The notes below the pieces were generated by a model. The model was not told where the DNA came from. It worked only from the letters and a program-made list of their open reading frames with translations, and did not search any database. Below, one piece after another: positions 1 to 64,000 of a stretch of 64,000 nt of DNA (its first letter is position 1; each line of letters begins with the position of its first letter). This DNA is from Anatilimnocola sp. NA78. Its GTDB lineage: Bacteria > Planctomycetota > Planctomycetia > Pirellulales > Pirellulaceae. The position numbers were made by a program, and so were the translations under genes. The DNA is taken from contig NZ_CP187419.1 of NCBI RefSeq assembly GCF_049819085.1, positions 5,021,518 through 5,085,517 of the forward strand, read 5' to 3'.

Positions 1-941
1 GTGAACTGGTTGGCATCGATGATCTTCACTCCCTCGAAGGCAACCAGGCGATCGCTCAGTTCGAGCCCCGCCTTGGCGACGGACGAGTCAAGGTTCAATG
101 ACTGACAGATCACGCCCCCTGCTCGATTGCCGAACTGGGCGTCGAGCGTGCCATGCTGGGCCAGCTTGGTAGCGAGCAATTCGGGAATGAAGTTACGCAC
201 CTGGTTCGACGAGATGGCATAGCCGAGGCCGACATTCACGCGGCCACGTTCTTCGAAACTGCCGCGGCCGTTGATGCCGATCACTTCGCCACGCAGGCTG
301 AAGAGCGGGCCGCCCGAGTTACCTGGATTGATCGAGCTATCGACCTGAATGCAGTTGCCATACACCAGTTGATTCATGCCCGAGCCAGGCTGATAGCGGT
401 GCACGCCGCTGACGATCCCCAGCGTGACTGTGGGGCGTTGATCTTCAGCCAGAACGAAGGGATTGCCCATCGCCATCGCCCAGTCGCCGACGCGCACTCG
501 CTCGGAATCGGCGAGCGGCGCCGTAGGGAACTTGTCTTTGCTTTGCAGTTGAATGATCGCCACATCACCGCCCGGATCAGTCCCGATCAGCTTCCAGCGA
601 TAAAGCTTGCCATCTGCTAGGCCAGCCCAGCCTTCAACGCCGGCACCAGCGACGACGTGGTGATTCGTCAGGGCGTAGCCGGCCGGATCGTAAAGCACTC
701 CGGAGCCGCCACCTTTGCGATCGTTGCCATAGATGGCGACCACCGAGCCATAGACGCCGTCGATGGCCGAGATGCGGGCTTCTTCCGCCGCGCGAATGGC
801 AGCCAGTTCCGTTGCCGAGATCTCTTCATCGGCTTCCGCCGCTCTCACACGGCCAAGCGAATAGCTGCTGCCCAAGATGACCGCGATGGCAACGCACCAG
901 CGAGCCAGAGACCAGCGAGACACGGTCGGGAGAGTATTCAT
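1..941 (-). CDS. HtrA/DegP-like trypsin-family serine protease (S1C), N-terminal part; C-terminus runs off the window
   Basis: Reverse-strand translation from the ATG at 939-941 gives MNTLPTVSRW...GYALTNHHVV...DVAIIQL...GNSGGPLF, i.e. signal peptide plus the His/Asp/Ser catalytic triad context of HtrA. No stop before position 1. Its ATG overlaps the TGA of the upstream gene (ATGA). Confidence 0.8.
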   Translation of the reverse strand, partial: MNTLPTVSRWSLARWCVAIAVILGSSYSLGRVRAAEADEEISATELAAIRAAEEARISAIDGVYGSVVAIYGNDRKGGGSGVLYDPAGYALTNHHVVAGAGVEGWAGLADGKLYRWKLIGTDPGGDVAIIQLQSKDKFPTAPLADSERVRVGDWAMAMGNPFVLAEDQRPTVTLGIVSGVHRYQPGSGMNQLVYGNCIQVDSSINPGNSGGPLFSLRGEVIGINGRGSFEERGRVNVGLGYAISSNQVRNFIPELLATKLAQHGTLDAQFGNRAGGVICQSLNLDSSVAKAGLELSDRLVAFEGVKIIDANQF

Positions 942-2158
942 TTTTTGTTTCGCATCAAACGGACTTCAGCCCAATCGGCATGATCTGCCAGATCGAGATC
1001 GGCACCAGGCAGAACGGCGAGCGTGACCTGTTTGCCGCGGGCCACGGGAACTTGAATGTCCTTGGGGGGATCGCTTCCGCGCACACGTTCGGAGAATAGT
1101 CGCTGGCCGTCGACCAGCACTTCAAACACACAATCGCCTTTGCCGGCAGCGTCGGCATCAATGCCGATCGTCGCGGCAAGCACGTCGTAGCCTTCCGGTG
1201 CGTCGAAAGTCAGTTCATTTTGCGATTGAACGCCGATTCCCTTTTCGAAGGTTCGGCCGCCCAGCGTGAGCGTGCGTCCAGTCACACTGCGATCTTTCTG
1301 CCACGGGCGAGCCAGGGTCACAAACGCTTGCTGTTTAACGGAGGTTGGTTTGAGATCAGACAGATACGCAATGCGCGACGAGCGCACCGCAACTCGTTGC
1401 ACTGCATCCCAAGGAATGGAAGTCTTCGTAGCACCGATTTGAATTTCGGCTTTGCCATCCGCCAGCGAAGTGAGATCGCCACCGATGACCGAACCATCGC
1501 GCAGTTGAAACGTGCAACGAGGAAGACGAGTTTCGGGTGCGGCCAGCGCCACCACGACGCCGAAGACCCGTTCTCGCGGCAAGTTGCGAACCTGACCATC
1601 AAGCTCGACGGAAATTTCCGTCTCGGTCAGTTTGTTCACCAGACCGGTCACACTGTCGATCTTTCCTTCGATGGTCACGAAGATTTTATCGACGTCCGCG
1701 GACGGAGCGGCTAATGATTTCGTGAATTCGTCATTCATCACCGTGGGCTGAAAGCGGATCGAACGCACGGCGTCGATGGCGACCTTCAACGGGTCGCCCA
1801 GAGACCAGGCGATCGTGCATTGATCATCTGCAATCGTCACTTGCTTCGCGGCAATGCTGCCACCGCCGGCCAGTTCTACAATGACGGTTGGCTTTTCGAT
1901 CGGAGGCAGAGGTGCTCCAGAGCTCGAAGCAATCGAGCGGACATCGTCGAGCGAGATTCCGCCAGGAAGCCCGGTGGCGGATAGCTCCGTGCCCGTAAGT
2001 TTCAAATCGACTGCTGGGTACGTCTTACCGTCTAGCAATGTGATCTGAGGACCTGTTGCAGGCGATTGTGCAGCAAGCGCACCAACGCAGAAAAGTAAGA
2101 GGACGAGCACCGAGAGCGCCACATCCCACAGCCGGATTCTTAAGTCGCGAAACACCAT
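938..2158 (-). CDS. Secreted/membrane-anchored hypothetical protein with C-terminal NPCBM-like (GH98-associated) domain
   Basis: ORF track 406 aa. N-terminal hydrophobic signal. C-terminal GIDADAAGKGDCVFEVLVDGQRLF motif typical of the NPCBM/NEW2 beta-sandwich. Confidence 0.55.
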   Translation of the reverse strand: MVFRDLRIRLWDVALSVLVLLLFCVGALAAQSPATGPQITLLDGKTYPAVDLKLTGTELSATGLPGGISLDDVRSIASSSGAPLPPIEKPTVIVELAGGGSIAAKQVTIADDQCTIAWSLGDPLKVAIDAVRSIRFQPTVMNDEFTKSLAAPSADVDKIFVTIEGKIDSVTGLVNKLTETEISVELDGQVRNLPRERVFGVVVALAAPETRLPRCTFQLRDGSVIGGDLTSLADGKAEIQIGATKTSIPWDAVQRVAVRSSRIAYLSDLKPTSVKQQAFVTLARPWQKDRSVTGRTLTLGGRTFEKGIGVQSQNELTFDAPEGYDVLAATIGIDADAAGKGDCVFEVLVDGQRLFSERVRGSDPPKDIQVPVARGKQVTLAVLPGADLDLADHADWAEVRLMRNKK

Positions 2159-2220
2159 GCCTCTATCATACTTGCCGCAGCTGGGCCGACTCTAGTCAAG
2201 GACGCATGACTCAAAGTGAA

Positions 2221-3327
2221 TCACTCGCCGCCGTCGTTCCCGTCCTGGAAGCTCTTATAGTACTGTTCGATCAACTGCTGATAACGTCCGGGAAACTTCT
2301 CCTTGATGGCACTGTAAACGGGATCGCGATCCTTGTCGCGAAGTTGGCTCCAAGGGCTCTGCGGGCCGCCACGATGCAGTCGTTTGACGGCTTCGCCATC
2401 GGTTCCCTTGCTGCCGCCACCTTGAGTTCCACCTTGGCCCTGTCCTTGTCCTTGACCCTGGCCTTCTCCCTCACTCCCTTCGCCCTGTTGTTCGCCGGGC
2501 TTCTTCTGGCCTTCGCCTTTGCCCTTGCCTTGCGATTCTTTCTCTTCAGCGGCCTTGATCAGTTTGGCAAGCATATCGACGATGCGGTCTTGCTGGTCGC
2601 GAGTTTCTTTGCCGGTATCTTCCAACCCCAATTTACGCCGACTGTATTCCATCCGCAGTTGCACGTCCGACAAGGTTCCTTCTTCCACCAGCTTCAACTG
2701 TTCGATTTGACGGAAGGCAGCGACTCGCATTCGTTCGGGAGAGGCCGGATAGTCCTTCAAAAACTTCGTCAGCGATTCCATTGCCTCTTTGTGCTTCAGC
2801 AGTTGAATCTGCGCGACGCCTTGCAGGAACAGACTTTCGCCTTGATGCGTGGAATGGTTCACCGACTTGCCGCGCAACTGCTCAAGTAGTGGCATCGCTT
2901 CTTCAAAGCGTTCTCCAATCAAGTAACCTCGCGCCAGAAAATAAGCTGCATCGGTGGCGAGCCAGGTGTCGCTCGACTTGGTCAATTTTGCGAGTGCGGG
3001 GAGCGCACTACTGAGGTTTTCATCACCGAGGTCGGTTAAGGCTTGTTGATAGTCGGGACTCATCGCGCGCAGGGCTTCAGTCACCGCAACCGACTTCCCT
3101 TCAGGATCTGCCCGCAGCGAGAGCACCAACTGCTTGATCTGCTGCCGAGCTTCGTCCGGGAGTTCTTTGCGCTCGGCCAGTTCTTTGACAAAGCGATCGA
3201 GCACCTGATCGGTGGTATCAGCTGCGGAGGCAGACCAGACGAGGCCAAGGGTCAGCACGACACTTGTGAACCATCGAAGCGATTGCCGAACCATCGTGCG
3301 AACTCCTGTTTCCAATCCTGTCATCAA
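2221..3327 (-). CDS. Secreted TPR-like protein with low-complexity (GQ/GEG) tail
   Basis: ORF track 368 aa. Signal peptide (SVVLTLGLVWSASAAD), helical repeats, and a GEGSEGEGQGQGQGQGQGG low-complexity region. Confidence 0.5.
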   Translation of the reverse strand: MMTGLETGVRTMVRQSLRWFTSVVLTLGLVWSASAADTTDQVLDRFVKELAERKELPDEARQQIKQLVLSLRADPEGKSVAVTEALRAMSPDYQQALTDLGDENLSSALPALAKLTKSSDTWLATDAAYFLARGYLIGERFEEAMPLLEQLRGKSVNHSTHQGESLFLQGVAQIQLLKHKEAMESLTKFLKDYPASPERMRVAAFRQIEQLKLVEEGTLSDVQLRMEYSRRKLGLEDTGKETRDQQDRIVDMLAKLIKAAEEKESQGKGKGEGQKKPGEQQGEGSEGEGQGQGQGQGQGGTQGGGSKGTDGEAVKRLHRGGPQSPWSQLRDKDRDPVYSAIKEKFPGRYQQLIEQYYKSFQDGNDGGE

Positions 3328-3348
3328 ACCGAGCTGCGAACCGACTCA

Positions 3349-5727
3349 CTACTTACCGCTGCGTTCCAAAATGCGGATGGTCATTTCGCCGATATCCGAC
3401 TGCCGCTCCGAAACCTTGCGAACTTCACCCTTCAGCACGTCGTCGAATTCACCTTCTGCTGGACGAGCCGACTCGAGCGATTCCGTACGGCGATTCACAC
3501 GAAGCTGAGCAGCCCGCAGCAACTTCAGTTCGGCCGAGTTAGGCAGCAAAGGCTCGTTGCCTCCACCACCACCGCCGCCGCCACCCTCGCCGCCGTCTTT
3601 TTGCTTCTGGGCTTTTTGCAACGATTCGATTAGTTCTTCGAGCGTGATCTCAATTTCTCGCTGCATCGTTTGCGTGTAACCGTCCGTGCGGAGGTTATCC
3701 GAAAGGAGCGTACCGACCGTGATCAAATCGTCTCGCAGTTGTTCGACCACATCCGGAAAGACCACGCTGGTACCATCATCGAGAATGATCTCAAGCGCCT
3801 GCTGAGCTTTGAAGGCCAGCGGGATGCGGTCGGACTGCCCGTCTTGCTTGATGATGGCCAGGCCTCGTTCATCTTCACCGAGCGACTTCAGCGTATTGCG
3901 ATCGCTGCGGGCCAGGTTGCCCATGTTGTCGACTTTCTTTTTGTCGATGACGAGCGTGCGAGCCGAAAGGTCTTTCTGCACCGCCAGCATCTCACGGAAG
4001 CGAGCCTCCAACTTGGCGAGCTTTTCGACCTGGGTCTCTTCGCGCAACTGAGCGAGCCGCTCTTCAATTTCCTTCAAGGCATCTTCGAGATCTTTGATCG
4101 CCTTGCCTTGCTTGCGCGAGGCATCGGAAGGGTCTTGCTTGCGAAGATCGCCGGACGCCTGCTCCATCGACTTTTGAGCTTGTTGAACCTTTTGCTGGCC
4201 GGGCTTTGGCTTACCACCTTCGCCACCGCCCGATTCACCGCCACCAGGCTGGCCACCGCCAGGCTGACCGCCACCTTCCCCACCCTTTTTCTCGTCCTGC
4301 TTCATCTTCTCCTGAATCTTGCCGGTTTGATTGGCAATATCGTCTTGCTTGCCGGCCATCTTCTCAAATGCTTCGGGCGGCAAGGAGGCAATGCGTTGCG
4401 ATTCCTTCTTCAGCTCTCCCAAGGCTCGCTGGAGATTTTCGAGCGCGGTCTGCTCGTCTTGCTGGGCCGCTTTCCCTTTCCCTTCTTGCAGTTTGCCTTC
4501 GGCCTGCTTTTGATTTTCGATGGCTTGCTTTAGCGGGCGCTCGCCAGCTTCCGGTGGTCGTTGTGGCTGAACCCCCGGTTGTCCGCCTCCCGATTGACCT
4601 TCACCGGGCTTACCTTCACCGGGCTTACCTTCTCCGGGCTTACCTTCTCCGGGCTTACCTTCTCCGGGCTTACCTTCTCCGGGCTTACCTTCTCCAGGCT
4701 TACCTTCTCCAGGCTTACCTTCACCGGGCTTACCTTCACCGGGCTTACCTTCTCCAGGCTTACCTTCACCGGGCTTACCTTCACCGGGCTTACCTTCACC
4801 GGGCTTACCTTCACCGGGCTTACCTTCACCGGGCTTACCTTCACCGGGCTTACCTTCACCGGGCTTACCTTCACCGGGCTTACCTTCACCGGGCTTACCT
4901 TCACCGGGCTTACCTTCACCGGGCTTACCTTCACCGGGCTTACCTTCACCGGGCTTACCTTCGGCGTTTCCCTCTGCGGCCGGTTTGTCGCCGGCTTCTT
5001 TGCCGATCTGTTCAGCAACCGATTGAGTTCCTTCGCGGACCTTGGCTTGTTCGCTGGCAACTTTGCCCAGGCCTTGGATGCCGCTTTCGCGAGCCGTTTC
5101 GGTATTTCCGATAACTCCCTTTTGCTGCTCGATCAGGGCTTCGACCGCTTTGATCTTGGCTTCGAGCGATTTCAGCGTGTCATCTTTATTGGCGACGCGA
5201 TCGGCCTCTCGCTTTTCGCCCTTTTGCTGCTGAATGACTTCTTCGATCTGCTTCTTCCATTCGCTGAGCTTTTCGAACTCCTCACGAATCTTGTCCTTGT
5301 CGTTTTTCTCATCCAGCAACAGGGCGAGCAGGTCTTTCAGATCGCCGAGAATCTTTTGTTCTTCCGCTTTGGCCGGATCGAGTTGCTGCTGATCGAGCAT
5401 GCGGGTGATGAGGGCCATCCGCCCCTTGATGCCCAAGGCCTGAGACTGCTTCAGCGCGTCGGCCAGTTTCTGGGCTCGCTCGGGTTCCGCTTTGGCGAGT
5501 GCCTGAGCCAGTTGATTGAACTTCCGTTCCAGGTCCTCCACCATTCGCTCGACGTGAGCCTGCCGGACACCAAGTGGCGTCGTTTTAAAGCTGTCTGCTT
5601 CACTCGGCTTCGTCTGCCCGCTGGCCACTCCCGCAAGCAACAGGCCCGCCGCTAACGCCGCCGTCATGCCCAAGCGACACCCTCGCGCGGTGAGGCAATT
5701 CCACATGCGGGAAGTCAAACGATCCAT
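3349..5727 (-). CDS. Secreted coiled-coil protein carrying a (GEGKP)n pentapeptide repeat array plus poly-Gly/Gly-Gln tracts
   Basis: ORF track 3349..6078. The most plausible start is MDRLTSRMW... with a following signal-like [15 protein letters not shown] (codon arithmetic gives 5727). About 24 GEGKP repeats, long charged coiled-coil segments, and a [15 protein letters not shown] tract. Confidence 0.55.
4597..4965. repeat. Intragenic 15-bp tandem repeat (gggcttaccttcacc, ~24 copies; minor ttcacc/ttctcc variants)
   Basis: Read directly in sequence lines 4561-4980. Encodes (GEGKP)n on the minus strand. Alternate-frame ORFs (HRAYL..., GLTFT..., KVSPV...) are artefacts of this repeat. Confidence 0.9.
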
Positions 5728-6017
5728 GAGCCAATCCTCCGGGGCAGCCTGCGAACCGACGCGCACGTCGCGCGGGAATTGCCAGGCAGCAACGCAACCG
5801 CAACGAGCACTGGCGTGGTAACTGTCCCTTAGTCCAGTTGGGGGGCAGTTTGGTTCAATCCACTCCAATATGACGGGCGAAACAGGCAGCCGCAAAAGCA
5901 AATGGCCAAATTTTCGCAAATTGGTCGGCGGGCGACGCTGAAGTGGGTGGGGCGAGCATGCCCAGAAGATGGTGCGAACGGCCGCGAGCGAAGCCCAGCT
6001 TTCCAATCCGTCCCTTT

Positions 6018-6158
6018 TGTCCAAAAACCCTCGCGATTGTTGGACGGGTGACTTCCTGTGGCCGCGGCTGCAACTCATTGCTGCGTCGTGCCTTGCTGTC
6101 TATTCGGCACATTTCCAAACACGCCTATCTGTCCAACAACCCCCTCAGTTTTTGGACA
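6018..6158. promoter_or_regulatory. Two copies of inverted repeat TGTCCAA-N15-TTGGAC(G/A) (6018-6046 and 6130-6158) upstream of pyrB
   Basis: Seen in sequence. Identical half-sites and identical 15-nt spacing, 112 bp apart, 350-480 bp upstream of the pyrB start, in a 600-bp non-coding leader. Confidence 0.35.
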
Positions 6159-6512
6159 CGTCGCTTTTTTGATGTACTGCGTTTTCTGGCAGCGGAACCA
6201 TCTCCGTACGAAACGCCCTCGCCACCGGCGATCAGGCTTCATCGCGCCGCTTGCCAGCCACCAAATTGTGCCAAAACCGAATTGCATTAGCTCCGCTTGC
6301 TGAATTATTGTCAATACAAGTTTGGCAATTCTTTAGCTTTCGATCTTCACCTAGAAATGAGTCGCTGGGGTGGCCCTGGCTTCACGATACATCCATGGGC
6401 GCTGTCTCCGTCCTTGCGTGATCGACTCAGGCTGCTAGAATCCTCGCAATTTTGTACGCCACGCACTCTGCTGACTCACGGGCAGAGCACCGCCAGAATT
6501 AGAGGATGCTGC

Positions 6513-7481
6513 ATGATCGCCGCTGCGGCCGATTTCGAAAAACTCCCCGCCGTTTGGAACCGCCGCCATTTGCTCGATCTGGAAAGCCTCTCCCCCGAAG
6601 AATTGACCTGCCTGCTCGATACGGCTGACCGCTTTAAAGCTGCGACGGACGATTGCCGTCGCAAAATCAGCGTGCTCACGGGGCGCACCCTGGCCAATCT
6701 GTTTTTTGAGAACTCCACCCGCACGCGCAACAGCTTTTCGCTCGCCGCGCGACGTCTGGGGGCCGATACCGTGGAGTTTTCGTCGTCCGGCAGCAGCACG
6801 GCCAAGGGCGAAACGGTGATCGACACGGCCAAGAACATCGAGGCCATGAATGTTGATGCAGTGGTGATTCGCCACCGCACGCCCGGTTCGCCCTACCTGC
6901 TTGCCAAGAATCTGGAGTGCTCGGTCATCAACGCCGGCGATGGCCCGCACGAACATCCCACGCAAGGCCTGCTCGATATTCTCACCATTCGCCAGCGCCG
7001 CGGCAGCTTAAAAGGGCTGACGGTGGCCCTGGTGGGAGATATTGCCCACAGCCGTACCGCGCGTTCGAACATCTGGGGGCTGCAAAAGCTCGGCGCGCAC
7101 GTGATTCTGTGTGGCCCCGCCACGCTGGTCTCGCGTCGCTGGGAAGAATTCGGCGTCGAGATTGCCTATCGGCTGGACGACATCGTCGATCGCTGCGACG
7201 TTCTGAACCTGCTGCGAATTCAATTCGAGCGACAGTACACGCGCCCGTTTCCTTCGGTGCGCGAGTACGCGTTGCTGTATGCCATGAACAGCGAACGGAT
7301 GCGCCGCGCCAAGTCCGACATTTTAATTATGGCTCCCGGCCCGATTAATCGCGGCGTCGAGATCACTCCCGATGTCGCCGACGGCCCGCATAGTGTGATC
7401 CTCGAACAAGTGACCAATGGCATTGCCGTCCGCATGGCAGTCCTTTGGCTCACGATGAACACGCCGCAAGCTTCGACTTAA
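6513..7481 (+). CDS. pyrB: Aspartate carbamoyltransferase catalytic subunit
   Basis: STRTR, HPTQ and LVGD motifs; ~320 aa from the internal start [11 protein letters not shown]. The ORF-track upstream extension lacks homology. Confidence 0.85.
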
Positions 7482-7531
7482 CCAGCACGTTTTCCTTTTG
7501 CATTCTGACTTCTAACTTCTGCATTCTCCCC

Positions 7532-8809
7532 ATGCGCTTGCTCATTCAAAACGGCCGCCTGATCTGTCCCGACCAAGGTCTCGATCGGGTCATGTCGGTA
7601 CTCGTCGAAGACGGTCGCATCGTCTCGCTCGATGCCGAAGGGCGCGGCGATGAGCAGGTCATTGATGCTGCCGGGAAGATCGTCGCACCGGGGCTCATCG
7701 ATATTCACACCCAGTTGCGCGAGCCAGGCTGCGAAGAAGACGAAACCATCGCGACCGGAACGGCCTCGGCGCTCGCGGGGGGCTATACCACCATCGCCTG
7801 TTTGCCAGAGACCGATCCGCCCATCGATACGGCAGCCAGCGTGGAGTTTGTGCGGCAAAAAGCGGCCCGCGCGGCGAATTGCAATGTGCTGGTGATTGCC
7901 TGCGTCAGCAAGAACAAGGAGGGGAAAGAACTCGCCGAACTCGGCACCCTCTCCGAAGCCGGTGCGATTGCCTTTAGTGATGGACTCTCATCCATTCAAA
8001 GCAGCGAATTGTTGCGCCGGGCGCTCGAGTACGCTCAGATGTTCAACAAGCCGATCTTGCATCATCCCGAGTCGATCGAGCTCTCGCGCGGCGGCGTGAT
8101 GCACGAAGGCAAGACCTCGCTGGTACTCGGTCTGGCCGGCATGCCCGCCGAAGCCGAAGACGTGATGACCAGCCGCGATATCAGGCTGACGGAAGCCACC
8201 CACGGCCGACTGCACCTGCTCAACATCTCGAGCGCCGTCAGCATCGAACTGGTTCGCCGCACCAAGCTGCGCGGCATCCAACTGACGGCTGGCGTGTGTG
8301 CGATCAACTTCACCCTCACCGACGAAGAACTCCGTTCGTTCGATGCAGAGTTCAAACTCAATCCGCCCCTCCGCTCGCGCGAGCATGTCGACGCTTGCAT
8401 CGCGGGCCTCAAGTTCGGGACCATCGACATCATCTCGACCGGTCACGCGCCACGAGCTTCCGAAAAGAAGATGCAGGAACTCGACCTGGCACCGTTTGGC
8501 ATGTGCAGTCTGGAAACGACCTTGCCTCTAGTCATCACCAAGTTGATCGAACCGGGGCATCTCGACTGGCTGTCGGCCCTCGCCAAACTGACCATTAATC
8601 CTGCCAAACTGCTTGGCCTAAACAAAGGGACCTTGCGGGCTGGTGCCGATGCGGACATCACCATCATCGATCCCACCACGCCCTGGAAAGTGGAGCCTCG
8701 CAAGTTCAAATCGAAAAGCTGCAATACGCCCCTCGCTGGCTACCCACTCATTGGCCGGGCCAGCCACACCATCGTTGGCGGGGAAGTGAAATTTCAACGC
8801 GAATTGTAG
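7532..8809 (+). CDS. pyrC: Dihydroorotase
   Basis: MRLLIQNGRLI...GLIDIHTQLREPG. Metal-binding amidohydrolase motifs. Directly downstream of pyrB (operon). Confidence 0.85.
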   Translation: MRLLIQNGRLICPDQGLDRVMSVLVEDGRIVSLDAEGRGDEQVIDAAGKIVAPGLIDIHTQLREPGCEEDETIATGTASALAGGYTTIACLPETDPPIDTAASVEFVRQKAARAANCNVLVIACVSKNKEGKELAELGTLSEAGAIAFSDGLSSIQSSELLRRALEYAQMFNKPILHHPESIELSRGGVMHEGKTSLVLGLAGMPAEAEDVMTSRDIRLTEATHGRLHLLNISSAVSIELVRRTKLRGIQLTAGVCAINFTLTDEELRSFDAEFKLNPPLRSREHVDACIAGLKFGTIDIISTGHAPRASEKKMQELDLAPFGMCSLETTLPLVITKLIEPGHLDWLSALAKLTINPAKLLGLNKGTLRAGADADITIIDPTTPWKVEPRKFKSKSCNTPLAGYPLIGRASHTIVGGEVKFQREL

Positions 8810-8915
8810 TTTTCGCGCGCCGTCGCTTGTCACAATTCGCGCCGCTCCACGCTTGACCTCTTGGGCAGACAACTGCCGCGATTAGTCGTCTCAACAGCGA
8901 AACAGGAGTGGGCAC

Positions 8916-9122
8916 ATGTCGAAGTTCATGGAACGGTTTGGGATCAATTTGCGCGCGGTCCATTGTCCGGAATGCGGCCGGAAGCTGAGGTTTTTGCGCA
9001 TGCCCACCAGCCTGCGGCAAATGTGCTGGGGCGGCTACACCTGCCGCGATTGCAACTGCGAAATCGATCGCTGGGGCCAGCCGTTGGAAACCGCCAGCAC
9101 AGCTAACAAGACAACCGCGTAG
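8916..9122 (+). CDS. Small zinc-ribbon protein (CPEC...CRDC)
   Basis: 68-aa ORF with two CxxC pairs ~20 aa apart. Located between pyrC and the convergent operon. Confidence 0.4.
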   Translation: MSKFMERFGINLRAVHCPECGRKLRFLRMPTSLRQMCWGGYTCRDCNCEIDRWGQPLETASTANKTTA

Positions 9123-9128
9123 TAGTGC

Positions 9129-9893
9129 TTACTTTGTCGGCTCGGTCACGGTGATCGAGCTGACCTGCCACTCGACCGCACCAGAAATGGGGCTGCGCTC
9201 GCGCGTTGCCCCAATCCACACCGAGCCACTGCTGCCGGGCACCGTTCCGCGTGTGATCTCGTAGCGAAAGGTGAAGTAGTCGGAATTTGCATCGACCACA
9301 TGCTGGGTGATCTCGCCCGGCGCAAGCTCGATGGGATCTTTGCTCGTCAGGGCAACGACGGCCGGGTTCTTTACAAAGACATCCAACTCCTTCGCCGGCT
9401 CAGCAGACGCTTTGTAATAGCTGTCTAAGTCGGTACCCACGGGTGTGCGTCGCGAGGGAGGACTGAGAACCTGATGGCTCTCGTGCAGCTTGCCCGCGCG
9501 CAAAAGATCGAGCCAGCTATCGACAAATCGTTGCGCTTCAGTCGTCGCGTGGATCTCGCGACTCAAGCGCTGCGAGACGGCCCAACCAAGAAACAGCATG
9601 CTCAGACAAATGCCTATGACAGCGGCCTTCTTGCCGACATACGGCGGATCGCCGCGCTGCAACTGACGGCTGGCAAGCAGCGCCAGTGGAATCGCCAGCA
9701 GCGGAACCCACCACAACAGAGGCCCGACGAGCGCTAGGGGAGCAGCAATGCCGGCAATCAGCGTGGCCACGGCCCAAGGGCTGATTGCGCGATACTGCGA
9801 CAGTTCTGGTTCGGCTCGTTCTAGTTTCGATTCGCTGTGATTCGTGGCGGTCATCGTGTTGGCTGACGAACTGCGATCGTGAAGGTTGGTCAT
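9129..9893 (-). CDS. Membrane protein (2-3 TM + ~140-aa periplasmic domain), last gene of the pilT operon
   Basis: ORF track 254 aa. Hydrophobic helices (WAVATLIAGIAAPLALVGPLLWWVPLLAIPLALL; AAVIGICLSMLFLGWAV). 15-nt gap to the upstream gene. Confidence 0.5.
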   Translation of the reverse strand: MTNLHDRSSSANTMTATNHSESKLERAEPELSQYRAISPWAVATLIAGIAAPLALVGPLLWWVPLLAIPLALLASRQLQRGDPPYVGKKAAVIGICLSMLFLGWAVSQRLSREIHATTEAQRFVDSWLDLLRAGKLHESHQVLSPPSRRTPVGTDLDSYYKASAEPAKELDVFVKNPAVVALTSKDPIELAPGEITQHVVDANSDYFTFRYEITRGTVPGSSGSVWIGATRERSPISGAVEWQVSSITVTEPTK

Positions 9894-9908
9894 CGCTGGG
9901 CGAACGCA

Positions 9909-10544
9909 CTATTCCGGAGTCATACCCGACAGGGCAGCGTACTTCTCTCGCCGGTAACGATACTTGTGGGTGAACTCACCGTAGGGATCGAACACTTCGG
10001 CGCCCGTGTCTTGGTCTTTGCTCGCATTCACCACGCCCGAGTAGTTGCCGCGGCTGAGATAGCCGCGCGAGTTTTTCTGCATGAAGCCCAGCCACATGCG
10101 ATCGGGGGCAAATCCCAAAAAGGTTCCTTCGGTCGGAGTCTTCCATGCGCCCATCGGTTCGACGCTGTTAAGCGGAGCCATTTGCAGGGTGAAGGTGACG
10201 AAGCAAACCATCAGCCAAGCCGACCACAGGGACAGCACGGTTCGTCCGGCCATCTCGACCGGCATGATGAACTTCACGGGTTGTTGCGAGAGCCCGTCGG
10301 TGATCACGCGAAAAATGACGAAGAAAATGAAGAACAAAACCCAGACTGCGGCGAAGTCCCAAAAATAGTTAGCACCGGCACTGAAGCCGGTGGCCATCGT
10401 TGCCACCGGTTCGTAGAAGTTCGTTGCGAGCAGCATCGCCAGCATCAAGTTAATGAGCGTGATCGCGTTGCCCCACAAGCCATGAAACCAGAGTGCTCCG
10501 GCGGCAATGGCAAAGACCACAAAGAGTAATAAGAACATGAGCAT
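9909..10544 (-). CDS. Polytopic membrane protein (4 TM), pilT operon member
   Basis: ORF track 9909..10592. That start is TTG; the first ATG is at 10544, giving MLMFLLLFVVFAIAAGALWF.... Four hydrophobic helices, then a soluble tail. Confidence 0.5.
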   Translation of the reverse strand: MLMFLLLFVVFAIAAGALWFHGLWGNAITLINLMLAMLLATNFYEPVATMATGFSAGANYFWDFAAVWVLFFIFFVIFRVITDGLSQQPVKFIMPVEMAGRTVLSLWSAWLMVCFVTFTLQMAPLNSVEPMGAWKTPTEGTFLGFAPDRMWLGFMQKNSRGYLSRGNYSGVVNASKDQDTGAEVFDPYGEFTHKYRYRREKYAALSGMTPE

Positions 10545-10596
10545 TTGAAGAACTCCGCAGACTGAATTTCTCTCGAACGACCTAGGGACCAATCAC

Positions 10597-12414
10597 TTAC
10601 TGCTTGAGCACACGCTGTAACTCGGTAAGTGACGTCACGCCTAGCGCGACGAGGAGAATTCCTTCTTCTTGCAAGGATCGATTGCCGGCTTGCCGCGAGA
10701 CCTGCTTCAGCACTTCCAATTTGGGCTGCTGAATCAAGGCTTGCTTCATTCGGTCGTCGAGAACCATGATTTCGTAGATCGCCGTGCGACCGTGATAGCC
10801 AATGCCGCGACACTTGGGGCAAGTTACCGGGATATCTTTCTTCTTCATCTCCGCCAATTGTTCCGGCGTTGGCGGCTGGTATTCGCGATAGATGTGATCA
10901 ACACGACCGGGCGGAATGCCCAATCGCTGGCTCAGTTCCGGCGTCAGCGGCACTGCCTGTTTGCAGTCGCATAGTTTGCGAATCAAACGCTGATTGATGA
11001 CCGCCTTCAGTTGCTCCGCGAATTGCGGCATCGGCGGCTTGAGCGCCAGCAGGCGGAGGGCGGCGTCCGGAGCTTCCTTGGCCCGCAAGCTGACGATGCC
11101 CAGTTTGGCATCGTCGATCGCTTTTTCGGTTAACACCTTCAGCACCGCGCCGCTGGTGATGTTCGGCACGCACAGCACTTCGGGCATCTTCAGCAGCACT
11201 TTTGGCAACACCGACTCAATGGTCTCGCCAGCGGCAATGCTCACTCGCTGTGAATTGACGTTTTCGATTTCGGGTTCTTTGGCCGTCTCGAGTTCCAGCG
11301 AAACAAAGTCTCGCAGCAAACGGTCGGTGGCTCGCAAGGCGGCGACCCAAGTGGAAGTGAGGCCATCGCCGGGCATCGCCGAAAACGCGACGATGCCGGT
11401 GCTGCCCATCCCAAGGATTTCTTTCAGCTGGTCACGCTGCTTATCGCGCATACCGAGTTCTTCGAGCGAACGCACGTGCTTCGTTACAAAGACCAATGTC
11501 AGCACAGCCCGTTCACCGGTGGGCGTGCCCTGCGACATCAGTTGCGTGTCGTACTTGGCGTTGTTGAACTCGACCTTCAGCTTACCTTCCTGCTTGTTGC
11601 GGCGATCGGCCGGATTGAGAGCGGCGAGCTTCTTAAGGACGAACAACATCTGATCGCCCCATTGGCGAGTGAGTTGCTCTTTCTCGTGGATTTTGGGATT
11701 GCCGTTGTGCCAGACACCATCGACGTAATAGCGAACGGTCACTGCTTCGGCAGTGAAATCAAGCATGATCTTCTCGGCTCGATTCTCGATGCCATCGGCG
11801 AGCAGGCGCTTCACCGGAACGTAAGCCGGCGATTGCCGCGCTTCGATCATGTTCGCCTGGTTGACGGTCGCGATCGGTCCCACCGCCTGCATCTCGACCG
11901 CGGGGCCCAGTTCCCAAGGCTGTTTTTCTTCAACGGGACCTTTATTACCGCGGCCGATGTTAGTGATCATTCGTTTGAAGTGATCGGGCGTTAGCACTTT
12001 GCGTTCTTTGGTCACGCGGCTATTGCGCAGCGCGATATAGGTCGCCAGGGGAGCAATGTAGGCAACCAGAATCAGGAAGTATCCCGCAAAGAAAATAGGA
12101 ATCAGCATCGCGATGATGAAGACCAGCAAGAACGAGAACACGGCGACCGGGTTCCAAACCTCCGGTGGCAGGCCGATGCTCTTGCCGATTTCATGCGTGT
12201 CTTGACTGATCCAGTCCGTCGTCTTTACCCACATCCAGAACGTAAAGAGCAGGAGCAGGATCTTCCAAATGGCCAGATACCAGCCACCACCGCGATTGAG
12301 TGTATGCGGATCGGATTCACCGGTCGTGTATTCGGCCCATTGGGCATCGGCGACGCCAACGCCAATCAACACGATCAGCGCGGCGACCGAACAGGTCGTC
12401 AAGGTGCGAAACAT
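10597..12414 (-). CDS. Membrane-anchored GspE/PilB-family pseudo-ATPase (N2 + degenerate ATPase core + intact C-terminal tetracysteine domain)
   Basis: 605 aa. N-terminal signal plus TM helices. The N2-like segment KLKVEFNNAKYDTQLMSQGTPTGERAVLTLV matches the GspE Q..RvS..pt..GE..vLRl pattern. Walker A reads AMPGDGLTSTW (Lys lost), Walker B reads VPNITS (Glu lost), and the His box is absent. The C-terminal block AVINQRLIRKLCDCK...CPKCRGIGYHGRTAIYEIMVLDD aligns closely with the GspE C-terminus. Its ATG overlaps the pilT stop (TAATG). Confidence 0.7.
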   Translation of the reverse strand: MFRTLTTCSVAALIVLIGVGVADAQWAEYTTGESDPHTLNRGGGWYLAIWKILLLLFTFWMWVKTTDWISQDTHEIGKSIGLPPEVWNPVAVFSFLLVFIIAMLIPIFFAGYFLILVAYIAPLATYIALRNSRVTKERKVLTPDHFKRMITNIGRGNKGPVEEKQPWELGPAVEMQAVGPIATVNQANMIEARQSPAYVPVKRLLADGIENRAEKIMLDFTAEAVTVRYYVDGVWHNGNPKIHEKEQLTRQWGDQMLFVLKKLAALNPADRRNKQEGKLKVEFNNAKYDTQLMSQGTPTGERAVLTLVFVTKHVRSLEELGMRDKQRDQLKEILGMGSTGIVAFSAMPGDGLTSTWVAALRATDRLLRDFVSLELETAKEPEIENVNSQRVSIAAGETIESVLPKVLLKMPEVLCVPNITSGAVLKVLTEKAIDDAKLGIVSLRAKEAPDAALRLLALKPPMPQFAEQLKAVINQRLIRKLCDCKQAVPLTPELSQRLGIPPGRVDHIYREYQPPTPEQLAEMKKKDIPVTCPKCRGIGYHGRTAIYEIMVLDDRMKQALIQQPKLEVLKQVSRQAGNRSLQEEGILLVALGVTSLTELQRVLKQ

Positions 12415-13604
12415 TAGATAATTCCAGGCTGCGAAACATTGATGCCTTTGAGGGCCATCTTCAGCGCGTCGGGGTTGGGTGCCACTTCAAAAGCAGTCGG
12501 CCGGTCAATCAAGTTGTCGTCGATCAATTGCTTCAAACTCATGGTGAAATCTTGCATGCCGTCGGCCGCACCAATGCGGATCGCATCGGCCAGTTTATTG
12601 TCTTGCGACTCGAGCACGATCTTCTTGATGATCGCGTTGAAGAGCATGATTTCGCACGTGGGCACGCGCGGCACGCCCGGCTTGATGCTCTTCAGCAGCT
12701 TTTGCGCGACGATGCCCTTCATGTTAAACGCAATGGCCGAACGAATCGCCTTGTGCATCGCTTCGGGGAACAAGTCGAGAATACGGCCGATGGTCGAAGG
12801 AGCCGAACTGGCGTGGATAGTTCCGAACACCAAGTGGCCCGTTTCGGCCGCGTGAATGGCCGTCATGAAGGTTTCTTCGTCACGCATTTCGCCCACGAGC
12901 ATGATGTCGGGATCTTCGCGGACCGCGTGCTTCATGCCGATCTTAAAATCCTTCACATCGAAGCCGACTTCGCGCTGGTTGATGAGCGCCTTGTCTTCCG
13001 AAAAGATGAATTCAATCGGGTCTTCCAGCGTCAGAATGTGTACCCGCTCACGACGATTGATAAAGTCGAGCATTGAGGCAATCGTCGTACTCTTGCCGGA
13101 ACCCGTCACGCCGGCGAGGAGCACCATCCCTTGATCGTAGAAGCAAAGACTCTCGATCGAAGGAGGCAGGTACAGGCCTTCGAAGTTCGGGATCTTGTTG
13201 CTGATACGGCGGGCGACCATGCCCATGCAGCCGTTCTGTTGCAGCAAGTTCACACGAAAGCGCCAACGAACGCCATCGACATCGCAGCTATGCGAAAAGT
13301 CGGCGCCGCCTTCGTCGTCATAGATGCGGCGATTGCGGTCGTTCATCATGGGCACCAACAGCTTCGCCATCTCGATGCGCTCGATGTTCGGATGATTGAG
13401 CGGGCGCAGTTCATTGCGCACGCGAATCATCGGCGGCCGGCCAACCTTCATGTGCAAGTCGGAGCCTTCGAACTTGACGAGTGCGCGGAAGAACTTGTCG
13501 ACTTCGAGATCGTGAGTCTCGACCGACATTTTCTTGATCAGGTCTTCGATCGACGGCGCTGCAGCCGGTGGCCCCGAAGGGGCCGGTGATGGTGAGTGAC
13601 TCAT
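12414..13604 (-). CDS. pilT: Type IV pilus retraction ATPase PilT-family
   Basis: Walker A GVTGSGKSTT, DPIEF, GEMRD, TGHLVFGTIHA His box; ~396 aa. Confidence 0.85.
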   Translation of the reverse strand: MSHSPSPAPSGPPAAAPSIEDLIKKMSVETHDLEVDKFFRALVKFEGSDLHMKVGRPPMIRVRNELRPLNHPNIERIEMAKLLVPMMNDRNRRIYDDEGGADFSHSCDVDGVRWRFRVNLLQQNGCMGMVARRISNKIPNFEGLYLPPSIESLCFYDQGMVLLAGVTGSGKSTTIASMLDFINRRERVHILTLEDPIEFIFSEDKALINQREVGFDVKDFKIGMKHAVREDPDIMLVGEMRDEETFMTAIHAAETGHLVFGTIHASSAPSTIGRILDLFPEAMHKAIRSAIAFNMKGIVAQKLLKSIKPGVPRVPTCEIMLFNAIIKKIVLESQDNKLADAIRIGAADGMQDFTMSLKQLIDDNLIDRPTAFEVAPNPDALKMALKGINVSQPGII

Positions 13605-13698
13605 GTTTGTTTTCCTTTTTCTCTCTGTTCCATTCCATGAGGCAGGAGTCGGGAGTCGTTGAACTCTGACTTCTGATCTCTGCTCTCCGACCTCGGTC

Positions 13699-14466
13699 CT
13701 ACAGCCTCACCGGCACTCCGCGCCCAGCCATGATTTCTTTCGTTTGGCGAATGGTGAACTCGCCAAAGTGGAAGATGCTCGCAGCGAGGGCGGCATCGGC
13801 CCGACCGATGAGGATGGCATCGGCCAGGTGTTCCGGCTTACCGGCACCACCGCTGGCGACGACCGGAATCGTGACTGCGTCGCTTACCGCGCGGGTGATT
13901 TCCAGGTCGTAGCCATCCTTGGTTCCATCGCAGTCCATGCTAGTCAAAACGATCTCGCCGGCACCCAAGGCTTCCACTTCTTTGGCCCAAGCAACTGCTT
14001 CCAGGCCAGTGGGGGTTCGGCCGCCGTTGATGTGAACTTCCCACACCTCGCGGCCATCGCGTTGGACGCGTTTGGGGTCGATGTTGACCACGATGCACTG
14101 ATTGCCAAAGCGGCGGGCGGCTTCGCGGACGAAGTTCGGGTCTTTGCACGCAGCGGAATTGATCGAAACCTTGTCGCTACCGGCGTTGAGTAGAGCGCGA
14201 ATATCTTCGATGGTGCGGATGCCGCCGCCGACGGTCAGCGGCATGAAGACTTGTTCTGCCGTGCGACGTACCACATCGAGCATGATGCCCCGCTGTTCGT
14301 GGCTGGCGGTGATATCGAGAAAAACGAGCTCGTCAGCTCCTTCTTGCTCGTAGCGGCGAGCCACTTCGACGGGGTCACCCGCGTCGCGCAGCTGCAGGAA
14401 GTTCGTACCTTTCACGACCCGGCCTTGATTGACATCGAGACAGGGAATCACACGTTTTGCGAGCAT
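13699..14466 (-). CDS. hisF: Imidazole glycerol phosphate synthase cyclase subunit
   Basis: [20 protein letters not shown]...[13 protein letters not shown]...VASGGAG. Start placed at internal M50 of the ORF-track protein. Confidence 0.85.
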
Positions 14467-14685
14467 GCACGAATGGCCAATCAGGAGCGATAAGAGTTGC
14501 CGGCGACAAGCGTCACGGACCCACCATGCCCCGAGCGACTTCGCCCGCGGTGGCGTGCCAGCACTTGGCTGCCTTCCAAAACCTACTCTAAACGCTGGTG
14601 TGGCAAGGGTCAACGTAACGGGCGATTACATTGCGCACCGCCCACTGACGTGGGACGGCAACCGGCAGCCTAATTCCTGTACGTG

Positions 14686-15654
14686 CTAGTAATTGGGAGT
14701 CGGGGGGCGATAGTGCGAGAGGTCGATGTTGCGGAACCAGTCGATGGTCTTTTGCAGACCTTCGCGAAGTTTGATGGTGGGTTCCCAGTCGAGTTTCTCG
14801 CGAGCGAGGGAGATATCCGGGCGACGGCGGGTCGGGTCATCGGCAGGAAGATCTTCGTGGATGATCTTCGATTTTGAGCCCGTCAATTCGAGAACCATCT
14901 CGGCCAATTCTCGCACGGTAAACTCGTCCGGGTTGCCGAGATTCACGGGCCCAATGAACGAGTCGGGACCTTCCATCATCCGAATGATGCCGCTGATAAG
15001 ATCGTCGCGATAACAGAAAGAGCGAGTTTGCAGGCCGTTGCCAAACAGCGTGATGTCTTCGCCCTGCAGTGCCTGGCGGATGAAGTTCGAGACGACGCGG
15101 CCATCGAACGGGTGCATGCGCGGGCCGTAGGTGTTGAAGATTCGCACGATGCGAATGTTGATGCGGTTCACGCGGTGATAGTCCATGAACAGCGCTTCGG
15201 CGGCTCGCTTTCCTTCGTCGTAGCAAGCCCGGGGGCCGATGGGGTTCACGTTACCGCGATAGTCTTCTCGCTGGGGGTGAACCTCGGGGTCGCCATAGAC
15301 TTCGCTGGTCGAGGCTTGCAGCACCTTGGCGCGGCAGCGGCGCGCCATGCCGAGAACATTGATCGCCCCCATGACCGAAGTCTTGAGCGTCTTGATAGGA
15401 TTGAATTGATAATGACCGGGTGCGGCCGGGCAGGCGAGGTTGTAAATTTCGTCGACCTCGAGCCAAAACGGCAAGGTCACATCGTGGCGGATGAGGTCGA
15501 AGTTGGTTCGGCCAATCAGATGCGTAATATTGCTCTTCTGACTCGTGAAGAAGTTGTCGAGGCAGATCACGTCGTGCCCAAGTTCCACGAGCCGTTCGCA
15601 GAGATGTGACCCAAGAAACCCAGCGCCACCAGTGACGAGAATGCGTTTGATCAT
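14686..15654 (-). CDS. UDP-glucuronate decarboxylase (UDP-xylose synthase), NAD-dependent epimerase/dehydratase family
   Basis: [22 protein letters not shown] Rossmann motif, [11 protein letters not shown] catalytic YxxxK. ~322 aa. Confidence 0.8.
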
Positions 15655-15805
15655 GTCGTTCTTATCGTAAAATGCTCGAACCACAGCCTGCCGTAATATA
15701 GGTCATCGTCGTTCCCCCCCGGCAAGATGATAGTCGGCGGGTGATAGCGATTGCAACGAACGGGCGGACGCGCAACCACGCTTCACTCACAAACCACGGG
15801 CCTTC

Positions 15806-17035
15806 ATGGATCGCCAGACCACTACCGCTTACCGGGCTCGCTGGGTTTTTTCCGTCGCTCGCGAACCGATCGAAAACGGCGTCGTGACGGTTAGTTCCGA
15901 CGGGCTGATCGTCGCCCTTGGTTCACAAGCGGCGGGTGAAGAGACGACGATCGACCTGGGCAATGTCGCCCTGTTGCCGGGCCTAATTAACGCCCACACG
16001 CACCTGGAGTTCAGCCTGTTCGACCAGCCCTTTGGTGAGCGAGGCACATCGTTCAGCCAGTGGTTGCGGCAAGTAGTGGCCTGGCGACGCGAGCAGCCCG
16101 CGGTGCTGGGGCAAGAAGAACAGGCCTTGATTCAGGGCTTGCAAGAGGTAAGAACCACGGGCACAGCGGCCATCGGAGAAATCGCGACGCCGCTGTTTGT
16201 CGACCATTGGCTGAATGAGCCACAAAAGCAAACAGGGGTCGTGTTCTTTGAATTGCTCAGCCTGAACCCCGAGCGGGTCGGTCCACTGCTCCAATTGGCC
16301 ACCGAGTACTTGCTGCCGGGAGTGCAGGGCAATCAGCTACGCGGGCTTAGCCCACATGCCCCGTACACAGTGCATCCCCAGTTGTTGGCAGCTGCGGTAA
16401 GGTTAAGTGCCGAGCGGCAGTGCCCGCTGACCATGCACGTCGCGGAATCGCGAGAGGAACTCGAACTGCTGCGTAACCAAACAGGACCGCTCGTCGAGCT
16501 GCTTCGAAGTCTCGGTGCCTGGTATTCAAACTCACTGACAAAAGGTTTGCGGCCACTCGATTATCTGCAGGCACTTTCGAAAGCACACCATGCGTTGATC
16601 GCCCATGGCAATTATCTGCAGCCGGATGAAATCGCCTTTGCGGCAGTACATCGAGACCGACTGACCATTGTCTATTGCCCGCGCACGCAGGGGTACTTTG
16701 ATCACGAACCGTATCCACTCTCTCAGATGCTCAACTCCGGCGCACGCGTGGCGGTGGGTACCGATTCCCGAGCGAGCAATCCCGATCTATCGGTGTGGAA
16801 AGAACTGCAGCAGGTACGGGCGAATCATCCAGCAGTTTCACCTGAGCAAATCCTGCGCATGGGAACCATCAACGGCGCGGAAGGACTTGGACTGCAGAAT
16901 TGTCTGGGAACGATCTTGCCGGGCAAGCGAGCGGTCTTCACGACGATTCAACTAGCCGGCGAACGAGACGATCCGCACGAATCGCTATTTGCCGGCGAGC
17001 AGGTTACTCATCCGACTTGTCAAACAGAATGCTGA
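15806..17035 (+). CDS. Amidohydrolase-family metallo-deaminase (chlorohydrolase/aminofutalosine-deaminase-like)
   Basis: LPGLINAHTHLEFS metal-binding signature plus later HxH/D motifs. 409 aa. Exact substrate not assignable. Confidence 0.6.
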   Translation: MDRQTTTAYRARWVFSVAREPIENGVVTVSSDGLIVALGSQAAGEETTIDLGNVALLPGLINAHTHLEFSLFDQPFGERGTSFSQWLRQVVAWRREQPAVLGQEEQALIQGLQEVRTTGTAAIGEIATPLFVDHWLNEPQKQTGVVFFELLSLNPERVGPLLQLATEYLLPGVQGNQLRGLSPHAPYTVHPQLLAAAVRLSAERQCPLTMHVAESREELELLRNQTGPLVELLRSLGAWYSNSLTKGLRPLDYLQALSKAHHALIAHGNYLQPDEIAFAAVHRDRLTIVYCPRTQGYFDHEPYPLSQMLNSGARVAVGTDSRASNPDLSVWKELQQVRANHPAVSPEQILRMGTINGAEGLGLQNCLGTILPGKRAVFTTIQLAGERDDPHESLFAGEQVTHPTCQTEC

Positions 17036-17960
17036 TCGACTGATCGTGGTGGATGCGTTTGATGGCTTCGGCCAAGAGCGGAGCGACCGAGAGAACCTGC
17101 ATGTTGGGCAAGCGTTTGTCCTGAGGAACAGGAACAGTATCGCACACGGCCAGCGTGGTGATCTTGGAGTCCTTGATCTTTTCGATCGCTTTGCCGCACA
17201 ACACACCGTGTGTGGCAGCAACGAAAATCTCACGGGCGCCAGCTTCATGGACGCGGGCGGCAGCGCCGGTGATCGAGCCACCGGTGGTGATCATGTCGTC
17301 GAACATGAACGCGGCTTTGCCAGCGATCGGTCCGCCGATAATGTGCTCCTGGCGAGTTTCCAGGGCGTTGTCACGGCGTTTATCGACAATGGCGAGCTTG
17401 CCCCCCATTCGCTTGGCGTAGCCGAGAGCGCGCTTGATGCTACCGACATCCGGGCTGACGACGACACGGTCCTCTTCCGCATAGGGCAACGACGAAGCCC
17501 ACTCTTGCAGCACGGGAGCCGCGTAGAGGTTATCCACGGGGCAATCGAAGAAACCCTGAATCTGCGGCGAGTGCAGGTCCATCGTCAGCACGCGGTCAGC
17601 ACCGGCGCGGGTAATGAGATTCGCGACGAGCTTGGCGGTGATTGGCACGCGACCTTCGTCTTTGCGATCTTGCCGCGCGTAGCCAAAGTACGGGATGACC
17701 GCTGTAATGCGTTCGGCCGAAGCCCGCTTACAGCTGTCGATCATGATCAGCAGTTCCATCAAGTGATCGTTGACGGGTGGGCAGGTGGGCTGCACCAGAA
17801 AGATATCGCGGCCGCGAATATCTTCTTCGATCTTGCAGAAGTTCTCGCCGTCCGGGAATTTACCCAGCGTGATTTCGGCCAGCGGCAAATGCAGGAAGCT
17901 GCAGATGCTCTTGGCCAAGGGTCGGTTGGCCTGACCGGAAAATATTTTCAGTTCACGCAT
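17004..17960 (-). CDS. prs: Ribose-phosphate pyrophosphokinase (PRPP synthetase)
   Basis: MRELKIFSGQAN...DLHSPQIQGFF...DDMITTGGS. Convergent with the amidohydrolase (32-nt overlap of the 3' ends). Confidence 0.85.
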   Translation of the reverse strand: MRELKIFSGQANRPLAKSICSFLHLPLAEITLGKFPDGENFCKIEEDIRGRDIFLVQPTCPPVNDHLMELLIMIDSCKRASAERITAVIPYFGYARQDRKDEGRVPITAKLVANLITRAGADRVLTMDLHSPQIQGFFDCPVDNLYAAPVLQEWASSLPYAEEDRVVVSPDVGSIKRALGYAKRMGGKLAIVDKRRDNALETRQEHIIGGPIAGKAAFMFDDMITTGGSITGAAARVHEAGAREIFVAATHGVLCGKAIEKIKDSKITTLAVCDTVPVPQDKRLPNMQVLSVAPLLAEAIKRIHHDQSISILFDKSDE

Positions 17961-18074
17961 GGATCACAGGTAACTTTTGTTGGCGGACGTCGATTGATTC
18001 GGAAATGCAATAGAGCCGCAGCCCCTCACCCCGACCCTCTCCCCAGAATGCTGAGGCGAGGGAGTTAATTGCGA

Positions 18075-18962
18075 TTACAGCAAGCCGTAGTTGACGAGCG
18101 TCTTCTTCAACTTGGCTTCACCGGCCGCGTCGAGCGGAGTCATTGGCAATCGCAGTTCCCCCGTGTCGCGGCCGAGCATCTGCATCGCGGCCTTGAGCGG
18201 AATGGGATTGGTCGAGAGGCCCAGCATATCGCGGCAAAGGTGGAACAACTTGTGATGCCACTTCTCGGCGCCCTTCGTATCGCCCTTGGCATACGCCGCG
18301 AGCAAAGCCAGCATGTCTTTTGGCACAATGTTGCCGACGACGGAAATCACACCTTCACCGCCGACCGACAGCAGGGGCAACGTCAGGCTGTCATCACCGC
18401 TGAGAATCGTCAGGTCAGTGGCGCTGAGGATTTGAGATGCCTGGTCGAGCGAACCGGTCGCTTCTTTTACCAGCGTGATGTTCGGCAATTCCGCAAAGCG
18501 GACGAAAGTCTCGGGCTCGATGTTCTTGCCGGTGCGTCCTGGGATGTTGTAGACGCAAATCGGAATGCCAACTTGCTCGGCAATGGCCTTGTAATGCTGA
18601 TAGAAGCCTTCTTGCGTTGGCTTGTTGTAATAGGGACCTACGATGAGGGCAGCGTCGGCACCTTCCTTGGCGGCCCATTTGGTCAGGCGAAGCGCCTCGG
18701 CAGTGCTGTTGGAACCGGTGCCGGGCATCACCTTGCAGCGGCCACGAGCGGTTTGCACGACGATGGAAATAACCCGTTCGTGCTCTTCGTGCGACAGGGT
18801 GGGCGATTCACCGGTCGTGCCCACCGGGCAGAGCCCGTGCGTACCGGCGGCGATCTGAAACTCGACCTGTTCCTTCAGTTTTGCTTCGTCCAACTGGCCA
18901 TCTTTGAGAGGCGTGGTAATTGCAACCCACAGACCCGCAAACGCCGAACCTTTCCGCGCCAT
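18075..18962 (-). CDS. dapA: 4-hydroxy-tetrahydrodipicolinate synthase
   Basis: [15 protein letters not shown] and KEATG motifs. Start placed at internal MARKGS (codon arithmetic from the ORF track). Confidence 0.8.
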
Positions 18963-19956
18963 AGCCTCATCCACCTTACAAAGATCGCCAGCTGCCAAGA
19001 AACGCACTCGTCGAGCCACGGGCAAACAGCCCAGAATCTCCCACGGGCAAACGACCATGATAGCGCCCGCAGGCTAAAGTTCGCAATGGGCGGCTGTGGT
19101 TGCTACGGTCCCGTTGGGAGCGACTAGCTGGGTCGCGCCATTAGCTCCGGGTGGCAGGCAACCAAGCCGTGACAGTCGGTTTGACCGCACTTCGCCCAGC
19201 CGCCAGCCCCGTCTTCGCTGGCTATGCCGGCAACTGCCGCCCCCCGGCAAATGCCTCGCTCAACCTGCGGGGGGGCGAAAGTCCAAGGTGGAGACCTTGC
19301 CTGCCAATCCACGTTGCTCTGATAACCATTTTTGATAACCTTTTCACGCATTTTTCTGTGATAACTATTTGCCGTAACTCTTAGCCCATCCGCCTGTTAT
19401 GCCAACCAATCCGCAAATCATGGCGATCCGCTGATAACCAATTGTTATCTTTGCCCAAGTTGCCCCAACCGCGCCAGCAAGTGGCCGGCACCGCCGGAGA
19501 TACTCACTCGTCGTTTCGCACCAACAGGCTTCTCCAGACCCACGCTGGGGATTGCCATCAACCTCCCGTGCATCGGAGTCGCACGAACCGCCCGGCAGCC
19601 GTCCCCCTGGCTCGTCACCTGCGCACAGCGAGCGCAGGCTCTTCTCAACGAAGAACATCTACGCATCACATAGACAATATTTGCTGTGCATTAATTTACT
19701 TCATTTTCTCGACATGACAATTCATTGTCAAGTGTTTTTCGCTTGCGCCGCCAGTCAACACAGCAGACGGCACGCAGAGACACCGATCTGGCGTATCGAA
19801 TCAGCGGCTGAAGCCGGGACGCTGCCTACGGCTGCCGCAAGCTGGCTGCTGGCTTTCAACTCCCCTCTGCGTAGGCTATTCTGGGGGCACAAACGATTGC
19901 CAATGAACATTTGCTATTGAACGAACGACGGCTAATTCCCGCTGGAGCCTGCCTCA

Positions 19957-20955
19957 ATGGATTCCGCATTTCTGCTTGCCCAAAACCCCGCCCAAAACCA
20001 AGGTTGGGGCTGGGAAACGATTGCCATCCTCTCGGTCGTGGCCATTGCGGGCATGGTGCTCTTCTTTGCCGCGATCGCCTTCGCCGCGTTCGGCAAGGTC
20101 TGGTTTCAGGCCTACATGTCGAGCGCCGATGTCAGCATGATCGCGCTCGTGGGCATGTGGTTCCGGCAAGTGAACATGCGAATCGTGGTACAGGCCAAGA
20201 TCATGGCCGCCCAGGCTGGTCTCGATATCAACCGCCGAACCGGCATCAGCACCGCCCGCGTCGAAGCTCACTACCTGGCCGGCGGTAACGTGATGAATGT
20301 GATCCACGCTATCATCGCCGCCCATCGCGCGGGAATTGAGATCGACTTTGATCAGGCTGCAGCGATCGACCTTGCCGGCCGTGATGTGCTGGATGCGGTC
20401 CGCACCAGCGTACATCCCAAAGTTATCGACTGCCCCGATCCGCGACGTAGTGGCAACGATACCCTCGCGGCCGTGGCCAAGGACGGCATCGAATTACGCG
20501 TCAAAGCTCGCGTGACCGTCCGCACCAATCTGGCCCGCCTGATTGGCGGCGCTACGGAAGACACCGTCATCGCCCGCGTCGGTGAAGGGATCATTACTTC
20601 GATTGGCTCGTCTGATAACTACAAAGACGTGCTCGCCAATCCGAATCGAATTTCCCGCGCGGTGCTCGATCGTGGTCTCGACAATCAAACGGCGTTCGAA
20701 ATCGTTTCGATTGATATCGCCCACGTGGTCGTTGGCCAGAACATTGGCGCTCGTTTGCAGGCCGATGCGGCCGAAGCCGATACCCGCGTGGCCCGCGCCA
20801 TGGCGGAGCAACGCCGCAGTGAAGCCATCGCCCACGAACAGGAAATGAAGGCCAAGGTCGCCGAGAACCGCGCCGCCCTGGTCGAAGCCGAAGCGCAAGT
20901 TCCGCAAGCGATGGCTGCAGCCTTCGAAAAGGGACACCTCACCGTCGCCAGCTAG
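19957..20955 (+). CDS. floA: Flotillin-like protein FloA (UPF0365/YqfA family)
   Basis: N-terminal [28 protein letters not shown] and [21 protein letters not shown] match the FloA family. Confidence 0.8.
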
Positions 20956-20989
20956 AAAAATCGAACTTCCCACCGCTGAGGATGCCTTC

Positions 20990-22675
20990 ATGATTGCCTG
21001 GCTGTTGCTGGCTGCTACGTTTTCGAGCGAACTTGCCCCAGAGGGTGTGCAGTTGCTCGAGACCTTTCGCAACGAGTTTGTGCTGATCACACCGGGAACA
21101 GGGAAGTTTCCCACCGACGAAAAGGTAAAAGAGCCGTTCGCAATTTCGCGCTACGAAGTGACTCAGAACGTATGGCGTGTCGCGCTGGGCAAGAATCCTA
21201 GCGAGTGGAAAGGTGAGCGAAATTCGTGCGAGCGATTCCATTTTCAAGAGGCCAAGCATTTTTGCGACCGCATTACGTCGGAACTCCGGCGTCAGAAATT
21301 GATCGGACCCAAGCAGGAAGTAAGATTGCCGACGTCGGAGGAATGGGGATACGCGACCGCAGCAGGCACCAACACGAAATTCTCGTTTGGCGACGATGAA
21401 AGCAAGCTTGGTGAGTTTGCCTGGTTCAACGGGAATGCAGCTGGTAACGATCCCGTCGTCGGTGCCAAGAAGCCGAACAACTGGGGCCTCTATGACGTGC
21501 ATGGCTATTTGTGGGAATGGTGCACCACTGAAGCTGGTCCGGTGCTGCGCGGCGGCAGTTGGACTGATCCAGCCGATCAATTGGCGACGGCTGTTGTGAA
21601 AAAGGTGACTCCAGAAACGCGCGGTCCCCATATTGGTCTCCGCTGCGTACTCTCAGGCGAAGGCATCGCTGCGGCAAAGTTTGTTGCCGTCGCAGAACCG
21701 ATCAAGGGAGTTTTCGCACCGGTAAAACAACGGGCGCTGGTTTCCGAAACGGCGAAGCTGGAAAAGTTATGGGGCGAGGGTGAATTCACCGAGGGCCCCG
21801 CGCTGGCACCGGATGGCTCGATTTTGTTTTCAGACATCGGCACCAAGATTTTTCGTTTTGATACGACTACGAAAGAGACCAAGGTTTTTCGCGACCCCAG
21901 TGGCCGCAGCAACGGACTGCTGTTTGATTCCCAAGGTCGCTTGATTGCCTGTGAGGGGGCCAACACTGGTGGCAATCGGCGGATCTCGATTACGGCTGGT
22001 ATCCAAGGAGAGAAAGACGGCAAGATCGAAACGCTGGCCGACAACTTTCAAGGGAAGCGATTCAATAGCCCGAATGATTTGGCCATTGATGGTCAGAACC
22101 GGGTCTATTTCACCGATCCACGTTACGTCGGCGACGATCCGCGGGATCTCGATTTTGAAGCGGTGTTTCTCGTGGCCGCTCCAGTTGCCGGTAAGAAAAG
22201 TGACGTGATCGTCGCGACGCGTGAAGTGCAGAAGCCGAACGGGATTCTGGTCTCCGCCGATGGCAAAACCGTTTACATCGCCGACAACAATCCGAAGGGA
22301 AACGTACACCTAGTTGCTATGACGGTGCAACGGAAAGGCATGCTCGCGGACAAACGCGTGCTGTTTGATTTTGTCTCGGGACGGGGTATCGACGGCATGA
22401 CGCTCGATACGGCGGGCAACATCTATGCGACCGCGGGCACCGGCGACAAAGCGGGCATCTATGTCTTTTCCGCCCAGGGTGAGCATCTGGCGTTTATTGC
22501 TACGCCCGGCGATCCCACGAACTGCACCTTCGGCGCGAACCAGGCCAACGGTTCTTACCTCTATATCACCGCTGCGACGAGCGGAAAAAAAGAAGACGGC
22601 AGCTCTCCGAAATTCGGGCTGTTTCGCATTCTGCTCCCAGCGAAGGGACAGCCATTGCCGAAAGCGATGCCTTGA
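20990..22675 (+). CDS. Fusion protein: FGE-sulfatase (formylglycine-generating-enzyme-like) domain + SMP-30/gluconolactonase/LRE-like beta-propeller
   Basis: N-terminal YEVTQNVW...YLWEWC...RGGSW FGE signature. C-terminal NGLLFD / PNGILVSADGKTVYIAD repeats typical of SGL. Signal peptide present. Confidence 0.65.
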   Translation: MIAWLLLAATFSSELAPEGVQLLETFRNEFVLITPGTGKFPTDEKVKEPFAISRYEVTQNVWRVALGKNPSEWKGERNSCERFHFQEAKHFCDRITSELRRQKLIGPKQEVRLPTSEEWGYATAAGTNTKFSFGDDESKLGEFAWFNGNAAGNDPVVGAKKPNNWGLYDVHGYLWEWCTTEAGPVLRGGSWTDPADQLATAVVKKVTPETRGPHIGLRCVLSGEGIAAAKFVAVAEPIKGVFAPVKQRALVSETAKLEKLWGEGEFTEGPALAPDGSILFSDIGTKIFRFDTTTKETKVFRDPSGRSNGLLFDSQGRLIACEGANTGGNRRISITAGIQGEKDGKIETLADNFQGKRFNSPNDLAIDGQNRVYFTDPRYVGDDPRDLDFEAVFLVAAPVAGKKSDVIVATREVQKPNGILVSADGKTVYIADNNPKGNVHLVAMTVQRKGMLADKRVLFDFVSGRGIDGMTLDTAGNIYATAGTGDKAGIYVFSAQGEHLAFIATPGDPTNCTFGANQANGSYLYITAATSGKKEDGSSPKFGLFRILLPAKGQPLPKAMP

Positions 22676-22696
22676 CGCACGTCCTAAGATTCAGCA

Positions 22697-22981
22697 ATGA
22701 GTGCCGAGTTTGAATGTGAACTATGCCGGCGGTTGTTGAAGGTCAGCGGCAGTCGCCACCATTTGATTCCCCGAGCCTGCCATCGGCGCACTTGGTTCCG
22801 CAAGCGTTACTCGCGCGAACAGATGCAAGCCACCGTCGATCTGTGCAGTGATTGTCACTCGGCGATTCACGACCTTATTCCGGATGAGCGTGAACTTGGC
22901 CGCTCGTATTTCACCCTGGAGCTTCTTTCCGCTCATCCTGCGATGGCAAAGTTTTTGATCTGGGTCCGTAAGCAGAAGTAG
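22697..22981 (+). CDS. Small stand-alone HNH endonuclease-family protein
   Basis: 94 aa. CELC...HHLIP...CSDCHSAIH HNH/zinc-finger motif. Confidence 0.5.
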   Translation: MSAEFECELCRRLLKVSGSRHHLIPRACHRRTWFRKRYSREQMQATVDLCSDCHSAIHDLIPDERELGRSYFTLELLSAHPAMAKFLIWVRKQK

Positions 22982-23148
22982 ACAAGTCCTTGGCCGTGCA
23001 ACTTGCCAGCCGATCGCTTTTTGACCGTGACACTGGCAAGTGCTGCGACCAACTGTTAGGGTTAATCTTCGTGGCGGCGAACATGCGCCTGCCGCAGCCA
23101 GATTTCATGAGTCCTGGCTCCCGCCTCAATATCCCCGGAGAATGAACG

Positions 23149-23760
23149 ATGACGAAGTGGAATACGTTGCTTTTAACAAGTGTGGTCGCTGCCTGTATCA
23201 GCACCGTTTACGCAGCCGATAAGGCTCCCAACGCAGAAAAGGCTCCGGCCGTGCTCGATCACAAAGTAAAGAATATCGCCGGCAAAGAAGTCGACCTGTC
23301 TCAATACAAGGGCAAGGTCCTGCTGGTTGTGAATGTCGCCAGCAAGTGCGGCCTGACCGGTCAGTACGAGGAACTCGAAGCCTTGCACGAAAAGTACAAC
23401 GGCAAGGGATTGGCTGTGATGGGATTTCCCTGCAACCAGTTCGGCAAGCAAGAGCCCTTGAGCGAAGACAAGATCGCTGAGTTCTGCTCGTCAACTTACG
23501 GCGTGAAGTTCGATATGTTCTCGAAGCTCAACGTGAACACTGTCGAAAAAGATGGCAAGATCATCGAAGAAGCCGACCCCTTCTACAAGAGCCTCACTGC
23601 TGCCGACACCAAACCAACCGGCAAGGGCAAGATCAGCTGGAACTTCGAAAAGTTCGTGATCGGTCGCAATGGTGAAGTGGTCGCCCGCTTTGCCCCGCGC
23701 ACTTCGCCCGACGATGCCGAAGTGGTGAAGGTCATCGAAGCTGAACTGGCAAAGAAATAG
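23149..23760 (+). CDS. Glutathione peroxidase (secreted/periplasmic)
   Basis: VASKCGLTGQY and FPCNQF motifs; N-terminal signal peptide. Confidence 0.85.
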   Translation: MTKWNTLLLTSVVAACISTVYAADKAPNAEKAPAVLDHKVKNIAGKEVDLSQYKGKVLLVVNVASKCGLTGQYEELEALHEKYNGKGLAVMGFPCNQFGKQEPLSEDKIAEFCSSTYGVKFDMFSKLNVNTVEKDGKIIEEADPFYKSLTAADTKPTGKGKISWNFEKFVIGRNGEVVARFAPRTSPDDAEVVKVIEAELAKK

Positions 23761-23787
23761 CCCTCAGCAAGCTGAAGAATGGAAATT

Positions 23788-23826
23788 GAAAAGCCTCGCA
23801 CGGTTCGCCCTGCGAGGCTTTTTTCG
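23788..23826. terminator. Bidirectional intrinsic terminator: 13-bp GC stem with UUCG tetraloop flanked by A-run/T-run
   Basis: aaagcctcgcacgg-ttcg-ccctgcgaggcttttttt between convergent gpx and purQ. Read in lines 23761-23830. Confidence 0.65.
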
Positions 23827-23842
23827 TACGCGGGACGGGCAT

Positions 23843-24631
23843 CTAGCCGAAGAAACGCACGGCGTTCTCAAAGACTGCCAAGCCATCACCCCGCTCATGC
23901 TTTTCGCGGGTCCACCTCGGGTGATGCGTGGGGTCGATGTGCCGCTCGGGATGCGGCATTAAGCCAAAAACTCGGCCCGTGTCGTCGCACAGGCCAGCGA
24001 CGTTCCGCTGAGCACCGTTGGGATTAACGGGATACGGCAGCAAGCCGTCCGTAGTCAGCGAGGCACCTTCCGGAGGCGAGTCGTAACGAAGGGTGAGTTG
24101 GCCAGCAGCGTCAAGTTGATTGAGGGTAGCTTCGTCGCGGGCGATGAACTTCCCTTCGGCATGCGCGATGGGCAGGTACATCTGTTCGATGCCTTGCAAA
24201 AACACGCACTTCTGGCTGGCGGTCCGCAGCCAAATCCAACGGTCTTCGAACTTGCCGGAATCGTTGAGCGTGAGTGTAGCTTGGGGCTCATCGGCACGAT
24301 CCGGCAGCAAGATGCCTGACTTGATGAGGATCTGAAAGCCGTTGCAGATGCCGAGAATCAGTTTGCCTGCGGCGCGGAACTCCTGCAGGGTATCGCGCAG
24401 GTGATGGCGAATCTGGTTGCCGAAAATGCGACCAGCGGCAATGTCATCGCCATAGCTGAAGCCACCGGGAATGCTGAGGATTTGATAATCGGCGGCGAGG
24501 GCGGGGCGCTCGAGCAGGCGATTCAAGTGAACCACCTCCGCCTTCGCACCGGCGGTCTCAAAGGCAAAAGCAGTTTCCTGATCGCAGTTGCTGCCGGGTG
24601 CTCGCAAGATCAACACGCGCGGGGTTGCCAT
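23843..24631 (-). CDS. purQ: Phosphoribosylformylglycinamidine synthase glutaminase subunit
   Basis: GICNGFQ catalytic Cys motif and the HPER motif. The ORF-track N-terminal extension is read-through; start placed at MATPRVLIL. Confidence 0.8.
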   Translation of the reverse strand: MATPRVLILRAPGSNCDQETAFAFETAGAKAEVVHLNRLLERPALAADYQILSIPGGFSYGDDIAAGRIFGNQIRHHLRDTLQEFRAAGKLILGICNGFQILIKSGILLPDRADEPQATLTLNDSGKFEDRWIWLRTASQKCVFLQGIEQMYLPIAHAEGKFIARDEATLNQLDAAGQLTLRYDSPPEGASLTTDGLLPYPVNPNGAQRNVAGLCDDTGRVFGLMPHPERHIDPTHHPRWTREKHERGDGLAVFENAVRFFG

Positions 24632-24861
24632 CGCTCCCATTCCTATCAAAAACGCTGCGAAACGACCAACAGTTGCCTGCCGTAATCGGAATTGCCAGCG
24701 TACCAAGAAACGGCTGTTTTCGGTAGGCGGCAACGACTGCAACTGCCGGCAAGCGAAGGCCTTCACGATTTCGCTCATGATTCACTGCCTTAGCTATTTC
24801 CCCGCCGATTGCGGTGGCCGATAATGCTGATAGATCGATTCACACCTAGGAGGGCGGAACC

Positions 24862-25305
24862 ATGCAGGCGAAGAAGATTTTGTTGCCGGTCGATTTTTCC
24901 ACGGCGGGACAGGCAGCGCTCAATATGGCGACGATGCTCGCCCGTGATGGCGGCGGCACGATCGTAATTTTGCACGTGGAAGAACCACCGATGGCCTATG
25001 GCGGTGGCGAACTGTATTACGGGCTGGTGGAACCAGACCGTACTGAGTTGACTCGCATGCTGCACGAGATCAAACCGACCGATCCGAATGTTCCCGTCGT
25101 CTATCGCCTGGTGACAGGCGACCCGGCAACAGCTGTTGTGCAAGCTGCGGAAGAAGAAGGTGCCGACTTTATCGTCGTGGGCTCGCATGGGCGCACGGGA
25201 ATTGGCCGCCTGCTGATGGGAAGTGTCGCTGAGTCGATCGTACGACACGCCAAGTGCCCGGTGGTGACGGTCAAGGCACCGGCTCACATGCAGAAGAAGT
25301 CCTAA
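24862..25305 (+). CDS. Universal stress protein (UspA family)
   Basis: KILLPVDFS...IVVGSHGRTGIGRLLMGSVAESIVRHAKCPVVTVK. Confidence 0.85.
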   Translation: MQAKKILLPVDFSTAGQAALNMATMLARDGGGTIVILHVEEPPMAYGGGELYYGLVEPDRTELTRMLHEIKPTDPNVPVVYRLVTGDPATAVVQAAEEEGADFIVVGSHGRTGIGRLLMGSVAESIVRHAKCPVVTVKAPAHMQKKS

Positions 25306-25332
25306 CGTAGTCCAAGCGATCAAGAAAAACTT

Positions 25333-25370
25333 ACGGCCCCTGGTGAGTGTTTCACCAAGGGCCGTTTATT
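25333..25370. terminator. Candidate bidirectional terminator hairpin (acggcccctggtg...caccaagggccgt + T-rich tail)
   Basis: Read in line 25321. Lies between convergent uspA and the minus-strand stress operon. Confidence 0.5.
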
Positions 25371-25394
25371 GTTTCAACCTGCAAAAGCGTATTT

Positions 25395-26108
25395 CTATGA
25401 CCACCGCTGCTGCGTTGATTGGTTGGGTTGCTGTTCACCCAGGATCGAGCCGCGAATTATCTGACCGCCCAATGAAGTCGTCAGCCCATCGATGATTTCG
25501 TTAATCTGACCTTCGAGTGGCTTGGGAGCCGCTTTGATAATCATGTCTCGGAAGAGTCCGAGCGCCGCACCAACCGCCAAACCCTGTAGTTGGGTTGTCG
25601 CCGGTTTGAGAGCTTCTCCCAGTTGGCTCATCATGTGCGACGAGCGGCTGGGTCGCGACTCACTCTGCGGCACGGCCCGTGGCGTTGGTTCAAAGTTGCT
25701 GCTGGCGTTGTAAGCACCCTGCGGCAAGCTGGCCTGCGCTGCAGAAAGGTGACGGAACTTCTCGTCAGCACGGGCGTCACTCGATTTGTGCAGCATCATG
25801 TAGCCACCGACAAAGCCGACCGCTGCAGCGCCAGCGACCATTGGCCAAGGGTGACGCTCGACGTGATGGGCGATGTTGAACGCTTCACCCACGGCGTCAA
25901 CCGTGTCGCGCACCTGAGTCTTGACAGTTTGTACCGTGTCTTCGACCGCGTGCTTTACTTGTTCGACGGTGTCGGCAGCACCTTGAACGGTATCGCTGAC
26001 TTGCCTTTCGAGCATTTCGAGCTTCTCCGTTAAAGCAGTGCGTGTTTCGTCCATCTGGCCACGAATCGCCAGCGTTTCTTGAATGCTCATCTCTGCTGAG
26101 TGATCCAT
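25395..26108 (-). CDS. Coiled-coil protein with C-terminal hydrophobic anchor (third gene of YqjD/YqjE-like module)
   Basis: 237 aa. Repeated DTV-containing helical segments. C-terminal LAVGAALGLF stretch. Confidence 0.5.
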   Translation of the reverse strand: MDHSAEMSIQETLAIRGQMDETRTALTEKLEMLERQVSDTVQGAADTVEQVKHAVEDTVQTVKTQVRDTVDAVGEAFNIAHHVERHPWPMVAGAAAVGFVGGYMMLHKSSDARADEKFRHLSAAQASLPQGAYNASSNFEPTPRAVPQSESRPSRSSHMMSQLGEALKPATTQLQGLAVGAALGLFRDMIIKAAPKPLEGQINEIIDGLTTSLGGQIIRGSILGEQQPNQSTQQRWS

Positions 26109-26512
26109 TGCACATTCTCCTTCAGCGCTCGGGCAGATTCGTCCGGCAGGGGATTGAATTCGTTAAACTTCCGTAGGGCACCATAAAAGGCGATGCCGCC
26201 GCCAGCAGCCAACAGGCCGCCGACGATTCCAAAGCAGCCCCACAGCGGCAACTCCGTCGCTGCCTCGAGTGCATACACGAACATGAAACAGAGCAACGTG
26301 CCACCGACCGAGGCCAGCGCCAAACCGGTGACCAAGGCGATGACCGCGGCCTTCGTCTTTCGCACGTCTTCTTTTACTTCGGTGCGAAACAGAGCAAGCT
26401 GCTGCTTCATCAACTCTTGTGCATCGGCGATAATGCCACTCACCAGATGCGTCATGCTGGGAGCGGCCGTAGAGCCGGGCTCCGCGTAATCGGTTCGCAG
26501 GTCGGTTGCCAT
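26087..26512 (-). CDS. YqjE-like membrane protein (Phage_holin_3_6/DUF1469 family)
   Basis: 141 aa. Two TM helices (AVIALVTGLALASVGGTLLCFMFVYAL; LWGCFGIVGGLLAAGGGIAFYGAL). Positioned as yqjE is after yqjD in enterobacteria. Confidence 0.5.
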   Translation of the reverse strand: MATDLRTDYAEPGSTAAPSMTHLVSGIIADAQELMKQQLALFRTEVKEDVRKTKAAVIALVTGLALASVGGTLLCFMFVYALEAATELPLWGCFGIVGGLLAAGGGIAFYGALRKFNEFNPLPDESARALKENVQWITQQR

Positions 26513-26518
26513 GATCGG

Positions 26519-26974
26519 TTAGCTCCGGCTAGAAGACGTGCAAGCGCGGGCGACGAGGAAGCCAATACCAGCGGCAATGAAGATCGCGGGAATTGGGTTC
26601 CGCTTGATCGTGGCCGTGATGTCTTCCACCATGCCATTGAAGCCTTGCTCTTCAATGTACTTGCCGGTGTTTTCGAGCGTGTCGGCAACCGAACAAGCGG
26701 CCGAATGCATCATGCTCTCCTCTTCGGGACAAGCAGCACGCAGGCTCTCGCCAGCCGACTTGAGCGAACCGCCTAGAGCCGTTTTGGCGTCTTCCGCCCG
26801 GTGACCCATGTAGGTAGCTGCCTGTTCGGCACCCTTGCCAACGGAGGAAGCAACATTCTTGCTCATATCTTGGACGTAGTTCCCGGCATCCTGGGCCATG
26901 CCACTAGCGGCGTTGGACAGGGAGGCGGTGGCATCTTCGGCTTTAGCTCGGGCTTGATTCGCGACGTTGGACAT
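26519..26974 (-). CDS. DUF883 (ElaB/YqjD-like) stress-associated membrane-anchored protein
   Basis: Start at MSNVANQ. C-terminal NPIPAIFIAAGIGFLVARA anchor typical of DUF883. Confidence 0.55.
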   Translation of the reverse strand: MSNVANQARAKAEDATASLSNAASGMAQDAGNYVQDMSKNVASSVGKGAEQAATYMGHRAEDAKTALGGSLKSAGESLRAACPEEESMMHSAACSVADTLENTGKYIEEQGFNGMVEDITATIKRNPIPAIFIAAGIGFLVARACTSSSRS

Positions 26975-27313
26975 GACTGATTCTCCTGCTTGATTCGAGA
27001 GGACTCCTCGCTGACACCAGCCAGCATGCATCGGTAATTAGCAAGGCGTGTGCCAAGACCAGATTTCAGAGACCGTTTCACAAGTCGTGGTCTCAGCGAA
27101 CCGGAAAAAAACACCCAAAGCCCTGTATTCCGCGAGGAATCAAGCCTTCACCTCAAAGGTTACGTGAATTCTGGCTTTAGCCTCACAATCGGTTGTGCGG
27201 ATCGCCCTCTCCGCACCGTGAGTGCGGGTTCACCAGACTGGTCGACCAGAAACCGCTGCCAATAATGAGCTTTGCCCGATACCGCACACTGGATTCACGC
27301 CTGCGAGCACGAC

Positions 27314-27820
27314 ATGTCACCCTCAGCTACCGAAACTCGCCCCCTCGCCAATCGCAGCACGCTTACCAGCTGGCTGAGTTACGCCTTGGCGTTTTTACTG
27401 ACTTTTGCGGCCGCCTCGTTTGGAACCATGTTTATGCCGGGCGGTTGGTACGCGTCGCTGCAACGGCCGCCGTTGACCCCACCCAACTGGATCTTTGGTC
27501 CAGTCTGGACGTTGCTCTACATCATGATGGCGATCGCGGCCGGTCGAGCCGCCAATCGCAGTTCTCCGGCACAACGGTGGACGACCTGGTCACTCTTCAT
27601 CACCCAACTGGCATTCAATGCCGCCTGGAGTGCTCTGTTCTTCGGAGCCCAGCAGCCTGGTCTGGCCCTGATCGACATCGTGCTGATGTGGTTGGCGATT
27701 GTCGCGACCATTGCCTGGTTCTGGCGAATCGATCGCGTCGCGGCTTGGCTCTTCGTCCCCTATCTGGCTTGGGTCAGTTTTGCCACCTACCTCAACCTGG
27801 GCTTCTGGTGGCTGAACTGA
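27314..27820 (+). CDS. tspO: TspO/MBR tryptophan-rich sensory protein
   Basis: [25 protein letters not shown]...[15 protein letters not shown]; 5 TM; ~168 aa from M15. Confidence 0.8.
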
Positions 27821-27917
27821 CCAGGCCGATTTGACGGGTACCTATCGCTTAGCGACAATGCGATTGCCTTCGGACACAACCCCTCACCTGTCTTGCTGCC
27901 AGAAAGCGCCTCTCGCC

Positions 27918-29444
27918 ATGCGTTTGCTAGCCCACCTTTGTTTGCTTGCTTTTCTCTGCCTGCTCGGTGCAAGTTCGTTTGTCCTAGCGCAGGAGAAGGC
28001 GGAGCGTCCAAACATTCTGTTCATCATGTCGGACGATCATGCCTATCAGGCCATCAGCGCTTACGGCAGCAAGGTGAACCAAACGCCTAACATCGATCGC
28101 CTGGCAAAGGAAGGAATGCGGTTCGATCGCTGCTTCGTGACCAATAGCATCTGTGGTCCGAGCCGCGCGGTGATCCTCACCGGCAAGTACAACCACCTGA
28201 ATGGCTTCACGACTAACTCGGTCCGTTTTAACGGCGGTCAGCAAACCGTGGCGAAACTGCTGCAAGCGGGTGGTTATACGACGGCCATGATTGGTAAATG
28301 GCACCTCGTCACCGACCCGACGGGCTTCGACCACTGGAGCGTCCTTCAGGGACAAGGACCGTACTACAACCCCGCGATGAAAACCGCCGCTGGCGTGGTC
28401 AAGCACACCGGCTACACGACCGACATCATCACCGACCAGGCCGTCGAGTGGCTCGACAAGACGCGCGACAAGAGCAAGCCTTTTTTGCTGATGTATCAGC
28501 ACAAGGCCCCGCATCGCAACTGGCAACCGGCACCGCGGTACCTGGATAAGTACAAAGACGTCACGATTCCCGAGCCAGCGAATCTGTTTGACGACTACAA
28601 GGGTCGTGGCACGCCAGCACGCGAAAACCAGATGAGCATCGCCAAGCATCTGACTCCCAACGATCTCAAACTGGGGCCGCAGCAAGGTCTGAACCCCGAA
28701 CAACGCGAAGCACTGACCAAGGCCTATGCCGAGGAGAATAAGAAATTCGCGGAAGCGAATCTGCAGGGTGACGATCTCACTCGCTGGAACTACCAACGCT
28801 ATGTGAAGGACTATTTGCGCTGCGTCGATGCCGTGGACGAAAACGTCGGTCGCGTGCTGAAGTATCTGGACGACACCGGCCTCGCCAAAAACACGCTCGT
28901 CATCTACACCTCCGATCAAGGCTGGTATCTCGGCGAACATGGCTGGTACGACAAGCGTTGGATGTACGAAGAGTCGTTCCGCACACCGCTGCTCGTTCGT
29001 TGGCCGGGCAAGATCCAGCCCGGTACCGTGAACAAAGACATGGTGATGAATCTCGATTTCCCCGAGACGTTTTTAGAGATCGCCGGTCTTCCTATCCCTG
29101 CCGATATGCAGGGCCGCAGCATGGTTCCCGTGCTGCAGGGAAAGACGCCCAGCGATTGGCGCAAGAGTGTCTATTACCACTATTACGAGTTTCCGCAGCC
29201 TCACCATGTGCATCCGCATTACGGCGTCCGGACTGAAAAGCACAAGCTGATCCACTTCTACACGATCAACGAATGGGAGCTCTACGATCTCGAAAAAGAC
29301 CCGAGCGAGATGCAGTCCCGCTACATGGATCCCGCTTACGAACAGATCGTCGCCGATCTCAAACGCCAGCTCGAAGAACTGCGCAAGCAATACAAAGACG
29401 ACGGCAAAGTAGCCGAATTTGACGAGCTAACGCCCAAGCCCTAG
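27918..29444 (+). CDS. Sulfatase (arylsulfatase/GlcNAc-6-sulfatase family) with Cys-type formylglycine motif
   Basis: Signal peptide [37 protein letters not shown] and the [14 protein letters not shown]-x-P-x-R motif. Confidence 0.85.
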
Positions 29445-29502
29445 ATGCAGAGCAAGGTCTAATTAGGTGACGTGGCGAACGTCGTTTTGAACAAGGGTAA
29501 TC

Positions 29503-29757
29503 ATGGTTATTCAACTTACTCCGCAGTTGCAAGCCACCCTGGCAGAAGAAGCCAGCAAGCTGGGTGTCACTCCCGAGCAACTAGCGATTGCTGCGCTACA
29601 GGAGCGATTCCCGGCAAAGACGTCGCCGGTGCTTGCTCCGAATGCTCAGCGGATGGAACCGCAGGATGAATGGGAACGACGACTGTTTTCCATCGGCAAG
29701 GATCTCGGTTTCTCCCCACCTCGTGAATGGTTAACCAGCGAGAATTATTACGACTAA
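29503..29757 (+). CDS. VapB-type antitoxin
   Basis: 84 aa. Its stop overlaps the start of the downstream PIN gene (TAATG at 29755-29759). Confidence 0.55.
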   Translation: MVIQLTPQLQATLAEEASKLGVTPEQLAIAALQERFPAKTSPVLAPNAQRMEPQDEWERRLFSIGKDLGFSPPREWLTSENYYD

Positions 29758-30218
29758 TGAGCGTTTTGCTGGATACAAGCGTACTTTGCCGTTTAGCGAA
29801 CAACGTGGACGTCGATCATGCGATAACGAATGCCGTGCTGGTCAAGATCCATCGGCAAGGCGAACGCTCGTGTATTACGGCACAGAACTTGATCGAATTT
29901 CGCAACGTGGCCACGCGACCGACCTCTGTTAACGGTTTGGGGATGAGCGCACACCACGCAGATTTGATGAGCGAGGATTTTGAGCGCACATTTCATTTCC
30001 TTTCCGAGATACCCACGATCTTTACCGCCTGGAAGTCACTCGTTACCAATGCTGGCGTTATTGGCAAGCAGGTCCATGACGCCCGACTGGTTGCTGTCTG
30101 CCACGCTCACCAAATCGATCAACTGCTGACGTTCAATGTTGGGCACTTCACGCGTCTCGCTGCGTTTGGTCCACCGCTGAAGATTCTCGATCCGCGAACT
30201 TACTCGCCACCTGCATAA
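29757..30218 (+). CDS. vapC: PIN-domain toxin (VapC family)
   Basis: MSVLLDTSVL N-terminal Asp, ...TFNVGHF C-terminal motif. Start at M11 of the ORF-track protein. Confidence 0.65.
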   Translation: MSVLLDTSVLCRLANNVDVDHAITNAVLVKIHRQGERSCITAQNLIEFRNVATRPTSVNGLGMSAHHADLMSEDFERTFHFLSEIPTIFTAWKSLVTNAGVIGKQVHDARLVAVCHAHQIDQLLTFNVGHFTRLAAFGPPLKILDPRTYSPPA

Positions 30219-30402
30219 TCACCGTGATAATCAGGATATCGATCCTTCCAACAAGCGTTTCCGCATCGTTCTTCCCGCCGAATTCACTCGCGATTCGCGC
30301 CATTTGCGGCAATAATTGCTTGGCAGGTGCGAACTACTGCCAAAGCAACTTATCGTTTCAGCCCGTAATTCGCGGGTGTACCCGTTCGCGGGAGTTTAAG
30401 CC

Positions 30403-31065
30403 ATGACAGCCCTGTTTTTGTTCTTTGCCGTCGTCGGTGGCACCGTTCTCATCTGCCAGTTCGTGCTCACATTGGTAGGCTTGAGCGGCGGTCATGATCT
30501 GCCGGACGATCTGTCGGTGGAGCATGGTGGCGATTTTGGCGGCCACGACGTGAGTGCCGATCATGGCGGCGATATCGGCCACGACCATGGCCATGCCGGC
30601 GAAGCCCATGTTTCGAATTGGCTGTTTGGCGTCATCTCGTTCCGCACGCTCGTCGCCGCGAGCACGTTTTTCGGGTTGGGAGGCTTGGCCGCTCACGAAG
30701 GCGGTTTAAATCTCGCTTCGCAGCTCGGCATCGCCGTGATTTGCGGCCTAGGCGCTATGTATGGGGTACACTGGATCATGAAGTTAATCGGTCGCTTGGG
30801 GGAGGACGGCACTGTCCGCATCCAGCGAGCCATCGGCCAGGAAGGAACGGTCTACGTTCCCATTCCAGGCAGCAAGTCGCGAGCGGGCAAGATCCAGCTG
30901 CGGCTGCAAAACCGGTTGATGGAATACGCCGCCGTGACTGAAGGAACCGAACGTCTGGCAACGGGCACCAAGGTTCGCGTGATTCGTGTCGCCGGCGACG
31001 TCCTCGAAGTTGCTCCCCTGCCTACCTCTACTCCAACTCGGTCCGCTGAAGTTCATTCGGCCTGA
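30403..31065 (+). CDS. NfeD-like membrane protein (short form, YuaF-like) with C-terminal OB-fold
   Basis: N-terminal TM, His/Gly-rich linker, TM, then EGTVYVPIPGS..GKIQLRLQNRLMEYAAVTEG...VRVIRVAGDVLEV. Confidence 0.65.
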   Translation: MTALFLFFAVVGGTVLICQFVLTLVGLSGGHDLPDDLSVEHGGDFGGHDVSADHGGDIGHDHGHAGEAHVSNWLFGVISFRTLVAASTFFGLGGLAAHEGGLNLASQLGIAVICGLGAMYGVHWIMKLIGRLGEDGTVRIQRAIGQEGTVYVPIPGSKSRAGKIQLRLQNRLMEYAAVTEGTERLATGTKVRVIRVAGDVLEVAPLPTSTPTRSAEVHSA

Positions 31066-31187
31066 CCGTTTTGCCTATACGTCACTGCTGCCGCTAGCCG
31101 CGAAAGGATGCGTTTCATCCTCGCGGGCTAGGCGTGCGCTTGCCAGTCTCGAAATATCGAACGACGGAATTTCGACGGAGAATCGCG

Positions 31188-32813
31188 ATGTCACTGAACC
31201 TACTACAAGTCCCGCTGGCCGATATCACCACCACGCTCGGTGTGGTCGGAATCGGCTTCGTCTTTCTGACGATCATTTTCTTCAGCACGATCATCATGCT
31301 GGTCAAGCAGTTCAAACGCTGCCCCAGCAACCGGGTGCTCGTCATCTATGGTCGCACCGGCAAGGGTGGCCAGGCCAGCAAGACCATTCACGGCGGCGCT
31401 GCCTTCGTGTGGCCCCTGGTGCAAGACTACGCGTACCTGAGCCTGGAACCGATCCAGATCGAAGTGCCACTCCGCGGCGCATTGTCGTCTGAAAACATCC
31501 GCGTGAACGTCCCCAGTGTGTTCACCGTGGCCATCGACACCAGGCCCGATGTGATGCAGAACGCCGCGATCCGTTTGCTCGGGCTCACCGTGCAAGAAGT
31601 CCGCAAGCAAGCCGAAGAAATGATCTTCGGTCAATTGCGGCAAGTGATCGCTTCGATGGGGATCGAAGAAATCAACCGCGACCGCGATAAGTTTCTCGAA
31701 CACGTGATGCATTCGCTCGAGCCAGAACTGTCCAAGATCGGCCTCACGCTGATCAACGTGAATATCACCGACATCACCGACGAGTCGGGCTACATCGACG
31801 CCATCGGTCAGAAGGCTGCATCGCTCGCCATTCAACAGGCTCGTGGTGACGTCGCCGACAACGAAAAGATGGGTGAAACCCGCGTCGCCGCCGCCGAACG
31901 CGATAAGTCGATTCAGGTCTCGAATGCTCGCAAAGAGCAAGCCATCGGTACTCGCGAAGCTCAGCGCGATCAGCTGGTCCGCGTTGCTGCCCTAGAAAAA
32001 GATCAGGCGGTCGGTGAGAAGCAAGCCGCCTTCGAACGCGAAGCTTCGGTGAAAGACGCCGAGCGACACATGCGTATTCAAGTGGCCGAAGCCGATGCCA
32101 GCGCCATCGACGGCGAAAATAGCTCCGCCGCCCGCGTAGCTGCCTCCGCTGCCGAACTGGCAATTCGCAAAGCCGAAGCCTACGAGAAAGGTGAAGGCCG
32201 CCGCAAGGAAGCCGAAGCTCACGTGTTGGAGATTCAGAACCGCGCCATGGCCAAGGCGGCTCTAGCCGAGGCCGAACGGGTCGAAGCCGAACAACGTGCC
32301 AAGCTCGAAGCGCCTGCCAAGGCCCAAAAGGCCAAGCAGATCGTCGATGCCGAAGCGATTGCCGAAAAGCGGATGATTGAAGCCAAGGCTGAAGCCGATG
32401 CAATCTTCCTCAAGCTCGAAGCTGAAGCTCGCGGTCAGTACGAAATGCTGGCCAAGAAGGGCGAAGGTCTCAAGCAGATCGTCGCGGCTTGCGGTGGCTC
32501 GAACCAGGCCTTTCAGATGCTCATGCTCGAACACCTCGACAATCTGGCTGAAGCCTCGGCCAAGGCGATCTCGAACATCAAGTTCGACAAGGTCGTGGTG
32601 TGGGAAGGTGGCGGCGGCAACGGTCGCAGCAGCACTGCTGATTTCCTGAGCGGCATGGCCCGCAGCCTCCCGCCGATGATGCAAGTGATGCGCGATATCG
32701 GCGGCGTCGAGCTGCCCGAATCGCTCGTCAAACTCGGCACCGACACACCGTCGGTCGTCGATCCCGTCGTCTCTCGCAATGGCGACGCCCCCGCGAAACC
32801 AGCGAAGGCGTAA
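31188..32813 (+). CDS. Flotillin (SPFH/band-7 family, FloT/YuaG-like)
   Basis: N-terminal TM, then an SPFH domain and a long EA-rich coiled coil. Follows nfeD (operon). Confidence 0.8.
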   Translation: MSLNLLQVPLADITTTLGVVGIGFVFLTIIFFSTIIMLVKQFKRCPSNRVLVIYGRTGKGGQASKTIHGGAAFVWPLVQDYAYLSLEPIQIEVPLRGALSSENIRVNVPSVFTVAIDTRPDVMQNAAIRLLGLTVQEVRKQAEEMIFGQLRQVIASMGIEEINRDRDKFLEHVMHSLEPELSKIGLTLINVNITDITDESGYIDAIGQKAASLAIQQARGDVADNEKMGETRVAAAERDKSIQVSNARKEQAIGTREAQRDQLVRVAALEKDQAVGEKQAAFEREASVKDAERHMRIQVAEADASAIDGENSSAARVAASAAELAIRKAEAYEKGEGRRKEAEAHVLEIQNRAMAKAALAEAERVEAEQRAKLEAPAKAQKAKQIVDAEAIAEKRMIEAKAEADAIFLKLEAEARGQYEMLAKKGEGLKQIVAACGGSNQAFQMLMLEHLDNLAEASAKAISNIKFDKVVVWEGGGGNGRSSTADFLSGMARSLPPMMQVMRDIGGVELPESLVKLGTDTPSVVDPVVSRNGDAPAKPAKA

Positions 32814-33041
32814 TCACCGCTGTCGCAGTCGAATGCCGGCGAAGCGCACAATCCGAATGTCGAGGGACACCCACAGGCTGTCCCCTTCGCCAAGACAAAG
32901 GGGATCAAGTTAGAGACGGAGTTATTCTTCGATTAGAGAAGGTCCAGATTGCCACCGGACGCGCGCGGTCGCCTAGAATAGAAGGAGCAAGACCAACTCA
33001 CGTCTCCGCACGCCCTCCTTCTCCCTCGGAGCTCACACGTC

Positions 33042-34520
33042 ATGGCTACTGCGACCGCCCCCGTCAAAATCCCACGTCCCAAGATTCAGCAGACGACGTG
33101 TTTCATCGATGGCCAATGGATTCCCGCTCAAAGCGGTAAGACCTTTGCCACGTACAATCCGGCGACCGAAGAACTGATCGCCGATGTCGCCGAGGGTGAT
33201 GCGGCCGATATCGATCTGGCCGCGAAGGCTGCCCGCAAGGCGTTCGACTCGGGTCCATGGAGCAAGATGGACGCCCGCGATCGTGGCCGGCTGATGTACA
33301 AGCTGGCCGATCTGCTGGAAGCCGAAATCGACGAACTGGCCGCGCTGGAATCGCTCGATAACGGCAAGCCTTTCCGCGATGCTCGCCATGCCGACCTGCC
33401 GCTAACGATCGATTGCCTGCGCTACTACGCGGGCTACGCCGACAAGATTCACGGCAGCACCATTCCAATCCGCGGCAACTACTTTTGCTACACGCGCAAA
33501 GAGCCTGTGGGAGTCGTCGGGCAAATCATTCCGTGGAACTTCCCCATGCTGATGACGGCGTGGAAGTGGGGACCGGCTCTCGCCGCCGGCTGCACAATCG
33601 TCATGAAGCCTGCCGAGCAGACGCCACTCTCTTGCCTGCGTATGGCCCGTCTCGCACAGAAGGCCGGCATTCCCGATGGTGTGATCAACGTCGTTCCCGG
33701 CTATGGCCCCACGGCAGGCGGGGCGATTCTTAAGCATCCCATGATCGACAAGGTGGCCTTCACCGGCTCAACCGAAGTCGGCAAGATCATCATGCGCGAA
33801 GCTGCGGACTCGATGAAGCGCGTCACGCTCGAACTGGGCGGCAAGAGCCCGAACATTGTGTTTGACGACGCCGATCTCGATGCCGCGATTGCCGGAGCAC
33901 ACTTCGGCTTGTACTTCAATCAGGGGCAATGCTGCTGTGCCGGCAGCCGCCTGTTTGTGCAAGAAAAGATTCACGACAAGTTCGTCGACCAAATCGTCTC
34001 GATGAACAAGATTCGCAAGCTGGGCGATCCGCTCGACCCCGCGACGGAGCAAGGCCCGCAAGTCGACAAGGAACAATTCGACAAGATCCTCGGCTACATC
34101 GAGAGCGGCAAAAACGAAGGGGCTCAGTGTCTCACGGGCGGCAAGCGTCACGGCGATCGCGGCTTCTATGTCGAGCCCACGCTCTTCACCGGCGTGCAGG
34201 ACAACATGAAGATCGCTCAGGAAGAAATCTTTGGACCGGTAATGTCGGTGCTCAAGTTTAAGACGATCGACGAGATCGCCGCTCGCGCCAACAACACTCC
34301 CTACGGTCTCGCGGCAGCTGTTTGGACTCGCGACATTCAGAAAGCTCATGCCCTCGCCCATAAGCTTCGAGCGGGCACCGTCTGGGTGAACTGCTACGAC
34401 GTCTTCGATGCCGCCGCACCCTTTGGCGGCTTCAAGTTCAGCGGCCAAGGTCGCGAACTGGGCGAAGAAGGGCTCAAGGGTTACCTCGAGCACAAGACCG
34501 TCACGGTTGCGATGGGGTAA
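33042..34520 (+). CDS. NAD(P)-dependent aldehyde dehydrogenase
   Basis: [25 protein letters not shown] catalytic Cys; 492 aa. Confidence 0.85.
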
Positions 34521-34523
34521 AAC

Positions 34524-35105
34524 CTACTCAGCACTATTCGAAATGCTGACGCCCTCGTAGATTTCTGCGAGGGCCAGTTCGGCTTCGATTTCTGGCAGCG
34601 GAATGGACTGCTCAAGACCACTGTAGACTTCGCGATGAAATCCTTGGTTGGTGCGACGATGAACGATAACCAGTCCCGTCTCTTGCTCGACTATTGCGTA
34701 TAGACTCAGGGACTGCAGAGTTAAGTAGGCATCTTTCTTCTCACCTTCGTCGGTCCGTCTGGTCGCATCGGAGATGACTTCAAACAAAACGACTGGTTCG
34801 TCCTGGAAGGAATCGTCCGGCGGATTCGGATGGCAAATAACCGAAGCATCCGGATAGTAAAAGCGAACGTGCGTAGGCAGTCTTATCCGGATCTTCGTGT
34901 CGGAGTTAAAGGGCTGGCAAGACTTCTTTCGCAGCTTGGCATGCAGCAGGCCGACAATATTTGTGGCGATGCGATTGTGAGCATTCTTCGCTCCGGCCAT
35001 CGCATACACGACGCCACCCAGATATTCGTGCTTGACCGGAGAATTAAGCTCTCCCGCCAGATAGTCGTCGACCGAGACGAGATTAAATCGCTGAATGGCT
35101 GTCAT
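34524..35105 (-). CDS. Uma2-family endonuclease (DUF820)
   Basis: PDASVICHP, VLFEVISDATRRTDEGEKKDAYLTLQSLSLYAIVEQE. ~193 aa from M20. Confidence 0.6.
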   Translation of the reverse strand: MTAIQRFNLVSVDDYLAGELNSPVKHEYLGGVVYAMAGAKNAHNRIATNIVGLLHAKLRKKSCQPFNSDTKIRIRLPTHVRFYYPDASVICHPNPPDDSFQDEPVVLFEVISDATRRTDEGEKKDAYLTLQSLSLYAIVEQETGLVIVHRRTNQGFHREVYSGLEQSIPLPEIEAELALAEIYEGVSISNSAE

Positions 35106-35162
35106 TGGGTTTAGCTTATTCTCGCTCTTGGGATCGAACAAGGTAGATTGAAGCTGCATCAC

Positions 35163-35972
35163 CTAACCCACCATCCTAAACACCCACGCTCCCGCCAACC
35201 CACCCAGAATCGGCCCGACGATCGGAATCCACGCGTAGCCCCAATCAGAGGTGCCTTTGCCGGCAATCGGCAGCAGCGCGTGGGCCAGCCGTGGGCTGAA
35301 GTCGCGCGCGGGGTTAATCGCATAGCCAGTCGTACCACCCAGGCTAAGACCAATGGCCCACACGACGAGTCCGATCAGTGGCGGTTCGAGGCCGCCGACA
35401 ACGGTCAGGCCCGTCCCGGTGTTCGTCACTTTGCCTACGGAAGAGGCAATGAAGACCAGTGCAAACGTCCCGATGAACTCGCCGAGGACGTTCGACAGCG
35501 GACTGCGAATCGCGGGCCCCGTGCAGAAGACGGCCAGCTTAAGATCCTGTTCTTTGGTCACCGACCAATGCGGCAGGTAGTGCAGCCACACCAGCACCGC
35601 GCCCACAAACGCGCCAAGCAACTGTGCGGCGATGAGAGGCAATGTTTCGGCGACGGGCGTCTGCTTCAGCACGAGATCGGCAATGGGACCGACCGGGTTG
35701 AGTGCTCCCGGGCCACCGATTGCCTTCGAGACAAAGATGCCGCAGGTCACGGCAAAGGCCCAACCGGCGGTGATCACGATCCACCCCGCGTTGTGGGCTT
35801 TCGACCGATTCAGCAACACGCCGCCGACGACACCATCGCCCAGCAATATCAATGTCGCCGTTCCGGCAAACTCGCCGATGACGGCCGGAGAGATCGAGAG
35901 AGGCACAGCAGGCTCCTGAAAAGCAGATGAGTGTGAGCGGGCAACCATCGCCAGGTAGCCCGCGCGTGTCAC
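35163..35972 (-). CDS. MIP-family channel (aquaporin/glycerol facilitator)
   Basis: GEFAGTATLILLGDG, NPV and NPARD half-helix motifs; 6 TM. Confidence 0.8.
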   Translation of the reverse strand: MTRAGYLAMVARSHSSAFQEPAVPLSISPAVIGEFAGTATLILLGDGVVGGVLLNRSKAHNAGWIVITAGWAFAVTCGIFVSKAIGGPGALNPVGPIADLVLKQTPVAETLPLIAAQLLGAFVGAVLVWLHYLPHWSVTKEQDLKLAVFCTGPAIRSPLSNVLGEFIGTFALVFIASSVGKVTNTGTGLTVVGGLEPPLIGLVVWAIGLSLGGTTGYAINPARDFSPRLAHALLPIAGKGTSDWGYAWIPIVGPILGGLAGAWVFRMVG

Positions 35973-36021
35973 AGCATACGATGCTTCGTCAGGTTCGTAC
36001 AGCGCGCTCGCCGCTGCGTCG

Positions 36022-36495
36022 TTACTGTGGCCCGCAAGCCTTGGCCATGTTCTGCATCATCTCTTCGGGCGTCAGATCGTACTGGTGATGGGCGATCGAC
36101 CAGCTATGGCCAAACGGGTCGGCGACAATGCCGTAACGATCGCCCCAAAAGGCATCGTTTATCGGCATCACCACGGTCGCACCGGCGGCCACTGCTTGGG
36201 CGAATAGCTTGTCGGCATCTTCGACCGAGAGATGAATCGTGACCGGCGTCCCCTTAAGCAACTTCGGCCCCAGGCAGCCCCACTCGGTGTTTTCGTCGAC
36301 CAGAAAAACCTTCGAATCGCCAATCCGCACGCAGGCATGCATCAGGCGACCATTTGGCCCCGGCATCCGCATTTCTTCAACGGCACCAAAGGCCTTCTTG
36401 TAGAACTCAATCGCGTTGGCCGCTCCATCGACGACCAGGTGCGGCGTTACGGTGTGCATTCCGTCGGCAATTCGCTTAGTGGCTGCTTTGGGCAT
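36022..36495 (-). CDS. VOC/glyoxalase-family (PhnB-like) protein
   Basis: 157 aa; HLVVDGAANAIEFYKKAFGA...; glyoxalase fold pattern. Confidence 0.65.
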   Translation of the reverse strand: MPKAATKRIADGMHTVTPHLVVDGAANAIEFYKKAFGAVEEMRMPGPNGRLMHACVRIGDSKVFLVDENTEWGCLGPKLLKGTPVTIHLSVEDADKLFAQAVAAGATVVMPINDAFWGDRYGIVADPFGHSWSIAHHQYDLTPEEMMQNMAKACGPQ

Positions 36496-37049
36496 CGTTC
36501 AGACTCCTATCAGTGGCAGTAAATGACGGCAGCCGCTGCGAGCAGCCACCTGCTGGAATTGCAGAATAGTCGTTCGCCCGTCCGGCGAATCGACATCGGC
36601 CAAAAAATCTGCGTGCCTGCTGCTCGCTCGATTCTTCAACACCCCCCTTTTGCCGTCTCTGCTCCTAACTGGTTCAACTGCAATCGTTTCCGGCCCAACT
36701 GCTGCTGTCTCAATGTTCCTCTTTGTTGAAAAATCCAAAGCTCCATCGCACCTTGCCAATTGCCTGCCTCCGCTCGGAACTGCTCGCTTGTGGGGATTCT
36801 GCTCGTGAAGATCCCTCACCTTGCCGGACAACTCGAATCAACGATGAGTTCGTCCGTTTTTGGACAGCTGCCAGTTCTTGCCTTACGCCGCAAGCACCGC
36901 GGAAATGACGACTTGCAACAAGTCACCCGTTTTTGCCACCACTCCCTTTTGTCCAAGAACCGTTAAAGCCAACTCGCTGCTTCCCACAAAACCGGCTGCC
37001 TTGCTTTTCGGACGTAAGTCTTCAATCGCGTTGCCTCACCAGAAAAACT

Positions 37050-37145
37050 GTGTTCACAAACCGGCCCGGTTTGTAAACACGACCTGCAACATCTCTCGGC
37101 TTTGGCGCGCCTGCGTGTTCAAAAACCCCACCGGTTTGTGAACAC
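37050..37145. promoter_or_regulatory. Pair of operator-like palindromes with half-site GTGTTCACAAACCGG (37050-37080, 14/15 arms; 37115-37145, 12/15 arms), centers 65 bp apart
   Basis: Read in lines 37021-37141: gtgttcacaaaccgg-c-ccggtttgtaaacac and gtgttcaaaaacccc-a-ccggtttgtgaacac. They lie inside a 1.3-kb stretch with no credible ORF. Confidence 0.5.
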
Positions 37146-37808
37146 CCGCCTGTTCCACACGTTTCGACTTACGTCGAATCGCAACGCCTTCGTGCAGAGT
37201 CGCCGCGCTTGCATCCCGCCAAGCCGCCCGATATAATCCCGACATTATCGCAATGTCGTTAGTTATTGTCAAGTGTTTATTATGGACCTCCTTGCACAAC
37301 AACCCCTGAACAGAATCGCATTACCCTGGCCCCTTCCTCTCTAGCCTCTAGCCCCGCTCCTCGCCAGATTCAATTCCAACAGTCGAGCCAGCAGTTCGTC
37401 GTCGGTGAGCGTGACGGGCCATCCGCAATCGGCCAAGATCAACTCTGCGGGCACGACTCACCGCGATTCCGCAATTGGATTGAGGAAACCCGAAGCGTGA
37501 GCGAGGAGCGCGCTGTGGAAGTCTTGAACTGAACTCCCCGGGGGTTCGTTTACAAATCGTTCGTGCGATGTTCGAGGGCAGAAACGAATGGTCTGGCCAC
37601 GACGACACTTCCGTGCGGCGAAGAGCACTCTCCTCGCTCACGCTTCGGGTTACCTGAACAGGCGAGCGTGACGCCCGTAGTCAAGTCGAACGAATTCCGC
37701 GGCCAGCTTGGTATGGCAACGACGAACTAGCATCCACCGCTGTTGTAAGGGGATGCTGTCGAAATTCAGCCTAACGAATCCCTCGCATTGCTTGAGGCGC
37801 ACGTCGCG

Positions 37809-38267
37809 TTATTTCAGTTCCACCTTCAAATCGGTCGAGCCCGCGGGGGGAATTTCCAGCGACAGACCACTCGTGGTGGTGCTGCCGAACTTGGCGGGAA
37901 TGGGCGATTTGAACCCGCCGGGCGGTTCCGGCGCGAGGACTCCCGGCTCGATCTCTTGCGCGCCGCTCACGGAAACCGTCAGCGTGTACTTGCCGGCCGG
38001 AGCGCCTTCCTTTTCGCCATACGACTTCAGCGCGAAGCGACCGTCGCTCCCGGTCTTGGCGGTGGCTGTGACTTTGCCTTCCGAATGCTGGAAGGAGACG
38101 TCCGCGTTGGCGATCGGACTTCCTTGGTACGTCACCGTTCCGGCTGCTGGCACCGTGGGGAGTTGTTCGGGGCCGGCAGGCCCGCCACCAGTGCAGCCCA
38201 CCAGAGACAAAACCACACTCGAAAGGACAACGGCGAGGATTTGCAAAGACAATATTTTCGAAGACAA
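37809..38267 (-). CDS. Lipoprotein with carboxypeptidase-regulatory/transthyretin-like domain (DUF1559 partner)
   Basis: Lipobox LSLVGCTGG. GTVTYQGSPIANADVSF...DGRFAL pattern. Directly downstream of the DUF1559 gene. Confidence 0.65.
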   Translation of the reverse strand: MSSKILSLQILAVVLSSVVLSLVGCTGGGPAGPEQLPTVPAAGTVTYQGSPIANADVSFQHSEGKVTATAKTGSDGRFALKSYGEKEGAPAGKYTLTVSVSGAQEIEPGVLAPEPPGGFKSPIPAKFGSTTTSGLSLEIPPAGSTDLKVELK

Positions 38268-38456
38268 GAAAGAGACTCCAGAAGAAGTTGCGGAGATGGA
38301 GATTCTGAAAATCGCAGGCCAGGCGAGCCTGTTGGCAGGCTGTCTCGCTTGTCGCGCAATGATGCGTGGCGCGACAAGAAAGTGCGACCACTCAGCAAGC
38401 AGGCCGGCGAAGGCGATTCGCCGGCTTCAACACGACAGGACCGACGGAAGCAAACC

Positions 38457-39515
38457 TTAGTCGAGCTGCAGGCTCTCAGAGCCCGAGCGGCTGCCCAGAG
38501 CGCCGAAGACGCCGTAGGGGCTCAGGCCCGTGGGGTTCTTCCCGTCGGCGTTCAGGTCGCCGCAGTTGATGTTTTGCGTGATAAACCGTACCGAGCCGTC
38601 TCCCATCGCCGCATTCACGCCGCCCGGGTGATAGCTGCTGGGCGGATACAGGCCGTTCTGAGCATCGTGGGCGTTCCAAGCACAAGAGACCGAGTTCGGC
38701 GGAGCATTCGTGGTCAGACCATGAAAGCCCATGCCGCCATCGCCCCAGCGCACACCCGCCCAAGCGCCGGTCGTCGAGATCGCCCAGGTCTTGGTGGTGG
38801 TGTTGTACTGCGAGAGGCAGCCATTGGGCGTCAAGAACCATTCGCCCCCCTGGTGGGCCGTCAGCGTCGACTTCACGCTGCTGATTCCCTTACGCCGTTC
38901 AGAGACGGCAATCGTGTTGCTCAGTCCGTCCGTCACGTCGGCCAGGCGGAAGCCCTTGTCGGTGTTCGTGCGACCAAACATGCCACGGCTTTGATTGTCG
39001 GCGTTGTTCTGGCCGATCGAGTCGCCGCTGCACAGCATGTAGTTCGTTTTGCCGATGCCACCCGTCGTGGTGAACGCGTCGGAGGGACAAGTCCAACTCT
39101 TCACCGTGTTTTGCCAGGGAGTATAAGAGCCGTTCCACGGTTCCGGACCACCAGGGGCGTAGGTCGTGGCGCCAATCACCTGTTGAGTCATGACCAAATC
39201 GTGGAGCGGCTTCTGTTCCATGAAAGGGAGTAGGGTGATGAACCCGCTCTTGCGCCCTTGATAGCTGCTGGGGTACGCGGTGAAGCGACCCTCGCGGAAC
39301 GGCAAGTAGCCATAAGTGTCGTGATGATTGTGGAGCGCGATGCCAAGTTGCTTGTGATGGTTGCTGCACTGGATGCGACGAGCCGCTTCGCGCGCGGCCT
39401 GCACCGCAGGAAGCAACAGGGCGACCAAGACGCCAATAATGGCAATGACAACCAACAGTTCGACCAGGGTGAACCCCCTGGCACGAACGCGATCTCGAAA
39501 CATGAGGGGAGTCAC
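38457..39515 (-). CDS. DUF1559 protein with prepilin-type N-terminal cleavage/methylation domain
   Basis: [54 protein letters not shown]... A family hallmark of Planctomycetota. Confidence 0.8.
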
Positions 39516-39992
39516 GTTTGACCTCGTACAGTGAGAAATAAATGAAAAAAAACCAGAGTTTTTCGTCGGCGCGATGCGACAATTCGCAGTTTTCCAGTCC
39601 AGCTCGGAAGTGTCAAGAAAAATAATTAGAACACGAACCTTTTGCTGCCCTTCATAACACCCATAAGGGTGGACTATGGCTTACTAGATGCCTTTAGCCC
39701 GCCAATTTGTCGCACCCATGCATCCCAGCTGGCTGGTGGGGGAACGAAAAAGCTGCAACGAAAGTCGTATGCCAGCGTATCAATATCCCTCATAAGAAAG
39801 ATTAGGGACCGAGATTCTTGCGCAGCGCCCGATAGCGCTCTGTGCAACATCGGCAGCAGGAAAGCGAGCGCAGACGGTGAATGAACCTGGCAAAAAGGGG
39901 ATCACTCCACTTCACGTTCGCCTTTGTTCCGCTTGGTATGATTAGGCCCATACGCAGGATGACATCGCAGTCGATCTTTCCGCGAGGCACCC

Positions 39993-41090
39993 ATGGCAAC
40001 GACGAACGAGCAACAACCTTTGTTGTATGCAGATGCTGTCGAAACGATTCCCGCTGACGAGTCGGAAGATATTCGGCTGACGATTGCGGCGATGCAGCGG
40101 GTGCTGGAGCAGACGTTTCAAAAGAGTGGTCAACGGCGGCGCGATGTCCATTTGAAGTCGCACGGCTGCGCACTCGGGACGATGCAAGTGCTGCCGAACT
40201 TGCCAGCGGAACTGGCCCAGGGCATCTTTGCTCGCGAGCAGACTTTCGAGGCGGTGGTGCGGTTCTCGAATGCGGCCAGTTCGCCCCAGCCTGACTATGT
40301 GCCCGATGGTCGTGGTCTGGCCGTGAAGGTTTTGGACGTCGGAGGCGAATCGCTCACCGCGGAAAGTGGCACTGGCGCGCAAGCGAGCACCGCGACGCAA
40401 GACTTCGTCATGGTCAATCATCCGGTCTTCATTGCCCGCAATGTGAAGGACTACTTGCGCATTCAGCAGACCATCGCCGACACCGGCGACAACAAGCTGG
40501 CGACGCTCAAAGATGCGTTGACGGGTGGCGATTGGAACCCGCTGAATTGGCACTGGCGCGAAGCACTCACGGCTGCCCAAATCGCCAGCAAGTTGCCCGC
40601 CCATCCCGCCAGTTTGACTTACTTCAGCATGGCGCCGATCCGCTTTGGCGATTACGTCGCCAAGTATCGCGTGCGGCCCGCCTGCGAGATTGCTGGCTCC
40701 ATTCTCGAACTCGTGAATCAACTCGGCCAGCAAGCCGATGCGTTTCGCTGGATGCTCGAAGAAACGCTGCGATCTCAGTACCTGCTGTTCGAATTTCAAA
40801 TTCAGCTGCGAACCTCAGCCGAGAAGATGCCCATCGAAGATGCGATGGTGGAATGGCCGGAGAGCGAATCGCACTATCGCACGGTGGCGTTGCTATTATT
40901 GCCCCGTCAGGAAATCGCGACGGCTGAGCAACGCGCGACCTGCGATCAGCTGATGTTCGATGTGTGGCACGCAGTCGCGGCGCACCGACCACTAGGGGGC
41001 ATCAACCGCCTGAGGCGCGAAGTCTATCCCATCTCTGCTGCCTGGCGACGCCAGACAGCGAGCGAACATCCGGCGAGCGAATCGCCCTAA
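39993..41090 (+). CDS. Catalase-related (mini-catalase/heme peroxidase-like) protein
   Basis: RDVHLKSHGCALG, AVVRFSNA and DGRGLAVKV match the catalase heme-core motifs; 365 aa, no C-terminal catalase extension. Confidence 0.6.
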   Translation: MATTNEQQPLLYADAVETIPADESEDIRLTIAAMQRVLEQTFQKSGQRRRDVHLKSHGCALGTMQVLPNLPAELAQGIFAREQTFEAVVRFSNAASSPQPDYVPDGRGLAVKVLDVGGESLTAESGTGAQASTATQDFVMVNHPVFIARNVKDYLRIQQTIADTGDNKLATLKDALTGGDWNPLNWHWREALTAAQIASKLPAHPASLTYFSMAPIRFGDYVAKYRVRPACEIAGSILELVNQLGQQADAFRWMLEETLRSQYLLFEFQIQLRTSAEKMPIEDAMVEWPESESHYRTVALLLLPRQEIATAEQRATCDQLMFDVWHAVAAHRPLGGINRLRREVYPISAAWRRQTASEHPASESP

Positions 41091-41113
41091 GCGGTTTTTG
41101 GCTGGGCCAAAAA

Positions 41114-41371
41114 CTACTTGGCCTTCTTCTTGCCGGTGAATTCTTCCAGCGTCAGCGAGCCGTCGCCGTCCTTGTCCTTCTTCTTGAAGGTCTCTTCGGC
41201 CTTCGTGGCTTTCTCGCCCTTGCGCTTGCCCAGGAATTCTTCCTTGGTCAGTTTGCCATCGCTGTTCGTATCGAGCTTCTTAAATTGCTCGGCTGGTTCA
41301 GCCTTCTTTTCTTGAGCCATGACAGGCGCGCAAAGACCAAACACCACCAACAGAGCCAGTAACTTCTTCAT
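41114..41371 (-). CDS. Secreted EF-hand calcium-binding protein
   Basis: Signal MKKLLALLVVFGLCAPVMA. Two EF loops DTNSDGKLTKEEF and DKDGDGSLTLEEF. Confidence 0.7.
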   Translation of the reverse strand: MKKLLALLVVFGLCAPVMAQEKKAEPAEQFKKLDTNSDGKLTKEEFLGKRKGEKATKAEETFKKKDKDGDGSLTLEEFTGKKKAK

Positions 41372-41569
41372 GCGAACGATCCTCAAAAGTGACAAGAAAG
41401 TTGCGAGTCGATCAGAACCCGTTACCAACAAGATGCACGAAACGGCGAATTATGCGCCGCCCAATCGATTTTCTGGAGTTTGCCCTCGCACTAATGGCAA
41501 CGGCCCCACTTTGGCGGCACAATAGCGGCTCCCAGGCATCGATCATCACTTATTTACCGAAGGGCGGAT

Positions 41570-42373
41570 ATGAAGAATCGCACAAACCACTTGGCCACCA
41601 TGCTGGTCGCATTTCTTCTCGGCTGGTCGTCGTCGACGATCGCTGCAGATGCCGTTCCACTGCCGGCCAAGGAGAAGTTTCATCTCTTCCTGCTTGTGGG
41701 GCAGTCAAACATGGCGGGTCGCGGCAAGGTCGAAGCCGAAGACAAGCAGCCCGCGCCTCGCGTGTTGATGCTCAACAAAGAGGGCGACTGGGTCCCCGCC
41801 GTCGATCCACTTCACTTCGACAAGTCGGCCGCTGGTGTCGGCCTCGGCAAGACTTTTGGCAAGTTGATTGCCGAAGCAAATCCGGACGTCACCATCGGCC
41901 TGATTCCCTGTGCCGTCGGCGGCTCGCCCATCGACTCGTGGAAGCCGGGAGTTCTCTACAAGCCAACCAACAGCCATCCCTGGGACGATGCCATCCGTCG
42001 TGCCAAGCTGGCGCAAGAGAAGGGCGTGCTCAAGGGTATGCTCTGGCACCAAGGCGAGTCCGATTGCTCCGCCAAGGCTGCTCCTGCCTATGCTGAAAAA
42101 CTACAGTCGCTCGTGGCTGCCTTTCGTAAAGAGCTGAATGCTGACGTGCCGTTTCTCGTGGGTCAGCTTGGTCAGTTCGACGAGGTTCCTTGGGACGACA
42201 ACCGCAAGCTGGTCGACCAGGCCCATCGCGAGCTTCCCAAGCACGTCACCAACAGCGCCTTCGTTCCCTCCGACGGCCTGAAGCACAAAGGGGACAAAGT
42301 CCACTTCGACTCCGCCGGCCTGCGCGAGTTCGGCAAGCGGTACGCCGAGGCCTACCTCAAGCTTGCCAAGTAA
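41570..42373 (+). CDS. Sialate-O-acetylesterase-like (SASA/DUF303) carbohydrate esterase
   Basis: Signal peptide; GQSNMAGRG catalytic-Ser motif; 267 aa. Confidence 0.7.
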   Translation: MKNRTNHLATMLVAFLLGWSSSTIAADAVPLPAKEKFHLFLLVGQSNMAGRGKVEAEDKQPAPRVLMLNKEGDWVPAVDPLHFDKSAAGVGLGKTFGKLIAEANPDVTIGLIPCAVGGSPIDSWKPGVLYKPTNSHPWDDAIRRAKLAQEKGVLKGMLWHQGESDCSAKAAPAYAEKLQSLVAAFRKELNADVPFLVGQLGQFDEVPWDDNRKLVDQAHRELPKHVTNSAFVPSDGLKHKGDKVHFDSAGLREFGKRYAEAYLKLAK

Positions 42374-42439
42374 GCCGGCAACAAGCGGTACTCGGCGATG
42401 TCCCGGCGCTTCGACCAACTGCCGGCCCTGCCCCGCCGG

Positions 42440-42960
42440 GTTTCCCCTCCGCTGAACAGTCCTCCGCATCCCTCTCGGCATTCCATTTTTGATAACTTTT
42501 TGCGCGAAAAATCGAAACCAACGCCTCGCTCTAACCCGTTCTGCTCCAAACTATTGCGATCACAACCGACCCAAAATCACCCGTTTCCTGATAACCATTT
42601 GATAACCACTCCTGCCCCTGTTCACTCCGCAGCCTGAACAGGCCCTAAACAGGGGGTCCAGTCTTCGTGGCGGCAGACCTCCTGGTCTGCCTTCCCCCGG
42701 CCTCTCCATTCTCTTCTGACGTCGCGGCAATCCTCCCGAACTTGCCTCGCTGAACAGTCCCTGTTCAGCGCTTCTGACAGCCCGTCTTGATAACTTTTTG
42801 CGCGAAAAATCGCATCCGCTTCCTCGCCCTAACCAGTTCTGCTTCAAGCCATTGCAATCAGAACCTCCCCAAAATCACCCGTTTCCCGATAACCGTTTGA
42901 TAACCACTCCTGCCCCCTGTGCGCTCCCTAGCCTGAACAGGCCCTAAACGGGTGGCTCAG
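42440..42960. repeat. Two tandem ~298-bp non-coding repeats, each with a TGAACAG/CTGTTCA hairpin, a TTGATAACTTTTTGCGCGAAAAATCG box and a CTGATAACC-N4-GATAACC box
   Basis: Period of 298 bp measured from gctgaacag (42451 / 42749) and ttgataac (42489 / 42787). ~85% identity between copies. Confidence 0.85.
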
Positions 42961-43251
42961 ACTGCCCCTCCTCGGTTAACCGAGCCGCTTGCGGCCGTTG
43001 AACTGGCAATCAAGTCAGTCCACACTTCTCCCGCGCAACCGCGTGGGTTAACCAAATACTGGGGCAGTAGGTCCAGGAACTCCGTACCTGACGACCTCGC
43101 TGAGTTGCAGTCAGGCGCGCGACGCTGGCCTTGCCCGACTCCGCCACTCGCTCCCATAAACCTTAAAATGTCCTTGACACTAAGTCAACAAATTGTAACA
43201 ATAATTCGGTGTGACACCGTCCGGCCAAAGTGCCCGGACCGCTCAACTCCG

Positions 43252-43722
43252 CTACTGAAGATCCCGAACAGAACTTTCGAAGCAATTGAGTTCAGCCTCA
43301 ATCACATCCCAAAATGAAGTCCCGCAAATGCTGAATGCGCCTCTTCCCTCGAAGTAGAAGTAGATTGGAAGCTCAACAAGAGGAGTGCCAGTTTCAAAAA
43401 ACATAAACTGTTCCCCCTGTCTCATTGCAAATACAAAAGCATTGTTGGGAATGGGCAACTTGCCATCTTCCCAGTTTGCCACCATCTCCTTCGCACGACT
43501 TTGCAATTCGACGAGCTGTTTGACTCGAAAATCGACATCGTCCCAAAAAGCTCCCGCGCTGTGCCCCACGGCCTTCAAGAACGAGCGGTAGTCTTCCGGC
43601 AAGGCAACCCCAAGCGTGGTTTCCAGCGAAGCTATCTCTACCTCGAATGCGCCGCAAATGGGTTGATGTTTCGCCAACCCGGCGGCAACAATTCGGTCAA
43701 CTAGCTTTCTCGAAGTGAGCAT
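43252..43722 (-). CDS. SUKH-1 (SMI1/KNR4) family immunity-type protein
   Basis: LPEDYRSFLKAVGHSAGAFWDD matches the SMI1/KNR4 core. Start placed at MLTSRK. The ORF-track N-terminal extension is read-through into the upstream repeat. Confidence 0.6.
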   Translation of the reverse strand: MLTSRKLVDRIVAAGLAKHQPICGAFEVEIASLETTLGVALPEDYRSFLKAVGHSAGAFWDDVDFRVKQLVELQSRAKEMVANWEDGKLPIPNNAFVFAMRQGEQFMFFETGTPLVELPIYFYFEGRGAFSICGTSFWDVIEAELNCFESSVRDLQ

Positions 43723-43786
43723 TGAACTCTTTCCAAACGCACTTTCTCTCGCTCGATGGTGCAGCAGCTTTTCGTAACTAAGTCCC

Positions 43787-43969
43787 CGCCAGGTGCCACT
43801 GGCTCGGCCAGTGCAGATTGGCCATCGCCGGGTTGCCTCCCAGCAGAAGAGAACCTCTTGCCTTTTTGCACAGGACAACCTCTTGGCAAAATGGCAAATC
43901 TCCAGCCGCCTTCGATCCAGCTACCCATTCGAGCCGGTCATTCACTGGCGAAGCCAGTGGCACCCGGCG
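43787..43969. repeat. MITE/attC-like 183-bp palindromic element, copy A (17-bp terminal inverted repeats CGCCAGGTGCCACTGGC / GCCAGTGGCACCCGGCG)
   Basis: Three >90% identical copies (A, B, C). Each sits 6-60 bp beyond the stop of a minus-strand gene. Confidence 0.8.
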
Positions 43970-44029
43970 CACGACCACGTCTCAAATCACAGGGACCGCG
44001 ACGCCCGCCCGGTCCGCTCCAATGGCTGG

Positions 44030-44524
44030 TTATGTGCCGGCCGACTGCCGCCACACCGGTTTGGCCGCACACCGCAAATCGACGCCGCGCCACTTCAACA
44101 GAGCGTAGAGAGCGCGGTCAATTAGCAACCTATCCGCCCAGATTGCGATCGAGCCCACCAAGGTCTGACCGTCGAGCGGATCGGCATAGACGACGACCTG
44201 AATCCGCCAGTCTTTGTAAACATCTATCAACAGCGCCCGCAGCTCATCGAGGAATGCCTGTGAAAAGCTGTCGATCGACGCCTCCAGATGCCGCGTGTGA
44301 TCCGGCCACCAGTCCCAGCCGATTTCCAGATGCTTCTCCACGTAGCTGGGCTCATACAAGCGATCCGCCACCGCCACGATTCGCTTGCGAAGCTCCTCGT
44401 CCCTCCGCACGTAATCCGCCTCTGCCTGTTCGCCTTTGAACTTCGCGATCCGCGCAGAGGCTTTGAACAGATCGTCAAAGACATCATCTTTCGCGGCTAT
44501 CGTGACCTCGCGGACGTCATTCAC
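44030..44524 (-). CDS. Hypothetical cassette protein (GTG start); last ~8 codons share nucleotide homology with the 3' end of the gene at 48145
   Basis: 164-aa acidic cytoplasmic protein. Its start abuts the duplicated recombinase-5' segment. Confidence 0.45.
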   Translation of the reverse strand: MNDVREVTIAAKDDVFDDLFKASARIAKFKGEQAEADYVRRDEELRKRIVAVADRLYEPSYVEKHLEIGWDWWPDHTRHLEASIDSFSQAFLDELRALLIDVYKDWRIQVVVYADPLDGQTLVGSIAIWADRLLIDRALYALLKWRGVDLRCAAKPVWRQSAGT

Positions 44525-44654
44525 AAGCGGCTCGCCTCCGGCAAATAACTTCTTATTCTACAGAATCGCCACGAGGCTTGATTCTTGATAACAGGAGTTT
44601 TATTCTGTCGAACGGGAAATAGATGTCAATCATTTCCTTCAGAATCTTCCAAGC

Positions 44655-44801
44655 TTGCGACGGAGCGGGAGGTGTTCGGTGGCCACAGAAACGACTCCAG
44701 TCAAGCCCGGCCCGAAGCTGTTGGAGCGAATGCGTCACAAGTTACGCGCCAAGCATTTGGCATTGAGCACCGAACGGAGTTACCTGCATTGGGCCGAGCG
44801 G
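44655..44801 (+). pseudogene. 5' fragment (first ~49 codons) of an integron-integrase-like tyrosine recombinase, copy 1, interrupted by repeat element X
   Basis: KLLERMRHKLRAKHLALSTERSYLHWAER matches the IntI/Xer N-terminal SAM-like domain motif (R.[22 protein letters not shown]). The reading frame then diverges into the inserted repeat. Confidence 0.6.
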
Positions 44802-45023
44802 CGGGTGGCATGGGTTCTACCCATGTCCTCCTTGGTCTTCTGAGGTAAGGATCCTCGCCAGCCGAGGCAAAACTCAACTCGATTTCACCAGCAACTGCAG
44901 TCCTGCGTTACCCCAGAACAGTTTGAGCTCCACCAAAACTGGCACTCGACGTCACACGAGAATTGCCAGCAGACATGGGTAAAACCCATGCCACCCAGAG
45001 ATGGCGAATGACCACGCATGCCA
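44801..45023. repeat. Second repeat family (element X, ~220 bp) with terminal inverted repeats GGTGGCATGGGTTnTACCCATG / CATGGGTAAAACCCATGCCACC, copy 1
   Basis: Near-identical copy at 46276-46499. Confidence 0.75.
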
Positions 45024-45029
45024 ACACCG

Positions 45030-45212
45030 CGCCAGGTGCCACTGGCTCGGCCAGTGCAGATTGGCTCTCGCTGGGTTGCCTCCCAGCGGAAGAGAACCTC
45101 TTGCCTCTTTGCACAGGGCAACGTCTTGGCAAAATGGCAAATCTCCAGCCGCCTTCGATCCAGCTACCCATTCGAGCCGGTCAGGCACTGGCGAAGCCAG
45201 TGGCACCCGGCG
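45030..45212. repeat. MITE/attC-like 183-bp element, copy B
   Basis: Same termini as copy A. 13 bp beyond the stop of the LRR gene. Confidence 0.8.
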
Positions 45213-45225
45213 TTGTAACCCATGC

Positions 45226-45981
45226 TCATTCCGCAATCAAAAAATCATTCTCCAATTGCCAGTCGCCATTAGAAGTGTGAACCACCTCTAATTCTGGGCG
45301 CAGCTGCCGCAGGCGATCAACACACGTTGATGATACGAGGGACCCGGAGAGATCCACTCGTCTCAATCGAGTCGATGCAATCAGTTTCTCGATTATAGCA
45401 TCTGACACCTGAGTTAACGACACATCAAAGGAATGCAGGATCGGCAATCTTAAGAGACAAAGTGCGACATTATCATCCATTTTAGTCCGCGAACAGTCAA
45501 GCTCCTCTATGCCAGAAAAAATACTTACAAGTTCCCTTGCGAAATCAACGTCAACTTGTTCTCGCGAAAGTGCAATCCTTCGCACATTTCTCCAGCCTCT
45601 CATCGATTCGACAGCTGAAGGCGGCAGTTCTTTTAAAAATATATATTGAGCTGACGTAGATCTTGGCATCATCGCGTTGCACGCTCCGCCTTTGCAGTCC
45701 ACGATCACCGTCCTCAGCGAGCGCAACTCCTCAATTGCCCGAAAGTCGCTCATTGCTCCGCAGTCAATCCTGGCAAGTGCAGGATGAGCGGTGGGCAGCC
45801 CAATCCATGAGGGAAATTCAAGTGAAGATTGCTCATAGAGTTCGAGGCTGCATCCATTTTCCTTGAGCTCCCGCTCAGCTGACAGCAAGTCACGATGAAA
45901 TCTCAGTCGCTCGCTGATACAAAAGGCTACAAGAGCTGCGACAACCATCAAGAGCAATAATGCGCGGATCGAGAATGTCAT
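45226..45981 (-). CDS. Leucine-rich-repeat (RNI-like) membrane-anchored protein; low-GC, likely horizontally acquired
   Basis: Start at MTFSIRALLLLMVVAALVAFC (TM), then L-rich repeats. The DNA of 45.3-46.1 kb is visibly AT-richer than its surroundings. Confidence 0.5.
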   Translation of the reverse strand: MTFSIRALLLLMVVAALVAFCISERLRFHRDLLSAERELKENGCSLELYEQSSLEFPSWIGLPTAHPALARIDCGAMSDFRAIEELRSLRTVIVDCKGGACNAMMPRSTSAQYIFLKELPPSAVESMRGWRNVRRIALSREQVDVDFARELVSIFSGIEELDCSRTKMDDNVALCLLRLPILHSFDVSLTQVSDAIIEKLIASTRLRRVDLSGSLVSSTCVDRLRQLRPELEVVHTSNGDWQLENDFLIAE

Positions 45982-46275
45982 TTTTAGTCTACTTAACGGA
46001 GATTCGCGCTGGTGTATATTGGCCAGTGTGCTTTTTGTAGTGACAGCCCGTTTGCCGATTGCGCCTGTTTGACTCATCCTAGCTAAACCCCCAGCTATCC
46101 TGAGAATTCCATTGCGCAAATCTGTTTACTATAGTAATGTTGTCTAAGTGCCCTTGACTAATCCCCACAGGCCGCAACACTTGGTGCATAGGATCACTTG
46201 AGTAGGTTTGATCTCCGTTGGCGTCCGATATTGTGATGCTTTGTAAAATCAAGTGCGAGCCGAACCAAAATCCTG

Positions 46276-46499
46276 CGGCGGGTGGCATGGGTTGTACCCA
46301 TGTTCTTCTTGGTCTTCTGAGGTAAGGATCCTTGCCAGCCAAGGCAAAACTCAACTCGATTTCACCAGCAACTGCAGCGCGGCGTTACCTCAGAACGGTT
46401 TGAGCTCCACCAAAACTGGCACGCGACGGTCCGCGAGAGTTGCCAGCAAACATGGGTAAAACCCATGCCACCCAGAGATGGCGAATGACCACGCATGCC
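46276..46499. repeat. Element X, copy 2
   Basis: Same TIRs as copy 1. 32 bp beyond the stop of the 46532 gene. Confidence 0.75.
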
Positions 46500-46531
46500 A
46501 CCCCGCCGCCGCAGTCAGGTGCAACTGATTG

Positions 46532-47206
46532 TTATCCCGCCTTTTCAATGCGTGCTTTTACCCATTCAACAAACGTGGCCGGATCCATGTTACCCGCAAC
46601 ACGGAACTCACAAGGCTCCTCGGAGTCCCAGTGAGCTTCGGGCGTCGGAAATTCGCCTTGTCTGTCTTCGCCCCAATACATCGTCGTCTCTTCGTAGTCA
46701 TTGATCCTGAAAGCCGAACCTTTATTGCCTTCAAAGATGTACATCCCCGACACCTTGAATTCGTCGGCTATGCCCGGTTGACCAAAAGCACGAACGAGCG
46801 AGCGAGGGCTGACATGCAACATGGTCCCGAACCCATTCAAATCCTTCGTGGTGTCGGAGACAAGATCAAATGTACTGCTGTCGTCAGCGGGCGCAACGAC
46901 CGGCTCTTGTTTCTTACGAAAACCGGGTTTGCCCCTGAAAAACTCATGTTTGCTCACCCAGACGATCTGGCCGAAAACATCGTACTCTTCACCGTCAAGT
47001 TGAAAAGAGCCAATGGTGTTGATTCGACCTTCCGTTTGACTGCTGAACGTGAGCTTCAGATTCGTTGCATCTGCGGGCATGTTGTTCACAAACGCCGTGG
47101 AAGCGAACTGCATGAAGTCGGCAAAACTTGGCGGAGTAGTTTTGCGCCAACATGACTTGTAGGATTCGACGTCAATCAACGCTTCAAGTTGTTCTTTGAC
47201 GGTCAT
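46532..47206 (-). CDS. Hypothetical cassette protein (224 aa, acidic)
   Basis: ATG start 12 nt from the second copy of the recombinase-5' segment. No recognisable domain. Confidence 0.45.
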   Translation of the reverse strand: MTVKEQLEALIDVESYKSCWRKTTPPSFADFMQFASTAFVNNMPADATNLKLTFSSQTEGRINTIGSFQLDGEEYDVFGQIVWVSKHEFFRGKPGFRKKQEPVVAPADDSSTFDLVSDTTKDLNGFGTMLHVSPRSLVRAFGQPGIADEFKVSGMYIFEGNKGSAFRINDYEETTMYWGEDRQGEFPTPEAHWDSEEPCEFRVAGNMDPATFVEWVKARIEKAG

Positions 47207-47328
47207 GTCTTTAGCGGGATAACTTCTTATTCTACAGAATCGCCACGAGGCTTGATTCTTGATAACAGGAGTTTTATTCTGTCGAACGGGAAATAGAAGT
47301 CAATCATTTCCTTCAGAATCTTCCAAGC

Positions 47329-47484
47329 TTGCGACGGAGCGGGAGGTGTTCGGTGGCTACAGAAACGACTCCAGTCAAGCCCGGCCCGAAGCTCTTGGAG
47401 CGAATGCGTGACAAGTTGCGTGCCAAGCATTTGGCATTGAGCACCGAACGGAGTTACCTGCATTGGGCCGAGCGGTTCATACGC
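47329..47484 (+). pseudogene. 5' fragment of integron-integrase-like tyrosine recombinase, copy 2, truncated exactly at the left end of MITE-like copy C
   Basis: ...LRAKHLALSTERSYLHWAERFIR then the frame enters cgccaggtgccactggc. 258 bp (47219-47477) is ~97% identical to 44545-44800. Confidence 0.6.
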
Positions 47485-47664
47485 CAGGTGCCACTGGCTC
47501 GGCCAGTGCAGATTGGCCATCGCCGGGTTGCCTCCCAGCAGAAGTGAACCTCTTGCCTTTTTGCACAGGGCAACATCTTGGCAAAATGGCAAATCTCCAG
47601 CCGCCTTCGATCCCACTACCCATTCGAGCCGGTCAGGCACTGGCGAAGCCAGTGGCAACCGGCG
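47482..47664. repeat. MITE/attC-like 183-bp element, copy C
   Basis: Same termini as copies A and B. Ends 30 bp beyond the stop of the gene at 47695. Confidence 0.8.
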
Positions 47665-47694
47665 CCCCTGTCGATAGGGAAGGCCATAGAGAGG

Positions 47695-48060
47695 TTAGGC
47701 CGACTTCCTTTGCAACCACTCCTGATACTGTCTCCAATCATCGTCAATCGCCGCTTGCTGCACGGTTTCTGAAACATCGCCAAATTCAATCTCGCGCATG
47801 TATCTCGGATATTCCGCCTCCGCAAGGACATCTCGGTAGTCTTGGATCGCGGTCTGCGTTTCGTCCAGAAGTCGAGCAAGATCACCGTTTACGAGCTTGA
47901 GGATGGCGAGTCGCACGCGCGGGTTGGGGCGATTCCAATCCTGCTTTCCGAACTCTTCGAGAATCGAAAGCGCCAGTGCAGCCTGAGCATCGCCAAAGTC
48001 GCGGAGCGCGATCCTCTTTACGTCTTCGTAAGTCACATCTGGGATGGGTTGTTCCGCCAT
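47695..48060 (-). CDS. Hypothetical small cassette protein (121 aa)
   Basis: Acidic, helical, no known domain. Immunity-protein-like context. Confidence 0.4.
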   Translation of the reverse strand: MAEQPIPDVTYEDVKRIALRDFGDAQAALALSILEEFGKQDWNRPNPRVRLAILKLVNGDLARLLDETQTAIQDYRDVLAEAEYPRYMREIEFGDVSETVQQAAIDDDWRQYQEWLQRKSA

Positions 48061-48144
48061 AAGCGTGTCGGCCTAACGACCAAGTTCACCTGCTGCGGCG
48101 GCGGTGAGACGTTGAACTCTGAAAAAGCCGTAATGCCGCCGCAG

Positions 48145-48669
48145 TCAGGTGCAACGGCTGGTTATGGCCGGCCGGTTGCCGTCGAACTCCACATGGAAGC
48201 CTACCGGTAGAAGCCAATACGGAGCGAATCGCGCGTCATGAATCGTCAGCTCGTACAGCGACTGAAAATGCAAGTTCGCGGGTTCATTCACATCCAAGGG
48301 ATCGTCGGCGACTCCAACGAACCAACCCGATTTGTTGCCTTCAAGCTGATCGAGTCGCTCCATGAATGCACGCGGCGACCCCGGCATGTAAGACCTGCTG
48401 ATGAGCGCCGCATGCCACAGCGCACAGCGCTCCGGCTCAACCCGCTGTTTGGCCAACACAGCCGACTGTTCCGCGTCGATACGTTCCACTGGCCCGAAAT
48501 CTCGAGTGAACGACGCCATGGCCAGGAAATCAAGTGTCTCCAAGTCCAATTGGCCGTTCTCGACGATGGCCTGAAAGATGAACCAGCCGTACTCGACTGA
48601 CTCGCCGTGCTTAACGGTGCGCGTGGAGAGGAAGTCGAGGACATTCGATCGTAGAGCACTTGAGGCCAT
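48145..48669 (-). CDS. Hypothetical cassette protein (174 aa)
   Basis: Its 3' end shares the ggctggttatgGccggccgGTtgcc segment with the 3' end of the 44030 gene. A hairpin, cacctgctgcggcggcgg ... ccgccgcagtcaggtg, lies 3' of its stop. Confidence 0.4.
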   Translation of the reverse strand: MASSALRSNVLDFLSTRTVKHGESVEYGWFIFQAIVENGQLDLETLDFLAMASFTRDFGPVERIDAEQSAVLAKQRVEPERCALWHAALISRSYMPGSPRAFMERLDQLEGNKSGWFVGVADDPLDVNEPANLHFQSLYELTIHDARFAPYWLLPVGFHVEFDGNRPAITSRCT

Positions 48670-48922
48670 AACTACTTATAATCTTGCGCGGCGGTCATGT
48701 TAACCTAAGCCGCGATCAAGGGATCGAATCCGATCTATCTGAAGTAGGTTAAGTGGGTTACGCTCCGAATGTCAACTGATAAGCAAACCAGCAATTCTTG
48801 CGCAGCGTGAGTCCAACTAAAAGGCTGCTGCTGAGGTTGGGGAAAAGTTCCGGACCGGTTGCTTACGGGGTGCGAGAACAACCGGATTGAGAGCGTGAGG
48901 AAAATGACCGAGCAAATTGGGG

Positions 48923-49405
48923 CTAAGCGATCGATTGGTCAGCAAGTGCAACGGCGGGCCGTGGGGCCAAGACGAGCCGCATGAACACTTTGTCCAGGCC
49001 CGGCTGATACCCGTCGACGATCACCCGAAACGCCTCGAAGTCGAACCGGGCGAAAAACGGAGCGGTGTGCTGACTCGTGTCGATCAAAACGCACCACGCA
49101 TGGGTAATCTGCCGAATTTGCTCGAGCCGCCACTGGAGCAGGCTCGCCCCTACTCCCCGTCGGTGCCAGTTCGCGCGGACCATGCCCCATTCCAGGTAAC
49201 CCACCCCATAGTCATCGACACGAAACCCACCGCACCCGCGGACCTCCCCCGCGATCTCAGCGACGAAGAAAGGCTGATCCCGCCGCCGCAGGTAGGCCGC
49301 GAAGAGATCTCGCTCAGGCGCGGTGAAATACTTCGGCCGGTTGCTGTCGAAGATTTCCAAGCAGGCCGACTCGTCGTCTTGTCGGTACTCACGAATGTCT
49401 CCCAA
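48923..49405 (-). CDS. GNAT-family N-acetyltransferase
   Basis: RGVGASLLQWRL acetyl-CoA binding motif; 160 aa. Confidence 0.7.
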   Translation of the reverse strand: MGDIREYRQDDESACLEIFDSNRPKYFTAPERDLFAAYLRRRDQPFFVAEIAGEVRGCGGFRVDDYGVGYLEWGMVRANWHRRGVGASLLQWRLEQIRQITHAWCVLIDTSQHTAPFFARFDFEAFRVIVDGYQPGLDKVFMRLVLAPRPAVALADQSIA

Positions 49406-49547
49406 GAGCGACCTCCGCTGCTGAACGGATCAATGTTCAATGGCCAACACCGCGCCGACAAACTCCGACTTTACCAAAACGCTCAACGCCAAGTGCCGCT
49501 GGCTCGGCTGGCGAAGCCACTGGCATAGCGCAAGATCTGTTCGCGAC

Positions 49548-50843
49548 CTACTTCCCCGCGACGTCGTAACAGAAGATCAACTCCTGATCGCGCAAAAACA
49601 GTTTGCTGTTGGCAACGACCGGCGGCGTCCAGATTTTGCCGCTCGGTTTGCGCAGCTTCGATTGCTCGGGAATGCGGAACGTCGCGACGATGTTAGGAGC
49701 CGTCGGATTGGCCTCGACGACCGCCAGGGTGCCATCACCTTCGGCGTACGTAAAAAGTTGGCCATCGGCATAAGTGACGGAACCAGCCCGCAGCTTCGCG
49801 CGCTCGGTCCAGGCGATTTCGCCCGATTCGAGTGACTGGCACAGCCAGCCGCGGCCACCAGCGCCATAGATGTGTTCGCCGACGAGCACCACATTGCCGT
49901 GATGATTGGCCAGGTTGCGGTTCGTGTACACTTCCTCCGCAGCGAACTTGCCGTCGCTCGGTTTGATCCGCAGCAACGTACAACCATGCGCGCCACCGAC
50001 GGTCACATAGACAAGCGAGCCGCGCACGATGGGACTATTGACGACTTCGGTCCCGTACTTGGTTTCCCACATCCACAACAGCGAGCCATCTTGAGCACTC
50101 ACCCCAAACACGCCCTGATTCGTGAGCACCACATATTGTCGCTGGCCGTTCACTTCGGCAAGCATCGGCGACGCATACGCTGCCTGCTGAGTGACTTCTT
50201 TGCTGCGCCATAGCACTTCGCCGGTCTTTTTATTCAAAGCAGCGACGGTTCCTTGTGGTCCGCCAGGCAGACAGACCAGTTGATCCCCGTCGACGAGCGG
50301 CGACCAGGTGAATCCCCAGCCCAGCTTCTTGGGGCCACCACCAATGGGATTCACTTCGGCGGCCAGATCGGCGGGGAGATTCTTTTTCCAAACCACTTTG
50401 CCATCTGCTTTGCCGACACAGACCAGGTCGCCATTGCCACCCAGCGCGAAGATCAAGTCGCCATCGACCGTGGGTGTGGCACTGGGCCCCGCGCTCCAGT
50501 TGTTCCCTTTGAAGTCGAACAGCGGACCAATTTCGGTGGCCCACGCTTCTCTCACGTTGCCATCGACAAAGCTGCTGGTATCGAGCGCAATCAGGTACTC
50601 TTTGCCGTCACGGGCACCCATCGTGTAGAGCCTGTCGCCAACGATCGCTGGTCCCGAGTAGCCAATGCCCGCATTGCGGTAAGTCCACAGGAGCTTGGGG
50701 CCTTCCTTCGGCCAGTCTTTCAACAGTCCTTTTTCTGCCGAGACGTCGTCACGGTTCGGCCCGCGATACTGCGGCCAATCGTCGGCAACCGCCACCAGTG
50801 GGAGCGCGCAGCAAAGGGCGAGAGTGAGCGAAGAGGCGTTCAT
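49548..50843 (-). CDS. PQQ-repeat beta-propeller protein (BamB-like fold), secreted
   Basis: Start at MNASSLTLALCCALPLVAVADDWPQYRG. Repeated PQQ-type blades. Confidence 0.7.
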   Translation of the reverse strand: MNASSLTLALCCALPLVAVADDWPQYRGPNRDDVSAEKGLLKDWPKEGPKLLWTYRNAGIGYSGPAIVGDRLYTMGARDGKEYLIALDTSSFVDGNVREAWATEIGPLFDFKGNNWSAGPSATPTVDGDLIFALGGNGDLVCVGKADGKVVWKKNLPADLAAEVNPIGGGPKKLGWGFTWSPLVDGDQLVCLPGGPQGTVAALNKKTGEVLWRSKEVTQQAAYASPMLAEVNGQRQYVVLTNQGVFGVSAQDGSLLWMWETKYGTEVVNSPIVRGSLVYVTVGGAHGCTLLRIKPSDGKFAAEEVYTNRNLANHHGNVVLVGEHIYGAGGRGWLCQSLESGEIAWTERAKLRAGSVTYADGQLFTYAEGDGTLAVVEANPTAPNIVATFRIPEQSKLRKPSGKIWTPPVVANSKLFLRDQELIFCYDVAGK

Positions 50844-51146
50844 GCGTACCTCGGGGGAAGTCGTGTGGGAGGGAGGAACAACGACGGCGGGTTTGACGAG
50901 CAGTAGACTACACCTCGCCTCCAGCAATTGCCATCGTTACGTTTCGCTTGATTTGCCGCCCCCTGATTTGACGCCCGCAACGGGGGTGGGTATCGTGACA
51001 GGTTCCTACCGGGTGGGTTGTGCTGGGCGATCGGCACGTAGCGAAGCAAGGGCGAAAGTTGCTTCCACCACCTTGCCAGTTGAATGATGGCTGGTTGTCG
51101 TTTGTCGACGGTCCTGCTGACCGCTGTTTCACTTTGGAGTTTCGTT

Positions 51147-54100
51147 ATGTCTTGGTTGGTAAAGCCTCTCTCTCTGTTGCTGCTCGTCGCACTTGCCTGC
51201 GCGACCCCAGCACTCGCTGCCGACGATGGTTTTGTCTCGCTCTTTGATGGCAAGTCGCTCGAAGGTTGGGACGGCAATCCCGATTTGTGGAGCGTACAGG
51301 ACGGTGTCATCACCGGCCAAACGACCAAAGAAAAGCCGACCAAGGGGAACACCTTTCTGGTCTATCGCAAGGGCGATGTCGGCGATTTTGAATTGCGGCT
51401 GCAGTTCAAAATCGTGGGTGGCAATAGCGGCGTGCAATATCGCAGCGAAGAAGTCAGCAAGCACGTCATCAAGGGCTATCAAGCCGACTTCGATGCCGCT
51501 GGCGGTTGGGCTGGCACGTTGTACGAAGAAAAAGGTCGCGGCGTGCTCGCCAAGCGGGGCAGCAAGGTTGTCGTGAAGGCGGATGGCAAGAAAGAAGTTG
51601 CAGGCAAGACTGCCGAAGAGAAAGAGATTGTCGACAAGCTGAAGAAAGAAGACTGGAACGACTACACCATCATCGCCAAGGGGAATCACCTCATTCACAA
51701 GTTGAATGGCGTCGTCACCGTCGACCTGATCGATGAGCAAGAATCGGCTCGCAAGATGAGCGGCCTGCTAGCTCTGCAACTGCATGCTGGTCCGCCAATG
51801 ACCGTGCAGTTCCGCAATCTCGAAATCAAACAACAGCCGCCTGCGGAGAAGAAGTCGGTGGACCAAAAGTCCGGCGGCGGCGGTGCGGACGAAGCCAAGC
51901 AGGCCGACGGCAAGGCTCCGAAAAAGATCATCTTCCTGGCAGGTGGTCCCAGCCATAACTATGGCGCGCACGATCACCTGGCCGGCTGCAAGTTGCTGGC
52001 TGCCCAACTCGAGAAGAGCATGGGCTACAAGACCGAGGTTTACTACAAGAACTGGCCAGCGGAACTCTCGGCCTACGACGGCGCTGACGCCGTCGTGATG
52101 TACAGCGATGGTGGCGGCGGCCATCCTGTGAAGAAGATCATGGAGACGATGGAAAAGGTCGCTAAGCGCGGCACCGGCATCGTTTGCATTCACTACGCCG
52201 TCGAAATCCCCAAGGGGAAAGAAGGTGGCGACAATTTCCTGGATTGGACCGGCGGCTATTTCGAAGCCAACTGGTCGGTGAATCCTCACTGGGTCGGCAA
52301 GTTCGAAAAGTTTCCTGACCATCCCATCAGCCGGGGCGTGCAACCGTTCGCAGCCGACGATGAATGGTACTACCACATGCGATTTCGGCCGGACATGAAG
52401 AATGTCACGCCGATCCTCTCGGCACTGCCGCCCAAAGAAACCCTGTCGCGCGGCGATGGCCCTCACAGCGGCAATCCCGACGTGCGGCGCGATGTGCTGG
52501 AGAAGAAAGAAATCCAGCATGTGGCTTGGGCCGGCGAGCGTGAGGGTGGTGGCCGCGGCTTCGGCTTCACCGGTGGTCACAACCACTGGAACTGGGGTGA
52601 CGATAACTTCCGCAAGGTCGTGCTGAATGCCATCGTTTGGAGCGCTCACGGCGAAGTGCCTAAGAATGGCGTCACCGGCGAAGAGGTCAGTTTTGAACAG
52701 CTGACGGAAAACCAGGACGAAACTCGTCCGGCCAATTTGAACAGCAAGCAAATCATCGAGAAGTTCAAACTGAAGAGCACCGGCAAGGAATTGCCTCCGG
52801 CAACTCCCGCGGCTGCGGCGGCACCGAAGACCGGCGCAGTGCCGGAATCGAAGAGCCGCGTAAAGCCGCTGTTCGAAAGCAAGATCGTTTCGGCCGCGAC
52901 CCCCGGTCATGCGATCGAAATCGACGTTGACCTGAAGGGTGCCAAAAAAGTTTACCTCGTCGCTGGTGACGGCGGCGACGGTTTTGGTTGCGACTGGGTC
53001 GCTTATGCCGAACCTCGCCTGGTCGGTGCCAAGGGGGAACTCAAGCTGACCGACCTCAAGCCGACTGTCGCTTCCAGCGGTCACGGCACCGTGCAGATGA
53101 ACAAGAATAGCTCGGGCGGTGCGCTGAAGATCAATGGCCAGTCGGTTGAGTACGGTATTGGTGCGCACGCCATTTCGGTCATCGGTTTTGATGTTCCCGA
53201 AGGTTACACGCGGCTGAAGACTCGCGCCGGTCTCGACGACGGCGGCATCAAGCAAGGCTGCGGTTCAACCGTCGACTTTGCCGTTTACGATCAGGCCCCC
53301 GGCGACATCAAGCCCTCGGCTCCCGGCGCTGCCGGGGCGACCGCTGCCAATCGCGAACCCGCCGAAGCAGTCAACGGCCTCGATGTGGCGGAAGGTCTCG
53401 AAGCGAAGCTCTTTTCGAGCGAACCCCAGATCTCGAACGTCACCAACATCGATATCGATCACCTTGGCCGCGTGTGGGTGGCCGAAGTGAAGAACTATCG
53501 CAAGTGGAACAACAGCCGACCTGAAGGGGACCGGATTCTCGTTCTGGAGGACACCAACGAAGATGGTGTCGCTGATAAGCAGACCGTGTTCTATCAAGGT
53601 CGCGATATCGATTCGATTCACGGCCTGTGCGTGCTGGGCAATCGCGTGATTGTCTCAGCTGGCGACAAGGTGATGAATTTTTATGACGACAACGATGACC
53701 TGAAGAGTGACCGCAAAGACGTGATGTTCAGCGGCATTGCTGGTACCCAGCACGATCACGGCATTCATGCGTTCATTTTTGGCCCCGACGGCAAGCTGTA
53801 CTTCAATTTCGGCAATAGCGGCAAGCAGTTGAAGGACAAAGATGGCAAGGTCATTGTCGATGCTGCCGGCAATCCGGTGACCGATGCTCGCAAGCCTTAT
53901 CAAGAAGGCATGGTCTTCCGCTGCGATCTGGATGGCAGCAATCTCGAAACGCTCGGCTGGAATTTTCGCAATAACTGGGAAGTGACCATCGACTCGCTGG
54001 GCACGATCTGGCAGAGCGATAACGACGACGACGGCAACAAGGGCGTGCGCATCAATTTTGTGATGGAGTACGGCAATTACGGTTACAAAGACGAACTGTC

Positions 54101-55238
54101 CGGCGCGGGCTGGCAAGCCAAGCGGGAGAATATCGAGGCCGAGATTCCTCGCCGTCACTGGCACCTCAACGATCCTGGTGTTGTGCCCAACCTGATCCTC
54201 ACTGGCGCCGGTTCGCCCACGGGCATCTGCGTTTATGAAGGCAACCTGCTGCCCAAGGTGTTTCACAACCAGGTGATTCACTGCGACGCTGGCCCGAATG
54301 TGTGCCGCGCCTATGTCGCCAGCAAAGATGCTTCCGGCTACACCGCCGAAATGGTCAACGTGCTGTTTGGCAAGCGCGACAATTGGTTCCGCCCATCGGA
54401 CGTCTGTGTTGCTCCCGATGGCTCGCTGTTCGTTGCCGACTGGTACGATCCGGGCGTGGGTGGTCACAACCAACAAGACGTCGATCGCGGTCGCATCTTC
54501 CGCCTGGCTCCTGCCGGCACGAAGTACAAGACGCCGAAGTACGACTTCAAGACGCCGATTGGCCAACTCGAAGCGCTGGCCAGCCCGGCGCTCAGCGTGC
54601 GCTATCTCGCTTTTCAAGCGATCCAGAAAAGCGGCGAAGCTGCTGCTCCGGCGCTGATCAAGTTCGCGCAAGACAACGCCAAGGACAATCCTCGCCTGCA
54701 AGCACGGGCGCTGTGGGCCCTGGGCAAGTTGCCGAACCAAGGTGCCACGGCCGTGAAGGAAGCTCTCAAGAGTGGCAATCCCGATATCCGCATCGTCGGC
54801 ATTCGCCTGGCGCGTGAACTGGGCCAAGATCTCGGCAGTGTCGCCGCCTTGGCGAAAGACTCGGCTCCTGAAGTTCGCCGCGAACTGGCCATCTCGACTC
54901 GTCACAGCAAGAGCCCCGAAGCAGCCGCCATCTGGGCCGAACTCGCCGCCCAGCACGACGGCAAGGATCGCTGGTATCTCGAAGCGCTCGGCATTGGTGC
55001 CGACAAGCAATGGGATGCCTATCTCGATGCGTACCTGAAGAAAGTCGACGGCAAGTGGGACACCGCTGCCGGTCGAGACATTGTTTGGCGCAGCCGGGCG
55101 AAGCAAACTCCGGCCCTCCTCGCCAAGATCATCACCGCCGACTCCACCAAAGAAGAAGAGCAGCCTCGCTACCTGCGAGCGCTCGACTTCCTCTCCGGTC
55201 CCGAGAAAGAAGCGGCCCTCAAGGCCATTCTGGAATAG
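51147..55238 (+). CDS. Giant secreted multidomain protein: DUF1080 (LamG-like) + ThuA-like + NPCBM-like + membrane-bound-dehydrogenase beta-propeller + HEAT repeats
   Basis: Start at MSWLVKPLSLLLLVALACATPALA. DGKSLEGWDG...TFLVYRKGDVGDFELRLQFKI (DUF1080); KKIIFLAGGPSHNYGAHDH (ThuA); GDGGDGFGCDWV (NPCBM-like); C-terminal HEAT-like repeats. Confidence 0.7.
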   Translation: MSWLVKPLSLLLLVALACATPALAADDGFVSLFDGKSLEGWDGNPDLWSVQDGVITGQTTKEKPTKGNTFLVYRKGDVGDFELRLQFKIVGGNSGVQYRSEEVSKHVIKGYQADFDAAGGWAGTLYEEKGRGVLAKRGSKVVVKADGKKEVAGKTAEEKEIVDKLKKEDWNDYTIIAKGNHLIHKLNGVVTVDLIDEQESARKMSGLLALQLHAGPPMTVQFRNLEIKQQPPAEKKSVDQKSGGGGADEAKQADGKAPKKIIFLAGGPSHNYGAHDHLAGCKLLAAQLEKSMGYKTEVYYKNWPAELSAYDGADAVVMYSDGGGGHPVKKIMETMEKVAKRGTGIVCIHYAVEIPKGKEGGDNFLDWTGGYFEANWSVNPHWVGKFEKFPDHPISRGVQPFAADDEWYYHMRFRPDMKNVTPILSALPPKETLSRGDGPHSGNPDVRRDVLEKKEIQHVAWAGEREGGGRGFGFTGGHNHWNWGDDNFRKVVLNAIVWSAHGEVPKNGVTGEEVSFEQLTENQDETRPANLNSKQIIEKFKLKSTGKELPPATPAAAAAPKTGAVPESKSRVKPLFESKIVSAATPGHAIEIDVDLKGAKKVYLVAGDGGDGFGCDWVAYAEPRLVGAKGELKLTDLKPTVASSGHGTVQMNKNSSGGALKINGQSVEYGIGAHAISVIGFDVPEGYTRLKTRAGLDDGGIKQGCGSTVDFAVYDQAPGDIKPSAPGAAGATAANREPAEAVNGLDVAEGLEAKLFSSEPQISNVTNIDIDHLGRVWVAEVKNYRKWNNSRPEGDRILVLEDTNEDGVADKQTVFYQGRDIDSIHGLCVLGNRVIVSAGDKVMNFYDDNDDLKSDRKDVMFSGIAGTQHDHGIHAFIFGPDGKLYFNFGNSGKQLKDKDGKVIVDAAGNPVTDARKPYQEGMVFRCDLDGSNLETLGWNFRNNWEVTIDSLGTIWQSDNDDDGNKGVRINFVMEYGNYGYKDELSGAGWQAKRENIEAEIPRRHWHLNDPGVVPNLILTGAGSPTGICVYEGNLLPKVFHNQVIHCDAGPNVCRAYVASKDASGYTAEMVNVLFGKRDNWFRPSDVCVAPDGSLFVADWYDPGVGGHNQQDVDRGRIFRLAPAGTKYKTPKYDFKTPIGQLEALASPALSVRYLAFQAIQKSGEAAAPALIKFAQDNAKDNPRLQARALWALGKLPNQGATAVKEALKSGNPDIRIVGIRLARELGQDLGSVAALAKDSAPEVRRELAISTRHSKSPEAAAIWAELAAQHDGKDRWYLEALGIGADKQWDAYLDAYLKKVDGKWDTAAGRDIVWRSRAKQTPALLAKIITADSTKEEEQPRYLRALDFLSGPEKEAALKAILE

Positions 55239-55334
55239 TCCCGGGCTGATGAGTTAAGATTGAAGTGCCCCTGGTGAATCCGTATGGATTGACCAGGGGC
55301 ACGTTTGTTTTCCCACCCCAAGCTGGTTCCTGTC

Positions 55335-56468
55335 ATGCTGCTCACGCCCTCCCGCCTGTTGATTGCGACTTTGTTCTGTCTCGCGTTTGCTCCACTCGTT
55401 GCTCAAGAGGTAACCGACGCCACGCGCGCCAAAGATGCCCGCCGCGTAAAAGCACTGCTGCGTCTCGAAAATGTCGATCTGGAAACTTTGCCTGAAGCCA
55501 AGGCTTCGCTATTGCGACATCTCGAAACGATTCATGGCACCGATGAATACCTGGAACTGGTGCGTCGCTTTCAGTTGAAGGCAACGACGCCAGAACTCAT
55601 TCGCCTGGCGATTGAGAAAGGGGAAGAGACCATTGGCGTCGAAGCCGTCAAGACGCTGTTCGATTTTGGTGCGACCGCCGAGCTTGAAATGGAACTCGCC
55701 GGCAAAGATGAACAACGAGCCGCCAAACTGGCGACAGCGCTGGGGCTCGCTGGCGATGCCCGCTGCAATACACTGCTGCTGACCACGATCGAAAATGGCG
55801 AGCGGAGCGTGCCCCTTCGTTCCACCGCCGTCATGGCAGCGGGCAAAAGCAAGGCGGGACAAGAGCAACTCCTCAAGCTGGTCGAGGCCGGCAAGCTGGC
55901 GAAGGAATTGAGTTTCGCGGCAGCCAACGTGCTTCTCTCGTCCAGCGATGCCGCGATTAAGACTGCCGCGAGCAAACATCTCACGCTGCCCGCCACAGCC
56001 GATAGCAAACCACTGCCGCCAGTCGCCGAATTGGTCAAGAGCGCCGGCGACATCGGTGCGGGCAAGCAAGTGTTTGCCACGGTTGGTACCTGTATCAAGT
56101 GCCACAAGGTGCGCGGCGAAGGCAAAGATGTCGGCCCCGATCTTTCCGAAATCGGCAGCAAGCTTTCGAAGGAAGCGTTCTACGTTTCGATCCTCGATCC
56201 CAGCGCCGGTATCAGTCACAACTTCGAGACCTACACGCTGTTGCTAGCCGATGGCACTGTGCAGAACGGCATCCTGGTCAGTCAAACCGATGCCGATATT
56301 CAAATCAAAACCGCCGACGCAATCATCAAAAGGTTCGCTCGCGACGAAGTCGAAGATTTCAAAAAATCGACCGTCAGCTTGATGCCCGCCGACTTGCAAA
56401 AGGCGCTCACCGCGCAGAACCTCGTTGATGTGGTGGAATACCTCACGACGCTGAAGAAAATGAACTAG
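55335..56468 (+). CDS. HEAT-repeat protein with C-terminal cytochrome c (CxxCH) domain
   Basis: CIKCHKVRGEG heme-binding motif. Follows the giant dehydrogenase-domain protein. Confidence 0.7.
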   Translation: MLLTPSRLLIATLFCLAFAPLVAQEVTDATRAKDARRVKALLRLENVDLETLPEAKASLLRHLETIHGTDEYLELVRRFQLKATTPELIRLAIEKGEETIGVEAVKTLFDFGATAELEMELAGKDEQRAAKLATALGLAGDARCNTLLLTTIENGERSVPLRSTAVMAAGKSKAGQEQLLKLVEAGKLAKELSFAAANVLLSSSDAAIKTAASKHLTLPATADSKPLPPVAELVKSAGDIGAGKQVFATVGTCIKCHKVRGEGKDVGPDLSEIGSKLSKEAFYVSILDPSAGISHNFETYTLLLADGTVQNGILVSQTDADIQIKTADAIIKRFARDEVEDFKKSTVSLMPADLQKALTAQNLVDVVEYLTTLKKMN

Positions 56469-56477
56469 AGGCCCGGA

Positions 56478-58208
56478 ATGCGTCTCGTAGTCACATCCAT
56501 ATCGCTCCTGCTGACGGTGCTCGTCGGCTCGGTGATTCTGGCCGATGATAAATCCGCAGATTGGCAATTGGCGGCAATTGGCGTGACGAGCAAAGGAACT
56601 GAGATTCCCGTCTGGCTCTCGTCCGGTTCGACAGACATTGCTTCTCCGGTCCCGCGCATCCTCGTCATCGGCGGTCACGATGGTTCGGTCGTCTCGACGC
56701 AATTCGTAAACAAGTTGAAGGACTGGTTCACCGAGAACAAGCGTCCAACGGACAAGCCGATTCACGTCGCCCTGATTCCTAATGTCTATCCAGATGGCTT
56801 GCCAACGAACCTGGTAGCCGCGGACGCCATCTGTGGTTATCCGTTTGAAAAAGGTTACTATGACGATCCGCAGCGTCCCGAAGCTCGCTATCTGTGGCGC
56901 TGGGCGCGTATGTTTGGCGCTGATCTGATCATCGATGTGCGCGTGGGCAAGACCATCGGCTATTGGCTACCGCAGCGCGACCTCGAAGCAGGTCGCAAGT
57001 CGGCCCTCGCTCGCAAGATTCCCGATCCACGCCTCCCCGACCCACCTGCCGATGATTTCGTGCGTCAGGTTTCCGAAAATGGTGCCGACGATCTCAATAC
57101 ACCCGCGATGATCTTTCAAATTACGGAGAACGATTGGGAGTTGGAACTGAAAACGCGAATCGGCGATTGGCTCGTCTCCCGGGGCCCACAGTCGACTGCC
57201 CACCGAGAATTGACTCGCCGCCTCAATCGTAGCGCTCTCGCCGTTGCCACCGAACTTTCAACTTTCTACGGCCACGATCTCAAGCAAGTCGCCTACATCC
57301 CCGCGCTCGCCGTCGTGGGTCGCCTGCGAACAGCGGAAGAGGCGAAGAATGACGAAGAATTGGCTGCGCTGAAGCAGCTACTCGCGCCGTTTCTCTCGGG
57401 CGAGAAAACTCCCACGCCCAAGTCGGGCAGTGAGCAAGCGGGGCATTTGCTCTTCGCAGAACTGGCCAAACAATCGGAAGGCAAGGAACGCGACCGCTGG
57501 ATCCAACTGTGTCGCGCCGCTGCGGATCAGATATTTGACAAGGATGGCAAGCCACTCAAGTTGATGCCCTCGCACAACGAAATGAGCGATGCCGTCTTCA
57601 TGGCCACGCCGATCATTTGTGCGACCGGCAAGCTGACGGGCGAACAAAAGTACTTCGATGCCGCGGTCACGCATTTTCGCAGCATGAAAAAGCTGTGCGT
57701 CCGCGAGGATGGCCTTTATCGGCATTCACCGCTCGACGAAGCGGCCTGGGGACGCGGCAACGGCTTTCCGGCACTGGGCTTGGCTTGGGCGCTCAGTGAG
57801 TTCCCGGAAGATCATCCGGCCTTTCCCGAACTCAAGCAGGAATTTCAGAATCACATCACGGCGCTTTTGAAGCATCAGGATGCATTCGGTTGCTGGCACC
57901 AGGTGATCGACAAGCCGGGGAGCTACCGCGAGTTCAGCAGCACTTGTATGATCGGCTGGGCACTCAAACGCGGGATTGATCGAGGCTGGCTTAATCCAAA
58001 AGCTCATCAGCCGGCGCTCGATCGCGCCTGGATCGCGGCCAAGCAACGCATTGGTCCCAAAGGCAAAGTCGTCGATATCTGCACGGGCACCGGTAAGATG
58101 AAATCGCTGCGAGACTATTACGATCGGCCAGCGATCTGGGGAGTCGATGCTCGCGGCGGTGCCATGGCTCTCATGTTCTCAACGGAAATGATGAACGGAA
58201 CGAAGTAA
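56478..58208 (+). CDS. Glycoside hydrolase family 88/105-like (unsaturated glucuronyl/rhamnogalacturonyl hydrolase) with N-terminal extra domain
   Basis: C-terminal half DGLYRHSP...WGRGNGFPALGLAWAL...WHQVID is the GH88/105 (alpha/alpha)6 signature. Signal peptide present. Confidence 0.6.
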   Translation: MRLVVTSISLLLTVLVGSVILADDKSADWQLAAIGVTSKGTEIPVWLSSGSTDIASPVPRILVIGGHDGSVVSTQFVNKLKDWFTENKRPTDKPIHVALIPNVYPDGLPTNLVAADAICGYPFEKGYYDDPQRPEARYLWRWARMFGADLIIDVRVGKTIGYWLPQRDLEAGRKSALARKIPDPRLPDPPADDFVRQVSENGADDLNTPAMIFQITENDWELELKTRIGDWLVSRGPQSTAHRELTRRLNRSALAVATELSTFYGHDLKQVAYIPALAVVGRLRTAEEAKNDEELAALKQLLAPFLSGEKTPTPKSGSEQAGHLLFAELAKQSEGKERDRWIQLCRAAADQIFDKDGKPLKLMPSHNEMSDAVFMATPIICATGKLTGEQKYFDAAVTHFRSMKKLCVREDGLYRHSPLDEAAWGRGNGFPALGLAWALSEFPEDHPAFPELKQEFQNHITALLKHQDAFGCWHQVIDKPGSYREFSSTCMIGWALKRGIDRGWLNPKAHQPALDRAWIAAKQRIGPKGKVVDICTGTGKMKSLRDYYDRPAIWGVDARGGAMALMFSTEMMNGTK

Positions 58209-58608
58209 TGTCAAACGCAACTGCCAGCCGTTGGACTCATTGGAATGACCGGCTGAAGATCATCGCGCTGGGTTTGACCCTGGGTATTGCTGCCCGCTGG
58301 GTGACGCGTACCTGGCAAGCGAGCGCCGCATCAGCGCCACAACCGGCCGCTGAAGCGAACGACTCCTCGGCGAAGTCACAGCGGTAGCAATCAGCAATTG
58401 CCACTCTTTCGCACGCTAAGCATTCTGCTTCCGGCGCTGTTCGTTCCACAAAAGCGAGCGCCCCGCGCGTCATTACGATTGGCACGTTGTCGCCAAGTGA
58501 CGAAACAACCGTGCCGCTGTTGTGTTATAAACTTGTCGAAAATCATTGCCGAGATTACGTTACACTTCTCCGCGGTTCCTCTCCCTCCAGCGACCATCAG
58601 GCTTCTCC

Positions 58609-59640
58609 ATGCCCTCCTCTCTCCGCCAACGGGGCTTCACGCTCGTTGAGCTGCTCGTCGTGATTGCCATCATCGGTGTCTTGGTGGCCCTGCTCTTGCC
58701 GGCGGTACAGGCTGCACGCGAAGCGGCACGGCGAACTCAGTGCATCAATCACCAGAAGCAATTGGTGCTGGCCACGCACAACTTTCACGACACGCTCCGG
58801 CGTTTGCCGCCGGGCGGGGCCAGCGACCAGCCTCCGTTTGGCATCGATGCGGCCACCGGCAATCGCTGGGGCAGCAGCTGGTTCGTCTACATTTTGCCAT
58901 ACATCGAACAGCAGCCACTGTTTGACAAGTGGCAATTCACCGGCCAGTCGGGGGCGTTCAATACCAACAACAACACCGCCGCGACCGGCGTGATGATCAA
59001 GACGTTCTTCTGCCCTTCGTCACCGCTGCAAAAAGCTGCGCCCAATCGGCAACTTGGCTCTACCTTTGCTTCTTACGTCGGCATCAGCGGAGCTGTGAAC
59101 GGCTTGATTCCCGGTTATACCGAAGACCGCATCAACACTTGGCCCTGCGGCGGCACCATGAGCGGCGGCGGTGTGCTTGTCCCCAATGGCCAGTTCAATC
59201 TTGGTTCGATCACCGACGGCACCAGCAGCACGATGGCCATCAGTGAGCAGGGAAACTTCTTGATCGACAACACGGGCAAGAAGCAGGAATGGCGAGCCTC
59301 GCAGATCTGGGGCTGGTATCTGGGCGTGAAGTCGGTGGGTGTTCCGCCGAATTTTGATAACGGCGGCACGGACAATCGCCAACCCAACATGGCGACGATT
59401 CGCTACTCCATAAACTATGCCCCAGCCGGTGGCTGGGCGAATGATGTCCCGGGGCTTGGCGTCGGCGGCGCGAATGGCACGAACTGCGTGGGAGCTAACA
59501 TTCCACTGAACTCGACGCATACCAACGGCGTCGTGGCTGCCTTCAGCGACGGCTCGGTCCGTTTTCTGACGCAATCGACTTCCCTCGCCGTGCTGGCTCA
59601 GTACGCGACTCGCGACGACGGCCTGCCCGTTCCTGAGTAG
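58609..59640 (+). CDS. DUF1559 protein with prepilin-type N-terminal cleavage/methylation domain (second copy in window)
   Basis: [52 protein letters not shown]... Confidence 0.8.
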   Translation: MPSSLRQRGFTLVELLVVIAIIGVLVALLLPAVQAAREAARRTQCINHQKQLVLATHNFHDTLRRLPPGGASDQPPFGIDAATGNRWGSSWFVYILPYIEQQPLFDKWQFTGQSGAFNTNNNTAATGVMIKTFFCPSSPLQKAAPNRQLGSTFASYVGISGAVNGLIPGYTEDRINTWPCGGTMSGGGVLVPNGQFNLGSITDGTSSTMAISEQGNFLIDNTGKKQEWRASQIWGWYLGVKSVGVPPNFDNGGTDNRQPNMATIRYSINYAPAGGWANDVPGLGVGGANGTNCVGANIPLNSTHTNGVVAAFSDGSVRFLTQSTSLAVLAQYATRDDGLPVPE

Positions 59641-59667
59641 TCCCTGCGGCCGCGGCTGGTTTCTTTC

Positions 59668-60102
59668 TTGCCTAAAATTGCTCTCTTCAAAAAGCTGCTC
59701 ATGATCGCCTCGCTTCGCCCTGCCTGTTGGCTCAGCCTATTGCTTCTCACCGCTTGTCTAGGCATTGGCTGCGCCAAAAAAGAAGCGCCGGTCTTCCCGG
59801 TGAAAGGGACCGTGACGTTAGATGGCAATCCGCTCAGCGAAGGGACCGTCTACTTCAAGACGCTGGCCGAGGGGAAGGTCGAAGCGATGCCCGTGAAGGA
59901 TGGCAAATTCGAGGGGAAGGCTTTGGAAGGCAAGCGCCGCATCGAAGTCGTGGCCTATCGCCAGATTCCGGTCCCCGGTGAGATGGGCGGCTCCATTCAG
60001 GAGAATATGATCGCCCGCCGCTACAATTTTGAAAGTACCCTCACGGCCGATGTCGGTCCCACCAGTTCGAACGAGTACGAATTTAAAGTTACCAGTAAAT
60101 AG
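59668..60102 (+). CDS. Lipoprotein with carboxypeptidase-regulatory-like domain (DUF1559 partner, second pair)
   Basis: Lipobox LLLTACLGIGCAKK, then GTVTLDGNPLSEGTVYF. Confidence 0.65.
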   Translation: MPKIALFKKLLMIASLRPACWLSLLLLTACLGIGCAKKEAPVFPVKGTVTLDGNPLSEGTVYFKTLAEGKVEAMPVKDGKFEGKALEGKRRIEVVAYRQIPVPGEMGGSIQENMIARRYNFESTLTADVGPTSSNEYEFKVTSK

Positions 60103-60166
60103 CAACGTCCGGGCGAACATTCGCCGGGCATACCTCTCTCTTAGATAACTTCAGGAGAGGAAACGC

Positions 60167-61033
60167 ATGTTGAGCGACGATGCAATTCAACTTCGGCCAA
60201 TGCAAGCGGCTGAAGTCACCCAGTTGGTCGAGTGGGCCGCAAAAGAGGGTTGGAATCCCGGGCTGCACGATGCGCAGGCCTTTTACGCGACCGATGCCGA
60301 CGGCTTTCTGGCCGTCGAAGTGAATGGCCAGTTCGTCGGGGGCGGGGCGATTGTGCGGCACCATGCCAGCTTCGGCTTCATGGGGCTGTTTATTGTCCGG
60401 CCCGAGTTTCGCTCACAAGGGATTGGCCGCAAGCTGTGGTTCGCACGGCGCGATTTGCTCGCCTCGCGACTCGACCCCGCCGGCACGATTGGCCTGGATG
60501 CCGTCGAAGCCATGCGCGACTTTTATGCGCAGGGCGGTTTCGTAGGGACATCGTTTCACCTTCGTTTCGAACTGGCGACATTGCCTGCTGGAAAGCCCGA
60601 CGCTTCCCTAGTTCCGCTCAGTTCCGTTCCTTTCTCTCAAGTTGCGGACTTTGACCGTGCGTGCTTTACTGCGCCGCGAGAGAGCTATCTGAAGGCCTGG
60701 CTGGCACTGCCGCAGAGCCATGCCTTGGCCTCCGTTCAGCAGGGAGAACTACGTGGCTACGCGGTCTTGCGCCGCGCGCAAGTAGGCTGGAAAATCGGTC
60801 CGCTCTTCGCCGCCGATCGAGCCACGGCAACCAAGCTGTTTCAGGCTTGCTGTCAGGCTGCCGGCGAGGGGCCCATCTATCTGGATGTGCCCGAGGCGAA
60901 TCCTGCAGCCATCGCGATGGTCGAAGAGTTCGGCATGCAGCCCGGCTTCCGTTGCCTGCGAATGTACCGCGGCCCGATTCCCACAGTTCATCACGAGCGG
61001 ATCTTTGGCATCACGACGCTCGAACTGGGCTGA
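60167..61033 (+). CDS. GNAT-family N-acetyltransferase (two-lobed, 288 aa)
   Basis: QGIGRKLW acetyl-CoA motif in the N-lobe. Confidence 0.65.
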   Translation: MLSDDAIQLRPMQAAEVTQLVEWAAKEGWNPGLHDAQAFYATDADGFLAVEVNGQFVGGGAIVRHHASFGFMGLFIVRPEFRSQGIGRKLWFARRDLLASRLDPAGTIGLDAVEAMRDFYAQGGFVGTSFHLRFELATLPAGKPDASLVPLSSVPFSQVADFDRACFTAPRESYLKAWLALPQSHALASVQQGELRGYAVLRRAQVGWKIGPLFAADRATATKLFQACCQAAGEGPIYLDVPEANPAAIAMVEEFGMQPGFRCLRMYRGPIPTVHHERIFGITTLELG

Positions 61034-61045
61034 TCGACAGCATCA

Positions 61046-61798
61046 CTACACTGCCACCGAACGGCTGAGCCAATCGGCAAATCGCGTTCGACCCACGCGT
61101 TGATTGACATCGGGCGTCAGGCTCTGATCGTTAACCGGCGTGCCAAAGTACGTGGCGCTGGCATCGGTGGTGACTTGCCGCGCATCTGCGGTCGCGCTCA
61201 AGTAGTGCCGCACCAGGTCGTCCATGCCAATTTTCTCGGGACCGGCCAGATCGACTGTGCCATTCAATGGCGGCTCGAGGGCTACCTCGGCGATAGCCTC
61301 GGCAACATCGTCGGAAACGATGGGTTGCATGAGCGAGTGTGGCAGTCGCACCGTCTGTCCATCGGTCGCGGACTGCGCGATGGCACTCACAAACTCAAAG
61401 AACTGTGTCGCGCGCACAATGGTGTAGGGAATGGACGAAGCCTTGATCAGGTTTTCCTGTGCTAGCTTCGCGCGAAAATATCCGCTGGCGAGCATGCGCT
61501 CGGTTCCGACGACCGACAAGGCAATGTGGTGCTTCACACCGGCAGCCGCTTCGGCAGCGAGCAGGTTGCGTCCCGAGGTTTCGAAGAACGCCAGGACCGC
61601 CTGATCTTCAAACGAAGGACTGTTGGCAACATCCACCACAACCTCGGCTCCCTGCAGCGCAGCGGCGAGTCCTTCACCGGTGAGTGTATTGACGCCTGTC
61701 GAGGGTGACGCAGCAATCACCTCGTGACCTTGGCCGCGCAGGTTGCCGACGACCTTCTTCCCGATGAGCCCACTGCCGCCAATGACGACGATCTTCAT
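61046..61798 (-). CDS. NAD(P)H-binding NmrA/SDR-like protein
   Basis: MKIVVIGGSGLIGKKVV Rossmann motif. Confidence 0.7.
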   Translation of the reverse strand: MKIVVIGGSGLIGKKVVGNLRGQGHEVIAASPSTGVNTLTGEGLAAALQGAEVVVDVANSPSFEDQAVLAFFETSGRNLLAAEAAAGVKHHIALSVVGTERMLASGYFRAKLAQENLIKASSIPYTIVRATQFFEFVSAIAQSATDGQTVRLPHSLMQPIVSDDVAEAIAEVALEPPLNGTVDLAGPEKIGMDDLVRHYLSATADARQVTTDASATYFGTPVNDQSLTPDVNQRVGRTRFADWLSRSVAV

Positions 61799-61862
61799 GA
61801 CAAATCTCCTGACTGAAAGTTGGAACTGTGGGAACGATGGAATTTGAAGTTACTGCGGCCCC

Positions 61863-62285
61863 TTAATGCTTTGCAGCTTCCGGAATCGCAATCTGCTTGG
61901 CAGAGCGCGGTTGCAAAACAACCGCGATGACGCGAGTCTTTCCCTTAGCGGCCGGGTTTTTGGAAACACGATGCAGGCAACCGGTCGGTTCGTAGAACGT
62001 CTCCCCCTGCTTGAGCACCTTCGTCGGTTGATCGTCGATTCCCAGTTCGTATTCACCCTCCAGCACGTAGCCAAAACCGGGCCCTGGGTGGCGATGTGGC
62101 AACCCTGCTTGCCCGGGCTCCAAGGTCACTTCCACGACCGTGGCCTTGGTCTCTTGGCCGTCGAGCTTTTCGACAATGTTCCGCTCGGCGAGCACTGCGA
62201 CTTGTTCACCGTCGTGGTGCACCGCAGACATGCCGCCAATGCCGATGCCGATTCCTGCCGCGAGTGTGAATAGGTGGCGAATCAT
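61863..62285 (-). CDS. Secreted cupin-domain protein
   Basis: Signal peptide; HRHPGPGFGYVLEGEYEL...HRVSKNP cupin motifs. Confidence 0.6.
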   Translation of the reverse strand: MIRHLFTLAAGIGIGIGGMSAVHHDGEQVAVLAERNIVEKLDGQETKATVVEVTLEPGQAGLPHRHPGPGFGYVLEGEYELGIDDQPTKVLKQGETFYEPTGCLHRVSKNPAAKGKTRVIAVVLQPRSAKQIAIPEAAKH

Positions 62286-62521
62286 GCTTCACTCCTGGTC
62301 GATGGGTTGGTGCTGTGTCCTCGTTCGTGAATAGAGACGGCTGGCGAATTGAGTTTGTGACAAGACGCAGAAATTTTCTGCGATGCCCATGGAACACCCA
62401 CAGCGGAAAAGTTCATCGCTGGGGAAGAATGCGCGCGGAAGGATTCCAATCGAGCGCGCTGCGGGTCACTCACCCCGTGAGGACACACGAGGCGAGGGAG
62501 AAAGATAAAGAAAGGAGAGAA

Positions 62522-64000
62522 CTAGCTTCGGCCGCCGGAGGAGCGAAGGCGCTCGACGGCGAGGCGATAACGGCTGTAGAACTCGGCGGCGGTCCAGCCT
62601 AGGTAGAGGTTGGCACCGATCGAGAAGAACAGAATGATGACCGTGAACAGGAGCGGCCACCAAGGCTTCTCGGCTTCGACGACAGGCAGGGGATTGCCCT
62701 TCGAGTCGACGCGCGTGTTGGAAAGCGGGCGATTGAGATTGCTGTTGCTCGGCAACGAAGCCATCTGGTTGTCGCCGCTGATCGGACGGAAGTCGACCGA
62801 TTGCCCCGAGCCCATGTTCGGGTCGCCGTAGTTGCGACCTGCCAGCTGGTTATCCTGCGGCAAGCCCACGCCCGGACGATACGGCACACTACCCGCGGGG
62901 GCGAGGTGATCGTTCGATCGATAGTTCGGGTTCTGGGGCGTGTTCGCGTAATTGTTGCCCGCGAAGTTGTTATTGTTATTGTTCGGAAACGGATCGTTTC
63001 GCGGAGCACCGGGCGGATTCAAATCGCGACCGTACTGATCGCGGCCATAGGGATCGCTGTTGAGCGCGGGAGGGTTTAACCCGCTGCCACGCAGTCCGTT
63101 CTCTTGAGTCGGATTGCGATAGTCGTTCGTGTAGCCTGTGGGAGGCGGAGCGATGCCGGGGCGCGTGTTCTGAAAATCGTTCCCGCCTTGCGCGGTAGGT
63201 TGCACGGCATCGTAGCCGGCAGCCGGATTCACGCGGGAGGTATCGCGATCGAAGGTCGAACCGGTTGTGCCCGCAAAGGGACGAGGCGGATTCGAGAAAC
63301 CGCCGGTAGATCCGGCAGCTGGATTGCTACCAAACCCGTTACTACCCAAACCAGTGGTCGGCGAATTGAAGCCTGGAGTTGTGGGAGACGTGGGCGTCGT
63401 CGACCAAGGGGACGCAGCGGGAGCGAGCGGGGCAGGTGAAGGCGAGGAGGCCGCACCGGCACCAAACGCGGGGCTGCTGAAGGGAGGATTCGAACCAGCC
63501 AGATTACTGGGTGGTGGTCCGAGGGGCGGAGCACCGATTCCCGTGCGGGGCTTGTTCAAGTCGGTGGTGGCTGGACTGGTCGCGGCAAAGTTGTTGCCCG
63601 CCAGATTATTACCCCCAAACGCTCCGACGGGCTGACTGCTGGCCGCCAGTGGAGCCGGGGCAGGGCGACCGGGGACCTTCGGCAACGGCTTGGTGTTCGA
63701 GAAGACGACGAAGGTATCGACTCGGCCGGACTCGGTAGACAACTGCGTGTAGATTTCGTCGCCGGGCGCTAAGGTGCGCAGCAGCTTGGGATCGATCTGG
63801 ACGAAGTATTCGAGCAGGCCCTCTTTGGTCGGCTGCCAACCAAAACGGACGTTGAAATTCTGTTCTGGCTGGCCGTTGGCCTTCCACAGGATGGTGGGCG
63901 GATCGGTGGCGCCGCGTACCGCTCCCGACGTAAAGGCACTGGCGGGCAACTTTCGCTGACTGGCGCTGGCCGGGGCATTCGCCGGGGGCGCAATGCGGAT
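62522..64000 (-). CDS. Low-complexity Asn/Pro/Gly-rich membrane-anchored protein, 5' end beyond window
   Basis: ORF track 62522..63949. That start is TTG, and the frame stays open upstream to the window edge. C-terminal TM WWPLLFTVIILFFSIGANLYLGW. Long N/P/G-rich region. Confidence 0.45.
   Translation of the reverse strand: MRIAPPANAPASASQRKLPASAFTSGAVRGATDPPTILWKANGQPEQNFNVRFGWQPTKEGLLEYFVQIDPKLLRTLAPGDEIYTQLSTESGRVDTFVVFSNTKPLPKVPGRPAPAPLAASSQPVGAFGGNNLAGNNFAATSPATTDLNKPRTGIGAPPLGPPPSNLAGSNPPFSSPAFGAGAASSPSPAPLAPAASPWSTTPTSPTTPGFNSPTTGLGSNGFGSNPAAGSTGGFSNPPRPFAGTTGSTFDRDTSRVNPAAGYDAVQPTAQGGNDFQNTRPGIAPPPTGYTNDYRNPTQENGLRGSGLNPPALNSDPYGRDQYGRDLNPPGAPRNDPFPNNNNNNFAGNNYANTPQNPNYRSNDHLAPAGSVPYRPGVGLPQDNQLAGRNYGDPNMGSGQSVDFRPISGDNQMASLPSNSNLNRPLSNTRVDSKGNPLPVVEAEKPWWPLLFTVIILFFSIGANLYLGWTAAEFYSRYRLAVERLRSSGGRS

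Follow-up and report, generated by a model that had tools for sequence, protein, structure and literature searches.

A 183-nt palindromic repeat with hairpin termini shared across Planctomycetota at cassette junctions of a broken integron in Anatilimnocola sp. NA78

Related repeats and integron elements

The GTAG superfamily of REPs includes the families GTAG-20/21 of R. baltica, and a GTGG variant of the tag has been reported for Opitutus (Di Nocera et al. 2013, PMC3733652). The same study reported that REPs show an intergenic bias away from divergent regions, and it is the source through which REPINs are cited here (Bertels and Rainey 2011, as cited in PMC3733652). The repeat described below, a 183-nt element present in three copies in a 64-kb window (the whole stretch of DNA analysed), resembles tagged REPs in its 7-bp GC-rich stem, 3-nt loop and conserved unpaired 5' tag. 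As in REPINs and BIMEs, the hairpins occur as head-to-head dimers with outward tags, 20-100+ bp apart and foldable into one larger hairpin. As with REPs, there is no target duplication, the location is intergenic and biased away from divergent regions, and several families co-exist that have the same tag and different stems, the tag GTGG of a sister family being the Opitutus variant. Unlike in REPs, the tag is GGTGC rather than GTAG, the hairpin stays the same throughout the phylum while REPs tend to vary from genus to genus, the 183-nt element has an unusually long spacer (~130 nt), no hairpin-flanked RAYT gene was seen in five cases examined, and the 183-nt copies are confined to an integron in the window.

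The likeness to IS630/Tc1-mariner MITEs lies in other Planctomycetota, where the same doublet forms the centre of ~130-nt TIR elements bounded by CTAG/TA, which are small, non-coding and multi-copy. The 183-nt element differs in having neither TGTCA…AGAATT arms nor TA/CTAG ends nor a target duplication, and no parent IS was seen. The attC sites of sedentary integrons (e.g. VCR) also recur at cassette junctions as imperfect palindromes of 100-180 nt that are very much alike within an array and have unrelated flanks; the 183-nt element, however, lacks R''/R' boxes, an unpaired spacer and extrahelical bases, the array has a separate canonical attC type, and the 183-nt termini occur outside integrons.

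IS1111-attC elements, group IIC-attC introns and REP-targeting IS110-family elements target attC sites or REPs, and they encode their own enzyme, either a DEDD transposase or an intron reverse transcriptase/ribozyme. Like these invaders of attC hairpins, one copy of a 236-nt sister element lies at an attC apex and the 183-nt element lies just past R'' boxes, but neither element encodes anything. Cury et al. 2016 (PMC4889954) reported integrons in Planctomycetes and, close to a few CALINs, intI pseudogenes. The 7 kb surrounding the repeat are likewise a cassette cluster without an intact integrase; they differ in that two 5' intI fragments (at least three genome-wide), each with promoter and attI, are retained, and in that each fragment here is fused to a hairpin-ended palindromic element.

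The 183-nt element and its sister family

The three copies, on the + strand at 43787–43969 (copy 1), 45030–45212 (copy 2) and 47482–47664 (copy 3), are in direct orientation and free of indels. An earlier note had described them as 183 bp long and more than 90% identical, and this was borne out: all are 183 nt, with pairwise identities of 95.1, 95.6 and 94.5%, the first two being those of copy 1 to the others. The similarity breaks off sharply at CGCC... and ...GGCG. The flanks had been called wholly different, which is true of the outer flanks and not of the left sides of copies 2 and 3; both adjoin other repeats, namely a 257-nt integrase-fragment repeat and, intervening in copy 2, a 236-nt palindromic repeat.

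The 17-bp TIRs are real, though not perfect as had been thought: 16 of 17 positions match in copies 1 and 2 (A vs G at position 5, a mismatch already implied by the A/G notation of the earlier note itself) and 15 of 17 in copy 3. Complementarity extends to 28 nt, of which 24-25 match. The internal palindrome at the left end also exists (CACTGGC-tcg-GCCAGTG, then C; the last base of the string as first quoted was wrong), and the right end bears the same palindrome (CACTGGC-gaa-GCCAGTG), which had been overlooked. Tagged hairpins are found as GGTGC-CACTGGC-tcg-GCCAGTG at the left end (43792–43813, 45035–45056 and 47487–47508, + strand) and as GGTGC-CACTGGC-ttc-GCCAGTG at the right end (43943–43964, 45186–45207 and 47638–47659 (1 mismatch), − strand). 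The terminal 22-mer has six occurrences in the window, where 0.05 would be expected by chance; within the window the hairpins lie only inside the integron and are absent from the other 57 kb.

Fold prediction gives the entire 183 nt as one imperfect hairpin with 69 predicted pairs and a DNA z-score of −6.7, the predicted fold being strong on both strands. The element is non-coding, and all six frames are nearly open; the peptide CAKRQEVLF(C/R)WEAT..PICTGRASGTWRG, earlier attributed to read-through in spurious ORFs, is indeed present, on the minus strand. Target-site duplications, for which a search had been proposed, were found at none of the three copies, nor was a TA dinucleotide at their ends. 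Alignment to the joined element ends revealed a degenerate fourth copy at 49486–49525 (+), a relic in which the two termini are joined and the core is missing, situated between a PQQ/BamB-like gene and the first (GNAT) cassette. The full-length palindrome, the shared termini, the integron context and a second family of the same architecture had all escaped the earlier note.

This second family, a sister of the 183-nt element, is built on the hairpin GGGTGG-CATGGGT-NNN-ACCCATG. Its two 236-nt copies (+ strand, 44798–45033 and 46275–46510) are 91.8% identical and have the termini GGGTGG-CATGGGT-tct-ACCCATG … CATGGGT-aaa-ACCCATG-CCACCC. Copy 1 sits between an integrase fragment and 183-nt copy 2, and the paralogous junction at 47475–47482 holds only TTCATA in its place; the filled and empty sites read GAGCGG-[229 nt]-CGCCAGG and GAGCGG-TTCATA-CGCCAGG, respectively. 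Copy 2 is lodged in the attC of cassette 4, at its apex, with L'' (GTTGCACCTGACTGCGGCGGC) on one side and a partial L'-R' (GCCGCAGGATTTTGGTTCGGC) on the other.

The degenerate integron array

The array, a CALIN with intI fragments (42480–49530, − strand), contains seven small ORFs on the same strand, a single canonical attC and a pair of truncated intI'-promoter-attI modules, and no intact integrase was found in it. The cassette ORFs, all on the − strand, are located at 43252–43722 (SUKH/SMI1), 44030–44524, 45226–45981, 46532–47206, 47695–48060, 48145–48669 (Imm33-like) and 48923–49405 (GNAT, the first cassette). Matching R''/R' boxes were recognized in four cassettes, with start/end boxes GTTATGGCC/GGCCATAAC in cassette 6, GTTAGGCC/GGCCTAAC in cassette 5, GTTATCCC/GGGATAAC in cassette 4 and GTTATTTGCC/GGCACATAAC in cassette 2. 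The canonical attC of cassette 6 (48070–48169, −) reads GGCCATAAC-cagcc-GTTGCACCTGACTGCGGCGGC…GCCGCCGCAGCAGGTGAAC-ttggtc-GTTAGGCC; it has two extrahelical bases and a bottom-strand fold z of −4.5, and its type, GTTGCACCTGACTGCGGCGGC, occurs twice in the array.

The 257-nt repeat is present at 44545–44801 and 47219–47475 (+; both PF13495, TIGR02249/NF011946), the two copies having the same content and being 97.7% identical. It carries the 5' end of an integron-integrase gene on the + strand and a promoter-like site oriented toward the cassettes, and its attI-like end lies at the crossover G|TTAT. In the NA78 annotation, the mini-ORF P0121 begins at 47353, within the second copy, and its reading frame spans the junction with 183-nt copy 3. 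P0122, from another part of the genome, represents a third integrase fragment and joins a CATGGGT-type end at another codon. Two tandem ORF-less units of ~298 nt (42489–42963, −) close the array distally. They carry GGTTATC direct repeats and share a GTTATCAAGA box with the integrase-fragment repeat; they may be either attI-like or ORF-less cassettes.

The 183-nt and 236-nt copies lie within attC sites or beside them, and abut truncated intI 5' fragments. On the minus (cassette) strand, 183-nt copy 1 comes after a short attC-like region of cassette 2 and before the SUKH cassette. The right end of copy 2 adjoins GGTTACAAC, an R''-like box closing cassette 3, and its left end adjoins 236-nt copy 1. 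The left end of copy 3 is fused to a truncated integrase fragment (…WAERFI|R), and its right end is 29 nt off the R'' box GGCCTAAC of cassette 5.

The terminal hairpin in other Planctomycetota

The terminal 22-mer GGTGC-CACTGGC-NNN-GCCAGTG was found exactly in more than 120 loci, all of Planctomycetota, from several orders plus Kuenenia; by our own arithmetic, about 4 matches would be expected by chance in 596 Gb. The loci are usually inverted doublets with outward tags in ordinary intergenic regions, their sizes peak at 66-78 nt and span about 56-200 nt (56-197 measured), and they have only the terminal 23-28 nt in common with the 183-nt element. Two features are strand-specific: a G stands before the motif in 141 of 152 cases, and its loop shows a T-Y-T bias. 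Families with the same GGGTG(C/G) tag have stems that differ yet stay complementary (CACTGGC, CATGGGT, CACTGCTGG, CACTGGTGG and CCCCGATAGC), and families with one spacer recur at several loci of a single MAG (e.g. L001/L025/L028/L061/L078/L106; L007/L036/L063/L076). The neighbours are housekeeping genes without enrichment of any gene family, and crude gene calling placed 30 clusters in codirectional intergenic regions, 16 in convergent and 8 in divergent ones. Substitutions in partner hairpins mostly break pairing. In many other Planctomycetota, the doublet is the inner part of the ~130-nt element mentioned above, whose outer TIRs read TA|GTGCTTTGTCA…AGAATT…GGGTT.

The ~130-nt core of the 183-nt element was not found outside these 4 kb, in 0.9 Mb from other Planctomycetota, in metagenome contigs (one 20-mer) or in protein databases. 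Judged from the sequences compared, the termini are a motif spread over Planctomycetota, and only the core is new.

Alternative explanations

The 183-nt repeats could be taken for attC sites of a chromosomal integron, like the 120-130-bp VCR repeats of Vibrio superintegrons, as all of them occur at cassette junctions with the same orientation to the cassettes, are imperfect palindromes ~95% alike with unrelated flanks, as in sedentary integrons, and in copy 2 come directly after an AAC box. This is very improbable. The ends have no RYYYAAC/GTTRRRY boxes (AAC adjoins only copy 2), the terminal stem is continuous over 28 bp without the unpaired central spacer and extrahelical bases that the true attC of this array shows, the array possesses an attC type of its own, the element accompanies only 3 of the 7 cassettes, one copy adjoins an integrase coding fragment, and the termini occur phylum-wide outside integrons. 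The attC reading is thus largely refuted, and the element itself is not an integron recombination site. A structured RNA or bidirectional terminator/insulator that is under selection for its hairpins and travels from cassette to cassette to block read-through is a little less improbable and also doubtful. It would agree with the strong fold on both strands, the frequent transcription of REP-type elements and their position downstream of genes (PMC3733652), and the depletion of doublets in divergent intergenic regions of other genomes. However, there was no Rfam match even at E<=1, no T-run after the stems, no terminator-like call within the element and no pair altered on both sides among the three copies, and the pairing lost in partner hairpins elsewhere resembles decay rather than selection. 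These points leave room for a secondary terminator effect.

A non-mobile origin, by local segmental duplication and unequal recombination in a rearranging array around a pre-existing host hairpin pair, seems unlikely. All copies are direct and lie within 6 kb, with none detected elsewhere in the sequences searched for the core; two are linked to the same 257-nt repeat, and the rest of the window lacks the hairpins. Yet the similarity stops exactly at the hairpin tags on both sides of all copies, the neighbours differ, no 257-nt repeat is linked to copy 1, and the linked 257-nt repeats are more alike (97.7%) than the adjoining 183-nt copies (94.5%). The filled and empty junctions of the sister family and the dispersed, multi-copy occurrence of the architecture in other genomes also speak against it. 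A classical MITE, i.e., an internally deleted derivative of a DDE-transposase IS mobilized in cut-and-paste fashion by a transposase from another genomic locus, is about equally unlikely, because no target-site duplication is present at any copy. Small size, lack of coding capacity, TIRs of 17-28 bp and the CTAG/TA bounds of the ~130-nt elements elsewhere, an IS630/Tc1-mariner signature, are in its favor. Besides the missing duplications and TA, the outer TGTCA arms are missing from the window copies, no transposase was seen between two such ends in the 0.9 Mb of loci sampled, and DDE families show no enrichment near hairpin loci. If it were true, a parent IS with ends matching CGCCRGGTGCCACTGGC would be expected in the NA78 genome.

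Proposed origin and consequences for the integron

With a probability of roughly 0.55, the 183-nt repeat belongs to the REP-doublet (REPIN/MITE-like) class of palindromic repeats and is non-autonomous, an assignment made because a long palindrome with hairpin ends common to Planctomycetota lies at the cassette junctions of a broken integron. It has two inverted tagged hairpins, 5'-(CGCC)RGGTGC-CACTGGC-NNN-GCCAGTG-3', with tags outward, around a genome-specific, itself largely self-complementary core of ~130 nt. The earlier interpretation as a novel MITE-like family is partly supported: a small non-coding repeat with TIRs, sharp ends and unrelated flanks was confirmed, and its termini are conserved elsewhere, a test set by the earlier note itself, while they are not private and no target-site duplication accompanies it. 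Several observations stand against the REP-doublet reading. The full element was observed only in these 4 kb, and its multi-copy mobility in NA78 is unproven because the core was found nowhere else in the searches; the tag differs from canonical GTAG, and the confinement of the hairpins to the integron in the window is unlike a typical dispersed REP population. No empty site was available for comparison with the three 183-nt copies. A cognate enzyme was not found, five RAYT-like genes (L028, L123-L126) having no such hairpins at their flanks, and no transposase enrichment was seen near 120 hairpin loci.

On the REP-doublet reading, the copies would have arisen by hairpin-dependent insertion without target duplication, probably with single-stranded DNA as the intermediate and through an enzyme acting in trans, with the hairpin-rich integron (attC sites and other copies) as the preferred target. 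One of copies 2 and 3 may stem from block duplication rather than insertion, since both share the neighbouring integrase-fragment repeat. Once in place, the direct copies may have served as breakpoints for recombination in the array, by which intI would have been truncated and the 3' halves of attC sites lost. Such recombination may also have juxtaposed or duplicated the intI'-promoter-attI modules, and would have left the array largely immobile.

The 183-nt repeat and its predicted folds

The element, a 183-nt palindromic repeat, is present in the window as three direct copies on the plus strand, at 43787-43969 (copy 1), 45030-45212 (copy 2) and 47482-47664 (copy 3), which were found by repeat search and aligned with MAFFT, and as a degenerate fourth copy at 49486-49525 (the relic), of which two termini only are kept. 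An earlier note had described three 183-bp copies more than 90% identical, with flanks differing between them, and both points were borne out: pairwise identities are 95.1, 95.6 and 94.5% with zero indels, similarity is cut off sharply at CGCC… and …GGCG, and the outer flanks of the three copies are unrelated. The terminal inverted repeats (TIRs), described earlier as perfect over 17 bp, are present but imperfect, with 16 of 17 positions matching (15 of 17 in copy 3), and they extend further, to 24-25 matches over 28 positions. Similarly, the palindrome reported for the left terminus is found at the right one as well, so that all three copies carry CACTGGC-NNN-GCCAGTG at both ends; its 7-bp stem and 3-nt loop lie within the range of REP stem-loops (stem of 6-13 bp, loop of 2-4 nt). 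Six occurrences of the 22-mer GGTGCCACTGGCNNNGCCAGTG were counted in the window, where 0.05 would be expected, and within these 64 kb the tagged 22-mer hairpins are confined to the integron. The peptide quoted in the note as a read-through of the element is indeed present in ORFs of the window, several of which are spurious and accounted for by the element. Target-site duplications, which the note had proposed to look for, are absent from all three copies (flanks tcccc/cacga, caccg/ttgta and tcata/cccct); the description as MITE-like therefore holds for the small size and the TIRs but not for this hallmark.

Over its full length the element is an imperfect palindrome, and each strand, taken as single-stranded DNA, is predicted to form one long hairpin with a 28-bp closing stem and 69 pairs (z -6.7 and -6.0) or, alternatively, a small hairpin at each end (7-bp stem, 3-nt loop) after an unpaired tag, (CGCC)RGGTGC, the two tags facing outward. 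No compensatory pair changes were observed among the three copies, which are ~5% apart, and since no pair is altered on both sides, the copies hold no covariation evidence. A described RNA family was tried as a candidate and rejected, no covariance model of Rfam 15 giving a match (zero at gathering thresholds in the window and 18 loci, and zero at E<=1 in 42300-49700). In sum, the repeat is real and non-coding, its bounds are sharp and it is palindromic throughout.

Two further repeats were observed elsewhere in the window. At 4597-4962, inside a 909-aa minus-strand ORF (3349-6078), there are 24 tandem copies of the 15-nt ACCTTCACCGGGCTT (97% matches), which encode a (KPGEG)n repeat. A 52-nt direct repeat beginning ATGGCAACGACGAAC (37713-37764 and 39993-40044, 85% identical) is located at the starts of two plus-strand ORFs and may be a shared leader or N-terminus.

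The decayed integron around the element

Between 42.5 and 49.5 kb, the minus strand carries seven small co-oriented ORFs, including SUKH/SMI1, Imm33-like and GNAT, which are bounded by a PQQ/BamB-like gene and a sialate esterase gene. A canonical attC site was identified at 48070-48169 (GGCCATAAC-cagcc-GTTGCACCTGACTGCGGCGGC … GCCGCCGCAGCAGGTGAAC-ttggtc-GTTAGGCC), and its bottom strand is predicted to fold into an R stem, an open spacer, an L stem with two bulged bases and a variable loop. In four cassettes the start box complements the end box, as the rule for circular cassettes has it (GTTATGGCC/GGCCATAAC; GTTAGGCC/GGCCTAAC; GTTATCCC/GGGATAAC; GTTATTTGCC/GGCACATAAC). The R''-L'' arm GTTGCACCTGACTGCGGCGGC is found again at 46505-46525; counting this arm beside the canonical attC, the region has the two or more attC sites and the single cassette orientation that define an integron or an integrase-less cassette cluster (CALIN).

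Two copies of a 257-nt repeat, 97.7% identical, were found at 44545-44801 and 47219-47475. The plus strand of this repeat carries the opening ~45 codons of an integron integrase gene; PF13495 is matched with an E of 1.2e-7, and the best NCBIfam matches are TIGR02249 (E 9e-7) and NF011946, over profile positions 1-46. The repeat also contains a predicted promoter-like site, TTGACA-16-CAGAAT, directed into the cassettes and located at 44602-44629 and 47276-47303 in the two copies, and its end is the crossover, between G and TTAT, that opens the next cassette. On the combined grounds of the intI 5' codons, the promoter-like site and the crossover end, it therefore looks like a truncated intI-promoter-attI platform, of which the window holds two. 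In the 64 kb, intI is represented by 5' fragments only, and a catalytic tyrosine-recombinase domain was not detected. Integrons and CALIN, some with intI pseudogenes, are known, Planctomycetes included (PMC4889954).

At the distal end of the array (42489-42963), two tandem ORF-less units of ~298 nt were observed, with GGTTATCAAAyGGTTATC direct repeats; they have the 10-mer GTTATCAAGA in common with the integrase-fragment repeat, and could be attI-like sites or ORF-less cassettes. The 8-mer GTTGAGCG (minus strand) occurs twice, following the stop codon of the last (SUKH) cassette at 43240-43247 and opening the first (GNAT) cassette, beside the relic, at 49480-49487. This pair may be due to chance (~0.2 expected) or may be the split halves of the original integration site.

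The element at attC and intI junctions

The element is accompanied in the array by a sister family, a 236-nt palindromic element of the same architecture with a different hairpin stem (GGGTGG-CATGGGT-NNN-ACCCATG), two copies of which are present at 44798-45033 and 46275-46510 (91.8% identical). Copy 1 of the 183-nt element comes after the short attC-like region of cassette 2, copy 2 begins directly after GGTTACAAC, the end of cassette 3, and the relic is found at the array's proximal edge. Copy 3 lies 29 nt past the R'' box of cassette 5 and is fused on its other side (…HWAERFI/R) to an integrase stump, that is, the truncated 5' intI piece inside the 257-nt repeat. Of the two sister-family copies, one occupies the attC apex of cassette 4, with L'' on one side and a partial L'-R' on the other, and the second fills the junction of the integrase stump with copy 2. 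Beside copy 3, the paralogous junction holds TTCATA alone (GAGCGG-TTCATA-CGCCAGG versus GAGCGG-[229 nt]-CGCCAGG), and this sole comparison of a filled with an empty site is one of the sister family, not of the 183-nt element. Cassettes 3 and 5 lack the 3' halves of their attC sites, and the integrase is truncated at the element; rearrangement breakpoints thus coincide with the element ends. In this degenerate integron, the element and its sister family are both located at attC and intI junctions.

A 64-aa protein of Anatilimnocola sp. NA78 (taxid 3415683; here P0121), annotated as 'integrase N-terminal domain protein', is identical to window 47353-47547 and spans the junction of stump and element, and its annotation is explained by an integrase stump fused to a repeat. 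A second mini-protein (P0122), ~1,430 accession numbers from P0121, holds a third stump, truncated at an earlier codon (33 codons versus ~45) and continuing as AGGMGST, the one-frame translation expected of a CATGGGT-type end. In the NA78 chromosome, XRN63417 and XRN64849 are the accessions of proteins that mark two integrase fragments. Truncated platforms were thus observed twice in the window and at least once more in the NA78 genome, each cut at a different codon and each fused to a GGGTG-tagged hairpin element. Integrase HMM and tblastn alignments extend ~15 codons into the element at 47482-47535 (the first 15-18 codons of copy 3), where FIR followed by QVPLARPVQIGHRRV is aligned with FIRFHxxRHPxxMGxxEV. 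Judged by its 3 identities in 16, this extension is probably due to chance, and an origin of the start of copy 3 by recombination within intI appears the less likely explanation.

The terminal hairpin across Planctomycetota

When one genome per species was scanned for the exact 22-mer (185,579 species; copy numbers per genome are lower bounds), at least 120 stretches were found, against about four chance matches predicted by uniform-base arithmetic, and all 120 listed are from Planctomycetota. The groups among the matches listed are Pirellulales, Planctomycetaceae, Isosphaerales, Thermoguttaceae, Lacipirellulaceae, Candidatus Kuenenia and another Anatilimnocola. The element has only its terminal 23-28 nt in common with the 120 listed loci; its core, the 236-nt family and the integrase repeat gave no match in them, and the sister hairpin CATGGGT-N3-ACCCATG is absent from 0.9 Mb of other loci. 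A core 20-mer gave two chance matches only in metagenome contigs, and of the translations of the element, compared with two protein collections, one minus frame gave no candidates and one plus frame no match among 1.84 billion representatives. Viral contigs held five solo, apparently coding 22-mer matches and zero doublets. The hairpin motif, as a Planctomycetes MITE or REP, was not found in Rfam or in the searched literature, which gave only general REP surveys.

Elsewhere, the hairpins at the loci listed mostly form convergent doublets with tags outward (n = 42 pairs), which measure 56-197 nt with a mode of 66-78 nt; ~15% of doublets have long cores of 130-200 nt, as does the window element, which is itself an inverted dimer of the REPIN kind, its tags outward and one long hairpin possible. 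The motif is strand-specific: in the loci listed, 141 of the 152 cases have G at -1, and the loop is biased to T-Y-T. Related hairpins keep the GGGTG(C/G) tag with other complementary stems. Doublets with one and the same spacer recur at 4-6 dispersed loci within a single MAG. Crude gene calls place 30 of the clusters in codirectional intergenic regions, 16 in convergent and 8 in divergent ones. No family is enriched beside the hairpins (140 neighbouring ORFs matched 162 Pfam families); the neighbours are mostly housekeeping genes (e.g. recA, GAPDH, acetate kinase), with no transposase among the 140 ORFs. Substitutions in partner hairpins elsewhere mostly disrupt pairing, which fits decaying repeat copies and not a selected RNA. 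Solo exact 22-mers inside long ORFs, where they are read as G-A-T-G-S-A-S repeats (L012 6150-6210, L015 3877-3935, L052, L082 494-556 and L085 5394-5600, all loci of other Planctomycetota), may represent hairpin repeats within genes or may have arisen from codon usage by coincidence. The termini of the element are this phylum-wide tagged hairpin.

IS630-like arms and candidate mobilising enzymes

Many genomes, that of Kuenenia among them, have the doublet in the middle of an element of ~130 nt with outer TIRs (TA followed by GTGCTTTGTCA…AGAATT…GGGTT) bounded by CTAG/TA, ends that by their sequence are an IS630/Tc1-mariner-like signature. This ~130-nt MITE was observed in one MAG (L001, L025, L028, L061, L078 and L106) and also at L021, L041, L063, L094, L111, L116, L118 and L040 (Kuenenia), being multi-copy within genomes and common to several orders. 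The window element is without these outer arms. Long-spaced outer-TIR or end pairs enclosing a transposase, as an IS630-type parent would have, were not found in 0.9 Mb of loci, nor was an autonomous IS with the ends of the element in the window or in 0.9 Mb of other loci.

The presumed movers of REPs are RAYT tyrosine transposases, the genes for which have these same REPs on their flanks (PMC3733652, PMC6006769). A regex screen of the 120 loci for HUH-Y1 gave one RAYT-like ORF (L028), 3 kb from the hairpin and unflanked, which matches NF047646 with an E of 4e-10, under the model cutoff, and has 3,772 relatives, some of them JGI-named RayT. Four homologues were fetched with 4-kb flanks, and no CACTGGC or GGGTG-tagged hairpins were found within 1-4 kb of the five RAYT-like genes (L028 and L123-L126, from other Planctomycetota). 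The RAYT-like gene at L125 (4001-5041) has a distinct inverted doublet of its own after it, GCGGTGA-agat-TCACCGC with ggagt/actcc tags (5093-5330), and this may be the REP cognate to that RAYT family.

Class of the element and alternative explanations

We infer that the element is a member of the REP-doublet (REPIN/MITE-like) class. Its architecture matches that of the tagged REP head-to-head dimers catalogued by Di Nocera et al. (PMC3733652), who had already reported other REP families in Rhodopirellula baltica. It differs in the tag; the conserved (G)GGTGC of the element contains GGTGC, which is not among the variants listed in that catalogue, whereas the sister family has GTGG directly at the stem. 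Unusual features are the hairpin's near-invariance throughout the phylum, the finding of no flanked RAYT among the five RAYT-like genes, and the repeated association of tagged hairpin and integrase stump in NA78.

Two other classes of palindromic site were considered and rejected. The element is not an integron attC site: its ends, CGCC…GGCG, have no R'' (RYYYAAC) or R' (GTTRRRY) boxes, only copy 2 abuts AAC and no copy is followed by GTT, and its terminal stem is continuous over 28 bp, whereas the true attC at 48070-48169 has a spacer and two bulged bases. An IS200/IS605-derived PATE would have its hairpins in the same orientation with asymmetric ends, and here the tagged hairpins are mutually inverted with tags outward.

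The TIRs (16/17, and 24-25/28 over the longer stretch) would suit a classical DDE-type MITE, an assignment that the missing target duplications weaken and that we regard as unlikely. Much the same small likelihood is given to a purely local duplication, with which it agrees that no copy was seen outside these 6 kb and that one neighbouring repeat is common to two copies. A selected RNA or a terminator, in favour of which no positive evidence was obtained, is less probable again. As a REP doublet, the element would have spread by hairpin-dependent, duplication-free insertion via single-stranded DNA, with the hairpin-rich integron as a favoured target, and its direct copies would then have mediated deletions and duplications by which intI and attC sites were truncated.

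A more far-reaching proposal, to which a probability of about one in five is given, is that GGGTGC-CACTGGC-NNN-GCCAGTG is the recognition module of an undescribed, Planctomycetota-wide hairpin-repeat system, the trans partner of which is not a self-flanked RAYT. The near-invariance of 19 bases across classes would then be due to a conserved host- or element-encoded enzyme that binds single-stranded DNA or RNA, and in Anatilimnocola the integron platform would have been hit repeatedly, leaving three independent intI 5' fragments with a tagged hairpin fused to each, and attC apices would have been invaded.

Implications for integrons and Planctomycetota

The retention of a 22-nt hairpin from Pirellulales to Kuenenia, usually in inverted doublets and sometimes in IS630-like arms, hints at a conserved binding or processing activity in Planctomycetota, and the motif can be used as a marker for scanning genomes and MAGs of this phylum. 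For integron biology, the array clearly exemplifies small palindromic repeats that lie within attC sites and abut truncated intI genes, and it offers a concrete route from a chromosomal integron to an immobile cassette cluster (CALIN). If the hairpin is the recognition module proposed here, such repeats would inactivate and fossilise integrons.

Follow-up and report, generated by a model that had tools for sequence, protein, structure and literature searches.

Putative decayed intI–attI platforms within a CALIN-like cassette array of the planctomycete Anatilimnocola sp. NA78

In the genome of Anatilimnocola sp. NA78, two copies of a short module lie within an array of gene cassettes, and both are best explained as decayed integron platforms, each retaining an attI site of ~130 bp and codons 1 to 41-45 of the integrase gene intI in a CALIN-like array. 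Judged from sequence, we place the probability of this reading at roughly 0.8. The window referred to below is the whole stretch of DNA analysed, 64,000 nt in length. An earlier note had compared the module with the intI–attI region of integrons; by its sequence and junctions, it is such a region inside a real cassette array, which is more than an analogy. The finding is a variant of a known system, fairly ordinary, with a structural explanation and no surprise.

The duplicated module and its integrase stubs

The two copies (44545-44801 and 47219-47475) are 257 nt each and identical at 251 of the 257 positions (98%, previously given as ~97%). The final 22 nt of the module occur in the 64-kb window only at these two sites, against 0.00 expected. 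While the duplication itself stands, its extent had been set too wide: the last four common bases (TTAT, minus strand) are the downstream cassettes' own, and the platform-derived part stops at G 44549 in copy 1 and G 47223 in copy 2. The spacing to the minus-strand start codons was also as claimed, 20 nt to the GTG at 44524 and 12 nt to the ATG at 47206, but these adjoining 12-20 nt are the 5′ ends of two cassettes and lie outside the module. The parts of each copy and the repeats abutting them are as follows.

44549..44678, minus strand: attI-like region of copy 1, with the crossover G at 44549 (...AATAAGAAG|TTATTTGCCGG), extending to the intI start codon
44679..44801, plus strand: intI stub of copy 1, with a GTG start; codons 1-41 remain and the 236-nt hairpin element interrupts the gene there
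44798..45033, unstranded: D3, a 236-nt hairpin repeat whose termini are 25-nt inverted repeats (GGGTGGCATGGGTT.TACCCATG); in copy 1 it separates the stub from D1
47223..47352, minus strand: attI-like region of copy 2, with the crossover G at 47223 (...AATAAGAAG|TTATCCCGC)
47353..47484, plus strand: intI stub of copy 2, with a GTG start; codons 1 to ~44 remain (as far as ERFIR) and the 184-nt hairpin element interrupts the gene there
47482..47665, unstranded: D1, a 184-nt hairpin repeat joined to the stub of copy 2

The plus-strand ORF matches positions 1-45 of the 85 in Pfam Phage_int_SAM_4, at E 1.2e-7 in copy 2, which exceeds the gathering score, and at E 1.7e-4 in copy 1. NCBIfam matches of the stub are confined to the integron-integrase models TIGR02249 and PRK15417 (TIGR02249 positions 1-46/315, E 6.8e-7). 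By these profile matches, the stub is specifically integron-integrase-like, not XerC/D-like or phage-integrase-like; the N-terminal tyrosine recombinase fragment noted before is real and of this type, with 41-45 codons in place of the proposed ~50. A tblastn search of the whole window with a full-length planctomycete IntI (from locus L003) matched only residues 16-52/54, at the two modules only, and no other intI piece was found in the 64 kb, in agreement with the claim that the window lacks a catalytic domain. Instead of an IntI with the catalytic and additional domains of a functional integron, only residues ~1-45 are present, and the modules today encode no recombinase.

The probable stub start is the GTG at 44679 and 47353, with GGGAGG just before it, and the same start is used in P0001, the 64-aa protein that NCBI annotates at copy 2 as 'phage integrase N-terminal SAM-like domain-containing protein'. 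A third stub in the genome, P0002 (NA78x_005501), is cut at codon 33 by a D3-like end. Codons 1-33 are kept in all three stubs of the genome, two of which are annotated as proteins by NCBI; their C-terminal tails are unrelated. An intact parent intI was not found in protein database searches with the stub and related queries; the best 120 matches listed for a chimeric IntI query were all integron integrases, none named Anatilimnocola. TIGR02249 was the best family for all seven full-length or near-full-length relatives scanned, which had been recovered by N-terminal similarity (204-474 bits; 445 bits for L003), and the additional-domain motif KYP...W.W...FP...DPR.G...RRHH was present in every one of them, so the integron-integrase analogy holds for the full-length relatives.

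Both intI truncation points, by sequence, are array-specific repeats, D1 or D3, which the earlier note had not taken into account. D1 has two further copies (45030-45213 and 43787-43970) and a 45-nt short form (49486-49530); the three copies are 94-96% identical, occur in the array only, form a long hairpin (z = -3.8) and each lie 13-60 nt past the stop codon of a cassette ORF. Viral contigs matched the 184-nt element only over its 20-29-nt palindromic core, and gave no match to the module end. The second copy of D3 (46275-46510) lies within an attC loop. The region is rich in other repeats as well, and several repeat junctions are microhomologous, not clean site-specific joints. Rfam covariance models had no match at E <= 1 between 42000 and 50000.

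Two further interpretations of this segment were rejected. The left arm of the 184-nt element was considered as native intI sequence: the HMM alignment enters it by ~15 residues and gains few bits only, the element is also found without a stub, and copy b has two non-synonymous changes in frame. A sigma-54-like TGGCACG-N4-TTGT on the minus strand of the stub, spotted by eye, is not kept in both copies, and its GC doublet is missing.

The attI-like site and the surrounding cassettes

The array in which the modules lie contains the following features.

42400..49547, minus strand: cassette array of seven minus-strand genes, with two ~299-nt repeats at the distal end
48923..49405, minus strand: GNAT gene of the array
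48145..48669, minus strand: Imm33-like gene of the array
48066..48170, minus strand: canonical attC of the Imm33-like cassette, GGCCATAAC ... GTTAGGCC, an R''/R' hairpin with z = -4.4
47695..48060, minus strand: 121-aa gene of the array
46255..47222, minus strand: cassette at attI copy 2, a 224-aa ORF (46532..47206) and its attC (46540 to ~46259)
45226..46119, minus strand: 297-aa gene of the array
44030..44548, minus strand: cassette at attI copy 1, a predicted 164-aa ORF with R'' box CCGGCACATAAC at the stop codon
43252..43722, minus strand: SUKH/SMI1 gene of the array

The left end of the module has the form of an integron crossover, minus strand ...AATAAGAAG|TTAT, and identity between the copies stops there. 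Beyond it the cassettes differ, and the first 10-12 nt of each are complementary to that cassette's own R'' box. At copy 1, the start GTTATTTGCCGG agrees with the reverse complement of CCGGCACATAAC at 11 of 12 positions; at copy 2, GTTATCCCGC and the reverse complement of GCGGGATAAC (46540-46531) agree at 10 of 10, and GCGGGATAAC lies at the stop codon of the gene 46532..47206. In each cassette, which has a single ORF, the R'' box overlaps the stop codon. Since the copies are followed by different cassettes, each beginning with the complement of its own R'', the junctions point to site-specific insertion at this position, with at least two partners. No inverted-repeat (hairpin) partner was found for the module end, which argues for an attI-like rather than an attC-like site, and the region in copy 2 is unstructured as single-stranded DNA (z = -0.3). 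A double-stranded site beside the 5′ end of intI to which cassettes are joined at G|TT would qualify as attI; as attI has no universal consensus, the assignment rests on position and junction logic.

The same junction logic was applied to loci with intact integrases. In the intact integron of Solimonas terrae (L002), the cassette start matches its own R'' at 12 of 13 positions, and the distance from crossover to intI start is 115 nt, compared with 130 nt here. In a metagenomic pair, one locus with a stub (L016) and one with an intact integrase (L017) have 282 nt in common, their identity stops at CACTTG|TT and different cassettes lie beyond; the cassette start of L017 matches its own R'' at 10 of 10. 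With one mismatch allowed, the 11-mer R'/R'' test has a background of 8.4 matches per 64-kb strand, so that a match gains weight only from its location, and the test was discarded as a stand-alone genome-wide detector. Also rejected was the idea that the module and the 184-nt element form one giant attC of the upstream cassette, as no sequence close to the end of the module pairs with the post-R'' stretch.

Outside the modules, R''/L'' halves are found at 44033, 46535 and 48165. The cassette following the attC of the Imm33-like cassette starts with GTTAGGCCGAC, which matches its own R'' GTCGGCCTAAC at 11 of 11 positions, and a short attC-like site at 48755-48698 has an 8-bp R''/R' stem (z = -1.4). 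The hairpin repeats lie in these structures too: in the cassette of the 164-aa ORF the 3′ half of attC is missing and the 184-nt element stands in its place, and the attC loop of the 224-aa ORF cassette holds the 236-nt element. The seven same-strand ORFs are mutually unrelated, range in GC from 0.48 to 0.62 and include typical cassette cargo (GNAT, Imm33-like, SUKH). With at least two attC sites, ORFs in the same orientation and no intI nearby, the locus has the make-up of a CALIN-type cassette array.

Two kinds of candidate functional site are preserved in both modules.

44602..44629, minus strand: candidate outward promoter of copy 1, TTGACA, 16 nt, CAGAAT; weak, 10/12 in the consensus scan
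47276..47303, minus strand: candidate outward promoter of copy 2, TTGACT, 16 nt, CAGAAT; 9/12 in the consensus scan
44585..44592, minus strand: GTTATCAA box of copy 1, found by motif enrichment (the TTGATAAC of the earlier note)
47259..47266, minus strand: GTTATCAA box of copy 2, found by motif enrichment

The sigma-70-like site, one per copy, reads towards the cassette gene, and the single non-coding difference between the copies falls in its -35 hexamer; the scan of the 4.5-kb region returned four sites, compared with 2.5 +/- 1.3 in shuffles. In class 1 integrons the cassette promoter Pc lies inside intI1. It is plausible that the module serves as a shared promoter or leader for cassette genes, and its intergenic part may still act as an outward promoter into the adjacent cassette. 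The GTTATCAA box, the complement of TTGATAAC, was confirmed in both copies; it occurs eight times in the window against 0.79 expected, and six of the eight fall between 42489 and 47266, in each case on the minus strand. The box repeats the GTTAT crossover core in direct orientation and is situated 43 nt upstream of that core. The attI1 site has DR1 and DR2 as direct repeats, and by likeness to these the box is a candidate accessory integrase-binding site.

Origin of the modules and alternative readings

Under the preferred reading, the integrase genes would have been destroyed through rearrangement at the 184-nt and 236-nt hairpin repeats that now abut the stubs. Because intI is cut at hairpin repeats, we infer that the array may consist of successive sub-arrays with a dead platform at the head of each. 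Two origins can be envisaged. Unequal recombination between hairpin copies could have doubled a [hairpin-stub-attI] unit, after which the cassettes turned over; alternatively, two platforms could have diverged while functional and then decayed separately. Coding differences between the copies are four synonymous and one non-synonymous, and the attI part differs at 1 of 134 nt, a 4:1 synonymous bias and a near-identical attI that fit separate decay. The two copies are truncated at almost the same point and the 184-nt element follows both, which favours one truncation and a subsequent duplication. Single truncation followed by duplication sits badly with synonymous-biased divergence.

These counts also bear on the highly improbable reading that selection keeps the module, either for a 41-45-codon micro-protein or regulator or for stub DNA needed in cis. 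Four of the five coding differences are synonymous (pS 0.134, pN 0.011, binomial P 0.014), non-coding positions differ at 1/134 compared with 4 of ~30 synonymous sites (Fisher P 0.004), divergence among the neighbouring 184-nt repeats is 4-6%, and both the retention of codons 1-33 in all three genome stubs and the annotation of two as proteins agree with such a role. The counts are tiny, however, and transition bias would bring P to ~0.04. A like pattern separates stub L016 from intact L017 (19 synonymous, four non-synonymous, 1/35 upstream), so synonymous bias is expected from divergence before truncation. Moreover, the stub covers only half of a SAM-like domain (profile positions 1-45/85), and the unrelated tails of the three stubs also speak against a conserved product.

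It is quite unlikely, too, that the module is the 3′ site of a delta-attI-type cassette, in which the upstream gene, hairpin, stub and attI would form one mobilisable unit copied by the integrase. Cassettes of the form attC-ORF-delta-attI are known from mobile integrons of classes 1 and 2 and are recombined by IntI1 (PMC12901181), and here G|TT flanks both units on each side (48077 to 47223 and 46265 to 44549). As in those cassettes, an attI-derived piece lies in the array downstream of a cassette ORF and ends at the crossover, after which another cassette follows. The two units hold different genes, however, which argues that the module was not carried along with one cassette. Published delta-attI cassettes keep 14-244 nt of attI, one variant having 244 nt of attI2, and are rearranged at R'' (PMC12901181), whereas here the upstream cassette has an intact R'', which is separated from the module by 30 nt and the 184-nt hairpin, plus the 236-nt hairpin in copy 1. 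The units of 0.85 and 1.7 kb include part of the integrase gene, which is undescribed for delta-attI cassettes, and the relic sits in a planctomycete chromosome rather than in a class 1 or 2 mobile integron. The probability is close to negligible that the module is a generic dispersed repeat (MITE-like or a segmental duplication) with a chance recombinase fragment and coincidental integron-like junctions: the density of other repeats and the microhomologous junctions would suit it, but a comparison of both copies revealed neither terminal inverted repeats in the module nor a target-site duplication in its flanks. Both left ends fall on G|TT and run into a cassette-specific R' that matches the R'' boxes at the stop codons, a canonical attC lies next door, and the stub matches integron-integrase models only.

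Comparison with known systems and implications

Compared with an integron platform, such as the class 1 5′ conserved segment or L002, the modules share the intI 5′ end divergent from the cassettes, the G|TT crossover and cassettes with R''/R'; they differ in retaining intI codons 1-45 only and in occurring as two copies in one array, with a third elsewhere. The module has no sequence similarity to any characterised attI, and Pc is a candidate only. The nearest planctomycete integron, L003, is 'inverted', with attI after the intI stop, unlike the classical divergent arrangement of the stubs. We considered whether the module end is homologous to the attI of L003 and rejected this: 14 of 20 positions agree in fixed register, but a local alignment scores the same as the mean of shuffled sequences. 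Tandem and complex class 1 integrons in which the 5′ conserved segment is partly duplicated likewise carry more than one intI/attI segment per array; they stem from recent rearrangements, mediated by IS or ISCR elements, on plasmids and transposons, whereas the joints here are formed by hairpin repeats and the array is chromosomal. Other N-terminal intI stubs (L010/L011, L018, L021, L022 and L025) keep, like L016, an intI 5′ fragment and attI; the metagenomic stubs, one per fetched locus, belong to other integrase lineages and are 45-63% identical to the NA78 stub. A CALIN is an attC cassette array without a functional intI nearby, a make-up that the present array shares, and loss of intI is one proposed origin (PMC4889954). 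The pseudogene screen for CALINs used a C-terminal profile (PMC4889954), to which N-terminal stubs would be invisible.

If an integrase were supplied in trans, the modules could be used as internal landing sites. A broader view, which we regard as unlikely, is that retained heads split the array into independently expressed and loadable sub-arrays served by an integrase elsewhere, that ~33-45 intI codons are kept for the cassette promoter or integrase-binding sites, and that N-terminal stubs, which are common among the metagenomic matches, would represent a general, overlooked integron organisation and origin of CALINs. Here an attI site and its crossover have been mapped from sequence alone for an uncharacterised planctomycete integron lineage. 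An integrase-free cassette array can keep recognisable platform relics, N-terminal stubs that C-terminal-profile CALIN screens would miss. Should promoter or attI activity persist in these relics, cassettes far inside an array would be neither silent nor frozen, and relic activity would then bear on the expression and reshuffling of sedentary arrays.

Integrase stubs within a cassette array

Each of the two modules is best read as an intI-attI platform that has decayed within a cassette array of CALIN-like type.

44545-44801, integrase stub on the plus strand: module copy 1, 257 nt, 251/257 identical to copy 2
47219-47475, integrase stub on the plus strand: module copy 2, 257 nt, 251/257 identical to copy 1

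The duplication of a recombinase-fragment module proposed in the earlier note is borne out by these copies, as are the TTGATAAC box within the module and the spacing of 20 nt and 12 nt to the minus-strand start codons; that description was correct in each point open to checking. It also holds for the absence of a catalytic domain from the window: tblastn of the entire window with a full-length planctomycete IntI (locus L003, 342 aa, TIGR02249 445 bits) revealed no IntI pieces beyond the two stubs, only residues 16-52/54 aligning, at both copies. The final 22 nt of the module are, within the window, confined to the two copies. The plus-strand frame opened by each copy corresponds to positions 1-45 of 85 of Pfam Phage_int_SAM_4 (E values 1.2e-7 and 1.7e-4), and its NCBIfam matches are two integron-integrase models only (TIGR02249 positions 1-46 of 315, E 6.8e-7). 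The stub likely starts at the GTG at 44679 (copy 1) or 47353 (copy 2), with GGGAGG just before it; NCBI annotates copy 2 from GTG 47353 as a 64-aa protein of the planctomycete Anatilimnocola sp. NA78 (P0001).

The surrounding array comprises seven small minus-strand ORFs from ~49550 down to ~42400, listed as GNAT, Imm33-like, 121 aa, 224 aa, 297 aa, 164 aa and SUKH/SMI1. They show no relationship to each other, and their GC content is 0.48-0.62 versus 0.58-0.60 in the flanking genes. A textbook attC lies between the Imm33-like gene and the next gene (minus strand GGCCATAAC...GTTAGGCC) and folds into a bulged hairpin with R'' and R' paired (z = -4.4), while related R''/L'' halves (repeat family D8) overlap the stop codons of the 164-, 224- and 174-aa genes. 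The cassette that begins at G|TTAGGCCGAC (G at 48077) ends in GTCGGCCTAAC, at the stop codon; the two match 11/11, the hallmark of insertion by an integron integrase.

Several other repeats were observed in the window. At the distal array end (42400-42965), two tandem ~299-nt repeats are 82-87% identical over their best-matching segments; each carries, on the minus strand, GGTTATCAAAYGGTTATC, with a pair of GTTATC spaced by 11 nt, and some 100 nt farther on TTTTTCGCGCAAAAAGTTATCAA, and shares the GTTATCAA octamer with the module. These repeats could be more integrase-binding or attI-like DNA, or non-coding cassettes. At 4484-5037, 25 or more units of a 15-nt tandem repeat lie inside a 909-aa minus-strand ORF (3349..6078) and presumably encode a pentapeptide-repeat stretch. 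A 52-nt repeat, 85% identical, occurs at 37713-37764, beginning 5 nt into ORF 37708..38460, and at 39993-40044, the 5' end of plus-strand ORF 39993..41090 (MATTNEQ...); the two ORFs may be paralogous genes.

The module end as an attI site

On the cassette strand each module ends in ...ATTCTGTAGAATAAGAAG|TTAT, with the crossover 130 nt from the intI start, and copy-to-copy identity stops there. Past the crossover G, copy 2 continues with TTATCCCGC, which is fully reverse-complementary to GCGGGATAAC (46540-46531), where the gene next to it has its stop codon, and copy 1 continues with TTATTTGCCGG, an 11/12 match to CCGGCACATAAC at the next gene's stop. In its loose form the test for complementarity between cassette start and R'' has a high background (8.4 hits per 64-kb strand); what gives the junction matches their weight is their location, at the edge of the repeat and at the stop of the only ORF in between. 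The possibility that the module end is instead the 3' half of an attC is ruled out, since no inverted partner for it was found and its single-stranded form lacks structure (z about -0.3). Judged from its sequence, the module end behaves as an attI, a double-stranded site that adjoins the 5' end of the integrase gene and has received different cassettes.

Other integrons support this attI/intI reading. In the intact integron of Solimonas terrae (L002; IntI 336 aa, TIGR02249 474 bits), the first cassette opens at G|TTCGGCGTCATC on the strand opposite to intI, at a distance of 115 nt upstream of the ATG of that gene, and matches its own R'' at 12/13 positions. Of two metagenomic loci, L017 encodes an intact 315-aa IntI and L016 only the first 82 codons; their 282 nt in common are 91% identical, the identity stops at CACTTG|TT on the opposite strand, and different cassettes follow, with own-R'' matches of 11/11 and 10/10. 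By sequence, the anatomy of this pair is the same as that of the NA78 module. All full-length or near-full-length relatives scanned, which were recovered by N-terminal similarity, are integron integrases by NCBIfam, and every one has the IntI additional-domain motif. The integron reading of the earlier note is right.

Among 19 metagenomic matches, seven loci carry an N-terminal stub only (L010/L011, L016, L018, L021, L022, L025), a frequency biased by the N-terminal query; L010 and L011 are identical sequence from two assemblies. Stub coordinates include L010 3835-4020, L011 5983-6168, L016 3844-4134 and L022 5983-6507. The metagenomic stubs span 27 to 140 residues, some on 64-79 kb contigs, and that of L016 retains the attI crossover of L017. 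Solimonas terrae has two near-identical intI loci, L002 3606-4616, intact at 336 aa, and L001 2382-3113, 243 aa with two matched stretches and an internal deletion of the additional-domain region. The integron integrases of L019 (3102-4346), L020, P0004 and P0008 are about 414-459 aa long and align with the stub around positions 110-170 instead of at the N-terminus; for P0004 and P0008 the representative search gave two matched stretches each. These sequence matches suggest a duplicated N-terminal SAM-like domain. In P0016, a predicted protein of 136 aa, an IntI-like N-terminus of about 45 aa is followed by a cysteine-rich CxxC...CxNRHCPxC segment that may resemble the zinc-binding N-terminus of IS91-family transposases.

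Loss of the integrase body and history of the copies

Both stubs end at two further repeat families, found within the window only inside the array.

43787-43970, 45030-45213 and 47482-47665: 184-nt hairpin element
49486-49530: short form of the 184-nt hairpin element
44798-45033 and 46275-46510: 236-nt element with 25-nt terminal inverted repeats

The 184-nt copies are 94-96% identical (z = -3.8), and their arms are themselves palindromic (CACTGGC-NNN-GCCAGTG). Each lies 13-60 nt past a cassette stop codon, the expected place of the remaining attC, and shows no target duplication; in the 121-aa and 164-aa cassettes the 3' half of the attC is missing. One 236-nt copy (46275-46510) is inside an attC loop. 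The copy-2 stub reaches codon ~44 and is directly followed by the 184-nt element, while in copy 1 the 236-nt element (44798-45033) intervenes between the two and six bases (TTCATA) are absent. A third NA78 stub elsewhere in the genome (P0002) breaks off after codon 33, where a sequence with the same beginning as the 236-nt element takes over. That element is preceded by CGCTCGG in copy 1, and the equivalent site of the P0002 stub, deduced from the window stub sequence, is CCGTTCGG; the two sites hint at a preferred target. Deletions mediated by these hairpin repeats would have taken out the integrase body. The repeats may be degenerate forms of attC or else miniature elements that target attC, and the L003 array has similar CACTGGC...GCCAGTG hairpins (14470-14585).

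An intact parent of the stubs was not found in a word-indexed search of 5.8 billion clusters, which returned only two NA78 stubs. Exhaustive HMMER against 1.84 billion representatives yielded nothing above 69% identity besides the same two; its library is clustered at 50% identity, so that a parent could hide, a gap covered by the word-indexed search, clustered at 90%. Genome and metagenome contig searches gave no locus closer than 63% over 30 residues, and no Anatilimnocola integrase was among the best 120 matches to a chimeric IntI query.

The six differences between the copies comprise one in the 134-nt attI part and five in the 123-nt coding part (44679-44801 versus 47353-47475), four of the latter being synonymous (pS 0.134, pN 0.011, binomial P 0.014; attI part versus synonymous sites, Fisher P 0.004). 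Copies of a gene already dead would not be expected to show such a synonymous bias with a near-invariant attI. The platforms may have diverged as intact units, each later decaying on its own at a site prone to hairpins, as the synonymous-biased differences favour; the L016/L017 pair differs in the same manner (19 synonymous against 4 non-synonymous codon changes, 1/35 upstream), which is the outcome of divergence between working genes ahead of truncation. Alternatively, one dead unit may have been duplicated by unequal recombination between hairpin copies, the bias being chance or gene conversion; this second history is favoured by the stub ends, which lie within 9 nt of each other, and by the 184-nt element that follows both stubs. 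The 184-nt elements adjoining the stubs are about 6% different. The identity of the module is unchanged under either history.

Possible function and relation to known integrons

The modules cannot make a recombinase. They may serve as internal attI landing sites, given an integrase in trans. At 43 nt upstream of the core, the GTTATCAA box repeats the GTTAT crossover core in direct orientation. It occurs in 8 copies in the window versus 0.79 expected, and the six copies at 42489-47266 are all on the minus strand. The attI1 site of class 1 integrons has DR1/DR2 repeats, and the box could be a comparable candidate accessory integrase-binding site. The modules may also drive transcription into the adjacent cassette from a predicted promoter, its sole support being a sigma-70-like TTGACA/TTGACT, 16 nt, CAGAAT on the minus strand of both copies; a scan of the region gave 4 sigma-70-like sites versus 2.5 +/- 1.3 by chance. 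The 12-20 nt beside the start codons are cassette sequence, not module.

The closest known systems are the integron platform, CALINs (Cury et al. 2016) and the delta-attI-type unusual cassettes of class 1/2 mobile integrons, which hold 14-244 nt of attI in place of attC inside an array and are still recombinogenic (PMC12901181). In contrast to the latter, the NA78 relic extends through attI into intI, is joined via hairpin repeats and not at R'', and is present in two copies within a single chromosomal array of a planctomycete. L003, the closest full-length integron from a planctomycete, is of the inverted type, its attI following the stop codon of intI, whereas the NA78 stubs keep the classical divergent layout. 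Cury et al. (PMC4889954) looked for intI pseudogenes around CALINs using profiles of the C-terminus alone and found them near 15 of 279; N-terminal stubs of the NA78 type would escape that screen. The NA78 modules are a new structural variant of the known integron system, one that would be of greater interest only if the relics are active promoters or landing sites.

Follow-up and report, generated by a model that had tools for sequence, protein, structure and literature searches.

The 64-kb window analysed here comes from Anatilimnocola aquadivae NA78, and its 42.9–49.5 kb region resembles a decayed integron with a cassette-like array on the minus strand. The ORFs of this integron-like array are small and share one strand, with SUKH, Imm33-like and GNAT products among them. 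Two loci in the array carry what the sequence-only reading had described as a recombinase gene fragment, which consists of the first 41–49 codons of an integron-type integrase together with an attI-like junction; these 41–49 codons are all of intI that remains in the window. Calling it a recombinase was correct, as the fragment is an N-terminus that matches positions 1–45 of 85 of PF13495 (E = 9e-8), and it also aligns with residues 3–63 of an approximate IntI1 query. The G|TTAT junction with the first cassette is the same as the cassette boundaries in L021 and L024, two of the loci that carry homologues of a cassette gene discussed below. The array, the attI-like site with its intI 5′ stub and the position of one repeat copy within an attC-like hairpin had all been overlooked in that reading. 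The features of the region are as follows.

43787–43970, plus strand: E184 copy 1, with no intI′ stub adjoining
44545–44801, plus strand: 257-nt unit, copy A, with attI-like end, promoter-like site and intI 5′ stub
44545–44549: attI-like end of copy A, where the minus strand reads ...GAAG|TTAT
44629–44602, minus strand: promoter-like site of copy A
44655 (TTG) to 44801 (CGG): intI 5′ stub of copy A
44803–44996, plus strand: X1 core, with left TIR 44803–44827, 144-nt interior and right TIR 44972–44996, each TIR being GGGTGG plus the hairpin CATGGGT-N3-ACCCATG
44997–45029, plus strand: X1 tail, AGAGATGGCGAATGACCACG, then a partial third terminus CATGCCAAC, then ACCG
45030–45213, plus strand: E184 copy 2, 184 nt with TIR CGCCRGGTGCCACTGGC, abutting the X1 tail
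46258–46279, minus strand: L′-R′ arm of the attC-like site that X2 interrupts, reading CCGCCGCAGGATTTTG-GTTCGGC
46280–46473, plus strand: X2 core, with TIRs 46280–46304 and 46449–46473
46474–46506, plus strand: X2 tail, with a partial terminus CATGCCACC at 46494–46502
46504–46540, minus strand: R′′-L′′ arm of the attC-like site that X2 interrupts, reading GGATAAC-AATCAGTTGCACCTGACTGCGGCGG
47219–47481, plus strand: 257-nt unit, copy B, plus TTCATA (47476–47481), its intI 5′ stub running directly into E184
47482–47665, plus strand: E184 copy 3, cutting intI′ of locus B short
48066–48168, minus strand: intact paralogous attC-like hairpin without X, with R′′ CCATAAC and R′ GTTAGGC

Element X is present in two 92%-identical copies, X1 (44802–45029) and X2 (46279–46506), and a profile scan of the 64-kb window returned these two. 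The two copies that had been claimed are therefore present: the repeat blocks 44798–45033 and 46275–46510 align without gaps at 91%, and BLAST gives 92.5% over 226 nt. With nhmmer, X1 scores 197.7 bits on the plus strand vs 72 on the minus strand. Its inverted repeats span 25 nt with 96% complementarity, and each terminus contains the palindrome CATGGGT-N3-ACCCATG, in agreement with the description of palindromic ends. The tagged terminal hairpin reads GGTGG-CATGGGTTCTACCCATG, and in all copies the hairpin is preceded by an unpaired GTGG tag, which is one mismatch from GTAG. The terminus pattern GGTGGCATGGGTTSTACCCATG occurs at 44804 (+), 44995 (−), 46281 (+) and 46472 (−) and had 0 matches across 100 dinucleotide-preserving shuffles, placing it beyond chance expectation. 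The extent previously given, about 220 bp, can be refined: the TIR-bounded core measures 194 nt (the TIRs being 7-bp hairpins with a 3-nt loop) and is followed in both copies by a common 33-nt right-hand tail reaching 45029 and 46506, respectively. This tail holds a partial third terminus, CATGCCA(A/C)C, and in X1 it is part of a block common to X2 and to a Pirellulaceae MAG locus (L004). The flanking 257-nt units are 98% identical, compared with 92% for X1 and X2, so X1 was not recently copied from X2.

Locus A (44545–45213) and locus B (47219–47665) differ by a single 228-nt block (44802–45029), extra in A, which stands in place of TTCATA in B; these 6 nt are the native integrase codons F–I and are missing in A. 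Copy B of the fragment runs straight into the 184-nt element, as had been read, and locus B serves as the ‘empty’ comparator for X1. Alignment thus reveals one indel and not many, yet not a perfectly clean insertion: the proposed footprint of insertion into a pre-existing unit stands in that one block separates the loci, but TTCATA was lost and no target-site duplication accompanies the block. Any target-site duplication, which the alignment was to define, is absent from X1 and X2 and equally from the copies in L004, L006 and L022 and both copies in L023, at any tested boundary choice (7/7); the outer flank is usually ..CGG|CG-GGTGG. The placement of X1 at codon 49 holds if TTG at 44655 (47329 in copy B) is the start, whereas the annotated start puts the junction after codon 41. 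At another place in the genome (NA78x_005501), a third intI′ stub meets an X-type terminus at a different codon, 33, making three stubs that each end at an X- or E184-type element, after codons 33, 41 and 43.

X1 adjoins the integrase gene stub, and X2 is set within an attC-like site for cassette recombination. The R′′-L′′ arm at X2 overlaps the stop of the cassette ORF 46532–47206 (also given as 46535–47206) and shares 90% identity over 31 nt with the same arm of the intact site (48135–48165), whose DNA fold energy is −27.8 kcal/mol; the L′-R′ arm is shorter and more degenerate than its partner. X2 is inside an attC-like site and is not itself an attC site. Neither R′′ (RYYYAAC) nor R′ (GTTRRRY) cores occur at the ends of X, and most copies lie outside arrays. 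Homologues of the X2-bearing cassette gene (L019–L021 and L024–L026) have short attC-like sites or unrelated sequence downstream and no X; the cassette is thus known without X, and none of these homologues has the same attC type.

The 184-nt element, E184, is built like X with a related tag and stem: its ends form the hairpin CACTGGC-N3-GCCAGTG with GGTGC just before it, giving the tag GTGC. E184 elements are inverted doublets of variable spacer, 127 nt in three cases and ~570 nt in L022, where an X-like copy is nested between the two E184-type hairpins. A collapsed E184-type copy lies at 49486–49530. In BLAST the IntI1 alignment runs on for 17 residues into E184. We dropped the idea of a native integrase origin for this E184 start, since the sequence recurs in copy 1, which has no intI beside it. 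Five viral sequences match the E184 hairpin, apparently through coding GATGSAS stretches.

Further X-like copies are found in A. aggregata, in a Pirellulaceae MAG and in metagenomes. Their flanks are mutually unrelated, as they are in the window; the description of X as a TIR-bounded repeat family was sound. The family set comprises seven copies from at least four sources: X1, X2, L004, L006, L022 and two in L023; an exact-pattern scan of a related MAG found two X loci. Over the seven copies the TIRs are the best-conserved part, and pairing is kept at 94–100% in the terminal hairpins and at 62–84% in the inner helices. In the copies from A. aggregata the terminal stem reads CACGGGT/ACCCGTG, with a T:A pair changed to C:G in a compensatory manner. 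In this genome (L023), two X-like elements face each other with their GGTGG-tagged ends, with only an IS between them that encodes a DDE_Tnp_1 transposase and directly adjoins both. In L004, a Y1_Tnp gene (E = 3.4e-7) lies between inverted GTAG-tagged REPs 680 nt from X, and the same REP, with the tag GTGG instead of GTAG, abuts the X-like copy in L006/L016. A diverged X-like copy in L001 is oriented and spaced like X2 with respect to an ORF stop and a GGATAAT motif.

Searches for a source of mobility gave no RAYT or Y1 transposase homologue in the 64-kb window, no Y1 transposase gene flanked by X-type hairpins in the loci examined (the L004 RAYT is bracketed by a different REP) and no parent IS with X-type TIRs in the window or 31 other loci. 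X had no BLASTN match to plasmids or phages and no match in a scan of viral contigs, and no protein matched the reading frame that X encodes in L004. Several shorter matches were set aside. Eleven hot-spring loci (L005, L007–L011, L013–L015, L017 and L018) share only a ~21–29-nt hairpin, which we judged a chance coding match; in 9 of the 11 the conserved flank reads as an open frame, and in L009 it falls within two adjacent paralogous ORFs, near ORFs that by eye we take to be phage tail-type (...AGLWHGLYPCS...). L005 and L018 are CRISPR spacers against the same hot-spring sequence. The Shewanella matches (L002 and L003) appear by eye to be within coding sequence, and the L012 match, in lower-GC DNA, looks fortuitous.

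As RNA, X folds far better than its shuffles on either strand (z = −5.4 on plus, −6.0 on minus), and as DNA with the attC arms included it gives z = −5.05. Two compensatory differences separate X1 and X2 in the inner hairpins, and terminator-like matches fall on the terminal hairpins. No promoter was detected inside X, no Rfam family matched the whole window at gathering score, and at E ≤ 5 the interval 42300–49700 gave one chance-level miRNA match only. We rejected X as a coding gene: one plus-strand frame is open for 59–65 codons in 3/4 copies, but it lacks a start and differs non-synonymously at many positions; the open frames of X show non-synonymous changes between copies, with no conserved ORF.

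We tentatively favour a reading, which we hold somewhat short of even confidence, in which X is a REPIN/BIME-like pair of GTGG-tagged hairpins that a Y1 (RAYT-type) transposase mobilises in trans. X would then be a non-coding, non-autonomous repeat made of two inverted REP-like units around a conserved ~144-nt spacer, each unit comprising the unpaired GTGG tag, a 7-bp stem (CATGGGT/ACCCATG) and a 3-nt loop. A Y1 HUH (RAYT/IS200-like) transposase encoded elsewhere would recognise the terminal hairpins on single-stranded DNA, excise or copy the doublet and re-insert it without target-site duplication, with insertion favouring hairpin-prone DNA. Such a preference would account for X2 at the apex of the attC-like site, X1 at the foot of the E184 hairpin and the nested X-like copy in L022. 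The anatomy of X, its family in other genomes with unrelated flanks, the missing duplications and the conserved, compensated terminal hairpins are observed directly; the enzyme class, the single-strand mechanism and the hairpin-target preference are what we infer. Mobility is supported by the unrelated contexts of the copies and by the X2 cassette homologues without X, and a REPIN-like nature by the same build in E184, the BIME-type mosaic in A. aggregata and the REPtron near X in the Pirellulaceae MAG. Against it stand the window without a RAYT and the loci examined without an X-flanked Y1 gene, a copy number that looks low (2 in 64 kb, two loci in the MAG, where classical REPINs number tens to hundreds), a 194-nt core about twice the usual REPIN size, a tag of GTGG and not GTAG, and the 6-nt loss at X1, which the model does not predict.

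The strongest competitor, doubtful in our view but deserving weight, is that X is an ordinary MITE, a deleted derivative of a DDE-transposase IS that moves by cut-and-paste via its 25-nt TIRs. Near-perfect TIRs that are the best-conserved part of the family, an element of ~200 nt devoid of coding capacity and the DDE_Tnp_1 IS directly adjoining two X-like copies in A. aggregata would all suit a MITE, but a target-site duplication is found at 0/7 copies, hairpin termini with a conserved unpaired tag are untypical of DDE ends, and no IS with X-type ends occurs in the examined loci. The IS of L023 is itself ruled out as the parent, its TIRs (CAACGCCGTGAACCC...) being unrelated to those of X.

Two further readings would make X something other than a mobile element in the first place, and we give neither much credence. 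The first, which we regard as quite improbable, takes X as the long variable centre of an unusual attC-type site that travels with cassettes via the integron-integrase and is not itself mobile. The position of X2 just 3′ of a cassette ORF stop, between the R′′-L′′ arm and an arm ending in GTTCGGC, agrees with this, as does the same placement of the diverged L001 copy relative to its ORF stop and GGATAAT; yet X1 and the copies in L004, L006/L016, L022 and L023 (both) lack attC arms, the paralogous site at 48066–48168 has a 31-nt centre unrelated to X, the L020 cassette homologue has a ~65-nt attC-like site and 0 examined homologues carry X, the arm of X2 opposite R′′-L′′ is degenerate, and X has its own TIRs with no GTTRRRY cores at its ends. 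The second, to which we assign a similarly small likelihood, is that X is a functional structured RNA or DNA signal (a bidirectional terminator, an mRNA-stabilising 3′ hairpin or a small RNA gene) and its spread is secondary. Its folding relative to shuffles, its terminator-like matches, the two compensatory differences between X1 and X2 and its position downstream of ORFs at X2, L001 and L023 could be read in this way, but no Rfam family matches, the inner helices at 62–84% pairing show little covariation, no promoter was detected within X and orientation relative to neighbouring genes varies by locus; a regulatory by-effect would in any case fit the mobile-element models and is no true rival to them. 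Passive segmental duplication within the array without element mobility, very improbable despite the other duplicates in the region (the 257-nt unit twice, E184 three times), is already contradicted by the unrelated left flanks of X1 and X2 (on the right only ~20 nt of arm-like similarity is shared) and by X-like copies in unrelated contexts of other genomes, and X1 and X2 are also less alike than the 257-nt units.

Returning to the REPIN/BIME-like doublet, REPINs are REP doublets mobilised by RAYTs, as reportedly described by Bertels and Rainey in 2011. X resembles REPINs, as set out for REP superfamilies (Di Nocera et al. 2013, PMC3733652), in its two inverted tagged palindromic units, its non-coding and extragenic nature, its capacity to form one long hairpin, its lack of target-site duplication, the coexistence and clustering of related tagged families and the occurrence of RAYT genes and GTAG REPs in relatives. 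It differs in its GTGG tag, its conserved 144-nt spacer and 194-nt core vs ~100 nt, its apparently low copy number with no cognate RAYT identified, and its planctomycete and not proteobacterial host. The related Pirellulaceae species R. baltica is reported to have several REP families and many tyrosine transposase genes with matching flanking repeats (PMC3733652), a further point in favour of the REPIN-like reading. Enterobacterial BIMEs likewise alternate the orientation of hairpin units with conserved linkers, as seen in the facing tagged ends of L023 with an IS inserted between them, but the linkers of X are much longer and its family is restricted to a few Pirellulaceae genomes. We know of no proteins that bind X-type repeats. 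Bacterial MITEs (Correia/NEMIS, RUP, ERIC and Nezha) share with X a size of ~200 nt, 25-nt TIRs, the lack of an ORF, a strong predicted hairpin and a position beside genes; X differs in that no target-site duplication or parent IS was found and in that each TIR is a tagged hairpin. IS200/IS605-derived PATEs are similar in that their hairpins are terminal or subterminal, that they make no duplication and that insertion may take place 3′ of a short motif (here ..CGG|), but they have unequal ends without true terminal inverted repeats, unlike the 25-nt perfect-type TIR of X.

IS1111-attC insertion sequences and group IIC-attC introns, elements of 1.3–2 kb that each carry the gene for an enzyme of their own, home to integron attC sites, as Tetu and Holmes reportedly described in 2008. 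X2 (and perhaps the copy in L001) similarly interrupts an attC-like hairpin, in a chromosomal integron with a decayed integrase, but X is ~225 nt and non-coding, and most of its copies lie outside attC sites. A bolder reading, which we think rather unlikely, is that X and E184 form an undescribed GTGG/GTGC-tagged REPIN-like class in Pirellulaceae that homes to single-stranded integron hairpins (attC apices and the attI/intI border) and has repeatedly helped to truncate intI; if true, the class would be parasites that seek out hairpins, disabling and remodelling the integrons of the chromosome.

The X repeats, non-coding and ending in hairpins, make up a small family shared by Anatilimnocola and related planctomycetes. 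They add one more example to a type of small mobile DNA that is already known, and at present the finding amounts to a sound annotation of an ordinary element type. Annotating X and E184 helps gene calling, as several spurious ORFs overlap them, and helps in reading the cassette array. Small hairpin-ended repeats are poorly catalogued outside Proteobacteria, and the X family adds planctomycete cases within a chromosomal integron. If the association with integron hairpins is no coincidence, X would parallel the IS1111-attC and group IIC-attC elements in non-coding form, and could be one way in which the integrase of sedentary integrons is lost.

X is a hairpin-ended non-coding repeat present in the window as two blocks, X1 and X2, which share 92.5% identity across 226 nt and lie in an integron-like cassette array.

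Repeats and the clearest attC-like site in the window
44802-45029: X1, ~228 nt; 25-nt inverted repeats at 44803-44827 and 44972-44996, 96% complementary
46279-46506: X2, ~228 nt; 25-nt inverted repeats at 46280-46304 and 46449-46473, 96% complementary
44545-44801 and 47219-47475: 257-nt repeat, copies 98% identical to each other
43787-43970, 45030-45213 and 47482-47665: full copies of E184, a 184-nt hairpin-ended element, TIR CGCCRGGTGCCACTGGC
49486-49530: collapsed E184 copy, interior lost, on the array's upstream boundary
48066-48168: clearest attC-like site, R'' CCATAAC, R' GTTAGGC, DNA fold energy -27.8 kcal/mol

In X1 and X2 the core between the outer ends of the 25-nt inverted repeats measures 194 nt, and because the repeat reads GGGTGG-CATGGGT-N3-ACCCATG, either end forms a 7-bp hairpin on its own, bearing out the sequence-only reading of two terminally repeated copies with palindromic termini. 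A search for the 22-nt terminus gave four matches in the window versus none in 100 shuffles, and the 33-nt tail right of the core (AGAGATGGCGAATGACCACG-CATGCCA(A/C)C...) thus contains a partial third terminus copy. Our family profile scores 197 bits on one strand versus 72 on the opposite strand, which gives X a defined orientation; a search with it found no copies beyond X1 and X2 in the 64-kb window, so that copy number appears low. Many ORFs of 50-105 aa, in multiple frames and on both strands, overlap X and E184 (44585-45291 and 46079-46634), and the annotations of two NA78 proteins, P0009 and P0010, extend from an integron integrase 5′ stub (intI') into these repeats; all such ORFs, this read-through included, are likely annotation artefacts.

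The minus strand of ~42.9-49.5 kb carries small cassette-type ORFs, including SUKH/SMI1, Imm33-like and GNAT proteins, separated by attC-like palindromic sites. ORF 46535-47206(-) is NA78x_004016 (100% identity), from a species, Anatilimnocola aquadivae NA78, described with its genome (PMC12992917). The 257-nt repeat comprises an integrase stub, a minus-strand promoter-like site and an attI-like end (minus strand ...GAAG|TTAT) at which the first cassette begins exactly; cassette homologues elsewhere begin at the equivalent junction G|TTGTCCCGCC (L021) or come after the junction G|TTATGACGC (L024). The stub, initially described as a recombinase fragment, proved to be the N-terminus of an integron-type integrase (PF13495 positions 1-45 of 85) and aligns with IntI1 residues 3-63. 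A third stub elsewhere in the NA78 genome, in P0010 (NA78x_005501, protein ...LALSTER|AGGMGST...), breaks after GAACGG and continues as GCGGGTGGCATGGGTTCTACC, an X-type terminus. The three stubs end after codons 33, 41 and 43 (annotated start), the adjoining element being an X-type hairpin in two cases and E184 in the other. One genome thus holds at least three near-identical attI-like plus intI' modules, two within the same cassette array, with a common cassette-side end G|TTAT and differing integrase-side cut points. Since the window contains no integrase fragments besides the two stubs, ~42.9-49.5 kb is probably either an integron in decay or an array of cassettes in which attI-intI' remnants have been duplicated.

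Other repeats lie around and beyond this array. An attC-like palindrome (GGTTAACCGAGCCGCTTGCG ... CGCAACCGCGTGGGTTAACC, 42974-43053) marks its low-coordinate end, and directly after the SASA esterase gene two tandem ~298-nt repeats (42489-42963, 82-87% identical) abound in TTGATAAC and GATAAC motifs, which recur within the attI-like portion of the 257-nt unit as well as upstream of the L016 X-like copy. A long 15-nt tandem repeat array (4484-5037, 25 or more registers, 62-100% identity) overlaps a stretch of strongly negative GC and AT skew (4001-5000), and a 52-nt repeat beginning ATGGCAACGACGAAC (37713-37764 and 39993-40044, 85% identical) falls at the starts of two plus-strand ORFs.

Locus A (257-nt unit, X1 and E184; 44545-45213) and its X-less counterpart, locus B (47219-47665), differ in one block, where 228 nt (44802-45029) in A align with TTCATA in B. 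Because TTCATA encodes the F-I of the conserved integrase motif ...W-x-x-x-F-I-R, B is the more ancestral state, and A equals B plus X minus 6 nt. The proposal that X inserted into a pre-existing recombinase gene fragment is supported in part: the single block fits it, but TTCATA was lost and the alignment reveals no target-site duplication at X1.

X2, judging from its flanks, sits inside an attC-like site. Directly 3′ of the stop of ORF 46532-47206 (minus strand) lies GGATAAC-AATCAGTTGCACCTGACTGCGGCGG, an arm that matches the R''-L'' arm of the intact site (48135-48165) with 90% identity across 31 nt, and the opposite side of X2 reads CCGCCGCAGGATTTTG-GTTCGGC. When X2 is deleted, pairing of the arms persists via CTGCGGCGG/CCGCCGCAG, the second arm being degenerate. 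A diverged X-like copy in L001 has the orientation of X2, with an ORF stop and a GGATAAT motif ~25 nt away, the locus including the near side only.

Exact-pattern scans combined with a protein-level search using an X reading frame recovered further family members.

X family copies in other genomes and metagenomes
L004, 7353-7580: X copy, uncultured Pirellulaceae MAG, 90-91% similarity to X1/X2
L001, partial: X-like copy, same MAG as L004, diverged from X1/X2
L006/L016, 174-371 in L006: X-like copy, metagenomes, 78-80% similarity to X1/X2
L022, 297-495: X-like copy, metagenome, 183 bits against the family profile
L023, 5045-5241 and 6785-6991: X-like copies, A. aggregata ETA_A8, 179 and 115 bits against the family profile

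L006 and L016 are apparently one locus sampled twice. The flanks of the copies in the window, L004, L006/L016, L022 and L023 are mutually unrelated and show no target-site duplication, and the outer flank often reads ..CGG|CG-GGTGG. Within the family, conservation is by far the strongest in the TIRs; pairing reaches 94-100% in the terminal hairpins versus 62-84% in the inner helices, and the A. aggregata copies carry a compensatory T:A to C:G change (CACGGGT/ACCCGTG). Hot-spring loci (L009 5169-6249 and eight others) carry an apparent multi-copy phage gene (...AGLWHGLYPCS...), in which a conserved stretch contains the 21-nt palindrome of the X terminus and is matched by CRISPR spacers in two hot-spring arrays (L005 3385-3405, L018 859-879); we judged the similarity to X to be due to chance.

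E184 is built like X, with a tag and stem (GGTGC-CACTGGC-N3-GCCAGTG) at either end, and every full copy lies directly downstream of a minus-strand cassette ORF, the expected attC position. The X-like copy of L022 lies within ~570 nt enclosed by a pair of inverted E184-type hairpins. In L023 the two X-like elements have their tagged ends toward each other, and exactly between them lies an IS (5246-6787, CP036274.1) with a 469-aa DDE_Tnp_1 transposase, 20-nt TIRs (CAACGCCGTGAACCCTTTTT) unrelated to those of X and no visible target-site duplication. L004 contains, 680 nt from X, a Y1_Tnp (RAYT-type) gene bounded by inverted GTAG-GTCAGG...CCTGAC REPs, a classic REPtron (6081-6853; Y1_Tnp 6122-6673, minus strand; GTAG-tagged REPs GTAGGTCAGGTCGGTACTCCGCCCTGACC). 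This REPtron is apparently inserted in a second Y1-like gene, whose N-terminal fragment (7306-7169) begins 47 nt from X. An L004-type REP with the tag GTGG instead adjoins the X-like copy in L006/L016. For the related R. baltica, Di Nocera et al. (PMC3733652) described several families of REPs along with numerous tyrosine transposase genes that have repeats at their flanks.

X is a small hairpin-ended mobile repeat of an already known kind. Five features, taken jointly, place X closer to the REP/REPIN/BIME class than to DDE-type MITEs: tagged end hairpins, inverted doublets, insertion without duplication, clustering with other tagged hairpins, and location at or in other hairpin-forming DNA. 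Our tentatively preferred reading is therefore that a Y1 HUH transposase, acting on single-stranded DNA, would mobilise X in trans; no cognate transposase was found in the window or the other loci examined. That X is instead a MITE seems unlikely. Still less probable is that X is a built-in component of a long attC: none of the metagenome homologues examined for the X2-bearing cassette gene has X, one (L020) being followed by a ~65-nt attC-like site and the rest by unrelated sequence, which points to X having been added to the site. A functional RNA or terminator, partly compatible with mobile-element models, is similarly improbable; an Rfam search gave no match, and the folding z-scores of X (-5 to -6) reflect its TIRs and do not discriminate among readings. 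Passive duplication is very improbable, X1 and X2 being 92% identical versus 98% for the flanking 257-nt units, so that X1 is not a recent copy of X2. The most interesting aspect of X is its recurrent association with integron structures, seen in few cases.
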